A stretch of DNA of 4,303 nucleotides, from NCBI RefSeq assembly GCF_003334355.1, contig NZ_QOWP01000069.1, one strand, 5' to 3'. A program made the position numbers and the translations under genes. Under the pieces are notes generated by a model. That model saw only the letters and a program-made list of their open reading frames with translations, did not search any database and was not told the origin of the DNA. How positions within the stretch are numbered: the stretch's first letter is position 1; every line of letters starts with the position of its first letter. Source of the stretch: Escherichia coli. Its GTDB lineage: Bacteria > Pseudomonadota > Gammaproteobacteria > Enterobacterales > Enterobacteriaceae. Of this stretch, positions 1 to 4,303 are shown piece after piece.

Positions 1-248
<248 letters not shown>

Positions 249-326
249 TCACCACATCAACCAGGCAACATGCCCGACTTGTTGAATGCAATAAACAGAA
301 GGAAAAAACAGGGAGGAGAAAAGAAG

Positions 327-402
327 TGGTGCTGATAGGCAGATTCGAACTGCCGACCTCACCCTTACCAAGGGTGCGCTCTACCAACTGAGCTATATCA
401 GC
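327..402 (-). tRNA. thrT: tRNA-Thr (anticodon GGU), 76 nt with encoded CCA
   Basis: Reverse complement of 327..402 reads GCTGATATAGCTCAGTTGGTAGAGCGCACCCTTGGTAAGGGTGAGGTCGGCAGTTCGAATCTGCCTATCAGCACCA. It has a 7-bp acceptor stem (GCUGAUA/UAUCAGC), a T-loop GTTCGAATC, anticodon loop CUUGGUAAG, and a 3' CCA. Confidence 0.95.
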
Positions 403-408
403 ACATCT

Positions 409-483
<75 letters not shown>

Positions 484-599
484 ATCCTGGAACTCGGCTA
501 CCTGATTTTCATTCTGCACTGAATATCGAGAGAAGCTCTCTTCATTCGAGCCGGTAAGCGAACTTATCGTCTCGGGCTACGCCATCGCGTGGCCGAAAT

Positions 600-684
<85 letters not shown>

Positions 685-692
685 GGACTTGA

Positions 693-768
<76 letters not shown>

Positions 769-835
769 ATCAAGTAGCGCGCATTCTATGGAGACATGCG
801 AGTTCATGCAACTAAAAAATTGCATAATTTGTTTT
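769..835 (-). promoter_or_regulatory. Promoter of the thrU-tyrU-glyT-thrT-tufB operon: -35 TTGCAT (806..811), 17-bp spacer, -10 TAGAAT (783..788), GCGCGC discriminator (777..782), AT-rich UP-like tract upstream
   Basis: Minus-strand reading is ...aaattatgcaattttttagTTGCATgaactcgcatgtctccaTAGAATgcgcgctacttgat followed directly by thrU. The hexamers are near-consensus with optimal 17-bp spacing. The GC-rich discriminator is typical of stringently controlled stable-RNA promoters. The A/T-rich sequence at about 812..835 is in the position of an UP element. Confidence 0.7.
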
Positions 836-1129
836 ATTGGTCACATTTTATGCGACACGATGAAGAAACAGCCGAACGGAGGGCAGATTAGCACACTTTT
901 TCAACATCATTGTGCTCAACAATGCGCTCCTGCTAAACCATAATTCTTTTTATCAGATGGAATATCTGTCACATTGCTTTTCAACGATAGCTTCCTGGCA
1001 GAGATTTTTTCTTATTATTCCTCCCCATCTGGTGTTACCCTCCTGCCCATTAACCCATTCAACAGAACTGTGACGCGCCATGGCAAATATCGCTTTGCCG
1101 ATAGAGCTATGACCGCCAGAAACATGCTT

Positions 1130-2080
1130 ATGAGTATAAAAGAGCAAACGTTAATGACGCCTTACCTACAGTTTGACCGCAACCAGTGGGCAGCTCTGCG
1201 TGATTCCGTACCTATGACGTTATCGGAAGATGAGATCGCCCGTCTCAAAGGTATTAATGAAGATCTCTCGTTAGAAGAAGTTGCCGAGATCTATTTACCT
1301 TTGTCACGTTTGCTGAACTTCTATATAAGCTCGAATCTGCGCCGTCAGGCAGTTCTGGAACAGTTTCTTGGTACTAACGGGCAACGCATTCCTTACATTA
1401 TCAGTATTGCTGGCAGTGTCGCGGTGGGGAAAAGTACAACCGCCCGTGTATTGCAGGCGCTATTAAGCCGTTGGCCGGAACATCGTCGTGTTGAACTGAT
1501 CACTACAGATGGCTTCCTTCACCCTAATCAGGTTCTGAAAGAACGTGGTCTGATGAAGAAGAAAGGCTTCCCGGAATCGTATGATATGCATCGCCTGGTG
1601 AAGTTTGTTTCCGATCTCAAATCCGGCGTGCCAAACGTTACAGCCCCTGTTTACTCGCATCTTATTTATGATGTGATCCCGGATGGAGATAAAACGGTTG
1701 TTCAGCCTGATATTTTAATTCTTGAAGGGTTAAATGTCTTACAGAGCGGGATGGATTATCCACACGACCCACATCATGTATTTGTTTCTGATTTTGTCGA
1801 TTTTTCGATATATGTTGATGCACCGGAAGACTTACTTCAGACGTGGTATATCAACCGTTTTCTGAAATTCCGCGAAGGGGCTTTTACCGACCCGGATTCC
1901 TATTTTCATAACTACGCGAAATTAACTAAAGAAGAAGCGATTAAGACTGCCATGACATTGTGGAAAGAGATCAACTGGCTGAACTTAAAGCAAAATATTC
2001 TACCTACTCGTGAGCGCGCCAGTTTAATCCTGACGAAAAGTGCTAATCATGCGGTAGAAGAGGTCAGACTACGCAAATAA
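1130..2080 (+). CDS. coaA: Pantothenate kinase (type I CoaA), 316 aa
   Basis: The ORF 974..2080 contains the CoaA sequence from [20 protein letters not shown]... to ...[12 protein letters not shown], with the Walker A P-loop GSVAVGKST. The recalled CoaA N-terminus MSIKEQ corresponds to the ATG at 1130, which is Met53 of the six-frame ORF. The 52 upstream in-frame codons are not preceded by any SD and are taken as untranslated leader. Confidence 0.92.
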
Positions 2081-2086
2081 TTTGCA

Positions 2087-2117
2087 GGGGAGCGAATACT
2101 CCCCTTTCTTATTTTTC
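2087..2117. terminator. Intrinsic terminator hairpin between the convergent coaA and birA genes (stem GGGGAG 2087..2092 / CTCCCC 2099..2104, loop CGAATA, then T-rich tract 2105..2117 on the plus strand)
   Basis: The sequence gcaGGGGAGcgaataCTCCCCtttcttatttttctg sits 7 nt after the coaA stop codon. The T-tract follows on the plus strand, so it terminates coaA. The other flank on the minus strand is only moderately U-rich, so termination of birA is likely weaker. The hairpin and T-tract overlap the birA stop codon at 2109..2111. Confidence 0.6.
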
Positions 2118-3074
2118 TGCACTACGCAGGGATATTTCACCGCCCATCCAGGGTTTTATTATTCCATCCTGCTCAAGTAATAAAGCCCCCTGTTTGTCTA
2201 TTCCGCGTGAAATGCCAAATATTTCTTTATCACCAATGATAAGTTTCACTGGGCGATTAATAAAATTATCCAGCTTTTCCCAGCGCGACAGATAAGGTGC
2301 CAATCCTTCTTGTTCGAAGAGTTCCAACGCAGCACGTAATTCACGTATTAGCATGACCGCCAACGTATTACGATCGAGATTGATCCCCGCTTCCTGCAGC
2401 GTGATCCACCCCTGATTAACGACACTCTCTTCAACACGGCGCATTGCCATGTTGATCCCGGCTCCAATGACTATTTGCGCCGCATCGCCAGTTTTGCCAG
2501 TCAGCTCCACAAGAATGCCTGCCAGCTTGCGATCCTGCAGATAGAGGTCATTAGGCCATTTGACACGAACTTTATCTGCTCCCAGCTTGCGTAATACTTC
2601 CGCCATCACGATACCGATAACCAGACTTAAACCAATCGCCGCCGCCGGGCCTTGTTCCAGACGCCAGAACATCGACAAATATAAGTTTGCGCCAAAAGGC
2701 GAAAACCATTTCCGCCCCCGGCGACCACGGCCAGCCTGCTGGTATTCTGCAACACAGGCATCGCCCGATTTAAGCTCTCCGATACGATCAAGAAGGTACT
2801 GATTCGTGGAGTCAATAACTGGCAGCACGGCTACACTACCGCCATCCAGCTGACCCAATATCTGTTCAGCATTAAGTAACTGGATGGGCTCAGGCAGGCT
2901 GTATCCTTTACCCGGAACGGTAAAGACATCAACGCCCCAGTCACGCAGTGTCTGAATGTGTTTATTAATAGCCGCCCGGCTCATTCCCAGCGTTTCACCC
3001 AACTGCTCGCCAGAGTGAAATTCACCGTTCGCTAACAGGGCAATCAATTTCAGTGGCACGGTGTTATCCTTCAT
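2109..3074 (-). CDS. birA: Bifunctional biotin-[acetyl-CoA-carboxylase] ligase and biotin operon repressor BirA, 321 aa
   Basis: The translation [50 protein letters not shown]... has an N-terminal winged-HTH region and the biotin-binding glycine-rich motif [12 protein letters not shown]. Length and sequence match BirA. An SD GGAGA (plus strand tctcc at 3082..3086) lies 7 nt upstream of the ATG. Confidence 0.95.
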
Positions 3075-4099
3075 GAAATTGTCTCCACTGCGCTCACTTC
3101 ACCTGATGCACCAATAAAGCGGACTTCAGGCTCAAGCCAGACATTAAATTTTTCACCCACTTTTTGTCTTACATGGTGTGCCAGTTGCACCACATCTTCG
3201 CTTTTTGCATTGTCTTCATTAATGAGAACTAACGCCTGTTGACGGTGCACCGCAGCCCCACCCATTTGCATCCCTTTTAGCTGGCACTGATCAATAAGCC
3301 AACCTGCTGCCAGTTTTACTGAACCATCCGCCTGGGGGTAATTTGGTGCTGTTGGAAATTGTGACAGTAATGCTTCAGCCGTTTCGGCAGATACAACAGG
3401 GTTTTTGAAGAAACTACCGGCATTGCCATTCACTTTTGGATCAGGGAGTTTGGTGGTGCGCATATGACACACCGCATTAAATACTTGCTGTGGCGTTACT
3501 GTTGTAGGATCCAGACGAGTTAAGTCACCATACGTTAGTACAGGTTGCCACTCTTTTGGCAGACGCAGACCTACGGCTACAATGGCGAAGCGATCCTGGT
3601 ATTCATGTTTAAAAATACTGTCGCGATAGCCAAAACGGCACTCTTTGGCAGTTAAGCGCACTTGCTTGCCTGTCGCCAGTTCAACACAATCAACATAAGC
3701 GCAAACTCGCTGTAATTCTACGCCATAAGCACCAATATTCTGGATAGGTGATGAGCCGACACAACCAGGAATTAATGCCAGATTTTCCAGACCAGGCATA
3801 CCTTCCTGCAAAGTGTATTTTACCAGGCGATGCCAGTTTTCTCCGGCTCCTACATGTAAATACCACGCATCAGGTTCATCATGAATTTCGATACCTTTGA
3901 TCCGGTTGATGATCACCGTGCCGCGATAGTCTTCCAGAAAAAGTACATTACTTCCTTCACCCAGAATAAGAACGGGTTGTCCTTCTGCGGTTGCATGCTG
4001 CCAGGCATTGAGTAATTGTTGTTCGTCTTCGGCACATACAATGTGCTGAGCATTATGATCAATGCCAAATGTGTTCCAGGGTTTTAAGGAGTGGTTCAT
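3071..4099 (-). CDS. murB: UDP-N-acetylenolpyruvoylglucosamine reductase MurB (FAD-dependent), 342 aa
   Basis: The translation [54 protein letters not shown]... matches MurB, with the FAD-binding domain at the N-terminus. The stop codon TGA at 3073..3071 overlaps the birA ATG at 3074..3072. Confidence 0.95.
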
Positions 4100-4105
4100 A
4101 GCTGC

Positions 4106-4111
4106 TTTCCT
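4106..4111 (-). promoter_or_regulatory. Shine-Dalgarno sequence of murB (AGGAAA, 6 nt upstream of the ATG)
   Basis: Plus strand tttcct at 4106..4111 is AGGAAA on the minus strand. The spacer gcagct precedes the ATG at 4099..4097. Confidence 0.5.
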
Positions 4112-4192
4112 GATGCAAAAACGAGGCTAGTTTACCGTATCTGTGGGGGGATGGCTTGTAGATATGACGACAGGAAGAGTTTGTAGAAACGC

Positions 4193-4217
4193 AAAAAGGC
4201 CATCCGTCAGGATGGCC
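4193..4217 (-). terminator. Rho-independent terminator downstream of the 5S rRNA gene (stem GGCCATCC/GGATGGCC, loop TGAC, followed by TTTTTGCGTTTC on the minus strand)
   Basis: Minus-strand reading is aagcagaaGGCCATCCtgacGGATGGCCtttttgcgtttc. It is an 8-bp perfect GC-rich stem with a 4-nt loop and an immediate T-run. It matches the sequence I recall as the T2-type terminator of the rrnB operon. Confidence 0.85.
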
Positions 4218-4232
4218 TTCTGCTTAATTTGA

Positions 4233-4303
4233 TGCCTGGCAGTTCCCTACTCTCGCATGGGGAGACCCCACACTACCATCGGCGCTACGGCGTTTCACTT
4301 CTG
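4233..4303 (-). rRNA. rrfB: 5S ribosomal RNA, 3' 71 nt (gene continues beyond the right edge of the window)
   Basis: Reverse complement of 4233..4303 reads CAGAAGTGAAACGCCGTAGCGCCGATGGTAGTGTGGGGTCTCCCCATGCGAGAGTAGGGAACTGCCAGGCAT, which matches the 3' part of E. coli 5S rRNA. The symbol rrfB is inferred from its position next to murB, not from the sequence itself. Confidence 0.93.

Follow-up and report, generated by a model that had tools for sequence, protein, structure and literature searches.

The closest described relatives of the thrU(tufB) promoter of Escherichia coli belong to the stable RNA promoter class, and the mechanistic steps ascribed to thrU follow the rrnB P1 and tyrT paradigm. 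The core of rrnB P1 consists of TTGTCA and TATAAT separated by a 16-bp spacer, and its FIS sites are located at -71, -102 and -143. For the thrU promoter itself, FIS bound the natural thrU-87 site (10.9 bits) in surface plasmon resonance (Shultzaberger et al., 2007; PMC2018646); for this site, that paper gives Bosch et al. (1990) as the source. A contribution of FIS to the growth-rate-dependent control of thrU is stated by Husnain and Thomas (2008; PMC2885671), who cite Emilsson and Nilsson (1995). Activation of thrU(tufB) by FIS-induced bending is attributed to Verbeek et al. (1991) in a citation in PMC7408454, and the work of Mizushima-Sugano and Kaziro (1985) on tufB operon sequences in stringent control is cited for G+C-rich discriminators by Dorman (2019; PMC6639932). 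FIS, growth-rate and stringent control of the thrU promoter are all stated or cited in published papers and, therefore, both the element and its regulation were already known.

The promoter described below is this long-known, FIS-activated, stringently controlled promoter of thrU-tyrU-glyT-thrT-tufB, whose growth-rate and stringent control are known from the literature citations given above. In E. coli K-12, this promoter is entered in RegulonDB/EcoCyc as thrUp and was the subject of work by the Bosch/Nilsson and Kaziro groups; locus and sequence are identical, and nothing differs between that promoter and ours, which share the start at -7 from thrU, both the -35 and -10 boxes and a spacer of 17 bp. 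We are nearly certain that positions 776-905, read on the minus strand, hold the sigma-70 promoter of this operon together with its upstream activating region, a member of the known stable RNA promoter class, and that coaA is transcribed from a separate, weak, predicted extended -10 promoter whose start, at 1049, is 274 bp away on the other strand.

The window, that is, the whole stretch of 4,303 bases that was analyzed, is E. coli chromosomal DNA with 100% identity to many complete genomes and was found in 5,426 of the 5,426 genomes searched. The gene order, rrfB-murB-birA-coaA/thrU-tufB, is reverse-complemented relative to MG1655, and an MG1655 coordinate equals 4,176,156 minus the window coordinate. 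The minus strand contains thrU, the tRNA-Thr(UGU) gene that opens the operon (693..768, 5' end at 768; detected by ARAGORN, by the Rfam tRNA model at 73.8 bits and in RefSeq), followed by tyrU (600-684), glyT (409-483) and thrT (327-402), each detected by ARAGORN and Rfam, and by the start of tufB. The coding sequence of coaA, a type I pantothenate kinase of 316 amino acids, occupies 1130..2080 on the plus strand in the RefSeq annotation. Farther to the right, birA and murB are again on the minus strand, as is the terminal part of the rrnB 5S rRNA gene.

The gene model was corrected, with coaA beginning at 1130 rather than 974. Position 974 is merely the TTG that opens the longest open frame, and it was rejected as the coaA start given that it is 5' of the mRNA start at 1049 and that indels disrupt its frame outside Escherichia, in other genera. 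Indels of many lengths interrupt the stretch 974-1129 there, and conservation across species resumes at about 1119, shortly before the start at 1130. Since coaA starts at 1130 and not at 974, the thrU-coaA spacer is 769-1129, or 361 bp, a length that supersedes the roughly 200 bp that had earlier been placed between the thrU promoter and coaA. No Rfam family matched in this spacer (E up to 1), and Term-seq contained no 3' end in it.

Two published 5'-end maps place the thrU start at window position 775, exactly the start (about 775) that the earlier note had predicted from its reading of the region as a stable-RNA-type promoter of the thrU-tufB operon. Mapping of 5' ends by 454 sequencing detected a thrU 5' end at -7 with 17 reads, flagged as Known, with identical boxes (ttttTAGTTGCATgaac and tctcCATAGAATgcgc), a 17-bp spacer and a distance of 0 nt from the database start (Mendoza-Vargas et al., 2009, Table S1; PMC2760140). 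For b3976-b3980, SMRT-Cappable-seq detected capped, full-length transcripts that begin at 4175380 (0-based) and end at 4177187, their start being supported by 483 and 654 reads (Yan et al., 2018, Supplementary Data 1; PMC6131387). The start column of that data set is 0-based because its coaA 3' end, 4174045, is the Term-seq position 4174046 minus one; therefore, the thrU start is 4175381, which is window position 775, an A. These transcripts show that the output of the thrU promoter runs through the four tRNAs and tufB. The thrU 3' end had a Term-seq score about 500-fold that of the coaA 3' end, consistent with a strong thrU promoter, and capped start reads numbered 483-654 for thrU vs. 56 for coaA. 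The TSS table of Kim et al. (2012) had no entry for coaA or thrU.

All of the proposed elements of the thrU promoter, TTGCAT, 17 bp, TAGAAT, GCGCGC and an A/T-rich tract, were present to the base on the minus strand at the positions originally assigned to them, and with the start at 775, the G+C-rich discriminator, the A/T-rich upstream tract and the FIS-like sites described below, the assignment to the stable RNA type was borne out. The sigma-70 hexamers, 17 bp apart, are directly upstream of the mapped start of an operon that opens with four tRNAs. The leader, ACTTGAT (769..775), extends for 7 nt from A(775) to the 5' end of the mature tRNA as defined by the 5'-end maps. Between +1 and the -10 hexamer is a G+C-rich, 7-nt discriminator, GCGCGCT, containing the GCGC motif (776..782); past GCGCGC (782-777), the minus strand reads the eight bases TACTTGAT and then thrU. 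The -10 hexamer, TAGAAT (783..788), matches the consensus at five of six positions and was also predicted in Table S1 of Mendoza-Vargas et al. (2009). It is separated by the 17-nt spacer GAACTCGCATGTCTCCA (789..805) from the -35 hexamer, TTGCAT (806..811), which matches TTGACA at three of six positions with TTG kept. A tract resembling an UP element (812..834) follows, in which -59..-38 reads AAACAAATTATGCAATTTTTTA; the 22 nt immediately 5' of the -35 hexamer are 82% A+T vs. 53% for the window as a whole, and the tract agrees with the UP consensus at 7 of its 14 specified positions.

The hexamers had been called near-consensus, and this is true only of the -10 hexamer (5/6) given that the -35 hexamer is a 3/6 match, that the promoter was absent from the output of a consensus sigma-70 scan of the window and that the hexamers by themselves occur at chance level. 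A relaxed scan (TTGnnn, a spacing of 16-18 bp and a -10 match of at least 5/6), with dinucleotide shuffles as the control, yielded two sites in the window compared to 1.96 in the shuffles. The composite of the hexamers, a 6/6 G+C discriminator and at least 18 A/T among the 22 upstream positions was found in 0.3% of the shuffles.

Conservation of the promoter was evaluated among Enterobacteriaceae with a search anchored on the coaA kinase, which gave 80 loci at one genome per species. In 64 of the 80, coaA was preceded by a divergent thrU at a distance of 316-1091 bp, and these 64 species were aligned. The -10 hexamer as TA(G/A)AAT was present in 64 of 64 species, and the discriminator, including its GCGCGC, and the leader TACTTGAT were invariant across the alignment. 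GTTGCAT was invariant in 63 of the 64 species, and ATGCAATTTTTTAG within the A/T-rich tract was conserved across genera. The spacer between the hexamers was constant in length and variable in sequence, with an identity to E. coli of about 0.75 vs. 0.96-1.0 in the flanking hexamers. Fixed hexamers, discriminator and leader with a drifting spacer sequence are, as judged from the alignment, the classic footprint of a working promoter.

A scan for FIS sites at about 810..900, which the earlier note had proposed, was run by scoring each 15-mer against the degenerate consensus G-N2-Y-R-W5-Y-R-N2-C (maximum score of 17), a crude measure rather than a calibrated matrix. The three best scores in the E. 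coli spacer were for predicted sites whose centers, 846, 866 and 898, are all inside that range. Site I, GCATAAAATGTGACC on the minus strand (839..853), is centered on 846 (-71) and scored 16/17; a predicted Fis site overlapping 834-857, and thus site I, is also given in Table S4 of Mendoza-Vargas et al. (2009; PMC2760140). Site II (859..873; score of 14/17) is centered on 866, or -91, the position used in Escherichia and Citrobacter, and site III, GTTGAAAAAGTGTGC on the minus strand (891..905; score of 15/17), on 898, or -123. Conservation was assessed as a score of at least 13/17 at a given distance from each species' own start. Among the 64 species, every one reached this score at -71 (100%), and the share was 91% for -123, 59% for -102 and 34% for -91, compared to a background rate of 3.4% over -40..-200. 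The FIS-like sites are, thus, upstream of the core promoter and positionally conserved, with the proximal one at -71. The -102 site replaces the -91 site in most genera other than Escherichia and Citrobacter. The offsets from -71 (20, 31 and 52 bp) are close to whole helical turns, which places the sites on roughly the same helical face. The sequence of site III drifts while the G...C frame and the A/T center are kept, a pattern that selection on FIS binding would produce.

Comparison with the described promoters shows both shared and divergent features. Like rrnB P1, the thrU promoter has a G+C-rich discriminator with GCGC and a longer than usual distance between the -10 hexamer and +1, an A/T-rich tract upstream of the -35 hexamer, and a proximal site at -71 (FIS-like in thrU) with a further one at -102 in most genera. 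The cores differ (TTGTCA/16/TATAAT in rrnB P1 and TTGCAT/17/TAGAAT in thrU), and the distal FIS-like site of thrU is at -123 whereas the distal FIS site of rrnB P1 is at -143. Unlike rrnB P1, thrU has only a partial match (7/14) to the UP consensus, and thrU is a single promoter whereas rrnB P1 is part of a P1-P2 tandem. Because the thrU spacer is 17 bp and that of rrn P1 is 16 bp, the kinetic analogy between them is one that we infer. The tyrT promoter (tRNA-Tyr) is in the same regulatory class as thrU and likewise serves a tRNA operon and has a G+C-rich discriminator and an upstream, FIS-binding activating sequence, although the sequence and the arrangement of the FIS sites differ (discriminator literature: PMC6639932).

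Transcription begins at A(775), 7 nt before the mature tRNA-Thr, and continues through the four tRNAs and tufB. By analogy with this class, the A/T-rich tract at -38..-59 may act as an UP element that is contacted by the alpha C-terminal domains. FIS bound at -71 would recruit RNA polymerase as it does at rrnB P1, which would tie promoter output to the phase and rate of growth. The weak -35 hexamer and the G+C-rich discriminator would be expected to give short-lived open complexes, and such unstable complexes would be inhibited by ppGpp/DksA during amino acid starvation and by low concentrations of the initiating NTP. RNase P would presumably remove the 7-nt leader.

The coaA gene appears to have a promoter of its own. 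In SMRT-Cappable-seq, a single coaA transcript was detected, which spans 4174045-4175107 on the reverse strand; its start had 56 reads (PMC6131387). The start at 4175107 is thus window position 1049, an A, and gives a leader of 81 nt and an mRNA of 1,062 nt. The mRNA ends at an intrinsic terminator (2086-2105), and the Term-seq 3' end at 4174046, window position 2110, agrees with the SMRT-Cappable-seq end. Directly 5' of the capped end is a conserved, unannotated plus-strand block (1004..1048), the putative coaA promoter. Within the block, a T-tract contains a poor -35-like TTATTA (1012-1017) with an 18-bp spacer, and TGtTACCCT (1033-1041) is a predicted extended -10 element, followed by CCTGCCC (1042-1048) as a G+C-rich discriminator. 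The sequence of the island is GATTTTTTCTTATTATTCC-nnnn-CATCTGGTGTTA(C/A)CCTCCTGCCC-A(+1). The candidate element has TG at -15/-14, one base before a hexamer that keeps A(-11) and T(-7), is 7 nt upstream of the start and is found as TGTTA(C/A)CCT in all aligned genera. Compared to E. coli, 50 non-Escherichia species had an identity of 0.96-0.99 at 1009-1018 and 1029-1048 and only 0.14-0.5 across 869-1000. The block has no annotation in E. coli genomes and is single-copy in 5,421 genomes, which ruled out a repeated or mobile element.

We interpreted the coaA promoter, from its sequence, as a weak sigma-70 promoter of the extended -10 type located about 75 bp past the interval 769-973. It shares with extended -10 (TGn) sigma-70 promoters the TG one base 5' of TAnnnT and the poor -35, and differs from them in that its -10 is only a 3/6 match and that -23..-1 is invariant across genera, beyond the usual contact demands of RNA polymerase. 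In 1992, Song and Jackowski reportedly described the coaA promoter as poorly similar to the consensus. A weak coaA promoter had been anticipated, and the weak extended -10 element fits that expectation; its location does not, since the start (1049) and the promoter (1004-1048) are outside 769-973, where it had been sought. The only plus-strand match inside that interval, TCAACA-17-CATAAT (916-944), was rejected as the coaA promoter: it is unconserved, varies even within Escherichia, and has no transcript listed from it. It is part of a poorly conserved central spacer, where conservation is at its lowest (906..1000; identity of 0.14-0.48 in 50 non-Escherichia species), in which this sigma-70-like match is probably not functional, and the SMRT-Cappable-seq supplement (PMC6131387) contained no transcript starting within 906..1000. 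Other sigma factors for 1004-1048 were rejected by eye against their consensus sequences; for sigma-54, GG and GC are two bases too far apart, and for sigma-32, sigma-E and sigma-28, there are only partial matches, in variable positions.

The starts at 775 and 1049 are on opposite strands and, at 274 bp apart, are probably too distant for their regulatory sites to overlap or be shared, and about 130-150 bp of unconserved DNA lies between the two conserved islands, so that the earlier description of the promoters as back-to-back was overstated. A shared bidirectional control region, in which the FIS/UP region of thrU also regulates coaA from a promoter inside 769-973, would be compatible with the divergent arrangement of coaA and thrU in every species examined, with the sigma-70-like match at 916-944 and with an in vitro NtrC gSELEX peak in the coaA/thrU spacer (PMC8743547), which indicates that proteins other than FIS can bind there. 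We consider this arrangement improbable given that the capped coaA end is at 1049 and the coding sequence at 1130, that the FIS-like sites are at -151 to -203 from the coaA start and that the intervening DNA has an identity of 0.14-0.5. A fixed architecture shared by the two promoters would hardly fit the threefold range of spacer lengths, an ORF of 195 codons is inserted in the Kosakonia spacer, and the 916-944 match is not kept even among Escherichia. Start distance, conservation, spacer length and the positions of the FIS-like sites gave no evidence of shared control.

The other two alternatives concern the elements themselves, and both draw on a weak minus-strand 5' end at window position 1070, or -302 from thrU, with 2 reads (Mendoza-Vargas et al., 2009; PMC2760140). 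Were the thrU hexamers fortuitous and the tRNA-tufB operon transcribed mainly from elsewhere, this second 5' end could be an upstream start, the minor SMRT-Cappable-seq starts within tyrU and thrT (31 and 37 reads; PMC6131387) could mark internal promoters, and the chance frequency of the hexamers alone would be explained. Both 5'-end data sets already contradict this, with 17 reads at 775 vs. 2 in one and 483-654 vs. 31-37 in the other; in addition, the core elements are invariant in 64 species while the spacer between them drifts, and the FIS-like pattern is phased to 775, which leaves fortuitous hexamers with almost no probability. The 5' end at 1070 would also include the block at 1004-1048, which on the minus strand reads AGGAGGgtaacaccagATG and could be taken as the translation initiation region of a small minus-strand ORF (AGGAGG, 10 nt, ATG) instead of the coaA promoter. 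The ATG is, however, ATT in Klebsiella, Raoultella and Pseudescherichia and TTG in Intestinirhabdus, and in Enterobacter the frame is shifted by an indel of 1 nt, past which the nucleotides are still conserved. With the start codon variable, the frame shifted and the nucleotides kept, the constraint on the block is therefore not coding. No gene is annotated at the block in MG1655 or in other RefSeq genomes, and a capped plus-strand 5' end is found exactly at its edge; we regard the small ORF as very improbable, and the block is treated here as the coaA promoter.

The 81-nt 5' UTR of coaA (1049..1129), as defined by SMRT-Cappable-seq, contains a predicted hairpin at about 1075-1116. Leaders from other species were anchored on the invariant core and transcription start and folded as single sequences (58 distinct sequences). 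They ranged from 60 to 116 nt and all were predicted to fold a hairpin from about +24 to 10-20 nt before the AUG. The stems differed in sequence, being GCG.CCAUGGC/GCUAUG..CGC in E. coli, CAUUGC/GCAAUG in Citrobacter and GCGUGCCAUU/AAUGGCACGC in Pseudescherichia. Folding energies were below those of dinucleotide shuffles, with a mean z of -1.18 across the 58 distinct sequences and -2.86 for E. coli, which is a comparison of energies and not a covariation test; they are suggestive of a conserved hairpin. A premature terminator in the leader was rejected, as Term-seq contained no 3' end between 4175000 and 4175399. Upstream of the coaA promoter, many genera have an inverted repeat, GTGATGC-N10-12-GCATCAC, followed by a T-run, which is degenerate in E. 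coli. The repeat follows the inserted plus-strand ORF in Kosakonia and could be the terminator of that ORF.

The thrU promoter is a textbook example from the translation apparatus, with mapping and other studies going back to the 1980s, and our analysis, which re-identified it, adds only the cross-species footprint and the window positions of the FIS-like sites. The footprint is a clean example of a promoter whose elements are fixed while the spacer drifts and whose FIS-like sites are kept by position and pattern rather than by sequence. Further interest may be found in the question of why a weak coaA promoter ranks among the most conserved non-coding DNA of the locus. The known level at which CoA synthesis is regulated is feedback inhibition of the enzyme. 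A near-invariant core promoter (-45..-1) with a G+C-rich discriminator, together with a predicted hairpin kept in every genus despite changes in its sequence and length, might point to a control of pantothenate kinase, at transcription or translation, that has yet to be described, such as sensitivity to ppGpp/DksA or a dedicated factor, a possibility that we consider rather unlikely. If true, CoA synthesis would be regulated beyond the feedback inhibition of the enzyme.

Transcript ends recorded for the thrU-tyrU-glyT-thrT-tufB operon, whose main start lies at 775 (-), included several minor 5' ends on the minus strand. A second, weak 5' end was listed as 'New' with 2 reads at -302 from thrU, which corresponds to window position 1070 (-) (Mendoza-Vargas Table S1). 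This entry is internally inconsistent because the -35 box assigned to it, ATGTTGAAA (window 901-909), is downstream of that 5' end. SMRT-Cappable-seq detected minor minus-strand capped starts inside tyrU (about 646, MG1655 4175509; 31 reads), covering glyT-thrT-tufB, and inside thrT (about 365, MG1655 4175790; 37 reads), covering tufB. Such starts may mark promoters within the operon, or they may be artefacts caused by the abundance of tRNA. A site at MG1655 4175959 (window about 197, minus strand), 15 nt into tufB, had a very large read difference (77702 vs 344) in a further supplementary table from Adams et al. (2021), which we think is the comparison with and without bicyclomycin. A Term-seq 3' end was also given at 4176021. 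The pattern may reflect regulated termination near the beginning of tufB.

The coaA/thrU spacer was listed as an NtrC target by in-vitro genomic SELEX, with a peak intensity of 63% (PMC8743547). The peak, at U00096.2 coordinate 4,173,336, maps to window position 843 or thereabouts, on the A/T-rich region of FIS site I, the FIS-like 15-mer at 839-853, and no obvious NtrC or sigma-54 motif was found there.

The spacer is traversed by two long open frames, namely a 64-codon ORF on the minus strand (953-1147) and a 52-codon upstream extension of coaA on the plus strand that begins at the TTG at 974 (974-1129). MG1655 is without a locus tag b3975 between coaA (b3974) and thrU (b3976), and STM4141 is annotated in the rrnB-tufB interval of Salmonella. 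The two frames, b3975 and STM4141 have the look of gene predictions that were spurious or have been withdrawn. A shorter frame is opened on the minus strand of the coaA promoter block (window 1045-982), where AGGAGG is followed after 10 nt by the ATG of a 15-codon ORF. As a gene, this ORF is probably fortuitous since neither its start codon, which is ATT or TTG in some genera, nor its frame is conserved.

The coaA leader varied from 60 to 116 nt across genera and contained a hairpin (window 1075-1116, plus strand, in E. coli) that was present in every genus with differing sequence and length. Some changes in this hairpin appeared compensatory, for example between E. coli (CATGGC/GCTATG) and Citrobacter (CATTGC/GCAATG). 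The folding z-score of the leader averaged -1.18 among 58 sequences and was -2.86 in E. coli, and Rfam contained no family matching the hairpin. Conservation at the nucleotide level was found for ACATGCTTATGAG around the coaA start (window 1119-1135, plus strand), which includes a second in-frame ATG at 1124, two codons upstream of the start; no Shine-Dalgarno sequence was recognisable near the start in this interval. At the other end of the gene, the plus-strand intrinsic terminator of coaA (window 2086-2110; stem 2086-2105) adjoins the point at 2109 where the convergent birA gene has its stop codon, and its 3' end at 2110, detected by Term-seq, was marked as lying antisense to birA.

An inverted repeat with a T-run after it immediately precedes the coaA promoter (window 961-1010, plus strand). 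In many genera the repeat takes the form GTGATGC-N10-12-GCATCAC, as in the Kosakonia locus L022 (about 2290-2330 in its own coordinates), where an inserted 195-codon plus-strand ORF (1691-2278) precedes it; the E. coli version is degenerate (ATCTGTCA..TGGCAGAGAT). The repeat may act as a terminator or insulator, or it may be a palindrome to which a protein binds.

The coaA core promoter (window 1004-1048, plus strand) had an identity of 0.96-0.99 at 1009-1018 and 1029-1048 among 50 non-Escherichia Enterobacteriaceae. Despite this near-invariance, it matched the sigma-70 consensus poorly; its -10 is of the extended type, with TG, and its discriminator, CCTGCCC, is G+C-rich. This degree of conservation is higher than a weak constitutive promoter would appear to require.

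Follow-up and report, generated by a model that had tools for sequence, protein, structure and literature searches.

Where translation of coaA, the gene for type I pantothenate kinase, begins in Escherichia coli is a question that its sequence raises in several ways: the reading frame stays open for 62 codons upstream of the annotated start, several in-frame ATGs lie close to that start, and the usual Shine-Dalgarno (SD) signal is hard to find. We asked whether the upstream frame belongs to the protein, which of the ATGs are used, and what the sequence around them is conserved for. The window, by which we mean the whole stretch of 4,303 bases that was analyzed, is the tufB-tRNA/coaA/birA/murB region of E. 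coli, and it is arranged as follows.

tufB and the tRNA genes thrT, glyT, tyrU and thrU (tRNAs 327-768), minus strand
1130-2080, plus strand, coaA, type I pantothenate kinase
2109-3074, minus strand, birA
3071-4099, minus strand, murB
After murB, at the window's far side, the end of an rRNA operon

The identity of coaA is secure. Its translation scores 480 bits against the NCBIfam model TIGR00554 (panK_bact), above the curated cut-off of 235, with residues 9-316 aligned to positions 2-310 of the 310-position profile. It contains the P-loop nucleotide-binding motif GxxxxGKS/T in the form GSVAVGKST, the solved structures 1ESM, 1ESN, and 1SQ5 are of this same protein, and the RefSeq annotation, which agrees with the assignment, places the start at ATG1130. 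Positions 769-1300 are at least 99% identical in 5,357 of the 5,421 complete E. coli genomes that hold them. For comparison across species we used coaA and its flanks from the 80 closest loci listed, which represent 80 other Enterobacteriaceae species with protein identities of 90-100%; this set leaves out the more distant Enterobacterales (Yersinia, Serratia, Proteus), and the CoaA protein search was read from its best 120 matches.

The open frame upstream of coaA

Two features delimit the upstream frame.

941-943, plus strand, in-frame TAA, upstream limit of the coaA open frame
974-1129, plus strand, 52-codon "extension" from TTG974 onward; on comparative evidence non-coding, comprising the predicted coaA promoter and 5′ leader

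The first start-type codon of the open frame in the list of open reading frames is at 974, 52 codons before 1130. An earlier note on this DNA had described in-frame ATGs at 974, 1109, 1124, 1130, and 1154; the last four are where it placed them, and the codon at 974 is TTG. The note was also right that no stop interrupts the 52 codons from 974 to 1130, and the opening in fact continues back to the TAA at 941-943. An open run of 62 codons is mildly unusual, somewhat longer than expected by chance, as it occurred in 3% of 20,000 shuffles of the intergenic region (P about 0.03), the median for the shuffles being 12 codons. In part, the frame stays open because a pyrimidine-rich conserved block at 1005-1050 can hardly hold plus-strand stops.

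Comparison with relatives gives a clear picture. Across the 80 closest species the length of the upstream open frame ranges from 2 to 83 codons, most being below 25, and within the genus Escherichia itself an in-frame TGA at the position of 1064 cuts the frame of E. albertii to 21 codons. The region upstream of coaA aligns across species in patches only, and the conserved block and the ATG are separated by 55 to 104 nt, the species differing mostly by numbers not divisible by 3. The coding-type conservation in 974-1129 that the earlier note proposed to look for across Enterobacteriaceae is absent, the frame being interrupted in close relatives, and neither the frame nor the residues of an N-terminally extended CoaA (368 aa from 974) are conserved. 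When the 368-residue translation was scanned with TIGR00554, the profile ignored the extension and aligned to residues 9-316. E. coli strain 1442 (NZ_CP184048) carries a 1,254-bp ISEc52 element at 999-1001, flanked by a GAG target duplication; the element lies within the "extension", two bases before the conserved block, and leaves both the block and coaA intact.

If the extension were translated, some or all of CoaA would start at TTG974 or ATG1109 and gain 7-52 residues in E. coli. The length of the open run (P about 0.03 in shuffles), the 368- and 424-residue models that gene callers gave for E. coli-like sequences, and the counterparts of ATG1109 in many genera speak for this possibility, which we nevertheless regard as extremely unlikely. 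In-frame stops occur within 2-22 codons in most genera as well as in E. albertii, and in several genera a stop directly precedes the counterpart of ATG1109, so that in those genera a start at that codon could contribute no more than 7 residues. Neither candidate pairs well with the 16S 3′ end: the value for 974 is -3.3 kcal/mol, with a spacing of about 11 nt to the start codon, and that for ATG1109 is -2.1 kcal/mol. The insertion at 999-1001 is tolerated, the TIGR00554 model does not cover the extension residues, and, if the promoter predicted below is right, 974-1047 would be absent from the mRNA. A six-frame N-terminomics search contains no upstream coaA start in its list (PMC13245402). Taken as a whole, the comparison indicates that 974-1129 is outside the protein, is stop-free in the coaA frame by accident in E. 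coli, and comprises a putative promoter region and a variable 5′ leader. The upstream frame of coaA should be left unannotated.

A conserved block and predicted promoter

The features proposed for the region upstream of the coding sequence are as follows.

1003-1056, plus strand, near-invariant non-coding block, proposed core promoter of coaA, which a further binding site may overlap
About 1012-1017, plus strand, weak predicted -35, TTATTA
1033-1041, plus strand, predicted extended -10, TG-T-TACCCT (sigma-70 scan and conservation)
About 1048-1050, plus strand, predicted transcription start, placed from the predicted promoter
1049-1129, plus strand, predicted 5′ untranslated leader, poorly conserved and indel-rich

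The block is made up of a T-run with TTATTATTC, about 5 variable nucleotides, and then ATCTGGTGTTAMCCTCCTGCCCATTGTCC. Its identity is 90-100% over the 80 closest Enterobacteriaceae species, against 20-50% for its flanks, and it lacks a third-position pattern, so it is not coding. It is present as a single, unannotated copy in the 5,421 E. coli genomes. Shimwellia retains its core, and Pantoea does so with changes. A metagenome scan with the core 18-mer placed coaA directly downstream, on the same strand, in 107 of 120 matches.

A simple sigma-70 scan returned TG-T-TAMCCT as the most consistent plus-strand promoter prediction, ranking in the top 5 in 51 of the 80 closest species. The extended -10 scores 4.8-5.8 bits, compared with 10.2 for the thrU promoter found on the other strand by the same scan. 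Among 60 distinct block sequences from 85 loci, the TG at -15/-14, T-12, A-11, and T-7 are invariant, which matches the extended -10 pattern, and variation is seen at positions -13, -10, and -9 and at two bases of the adjoining CTGG. Our literature search found no mapped coaA transcription start, and 1048-1050 is a prediction; it corresponds to roughly 4175107-4175109 on the minus strand of U00096.3, a conversion that Table S2 of the N-terminomics study matches to within 1 nt. On these grounds we lean toward a weak coaA promoter that would start transcription near 1048-1050, giving a leader of about 80 nt and leaving 974-1047 untranscribed with coaA. A basal promoter leaves the near-invariance of the discriminator, the start region, and the T-run without an explanation.

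Several other readings of the region were tried and rejected. Pairing of the block with the 36 nt that precede the start codon gave duplex energies no better than shuffles over 77 distinct sequence pairs (mean z 0.05; 4% at p ≤ 0.05). A search of 760-1250 for known RNA families in Rfam returned chance-level matches (E of at least 1.1, bits far below the gathering cut-offs), and the fold of 1049-1200, as a candidate structured leader, is not better than shuffles (z = -0.37). On the minus strand, a candidate small ORF (AGGAGG, 10 nt, ATG at 1028-1026) has ATT in place of its ATG in Klebsiella, Raoultella, and Pseudescherichia, and the stretch shows no third-position variation; a minus-strand promoter within the block was predicted inconsistently, in 11 of the 80 closest species, by the same scan that finds thrU at 10.2 bits. 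The C-run of a possible sigma-32 -10 (CCCCATCT, 1023-1030) lies in the variable 5 nt of the block and is no conserved feature. As for a FadR/GntR operator (TGGT-N3-ACCA), CTGGTGTTACC occurs once, but its right half is ACCC or ACCT; the FadR-like left TGG is itself variable, with A in place of G1032 in 3 sequences and C in place of T1030 in 1, the -10 positions adjoining it never vary, and a literature search for a link between FadR and coaA found none. An upstream ORF coupled to coaA through the ATGA overlap at 1130-1133 has no start codon in its frame after the TGA at 1110. Lastly, a PurR-like box, GCAAACGTT, in codons 5-8 is a half-site only and is broken in the Citrobacter freundii group and Buttiauxella.

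Two N-termini of CoaA

Four features of the start region enter the analysis from here on.

1124-1126, plus strand, in-frame ATG two codons before Met1 (ATG CTT ATG), assessed by cross-species counts
1130-1132, plus strand, Met1, start of the long form (316 aa) according to annotation and experiment, no SD
1139-1144, plus strand, AAAGAG in codons 4-5, very weak SD-like motif 9 nt before ATG1154 (pairing and conservation)
1154-1156, plus strand, Met9, the second start, short form of 308 aa (peptide MTPYLQFDR; PDB 1SQ5)

ATG1130 and ATG1154 are in frame and 24 nt apart. The TRAINSPOTTER study (Nucleic Acids Res 2026) isolates initiation-derived E. coli N-termini by deformylation-assisted N-terminomics, and row 65 of its Table S2 gives coaA with two in-frame starts (PMC13245402). 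The annotated ATG is represented there by a peptide of residues 2-17 from which the initiator Met has been removed, and the ATG eight codons downstream by the peptide MTPYLQFDR, residues 9-17 (PMC13245402, Table S2). The PDB chains of E. coli pantothenate kinase likewise have 316 residues (1ESM, 1ESN) or 308 residues corresponding to 9-316 (1SQ5), and because the 308-residue chain was crystallized, the short form is a folded protein. The pair of starts that the earlier note mentioned is thus documented in print, and the outcome it had set against its own proposal, a single N-terminus at Met1, is not what the table of that N-terminomics study reports. Dual initiation at Met1 and Met9 is real and already known. 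A literature search found no ribosome-profiling initiation data for coaA. Song and Jackowski (J Bacteriol 1992, 174:6411) reportedly described two products, of about 36.4 and 35.4 kDa, and assigned the two starts by N-terminal sequencing; UniProt P0A6I3, the entry for E. coli CoaA (panK, rts), is reported to list a long and a short isoform.

The short form could in principle arise without internal initiation. Proteolysis of the long form between Leu8 and Met9 is conceivable in that the first eight residues are outside the conserved core and could be trimmed, but we consider it very unlikely: the new N-terminus falls exactly on the Met of an in-frame ATG in an accessible region, and in Shimwellia the ATG at the Met9 position is the sole start able to give the enzyme. 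Song and Jackowski are said to have attributed the short form to the second start after N-terminal sequencing. The method that detected it, moreover, enriches N-termini derived from initiation (PMC13245402). We give almost no credence to a second transcript that starts within the first codons and lacks Met1. A weak promoter-like match is present in E. coli (score 5.0; -35 ATGACC at 1109-1114, -10 GAGTAT at 1132-1137), and its -10 position ranks in the top 5 in 15 of the 80 closest species, yet it scores low, its -10 is missing the important T at -12, its occurrence among species is inconsistent, and it would leave a leader of about 10 nt.

ATG1124 deserves separate consideration as a working third, minor start (MLMSIK...) that might be the main one in some lineages. 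Of 81 sequences, 66 have ATG and 2 have GTG at position 1124, so that one or the other is kept in 68, and the intervening codon is frameshifted in one species only. The opening energy of the site is low (9.1 kcal/mol), many database models are 318 residues long, and in Atlantibacter, where the Met1 codon is AAA, ATG1124 is the sole ATG upstream of Met9. On the other side, it has no SD, it is replaced by AAG in 11 Kosakonia sequences, and it is out of frame in Superficieibacter L055. Table S2 of the N-terminomics study lists the Ser2 N-terminus of E. coli CoaA and no N-terminal peptide for ATG1124 (PMC13245402), and since the Ser2 N-terminus can come from Met1 only, this argues against ATG1124 as the main start. 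We judge a role for ATG1124 to be quite unlikely.

The start region: SD pairing, accessibility, and synonymous constraint

SD pairing was computed between the 20 nt before each start (-20 to -1) and the 3′ end of 16S rRNA. At ATG1130 it amounts to +0.2 kcal/mol, which is no pairing, against -6.4, -6.3, and -4.3 kcal/mol for birA, tufB, and murB, which served as controls from the same window; the absence of an SD at Met1 that the earlier note reported is therefore borne out by comparison with the neighboring genes. At ATG1154 the value is -2.1 kcal/mol, from 3 bp in GAG, and the full set of 154 ATGs on the two strands of the window has a median of about -1.9 to -2.1 kcal/mol, so that on pairing alone the site is no better than chance. 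AAAGAG does stand at 1139-1144, 9 nt before ATG1154, as the same note had it, but as a "better SD" it is so in name only. A canonical SD (at least 4 complementary nt located 5-10 nt upstream) precedes neither Met1 nor Met9, and no AGG or GGA occurs within 3-15 nt of either AUG. AAAGAG is present in 66 of the 81 sequences, including 13 of the 14 that lack Met9; being equally kept there, its conservation is not creditable to initiation at Met9.

The start region reads AGAAAC AUG CUU AUG AGU AUA AAA GAG CAA ACG UUA AUG and is A-rich. Opening energies over -15 to +15 are 8.0 kcal/mol for Met1 and 7.5 kcal/mol for Met9, the third and second lowest among the 20 ATGs of the coaA mRNA (mean 11.8, sd 3.1 kcal/mol). 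Since A-rich, SD-less starts make up 192 of the 806 E. coli starts mapped in the N-terminomics study (PMC13245402), a start site of the coaA type is ordinary.

Synonymous entropy in 81 coding sequences is lowest at codons 2-12 (rank 1 of 267 windows), with AAA used at codon 4 in 100%, GAG at codon 5 in 96%, CAA at codon 6 in 94%, ACG at codon 7 in 91%, and TTA at codon 8 in 89% of the sequences. Past Met9 the constraint relaxes abruptly, and entropies of 1.0-2.0 bits are reached at codons 10-13. GAG, CAA, and TTA are less common synonymous codons in E. coli genes. With synonymous variation at its lowest here, the nucleotides between the two AUGs appear to be selected as nucleotides. We infer that selection acts on the start region as a whole, for low structure, A-richness, and perhaps a weak GAG contact.

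Sequences without Met9 still retain AAAGAG, TTA, and CAA.

These observations can be joined in a simple model. Translation starts at two in-frame AUGs 24 nt apart, neither with a real SD, and both held in an A-rich, weakly structured stretch that seems constrained beyond the needs of the protein. Ribosomes would load at this stretch without SD help and at low efficiency, picking either AUG; both the SD-independent loading and the low efficiency are what we infer from the pairing and accessibility values. The products are a 316- and a 308-residue enzyme, identical except for a tail that the conserved kinase core does not include.

Redundancy or tuning of the two forms

The two starts are distributed unevenly among species. 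Met1 occurs together with Met9 in 63 of the 81 sequences and with Thr9 in 14, and the remaining 4, all from Atlantibacter, have AAA at codon 1 and retain Met9; these four keep an ATG two codons upstream of codon 1. The 14 Thr9 sequences belong to the Citrobacter freundii group, Buttiauxella, Franconibacter, and one Superficieibacter, and 8 of them carry Met at codon 7 instead. Thr9 is also found in the Erwiniaceae Pantoea and Mixta. In Shimwellia the corresponding sequence is GTG GGT AAC AGA GAG TGA ACG TTA ATG, and the TGA at codon 6 is present in two independent assemblies; because of this in-frame stop, the enzyme can start at the Met9 position only, and AGAGAG is found before that start at the same spacing. 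Different lineages have thus lost either Met1 or Met9, so the two starts look redundant rather than specialized. The comparative evidence, on which this point was judged, gave no indication of distinct functions for the two forms, and the 316- and 308-residue forms are probably functionally equivalent. Given that lineages can dispense with either start and that the family profile does not reach the eight residues, the pattern suggests that the short form is a tolerated side product of a start region that lacks an SD and holds more than one AUG, and no specialized isoform.

The contrary view is that dual initiation is adaptive, with AAAGAG acting as a functional SD for Met9 and selection acting on the ratio or the sum of the two forms so as to fix how much of the rate-controlling enzyme is made or what its properties are. 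The strongest synonymous constraint of the gene does fall at codons 4-8 and end at Met9, with GAG, CAA, and TTA prevailing (96%, 94%, and 89%) despite being less common synonymous codons; Shimwellia keeps AGAGAG at the same spacing before its sole start, and Met9 is present in 67 of the 81 sequences. Yet AAAGAG is kept equally in lineages without Met9 (13 of 14), and its pairing is 3 bp only. Thr9 in Erwiniaceae and several Enterobacteriaceae, together with the loss of Met1 elsewhere, means that neither form is indispensable, and the first eight residues lie beyond the family profile. Even when the enzyme is strongly overproduced, CoA rises a few-fold only; feedback inhibition by CoA, and not the amount of enzyme, dominates control of the pool. 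We find adaptive tuning unlikely. The best joint explanation, which we hold with considerable confidence from the comparisons above, is that 974-1129 is non-coding and that coaA has two SD-less starts that are redundant rather than specialized.

Relation to known systems and significance

For E. coli, the alternative initiation described here concerns the same gene (coaA, also panK or rts) and the same two starts as known before, and nothing differs. What is added is the reciprocal loss of Met1 and Met9 across species, the synonymous constraint on codons 2-8, and the finding that the longer upstream frame is, on comparative grounds, non-coding. The IF2 isoforms of infB, and clpA and speA, as listed in the N-terminomics study (PMC13245402), resemble coaA in that two in-frame AUGs of one mRNA are used to give N-terminal proteoforms, but in those genes the forms are functionally distinct and tens to hundreds of residues apart in length. 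The coaA forms, unlike these, are 8 residues apart, outside the core, and either start can be lost in evolution. With the SD-independent A-rich sites of the same study (PMC13245402), coaA shares A-runs upstream and downstream and a low opening energy; it is distinguished by two, possibly three, close AUGs in one accessible window, the mechanism being the one we propose above. Against public protein databases, which hold at least 8 lengths for essentially the same gene (308, 311, 313, 316, 318, 325, 368, and 424 residues), the value of the result on the coaA starts is mostly a tidying up of annotation.

The conserved block is the more interesting feature and the one lead worth an experiment. 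Like sigma-70 promoters with an extended -10 (TGn) and a poor -35, it has an invariant TG, T-12, A-11, and T-7 and a weak predicted -35; it differs from them in that about 50 nt are near-invariant, including the discriminator, the start region (CCTCCTGCCCAT), and the upstream T-run. This invariance far exceeds the need of a basal promoter, which is here a predicted one. To our knowledge, the transcriptional control of coaA is poorly described. Pantothenate kinase controls flux into coenzyme A, so what determines its level matters in practice to metabolic engineering and to antibacterial work. We put forward, tentatively and with more doubt than belief, that the block may be an undescribed control element beyond the basal promoter, either an operator or a promoter sensitive to growth rate or the stringent response, serving coaA in Enterobacteriaceae and Erwiniaceae, and that together with it an SD-less window with two to three redundant AUGs, at least one of which is required, may constitute a conserved design.

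Translation Start of coaA

The start of coaA, which encodes type I pantothenate kinase, is annotated inconsistently among public databases: among the best 120 proteins listed in our search, near-identical genes carry models of 308, 311, 313, 316, 318, 325, 368, and 424 residues. The 368-residue model corresponds to the extension from position 974 (a TTG) that the earlier note had described, and several of the 308-residue models derive from genomes that possess Met1, the annotated start at ATG1130 (loci L209 and L210). The start region was compared in 81 sequences, E. coli and 80 other Enterobacteriaceae species, and is marked by one motif:

1124-1132, + strand: RTG CTT ATG, kept in 68 of the 81 sequences

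The first ATG of this motif lies 5' of the annotated start, yet the motif is retained, and in the same comparison the 8 nt preceding Met1 are strongly conserved. In Atlantibacter (L033, L039-L041) the Met1 codon is AAA, which leaves only the upstream ATG (position 1124) and Met9, the second in-frame start. In Shimwellia (1477-1503 in L083; also L084) the Met1 position holds GTG; four sense codons come next, then a TGA that ends 6 nt 5' of the sole usable ATG, at the Met9 position. The arrangement could reflect a mini-ORF positioned to allow re-initiation, or could simply represent a decayed long start.

Codons 5-9 of coaA (window 1143-1157) read GCAAACGTTAAT, which matches the left half and center of the PurR operator consensus at ∼10 of 16 positions. 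Sequences of the Citrobacter freundii group and of Buttiauxella disrupt the match, so the likeness is probably due to chance.

Farther downstream, the birA start codon overlaps the murB stop codon within a 4-nt ATGA (window 3071-3074). Such a stop/start overlap is the usual arrangement for translational coupling and applies to the birA/murB operon.

Upstream Region of coaA

The features of this region are as follows:

783-813, - strand: promoter of thrU-tyrU-glyT-thrT-tufB, TTGCAT-17-TAGAAT, found at 10.2 bits
1003-1056, + strand: conserved block of ∼50 nt, 90-100% identity across 80 Enterobacteriaceae species
Between block and coaA start: leader insertions in L038 and L047 (Franconibacter), L020-L028 (Kosakonia, Phytobacter), and L054 (Buttiauxella)

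The thrU promoter has a GC-rich discriminator, with an A/T-rich tract just upstream (window 814-930), and a peak of NtrC binding in the spacer between coaA and thrU is listed in a genomic SELEX study (PMC8743547). The leader insertions are lineage-specific, 20-50 nt long, and contain inverted repeats; in Klebsiella and Raoultella the leader is much shorter, and no common structure was seen.

In E. coli strain 1442 (L002, NZ_CP184048), a 1,254 bp copy of ISEc52 (IS3 family) with a frameshifted transposase is inserted at window 999-1001, 130 nt 5' of the coaA start, with GAG as the target duplication. Two bases separate its end from the conserved block, and the TTGACC present in its outward end could be a source of a -35 element.

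The block itself occurs once in E. coli, without annotation, its position is always just 5' of coaA, and its core is retained in Shimwellia and Pantoea. Its predicted role is best read as that of an extended -10 promoter (TG-T-TAMCCT, 1033-1041). Judged from the alignment, its conservation far exceeds what a basal promoter would need.

Follow-up and report, generated by a model that had tools for sequence, protein, structure and literature searches.

Gene Layout of the coaA/birA Locus

The window, by which we mean the whole of the 4,303-nucleotide stretch analysed here, contains two convergent genes, coaA and birA, whose products were recognized by NCBIfam equivalog models: the CoaA sequence scored 480 bits against TIGR00554 (cut-off 235), and the BirA sequence 655 bits against NF008849 (cut-off 474). 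When the window was compared with the complete E. coli genomes, the 401 bases around the hairpin that lies between those two genes matched 5,421 of 5,426, many at 100%, with RefSeq coaA/birA annotation. In K-12 MG1655 the order is murB-birA (+), coaA (-), and thrU-tyrU-glyT-thrT, of which arrangement the window is the reverse complement, and the coordinates were converted as K-12 position = 4176156 - window position. The four tRNAs were located at 327-768 on the minus strand by ARAGORN and Rfam; and in the Rfam scan of the window those four were the only matches, with no RNA family being recognized at the coaA/birA hairpin. The two protein-coding genes are the following:

1130-2080, plus strand: coaA coding sequence (type I pantothenate kinase; NCBIfam TIGR00554), with its TAA stop at 2078-2080
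2109-3074, minus strand: birA coding sequence (NCBIfam NF008849), last gene of the murB-birA unit, with its TAA stop at 2109-2111

The gap from stop to stop occupies 2081-2108 and measures 28 bp, in agreement with the preliminary description of this DNA, which had given the same distance and the same two stop codons. At the opposite end of birA, the murB stop and the birA start share 4 nt (ATGA, window 3071-3074), which overlap is the usual sign of translational coupling in murB-birA.

A Single Hairpin Between the Two Stop Codons

The gap and its borders contain these elements:

2072-2085, minus strand: degenerate post-hairpin tail GCAAAUUAUUUGCG, overlapping the coaA stop and last codons
2086-2092, plus strand: 5' arm of the shared hairpin, AGGGGAG, which becomes the 3' arm when the birA strand is read
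2093-2098, plus strand: hairpin loop CGAATA, variable from genus to genus while the stem is kept
2099-2105, plus strand: 3' arm of the shared hairpin, CTCCCCT
2106-2117, plus strand: U-tract of the coaA terminator, TTCTTATTTTTC, running over the birA stop (2109-2111) as well as codons K321 and E320

The stem, formed by the pairing of A2086-G2092 with C2099-T2105, comprises 7 bp, 5 of them G-C, around a 6-nt loop; on the minus strand a further pair, U2098-G2093, leaves the tetraloop AUUC. Folding of the 20-mer gave -11.7 kcal/mol on the plus strand (z -4.30) and -13.2 kcal/mol on the minus strand (z -4.45; 8 bp, including the G-U pair), with 0 of 200 shuffles being as good in either instance, and across the different folds the energy of the stem-loop in the birA direction ranged from -13.2 to -14.3 kcal/mol. 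The whole stem is contained within the gap, 5 nt past the coaA stop and 3 nt past the birA stop. The hairpin had been said to overlap the birA stop codon, which statement holds for the T-tract, since that tract covers the stop and the last two codons (GAA AAA TAA), but not for the stem, which falls 3 nt short.

The window holds no excess of terminator-like patterns—a generic pattern was found 3 times, versus 4.4 +/- 2.1 in shuffles—so that the reality of the hairpin must be argued from its position, its fold z-scores, its conservation, and the mapped RNA ends. The absence of enrichment might favor a chance palindrome without function; but fold z-scores of -4.3 and -4.45, compensatory changes kept across genera, and RNA ends mapped on both flanks refute that notion, to which we would give next to no credence. 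The shared coaA/birA hairpin is real, and the view that one hairpin is common to both genes is upheld. Two other terminator-like matches on the minus strand, at 1459-1441 and 2724-2712, lay within coding sequences with no mapped end and were taken as chance.

The tails that follow the stem were compared by counting T residues after the G-C core, since in RNAfold structures the A-tract and the T-tract pair with each other and so distort a tail score. Downstream of the stem the coaA strand carries UUUCUUAUUUUUC, an interrupted U-tract, and in the tract taken as TTTCTTATTTTTC T occupies 10 of 13 positions. Within the 8 nt past the G-C core there were six T residues on the coaA strand versus three on the birA strand (tail TGCAAATT), in which latter strand a G and then a C come directly after U2086, the last base of the stem. 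The T-tract is thus clear on the plus strand only, just as the preliminary description had indicated, and the asymmetry of the sequence, with a good U-tract on the coaA strand alone, is real. Of the features of a bidirectional terminator, the window possesses a hairpin foldable on both strands between convergent stop codons, but not a U-tract on each strand. We also observed that window 2073-2085 is a perfect 13-nt palindrome, GCAAATAATTTGC, across the coaA stop codon; it is found only in the TTTGC alleles described below and lies directly after the hairpin on the birA strand.

Conservation of the Element Across Genera

A scan with one genome per species yielded 80 coaA loci of Enterobacteriaceae, from genera including Escherichia, Citrobacter, Kosakonia, Klebsiella, Raoultella, Atlantibacter, Franconibacter, Buttiauxella, and others. 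The convergent neighbor of coaA was birA in 67 of the 80, with a G+C-rich hairpin in almost every gap and with gaps of 23-47 bp, save for one exception at 65 bp. The stem was maintained through compensatory variants (GGGGAGC/GCTCCCC, GGGGGC/GCCCCC, GGGGGAT/ATCCCCC, GGAGAGC/GCTCTCC, and GAGGAGC/GCTCCTC), while the loops varied freely. When 59 of these sequences were aligned with MAFFT, 93.5% of the cells were paired, versus 45-65% with slid partners; at five of the seven stem pairs both partners had changed, and none of 500 shuffles matched either the observed percentage paired or the covariation score. RNAalifold recovered the same helix from the coaA/birA alignment.

The form of the element found in most genera is taaAAAAAGGGAGC...GCTCCCTTTTTtta, such that each gene's stop codon, together with the adjoining A- or T-run, constitutes the U-tract of the opposite transcript, and at least 5 T in 8 were counted on both strands in 55 of 68 loci, the window being one of those 68. 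Escherichia had the poorest birA-side tracts in that set. At the site of window 2072-2085, where most other genera carry an A-tract read as a U-tract for birA, the window shares the coaA-side allele TTTGC with K-12, whereas E. albertii and many E. coli carry TTTTC and still others TTTAA. By this comparison, the one-sided U-tract is derived in Escherichia, the A-tract having eroded on the coaA side. The stem has its own variant as well: the hairpin allele of K-12 and the window, GAGCGAATACTC, differs from that of other Escherichia, GAGCTAATGCTC, by two substitutions within 2093-2098, through which a C-G pair is opened, the loop becomes 6 rather than 4 nt long, and the plus-strand fold loses about 4 kcal/mol. 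The exact 58-mer of the window was present in 2,374 of the 5,426 complete E. coli genomes.

The C-terminus of BirA (window 2106-2117, with the corresponding site in loci L007-L020) is SAEK* in Escherichia versus SAE* in most other genera. The birA end of Citrobacter reads GAA TAA TAA AAAGGGG, with tandem stops, and that of Escherichia GAA AAA TAA GAA AGGGG; from these codons, it seems that in Escherichia a Lys codon has taken the place of the first stop, which change would also have lengthened the T-run of the coaA terminator.

Published RNA Ends on Both Strands

The published ends, together with a second stem-loop found near one of them, are located as follows:

2076-2086, minus strand: published birA mRNA 3' terminus, the dominant position being K-12 4174075 (window 2081)
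2110-2112, plus strand: published coaA mRNA 3' ends (Term-seq 4174046; TRS 4174044/45)
2149-2190, plus strand: second stem-loop, antisense in the birA coding end, GGGUUUUAUUAUU...AAUAAUAAAGCCC (-12.7 kcal/mol, z -2.96)

For coaA, the Term-seq of Adams et al. 2021 (eLife, PMC7815308) called a 3' end at 4174046(-), corresponding to window 2110 and labeled 'primary coaA, antisense birA', with 78,710 and 29,484 reads; the end is present in LB at OD 0.4 and again in the file's third sheet, which we took as M63 from its position there. TRS (Nat Commun 2023, PMC10687069) gave coaA termini at 4174044/45(-), or window 2112/2111. The coaA mRNA consequently ends as ...CUCCCCUUUCUU(AU), 5-7 nt past the stem. 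The preliminary description had proposed 3'-end mapping as a check, looking for plus-strand ends within 2105..2117; the published ends fall in that interval, inside the U-tract, and bear out the terminator function for coaA. In this direction every testable feature of an intrinsic terminator—stem-loop, U-tract, and in vivo end in the U-tract—is present. The TRS data contain a second terminus on the coaA strand at 4173960(-), or window 2196 (PMC10687069), and immediately upstream of that position is the stem-loop of 2149-2190, which may act either as a reserve terminator or as a hairpin protecting the RNA of coaA read-through.

For birA, TRS as applied to the RNAtag-seq data of Barsheshet (MG1655, LB, exponential) found a terminus at 4174070-4174080 that was significant in 3 of 3 replicates (PMC10687069), and Supplementary Data 4 of the same paper (3' UTRs) lists 4174075 as the 'Primary' birA terminus. 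At window 2081 the birA RNA ends as ...CUCCCCUGCAAA, 5 nt past the stem, so that on this strand a stable stem-loop without a U-rich tail is followed immediately by the 3' end. The published ends make the coaA and birA mRNAs overlap by approximately 30 nt across the hairpin. The TRS signal, defined as L/(L+D) and thus equivalent to 1 minus the local read-through, was 0.63 for the birA end versus 0.60 for the coaA end in the same data set (PMC10687069). The Term-seq of Adams et al. 2021 called no plus-strand (birA) end from 4172639 to 4175463 (PMC7815308), so that the birA end depends on the calls derived from RNAtag-seq. Both genes are weakly expressed, with birA at about half of coaA by CDS read starts (PMC10687069).

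From a U-tract visible on a single strand it does not follow that the other strand lacks a 3' end, because Rho and exonuclease trimming can define such an end. The similarity of the TRS signals on the two strands, along with the stronger hairpin on the minus strand and the symmetry of the orthologous elements, might nevertheless suggest a fully symmetric bidirectional intrinsic terminator, operating with similar efficiency in both directions despite the imperfect birA-side tract. This possibility we consider unlikely: the birA strand has only 3 U in 8 after the stem, with G and C first after U2086, Term-seq saw the coaA end only, and steady-state ends do not separate termination from trimming.

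Read-Through and Bicyclomycin-Sensitive Regions

The markers of read-through on the two strands are:

1862-1907, minus strand: birA-strand read-through markers, antisense in coaA (Rho region 4174249; TRS terminus 4174294)
2364, plus strand: coaA-strand read-through marker, antisense in birA (bicyclomycin-sensitive Rho region, K-12 4173792)

On the birA strand, Adams et al. reported a bicyclomycin-sensitive region at 4174249(+), or window 1907, with a Rho score of 3.58 (p 1.3e-7), where the reads upstream/downstream were 75/36 without the drug and 82/141 with bicyclomycin (PMC7815308), and TRS called an extra terminus at 4174294(+), or window 1862 (PMC10687069). The sequence upstream of this latter terminus folded no better than its shuffles (z +0.38) and contained no obvious protective hairpin. 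On the coaA strand, the corresponding reads at 4173792(-) were 115/19 without the drug and 203/138 with bicyclomycin, with a Rho score of 4.11 (PMC7815308). The drug-free ratio of downstream to upstream reads was thus 0.48 on the birA strand versus 0.17 on the coaA strand, in counting windows centred 200-250 nt past the hairpin, and the higher birA value fits a somewhat leakier birA termination. Since the downstream reads on the birA strand exceeded the upstream ones under bicyclomycin (141 versus 82), some of the antisense RNA may start inside coaA. With respect to rut composition, the first 78 nt downstream on the birA strand were only mildly rich in C and poor in G, the C/G ratio there being 1.25 for a strand background of 0.89, as compared with 1.82 on the coaA strand. 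What the bicyclomycin data show is only that some coaA-strand read-through is later stopped by Rho.

These results modify the picture of an efficient termination of coaA and a leaky one of birA, with antisense read-through from the latter, that had been suggested from the sequence. In favor of that contrast are the poor birA U-tract, the lack of a Term-seq end for birA, and the birA-strand markers at 1907 and 1862; against it stand a birA end at 2081 with a signal of 0.63 versus 0.60 and signs of read-through on the coaA strand too, in the Rho region at 2364 and the terminus at 2196. That transcription on the birA strand carries on into antisense coaA is supported by the Rho region at window 1907 and the terminus at 1862, although part of this RNA may come from a start within coaA. 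The proposed asymmetry would have been contradicted had termination been equally sharp in the two directions, and this contradiction holds by half: the steady-state ends proved similar, but for birA termination and trimming are indistinguishable in such ends.

The same observations bear on whether the hairpin might terminate coaA only, with birA transcription passing it practically unhindered and yielding a functional antisense RNA by which the expression of coaA is modulated. The poor U-tract on the birA strand, the absence of the birA end from the 2021 Term-seq, and the presence of a Rho-sensitive region plus an extra terminus antisense in coaA would all be expected on that assumption. The birA 3' terminus at the hairpin, with its signal of 0.63 versus 0.60 for coaA, and the equivalent signs of read-through on the coaA strand are nevertheless contrary to it; moreover, the low expression of birA, at about half of that of coaA, implies that any antisense effect would be small, and the published data examined contained no evidence of a regulatory antisense effect on coaA. 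We accordingly find such a role quite improbable.

Comparison With Known Terminators

In the coaA direction the element resembles the canonical intrinsic terminators of E. coli, such as lambda tR2, in having a G+C-rich stem, a short loop, and a U-rich tail, with the hairpin just past the stop codon and the RNA 3' end within the U-tract. It departs from them in that the hairpin is only 5 nt from the stop codon, the U-tract UUUCUUAUUUUUC is interrupted, and that tract doubles as the coding end of the opposing birA gene.

The closest bidirectional terminators with an A-tract, a hairpin, and a U-tract are the orthologous coaA/birA elements of Citrobacter, Kosakonia, Klebsiella, Atlantibacter, and others, which share the position, the GGGAGC/GCTCCC stem family, and the same two genes. 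Relative to those symmetric elements, the coaA-side A-tract of Escherichia is eroded (TTTGC, TTTTC, and TTTAA), leaving a good U-tract one way only, and the K-12 allele is missing one C-G pair of the stem.

The birA side is similar to the Rho-terminated transcripts described by Dar and Sorek 2018: a stable stem-loop with no U-rich tail, a 3' terminus 5 nt beyond it, and bicyclomycin sensitivity farther downstream. It differs from those transcripts by the weakness of the rut-like composition downstream of birA, and any reliance of this end on Rho and exonucleases is putative.

The arrangement also recalls the overlapping bidirectional terminators of Ju et al. 2019 and Wang et al. 2022 in its convergent pair, single hairpin, and overlapping ends. 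In the model put forward for that class, and by Wang et al. 2022 for ynaJ-uspE, the hairpin would pause the polymerases, which head-on and trailing collisions would then release. The geometry fits such a collision mechanism, the genes being convergent and their mapped transcripts sharing approximately 30 nt across one hairpin; but on the coaA side the element is a canonical intrinsic terminator, in contrast to the class as described, and both genes are weakly expressed, whereas the model applies best to highly expressed pairs. For these two reasons we regard a collision-dependent termination of coaA and birA, which for this pair is hypothetical, as very unlikely.

Proposed Explanation

We consider it quite probable that the one G+C-rich hairpin in the gap is the 3'-end element of both coaA and murB-birA; that it acts on coaA as an intrinsic terminator and on birA through a mixed route; and that it is leaky in both directions. 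On the coaA strand the RNA polymerase would free the coaA mRNA in the U-tract UUUCUUAUUUUUC, past the 7-bp stem with its 6-nt loop, which tract is built in part from the birA stop codon and last two codons. On the birA strand the same stem, slightly stronger there, is followed by GCAAAUUAUUUGCG, and the mRNA still comes to end just past the hairpin. Two routes would together produce that birA end: an inefficient hairpin-dependent termination, and a Rho termination some 200-300 nt downstream and a subsequent trimming by 3'-exonucleases back to the hairpin. According to Dar and Sorek 2018, the steady-state ends of Rho-terminated E. coli transcripts directly follow stable stem-loops without a U-tract, the stem-loop protecting against PNPase and RNase II; and the match of the birA end with the pattern there reported leads us to favor the mixed route. 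The rut-like composition being only mild (C/G 1.25), we infer rather than demonstrate the Rho and trimming step for birA.

The location of the stem, at 5 nt (coaA) and 3 nt (birA) past the stop codons, offers a reason for the incomplete termination in both directions. Li et al. 2016 found that the ribosome represses almost completely a terminator lying a few bp past a stop codon, and that such a terminator is fully efficient only at distances beyond about 30 bp; a ribosome terminating at the nearby stop may likewise occlude the stem here, as a likely contributor to the incompleteness on either strand. Rho would then clear the untranslated antisense read-through on both sides. A search of the literature uncovered neither in vitro nor mutational data on the coaA/birA terminator, nor anything else relevant to it, and the TERMITe and SMRT-Cappable-seq supplements do not mention coaA/birA.

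Significance of the Element

The element is an ordinary shared terminator of the textbook kind, whose RNA ends were already in published tables; its significance beyond annotation is little. It may serve as a worked example of a convergent gap of 28 bp in which the stop and last codons of each gene form part of the other's A/U tract, and the series from symmetric, in most Enterobacteriaceae, to eroded, in Escherichia, could be a natural set of variants for studying the rules of terminator directionality. It is conceivable, if highly improbable, that the loss of the birA-side U-tract in Escherichia and the weakening of the stem in K-12 are adaptive, letting murB-birA run antisense into coaA and so coupling the expression of both enzymes. 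Were that so, the expression of the biotin ligase would be linked to that of the pantothenate kinase, both of which enzymes feed acetyl-CoA carboxylase and fatty-acid synthesis.

Exceptional Loci

In 12 loci of Enterobacter, Leclercia, Lelliottia, and Silvania, a different terminator is located 3' of coaA, perfectly symmetric and reading about AAAAAAACCGGCGATAATCGCCGGTTTTTTT; a birA match was absent from all 12, and in the one that we checked the convergent neighbor was dppF (NF043071, 728 bits). The Tenebrionibacter locus likewise has no birA downstream of coaA, but the sequence there differs. The sole gap of 65 bp belongs to Entomohabitans teleogrylli, in which the structure is of unrelated sequence and the coaA strand has no clear T-tract. 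Finally, in E. coli RMDEC465 (NZ_CM177019.1, 2929300-2931300) an IS4 is inserted inside the hairpin, at the equivalent of window 2090-2101, with GAGCTAATGCTC as its 12-bp target duplication and with the two hairpin arms now about 1.4 kb apart.

Follow-up and report, generated by a model that had tools for sequence, protein, structure and literature searches.

At the boundary between murB and birA of Escherichia coli, the upstream gene's stop codon and the downstream gene's start codon fall within the same four nucleotides, which raises the question of how far the synthesis of BirA depends on the transcription and on the translation of murB. An earlier reading of this DNA, made from the sequence alone (hereafter, the sequence-only reading), had taken the arrangement for one of translational coupling within an operon. 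The window (the whole stretch of DNA analyzed, 4303 bases) was 100% identical to many E. coli chromosomes, including those of strains C and BLR(DE3), and was matched in all 5,426 complete E. coli genomes. Its layout (Table 1) was established from the RefSeq annotation of an identical genome, a tRNA scan, and Rfam. The products of birA and murB were recognized by NCBIfam equivalog models (NF008849, 655 bits, and NF000755, 542 bits, respectively; both above cut-off), and an equivalog model also backed the identity of CoaA. Orthologue alignments began at residue 1. BirA residues 1-321 matched PDB 1BIA over the full length, starting from Met1, and MurB residues 1-342 matched PDB 1MBB over the full length; thus, the gene boundaries that create the overlap are those of the proteins that have been studied.

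Table 1 Features of the 4303-base window (positions counted from its first base)
Feature	Position	Strand	Basis
tufB 5' end	~1-212	-	RefSeq annotation of identical genome
tRNA-Thr, tRNA-Gly, tRNA-Tyr, tRNA-Thr	327-768	-	tRNA scan, Rfam
coaA	1130-2080	+	RefSeq annotation; NCBIfam equivalog
coaA/birA-gap hairpin	2086..2105	.	Terminator scan, sequence
birA CDS (biotin-protein ligase and bio operon repressor, 321 aa; start ATG 3074..3072)	2109..3074	-	ORF, RefSeq
ATGA junction, -4 spacing	3071..3074	-	Sequence; NTGA in 79/79 related loci
murB CDS (UDP-N-acetylenolpyruvoylglucosamine reductase, 342 aa; stop TGA 3073..3071)	3071..4099	-	ORF, RefSeq
birA SD GGAGA	3082..3086	-	Sequence; anti-SD duplex -6.4 kcal/mol
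murB upstream region (putative murB-birA promoter and 5' UTR)	4100..4192	-	Sequence; 66-region alignment
rRNA-operon terminator hairpin	4193..4219	-	Sequence; alignment to K-12
5S rRNA gene, 3' part	4234-4303	-	RefSeq annotation of identical genome, Rfam

The ends of the window fall inside tufB (position 1) and inside the 5S rRNA gene (position 4303), and most of the related loci used below (L002-L081) were whole contigs of approximately 4-5 kb; the window appears to be an assembly contig bounded by repeats and broken off at the start of the multicopy tuf and rRNA genes. The mechanical ORF of coaA began at TTG 974 (368 aa) and the annotated start was ATG 1130 (316 aa; region 974-1147, plus strand), with a second in-frame ATG 8 codons past the annotated start (M9), and the true N-terminus of CoaA could be ambiguous.

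On the minus strand, the murB frame ends with GCA GTG GAG ACA ATT TCA TGA, and the birA frame begins with ATG AAG GAT AAC. The A, T, and G of the birA start codon occupy 3074, 3073, and 3072, and the T, G, and A of the murB stop codon occupy 3073, 3072, and 3071. When the ORFs were read on this strand, every coordinate given by the sequence-only reading for the two codons and for the Shine-Dalgarno (SD) sequence was found to be right. The annotated coding regions overlap by 4 nt (3071..3074), with the same boundaries in the RefSeq annotation. The codons themselves share two bases (3073 and 3072) and not three as had been claimed, a count that already follows from the coordinates of the claim. 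NTGA has been described as two overlapping bases, with the start codon providing three of the four (Brown and Wade 2025), and this contribution of the start codon may be the source of the three-base slip.

The SD sequence GGAGA (3086..3082) is followed by a 7-nt spacer, CAATTTC, and then by the birA ATG. It is formed by the MurB codons Val338 (GTG, 3088..3086) and Glu339 (GAG, 3085..3083) and by the first base of Thr340, and it does lie inside the last codons of murB, as had been claimed. Its predicted anti-SD duplex energy was moderate (-6.4 kcal/mol); that of murB's own SD was weaker (-4.3 kcal/mol). The junction is a -4 (NTGA) unidirectional pair in which two bases are shared, both genes are real, and the SD stands at a functional spacing inside the upstream gene, so the description of the arrangement as a classic one agrees with what is seen in the sequence. 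Within this one sequence, the junction is not beyond chance: ATGA was observed 16 times on this strand versus approximately 20 expected, so a single ATGA is uninformative alone, and GGAG occurred 3 times in murB. The informative evidence comes from comparison with related loci.

With one genome scanned per species, 80 Enterobacteriaceae loci were obtained (BirA identity, 78-99%). The murB stop and the birA start overlapped as NTGA in every one of the 79 loci with both genes (49 ATGA and 30 GTGA), and the second birA codon in these loci was always AAR or AGR, which keeps the A of TGA. The 30 loci with a GTG start (L015, L021, L022, L024, and 26 others) had the SD core and the TGA fixed. In Citrobacter koseri NCTC10786 (L007:1628-2659), the murB copy showed 9 stops in its nominal frame and 11 gaps relative to E. 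coli murB, at 75% DNA identity, and the junction and birA were intact despite these several frameshifts. A divergent C. koseri murB (50% identity) was considered and rejected, the copy being frameshift-ridden; because murB is essential, as is birA, the frameshifts are most likely long-read assembly errors.

Because conservation of the stop and start codons is expected anyway, the SD was tested at a synonymous site, for which 79 distinct murB sequences, from 78 loci and the window, were aligned by codon. The codon of Glu339, which is the core of GGAG, was GAG in 79 of 79 sequences; five other invariant MurB Glu columns were 56-81% GAA. Among 109 invariant degenerate columns, Glu339 was the sole column with a single codon, and the next most biased column reached 95%. 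The Val338 codon was GTG in 61/79 sequences versus 31/79 for Val335. The fixed GAG of Glu339 and the GTG bias of Val338 indicate, at the level of this codon alignment, that the birA SD is under purifying selection beyond the needs of the MurB protein. That the SD is functional is, in our judgment, very probable. The fixation of GAG illustrates, neatly and on a small scale, how the translation signal of a neighboring gene constrains a coding sequence, and the last five murB codons are not freely recodable.

The sample was extended to eight BirA cluster representatives of 39-60% identity, obtained through a representative search and contig look-ups. A murB homologue was found upstream of birA in seven of these eight genomes and directly adjoined it in six. 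The overlaps, as called, were -4 (L086 and L090), -8 (L088 and L091), -13 (L084), and -14 (L093). In the seventh (L083:163-3472), murB and birA are separated by a gene for an MFS transporter, which has a 17-nt overlap with birA; a GGAG before the start is retained. In L092 (224-1949), where no murB was called upstream, the gene that comes after birA and overlaps it encodes a type III pantothenate kinase (coaX); in L090 (477-1866), birA likewise overlaps a downstream type III pantothenate kinase gene (coaX, Pan_kinase). Four junctions were read among BirA relatives of 49-60% identity, and three of them had GGAG at the same offset. Across the sequences compared, the tight co-directional join of murB and birA appears widespread, and the exact -4 spacing appears specific to the enterobacterial sample.

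In L093 (494-5963; BirA identity, 39%), coaA, murB, and birA run in one direction with overlaps of -4 and -14, and tuf, secE, and nusG come after them; in L088 (1477-5969), murB-birA adjoins secE-nusG-rplK-rplA. The gene order of these two loci indicates that the association with the rrn-tuf-secE supercluster reaches beyond the Enterobacteriaceae, with coaA in the orientation opposite to that of E. coli. The genes murB, birA, and coaA have been regarded as an insertion between ancestral rrnB and tufB operons (Brandis 2019). A pantothenate kinase gene, of either type, adjoins birA in very different genomes.

These comparisons bear on the possibility that the 4-nt overlap is an evolutionary by-product, with only the stop, the start, and the SD kept under selection. 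Because the start codon gives three of the four NTGA bases, such an overlap arises easily, and it persists as both codons are essential; the abundance of -4 spacings has been attributed to ease of evolving (Brown and Wade 2025). The lack of a complex between MurB and BirA fits this account, as do the distant genomes with -8, -13, or -14 overlaps or an inserted gene, where -4 spacing is seen not to be universal. However, all 79 Enterobacteriaceae loci strictly kept the overlap, despite a start codon that is ATG in some and GTG in others. We consider a by-product origin possible, with the balance somewhat against it; it is compatible with coupling that operates as a consequence of the overlap.

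MurB, a flavoenzyme, is monomeric, and BirA works either as a monomer or as a homodimer. The pair carries the entry "CMPLX not" in a curated E. coli list, so a stoichiometric complex is not recorded there (Huber 2023). The sequence-only reading had also proposed that the operon links peptidoglycan precursor synthesis to the biotin ligase and repressor. A functional link of this kind was not borne out: the two proteins are listed as forming no complex, and the partner of birA changes, as with the MFS gene inserted in L083 and the birA-coaX pair without a called murB.

With regard to transcription, there is no intergenic space between murB and birA for a terminator or a promoter. A consensus scan of the sense strand found no terminator-like site near the junction and no promoter-like site with at least 9/12 matches anywhere in murB. 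A looser scan gave three 8/12 sites only (4079, 3845, and 3744), each lying over 640 nt upstream of birA, and neither scan showed a promoter-like site with at least 8/12 matches in the 3' two-thirds of murB. An internal sigma-70 promoter in murB was accordingly rejected as a candidate, with none at 9/12 and 8/12 matches only at a distance. Term-seq data for K-12 (Adams 2021, eLife, PMC7815308) place a 3' end after rrfB, a weak Rho-independent 3' end inside murB (K-12 4172639, window ~3517), and a coaA 3' end inside the birA stop codon (K-12 4174046, minus strand; window 2110). They also include one site that is Rho-dependent and antisense to birA (K-12 4173792, window ~2364). The Term-seq tables mentioning these genes listed no 3' end at the murB-birA junction, and none for birA. 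The genes and their coordinates were absent from the SMRT-Cappable-seq 2018 and Cappable-seq 2016 supplements, and the transcript datasets searched gave no murB transcription start or full-length murB-birA transcript; a search of the open-access full-text literature found no paper on murB-birA transcription or coupling.

The co-transcription proposed by the sequence-only reading is thus upheld by indirect evidence, namely a junction with no intergenic space, no promoter-like or terminator-like site nearby, and no Term-seq 3' end, an overlap kept in 79/79 loci, and a selected SD. From this evidence, we infer with high confidence that murB and birA are co-transcribed, this being the only economical reading.

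One datum points toward a dedicated birA start. Kim 2012 (PLoS Genet, PMC3415461, Table S4) lists a 5' end at K-12 4171104 (older coordinates), which is window 3075 on the minus strand, 1 nt before the birA ATG; it was recovered in both replicates and classed as leaderless. If birA had its own transcript, from a promoter in the 3' end of murB or as a leaderless mRNA from -1, and if this transcript supplied most BirA, then the overlap would say little about expression. However, the 5' end rests on 5 reads versus a mean of 107.8 per start site, and the same table contains other starts at downstream genes of operons (leuC, leuD, rplD, and nuoN), a pattern suggesting that processing or noise generates a class of such 5' ends at internal starts. 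The sole -10-like hexamer, GACAAT, ends too near the 5' end (3 nt before it); no promoter-like site was seen in the 3' two-thirds of murB, as noted, and a leaderless mRNA would make a strongly selected SD pointless. Given the low read count, the other in-operon starts, the position of the hexamer, and the selection on the SD, we read this 5' end as processing or noise and not as a real start. It is a weak caveat, and a separate transcript as the main source of BirA is very improbable.

The co-transcribed unit would start within the approximately 90 nt between the rRNA-operon terminator and the murB ATG. This upstream region carries a weak SD (AGGAAAG) and a -10-like TAAACT at 4134..4129, and the alignment of 66 upstream regions revealed a near-invariant block, ACGGTAAACTAG. 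The conserved block, with TAAACT, lies approximately 60 nt downstream of the rRNA-operon terminator hairpin (4219..4193), and it is a likely candidate for the murB-birA promoter. The hairpin has the form AAGGCCATCC-TGAC-GGATGGCCTT, followed by TTT, and is identical to the second hairpin after rrfB in K-12; it sets the upstream limit of the murB-birA transcription unit. We take this hairpin to be rrnB T2 and the first K-12 hairpin to be rrnB T1. In K-12 (L082:200-460), rrfB is followed by the first terminator hairpin, approximately 170 nt, a repeat of the 5S 3' end (AACTGCCAGGCATCAAAT), and the second hairpin. In the window (4193-4243, minus strand), the 5S gene runs straight into the T2-type hairpin, and the T1-containing segment of approximately 170 nt between the two direct repeats is absent. 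Therefore, a single terminator separates the rRNA operon from murB.

At the other end, the unit would terminate at or near the hairpin that birA has in common with the convergent coaA. The gap between coaA (plus strand) and birA (minus strand) is 28 nt and holds this one hairpin (2086-2105), which is a clear intrinsic terminator for coaA and has a poor U-tract for birA. The T-tract of the coaA terminator consists of the last birA codons read backwards (2080-2111). The best promoter-like match of the window (TTGGCA, 16-nt spacer, TACAAT; 10/12) was antisense, inside murB (3556-3583, plus strand), and the weak murB 3' end at K-12 4172639 (~3517) lies approximately 40-65 nt from it. The Rfam scan of the window returned the four tRNAs only and no structured RNA element at the junction, and such an element was rejected on this result.

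At the level of translation, we considered how accessible the birA initiation region would be. The predicted fold of the 140-nt junction had a z-score of -0.42, with the SD and the AUG in a loop of the minimum-free-energy fold. The predicted mean unpaired probability from SD to AUG was 0.59, versus a coding-sequence background of 0.40 ± 0.14. Across the 79 orthologues, the mean unpaired probability was 0.42, which indicates no conserved occlusion of the birA initiation region. Structural occlusion of the birA ribosome-binding site was rejected on these predictions (z-score, -0.42; unpaired probability, 0.59), and the sequestered site on which coupling by RNA unfolding depends was not predicted here.

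Among co-directional genes of bacteria and archaea, no spacing is more common than the -4 NTGA type. Of the 2,987 unidirectional pairs of E. coli, 707 have a spacing from -8 to +6, and coupling requires overlaps or very short distances. In the sole systematic tests, four of five E. coli -4 pairs were found to be coupled by termination-reinitiation, and removal of the SD cut re-initiation by 60-90% in most coupled pairs (Huber 2019, PMC6728339). The exception in that study was bioBF, which has an unstructured initiation region and de novo initiation, and in which downstream translation was full when the upstream ribosomes were stopped. Because the murB-birA initiation region is predicted to be unstructured, like that of bioBF, independent initiation is a live possibility.

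At its extreme, independent initiation would mean that murB and birA are co-transcribed and translationally independent, with birA initiated only de novo by free 30S subunits and the ATGA playing no coupling role. The predicted open initiation region, free of significant structure, the selection on the birA SD in its own right, and the behavior of bioBF all accord with such independence. However, a ribosome that terminates on the UGA is already positioned on the AUG, which makes some re-initiation difficult to avoid, and in silico accessibility is a weak predictor. We regard complete independence as unlikely. Re-initiation by terminating ribosomes is likely on geometric grounds, independent loading of 30S subunits at birA is likely in view of the predicted accessibility, and a substantial contribution of coupling to birA translation seems somewhat better than an even prospect.

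The opposite extreme, in which BirA is obligatorily slaved to MurB translation, with no independent initiation and with Val338-Glu339 conserved mainly as the birA ribosome-binding site, is improbable. If it were true, then the BirA level, which sets the biotin level of the bio operon switch, would be a fixed fraction of a cell-wall enzyme, and the MurB transcript, starting approximately 90 nt behind a single rRNA terminator, might receive growth-rate-dependent read-through.

The explanation that we prefer lies between these extremes. A single two-gene transcription unit would comprise murB and birA, with birA translated from its own SD (GGAG), embedded in the MurB codons Val338-Glu339 and placed 7 nt before the AUG. 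The U and G of the birA AUG are the first two bases of the murB UGA, so ribosomes ending MurB would release their protein on the birA start, from which they could re-initiate (termination-reinitiation). Free 30S subunits would probably also load directly at birA, where the site is predicted to be unstructured. BirA synthesis would then depend on murB through the shared transcript and, probably in part though not necessarily in full, on MurB translation. As a whole, this combination of one unit, a dedicated SD, re-initiation, and probable direct loading is, in our assessment, reasonably probable.

The junction is real, correctly located, conserved, and ordinary. It was already known: every genome carries the annotation, and a published table of overlaps includes it (Huber 2023). 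It holds little for discovery, being a textbook operon junction in the best-studied bacterium. Its practical consequences concern the manipulation of murB: because both genes are essential, deletion of murB, CRISPR interference, synonymous recoding, or C-terminal tagging will disturb birA, either through polarity or through destruction of its ribosome-binding site.

In an alignment of 161 nt, K-12 (b3972/b3973) has the same junction, and the few substitutions all fall more than 80 nt before the ATG; the same -4 overlap is annotated there in RefSeq. K-12 differs farther upstream, where it has the T1-containing segment of approximately 170 nt between the 5S gene and the last terminator that the window is without. 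The birA sequencing of Howard, Shaw and Otsuka in Gene in 1985 and the murB cloning of Pucci, Discotto and Dougherty in J Bacteriol in 1992, as well as EcoCyc, are said to treat murB-birA as one transcription unit. Huber 2023 enters the pair as "-4, no complex" in a supplementary table of E. coli gene pairs.

Among the pairs for which coupling was reported (Huber 2019, PMC6728339), hyfH-hyfI, astD-astB, ydbH-ynbE, and menD-menH have, like murB-birA, an ATGA and an SD in the 3' end of the upstream gene. However, a stable structure that would suppress independent initiation is predicted in or close to the initiation region of hyfHI, astDB, and ydbH/ynbE, whereas the region of murB-birA is predicted to be open. 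In this respect, murB-birA resembles the uncoupled bioB-bioF pair (Huber 2019), which also has a stop/start overlap and no extended predicted structure. The two pairs differ in their SDs: that of bioF is very weak, and its removal had no effect, whereas that of birA is moderate and strongly conserved. A broader parallel is provided by birA-coaX, which is a widespread conserved pair (COG0340@COG1521) with a BirA-CoaX fusion model in NCBIfam (NF009862). There, as with murB here, birA is tightly joined, often with an overlap, to a co-directional housekeeping gene; in contrast to those systems, the kinase at this locus is of type I (coaA) and convergent, and the tight partner of birA is the upstream murB.

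Follow-up and report, generated by a model that had tools for sequence, protein, structure and literature searches.

The window, meaning the whole stretch of 4,303 nt of Escherichia coli DNA that was analysed, corresponds to the rrnB-tufB interval and is read here on the minus strand. In this direction, the 3′ end of the 5S rRNA gene is followed by the spacer CAAATTAAGCAGAA, a T2-type terminator hairpin, a 97-nt leader, and murB—with the murB ATG at 4099, 132 nt past the 5S end—and then by birA, coaA, a tRNA cluster, and the start of tufB. The hairpin is the sole terminator between 5S and murB in the window. The features are given below, on the minus strand unless stated otherwise.

4232..4303, minus strand: rrfB (5S rRNA gene of rrnB), 3′ 72 nt, truncated by the window edge
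4227..4244, minus strand: 18-nt sequence AACTGCCAGGCATCAAAT, single copy, made up of the last 13 nt of 5S and 5 nt of trailer
4227..4231, minus strand: 5S 3′ trailer CAAAU, identical to K-12
4231..4218, minus strand: 14-nt spacer between 5S and hairpin, CAAATTAAGCAGAA, read from the sequence
4191..4223 (extended stem), minus strand: intrinsic terminator hairpin, equivalent to K-12 rrnB T2 (100% identity)
4217..4198, minus strand: hairpin core GGCCATCC-TGAC-GGATGGCC, with an 8-bp stem and a 4-nt loop
4185..4197, minus strand: U-rich tract of the terminator, UUUUUGCGUUUCU, read from the sequence and kept in all Escherichia rrnB tails aligned
4100..4190, minus strand: T2-to-murB leader, the same in T1-containing and T1-less alleles
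3071..4099, minus strand: murB (UDP-N-acetylmuramate dehydrogenase), 342 aa, from the open reading frame list and the RefSeq annotation of the REL606 locus (99.95% identical)
2109-3074, minus strand: birA, after murB
Further along the window from birA, plus strand: coaA
After coaA: four tRNA genes, Thr(UGU), Tyr, Gly, and Thr(GGU), which are thrU, tyrU, glyT, and thrT in K-12
After the tRNA cluster: start of tufB

The mature 3′ end of rrfB (..GGCAU) falls at 4232 according to the K-12 annotation and at 4234 according to PGAP and Rfam. The part of rrfB contained in the window is identical to the rrfB genes of K-12, REL606, and strain C, and was matched by the Rfam model RF00001 at 4234-4303 with 35.4 bits (E 6.8e-6; gathering score 38), only model positions 47-120 being inside the window; the full-length 5S of strain C scores 92.8 bits with the same model. 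A preliminary description of this DNA had located the hairpin at 4198..4217, which is exact, and had put the 5S end at 4233, the spacer at 15 bp, and the start of murB 133 bp beyond the 5S end, all of which are right within 1-2 nt (4232 or 4234, 14 nt, and 132 nt were found). Judging from K-12 data, an RNase E cut site probably lies 3 nt past the mature 5S end, in the CAAAU trailer (site position from PMC8144298, citing Roy, 1983 and Li & Deutscher, 1995).

The hairpin has the properties of an intrinsic (Rho-independent) terminator. Its 8-bp G+C-rich core and extended stem form a stable structure (MFE −22.7 kcal/mol, z = −5.3), with 0 of 200 shuffled sequences being equally stable, and the U-rich tract UUUUUGCGUUUCU lies immediately 3′ of the hairpin at 4197..4185. 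Furthermore, the sequence is 100% identical, from the 18-nt repeat through the hairpin to murB, to that of the experimentally characterised T2 of K-12. In K-12, termination has been reported for 87% of transcripts at T1 and 100% at T2 (PMC8144298, citing Orosz, 1991), and termination at T2 on one in vitro template was about 50% (PMC3993855). A consensus promoter and terminator scan of 3900-4303 returned no terminator and no sigma-70 consensus match. In our reading, the scan extends stems greedily with G-T pairs and thereby absorbs four of the five T's, so that its T-run rule fails; the negative was attributed to this stem-extension rule and rejected as evidence against a terminator. Negatives from a consensus terminator scan of this kind need care, a textbook terminator at 4185-4223 having been missed.

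Comparison with the rrnB tail of K-12

The region 4171400-4172400 of K-12 MG1655 was aligned with the window, strain C, and RM9513. Relative to the window, the K-12 sequence contains one clean extra segment of 168 bp; otherwise the two agree at every base between the end of 5S and a point ~200 nt into murB, and 33 SNPs separate them across the full 4.3 kb. In K-12 a copy of the 18-nt direct repeat AACTGCCAGGCATCAAAT lies on either side of this segment, the two 5S-end repeats being 168 bp apart from start to start. The window has one copy, at 4227-4244, and the two pieces of the window that BLAST aligned with K-12 (1-77 and 60-4303) overlap by 18 nt. On this alignment, the indel junction is placed somewhere within the 18-nt AACTGCCAGGCATCAAAT copy.

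The order in K-12 is 5S, T1, about 120 bp ending in ..CCATAAACTGCCAGGCAT (..GCCCGCCATAAACTGCCAGGCAT), and then T2, CAAATTAAGCAGAAGGCCATCC..., exactly as the preliminary description had stated it. The alignment showed no direct abutment of 5S on T2 at the K-12 rrnB, the 168-bp T1-rrB segment lying between them. In blastn-short searches, the T1 hairpin AAAGGCTCAGTCGAAAGACTGGGCCTTTCG gave full matches in K-12 and RM9513, and neither this hairpin nor the 150-bp body of the unit had a match in the window or in the REL606 and strain C loci. The K-12-type dual tail is therefore not what the window contains: there is no T1 after 5S, no rrB/TLR body, and a single 18-nt copy.

The 168-bp segment of K-12 is terminator T1 plus rrB, a described tRNA-linked repeat (TLR) and small-RNA gene (identification from PMC8144298). 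The identity of the unit rests on that paper because Rfam gave no family for rrB when the K-12 spacer was searched at E <= 0.01. Three of the seven rrn operons of K-12, namely rrnA, rrnB, and rrnD, end in dual terminators and the other four in single ones, with a TLR named rrA, rrB, or rrF between T1 and T2 (PMC8144298). A TLR is recognised by its last 18-19 nt, which duplicate the 3′ end of the stable-RNA gene preceding it (PMC8144298), and the repeat at rrnB is described in the legend to Figure 1 of the same paper (PMC8144298). The rrB unit is transcribed by read-through of T1, and cleavage of its transcript occurs 3 nt downstream of both the 5S end and the repeat, RNase E having been suggested for both cuts (PMC8144298). 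RrB binds Hfq and CsrA, and the deletion phenotypes are mild (PMC8144298). In the tRNA cluster of the window, a direct-repeat search of 250-900 found no 18-19-nt tRNA-end repeat in the tyrU-glyT spacer and only tRNA-to-tRNA similarity.

The window thus represents the same locus as the K-12 rrnB T1-rrB-T2 tail (Brosius, 1981; Orosz, 1991; Stenum et al., 2021, PMC8144298), with which it has in common the 5S 3′ end, the 18-nt sequence, the T2 hairpin, the leader, and the start of murB. It differs from that tail in lacking T1, the rrB TLR body, and the second 18-nt copy, so that a single terminator stands in place of the K-12 pair and rrB is missing. With respect to the TLRs (Egan & Landy, 1978; Rudd, 1999, both cited in PMC8144298), the family to which the missing segment belongs, the window is an empty-site allele with no TLR at the rrnB tail. 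The arrangement is that of a single-terminator rrn tail, namely a 14-nt spacer followed by one hairpin, with no TLR and, in matching genomes, one 5S. Within K-12 itself, rrnG has this layout, 5S being followed directly by CAAATTA.GC..AAGGCCATCCTGACGGATGGCCTTTTTGC with the hairpin core and spacing of the window; it differs from the window in its downstream sequence, which contains no murB, and by three substitutions in the 14-nt spacer. Our own check of the K-12 tails showed the T1-unit-T2 module at rrnA as at rrnB.

Tail alleles in E. coli and related species

The frequency of each tail was estimated in a sample of 5,426 complete E. coli genomes. The K-12 dual tail was found in 2,513 of them (K-12 300-bp spacer at least 80% covered), and a single-piece junction of 5S, terminator, and murB leader in 2,882 (53%) at E <= 1e-45; a stricter threshold of E <= 1e-60 retained 935 genomes only, a diverged hairpin allele being lost there. 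Single-piece junctions comprise the T2-only tail of the window, in about 605 genomes (524 + 81, about 11%; at least 95% identity to the window junction), and a single hairpin with a T1-like core, in 2,274 genomes (S10EC-type junction as query), the split between 605 and 2,274 having been made by identity bands with sequences inspected for a few genomes per class. Between them, these alleles cover 5,392 of the 5,426 genomes. The exact allele of the window is a minority one, and a single-terminator rrnB tail is the majority state in E. coli.

The T1-like-core allele occurs in S10EC, Nissle 1917, Seattle 1946, and most O157:H7 strains, and also in E. whittamii and E. albertii. It shares with the window one hairpin at the same position, the U-tract, the murB leader, and a single 5S, and it differs in the hairpin itself, which is GGCCCAGTC-GGAA-GACTGGGCC in place of the GGCCATCC-TGAC-GGATGGCC core of the window. 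When S10EC, E. whittamii, and E. albertii were aligned, the T2-like and T1-like cores were seen as alternatives at window positions 4191-4223 with the flanks constant. E. coli has both forms, as have other Escherichia species, and even O157:H7 is divided between them (strain 9234 versus MB9-1). This two-form pattern points to a swapping of hairpins between rrn tails.

The 150-bp T1-rrB unit had no megablast match anywhere in 1,448 of the 5,426 genomes (27%), a count in which diverged copies could be missed; genomes bearing the unit have a median of 2 copies, and K-12 has 3. Judged by these matches, much of the species E. coli would be able to do without the RrA/B/F small RNAs.

Overall, the single-terminator tail is real, common, and already known, and it is K-12 that carries the extra, described unit. 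The structural variant announced in the preliminary description is one relative to K-12 only, and it is not notable as such, since 2,882 of the 5,426 genomes have a single terminator. The rrnB T1-T2 layout of K-12 (and of cloning vectors) is not the E. coli standard, which is a useful caution of little general biological weight: the widely used BL21 and REL606 have neither T1 nor the rrB small-RNA gene at rrnB. With rrB missing at rrnB in 53% of genomes, and no unit detectable by megablast in about 27%, these absences fit the mild deletion phenotypes of K-12 and supply natural knock-out backgrounds for work on RrA/B/F. In the literature on murB read-through or tRNA-linked repeats, nothing was found on strain polymorphism of the rrnB tail.

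Other species were surveyed with a MurB-based scan of one genome per species, which gave 80 loci, mostly from draft assemblies, so that the proportions are rough. In 32 of the 80 the locus ends before 5S, which leaves 48 informative ones with a 5S or a TLR remnant upstream of murB on the contig. Among these 48 Enterobacteriaceae genomes, 40 have 5S followed by a tail without a TLR, and 8 have a TLR; the TLR-bearing loci that were read are those of Kluyvera genomosp. 3, Citrobacter portucalensis, Enterobacter sp. CC120223-11, and Cedecea davisae. Within Escherichia, E69, E1V33, and E. whittamii have 5S and then one hairpin, 132-134 nt from murB, and the contig of E. albertii begins at the hairpin. 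E69 and E1V33 have a T2-like hairpin core, E. whittamii and E. albertii a T1-like one.

Two further arrangements were encountered in this survey. In Enterobacter sp. JUb54, a T1-type hairpin comes after 5S and a T2-type hairpin about 45 nt further on, and the stretch separating the two hairpins contains neither a TLR body nor a 5S-end repeat, so that the terminator is dual but the small-RNA unit is missing. In Escherichia sp. MOD1-EC7003, the conserved block of the murB leader is preceded by unrelated sequence and not by an rrn tail; this sequence has a reading frame starting ATGGACGAAAAACAATTACAG that looks like the start of a protein-coding gene. Either an insertion interrupting the rrnB-murB linkage or a chimeric contig would account for it.

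Origin of the allele

The window very probably carries the E. coli B/C-type allele of the rrnB tail, consisting of 5S, 14 nt, T2, the 97-nt leader, and murB, with exactly one 168-bp unit fewer than K-12. Over its full length, identity reaches 99.95% with the B strains REL606, BL21(DE3), C41, and C43, with strain C, and with many isolates. There are two mismatches to REL606 in 4,303 nt, at 2356 and 1768, neither of them near the rrnB tail. The first corresponds to BirA Ala240Val and the second is a synonymous change in coaA; at either site K-12 agrees with REL606. Because the best 60 matches listed among the 5,426 genomes all score as REL606 does, the two changes look private to the source strain, or else may be sequencing errors.

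The two alleles would interconvert by homologous exchange, either through precise deletion between the 18-nt direct repeats or through gene conversion with other rrn tails that carry or lack the T1-rrB unit. We lean slightly towards a recent precise deletion in the lineage of the window, both because the T1-bearing RM9513 shares the murB-birA haplotype of the window and because this route is mechanistically simple. RM9513 has the T1 unit at rrnB, yet it shows one mismatch to the window in 1,945 nt, and its MurB and BirA proteins bear the accessions found in REL606 and strain C. The gain or loss of the unit on that haplotype is therefore recent.

Only somewhat less probable is ancestral retention, in which the lineage of the window never had T1-rrB at rrnB and the dual tail of K-12 came from gene conversion with an rrnA, rrnD, or rrnE tail. 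This agrees with deletion on the identity of the feature and differs from it in direction only. The single T2-type hairpins of E1V33 and E69, with no unit and 132 nt from murB, fit retention as well as they fit deletion, and retention is also in keeping with the absence of the unit upstream of murB in 40 of the 48 informative Enterobacteriaceae genomes and with its presence at different operons in different strains. However, the presence of RM9513, with T1, and the window on one murB-birA haplotype argues for a recent change, and a one-step deletion would be mechanistically simpler than a conversion with only about 45-60 bp of downstream homology.

The position of the unit varies by strain, being rrnA, rrnB, and rrnD in K-12 and rrnE in NCCP12480, whose match to the window equals that of REL606. 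The rrnE tail of NCCP12480 runs from 5S through T1, a TLR unit, and a T2-like hairpin to yjaB, without an annotated yjaA; the rrnE tail of K-12 has a single hairpin of another kind after rrfE, and then yjaA. The gene yjaA is a presence/absence marker in PCR phylogroup typing.

A broader reading, which we regard as doubtful, would make the T1-rrB unit a cassette that moves among rrn tails via the 18-nt repeat and the shared T2-type hairpin, with a dosage ranging from three in K-12 to none and with a possible phenotype. Variation in both the copy number and the position of the unit across E. coli was observed here, including the roughly 27% of genomes in which megablast detected none. If the cassette reading were true, the dosage of RrA/B/F, or the choice between dual and single terminators, might—speculatively—affect CsrA/Hfq-linked regulation or the expression of cell-wall and biotin genes.

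The preliminary description had left two alternatives, a direct 5S-to-T2 junction without T1 and a second full 5S copy with T1 further upstream. The first is what is seen in the matching genomes REL606 and strain C. The second would place another 5S and T1 just outside the window, in the manner of rrfD-thrV-rrfF of rrnD; the window does end inside 5S, and K-12 rrnD does have two 5S genes, but the arrangement is highly improbable here and is refuted for REL606 and strain C, where the annotation runs 23S, a 94-nt spacer, one 5S, T2, and murB. In these two genomes, neither T1 nor the unit body was found in 0.6-1.5 kb upstream, and in strain C a single 5S was detected by Rfam over the upstream 1.5 kb. 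S10EC and O157:H7 strain 9234 likewise have 23S and then one 5S. As the window stops inside 5S, the statement of a single 5S is one about genomes 99.95% identical to the window, whose two apparently private SNPs imply that its exact source is absent from the 5,426 genomes.

An assembly artefact, in which the 168-bp unit was collapsed between its repeats beside a multi-copy rRNA operon, is the least probable reading of all: rRNA operon ends are common break points of draft assemblies, and 32 of the 80 species loci stop before 5S, but the junction recurs in 2,882 complete genomes (about 605 with the T2-only sequence), the T2-only form is present in the independently sequenced B-lineage strains REL606, BL21(DE3), C41, and C43 as well as in strain C, and a junction of 5S, terminator, and murB is found in other species too.

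Expected consequences for transcription

From the identity of the sequences and the cited K-12 experiments, transcription of rrn in the window's allele should end at T2, and 5S maturation should be unaffected. Indeed, the 5S precursor would keep its RNase E site because this site lies inside the retained 18-nt repeat. By the same comparison, no RrB would be expected from the window's rrnB.

Read-through into murB should be no different without T1. With T2 and the leader unchanged, and with termination at 100% for T2 and 87% for T1 (Orosz, 1991, via PMC8144298), the lack of T1 is not expected to raise it. The bearing on murB read-through that the preliminary description attached to the missing segment was overstated, T2 and the T2-to-murB leader being identical in both alleles. 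Within that leader, a stretch at about 4126-4160 on the minus strand, ACAAGCC(N)..ATACGGTAAACTAG, is kept from Escherichia to Klebsiella, Kosakonia, and Enterobacter while its surroundings vary, and it is a candidate promoter or regulatory site of murB.
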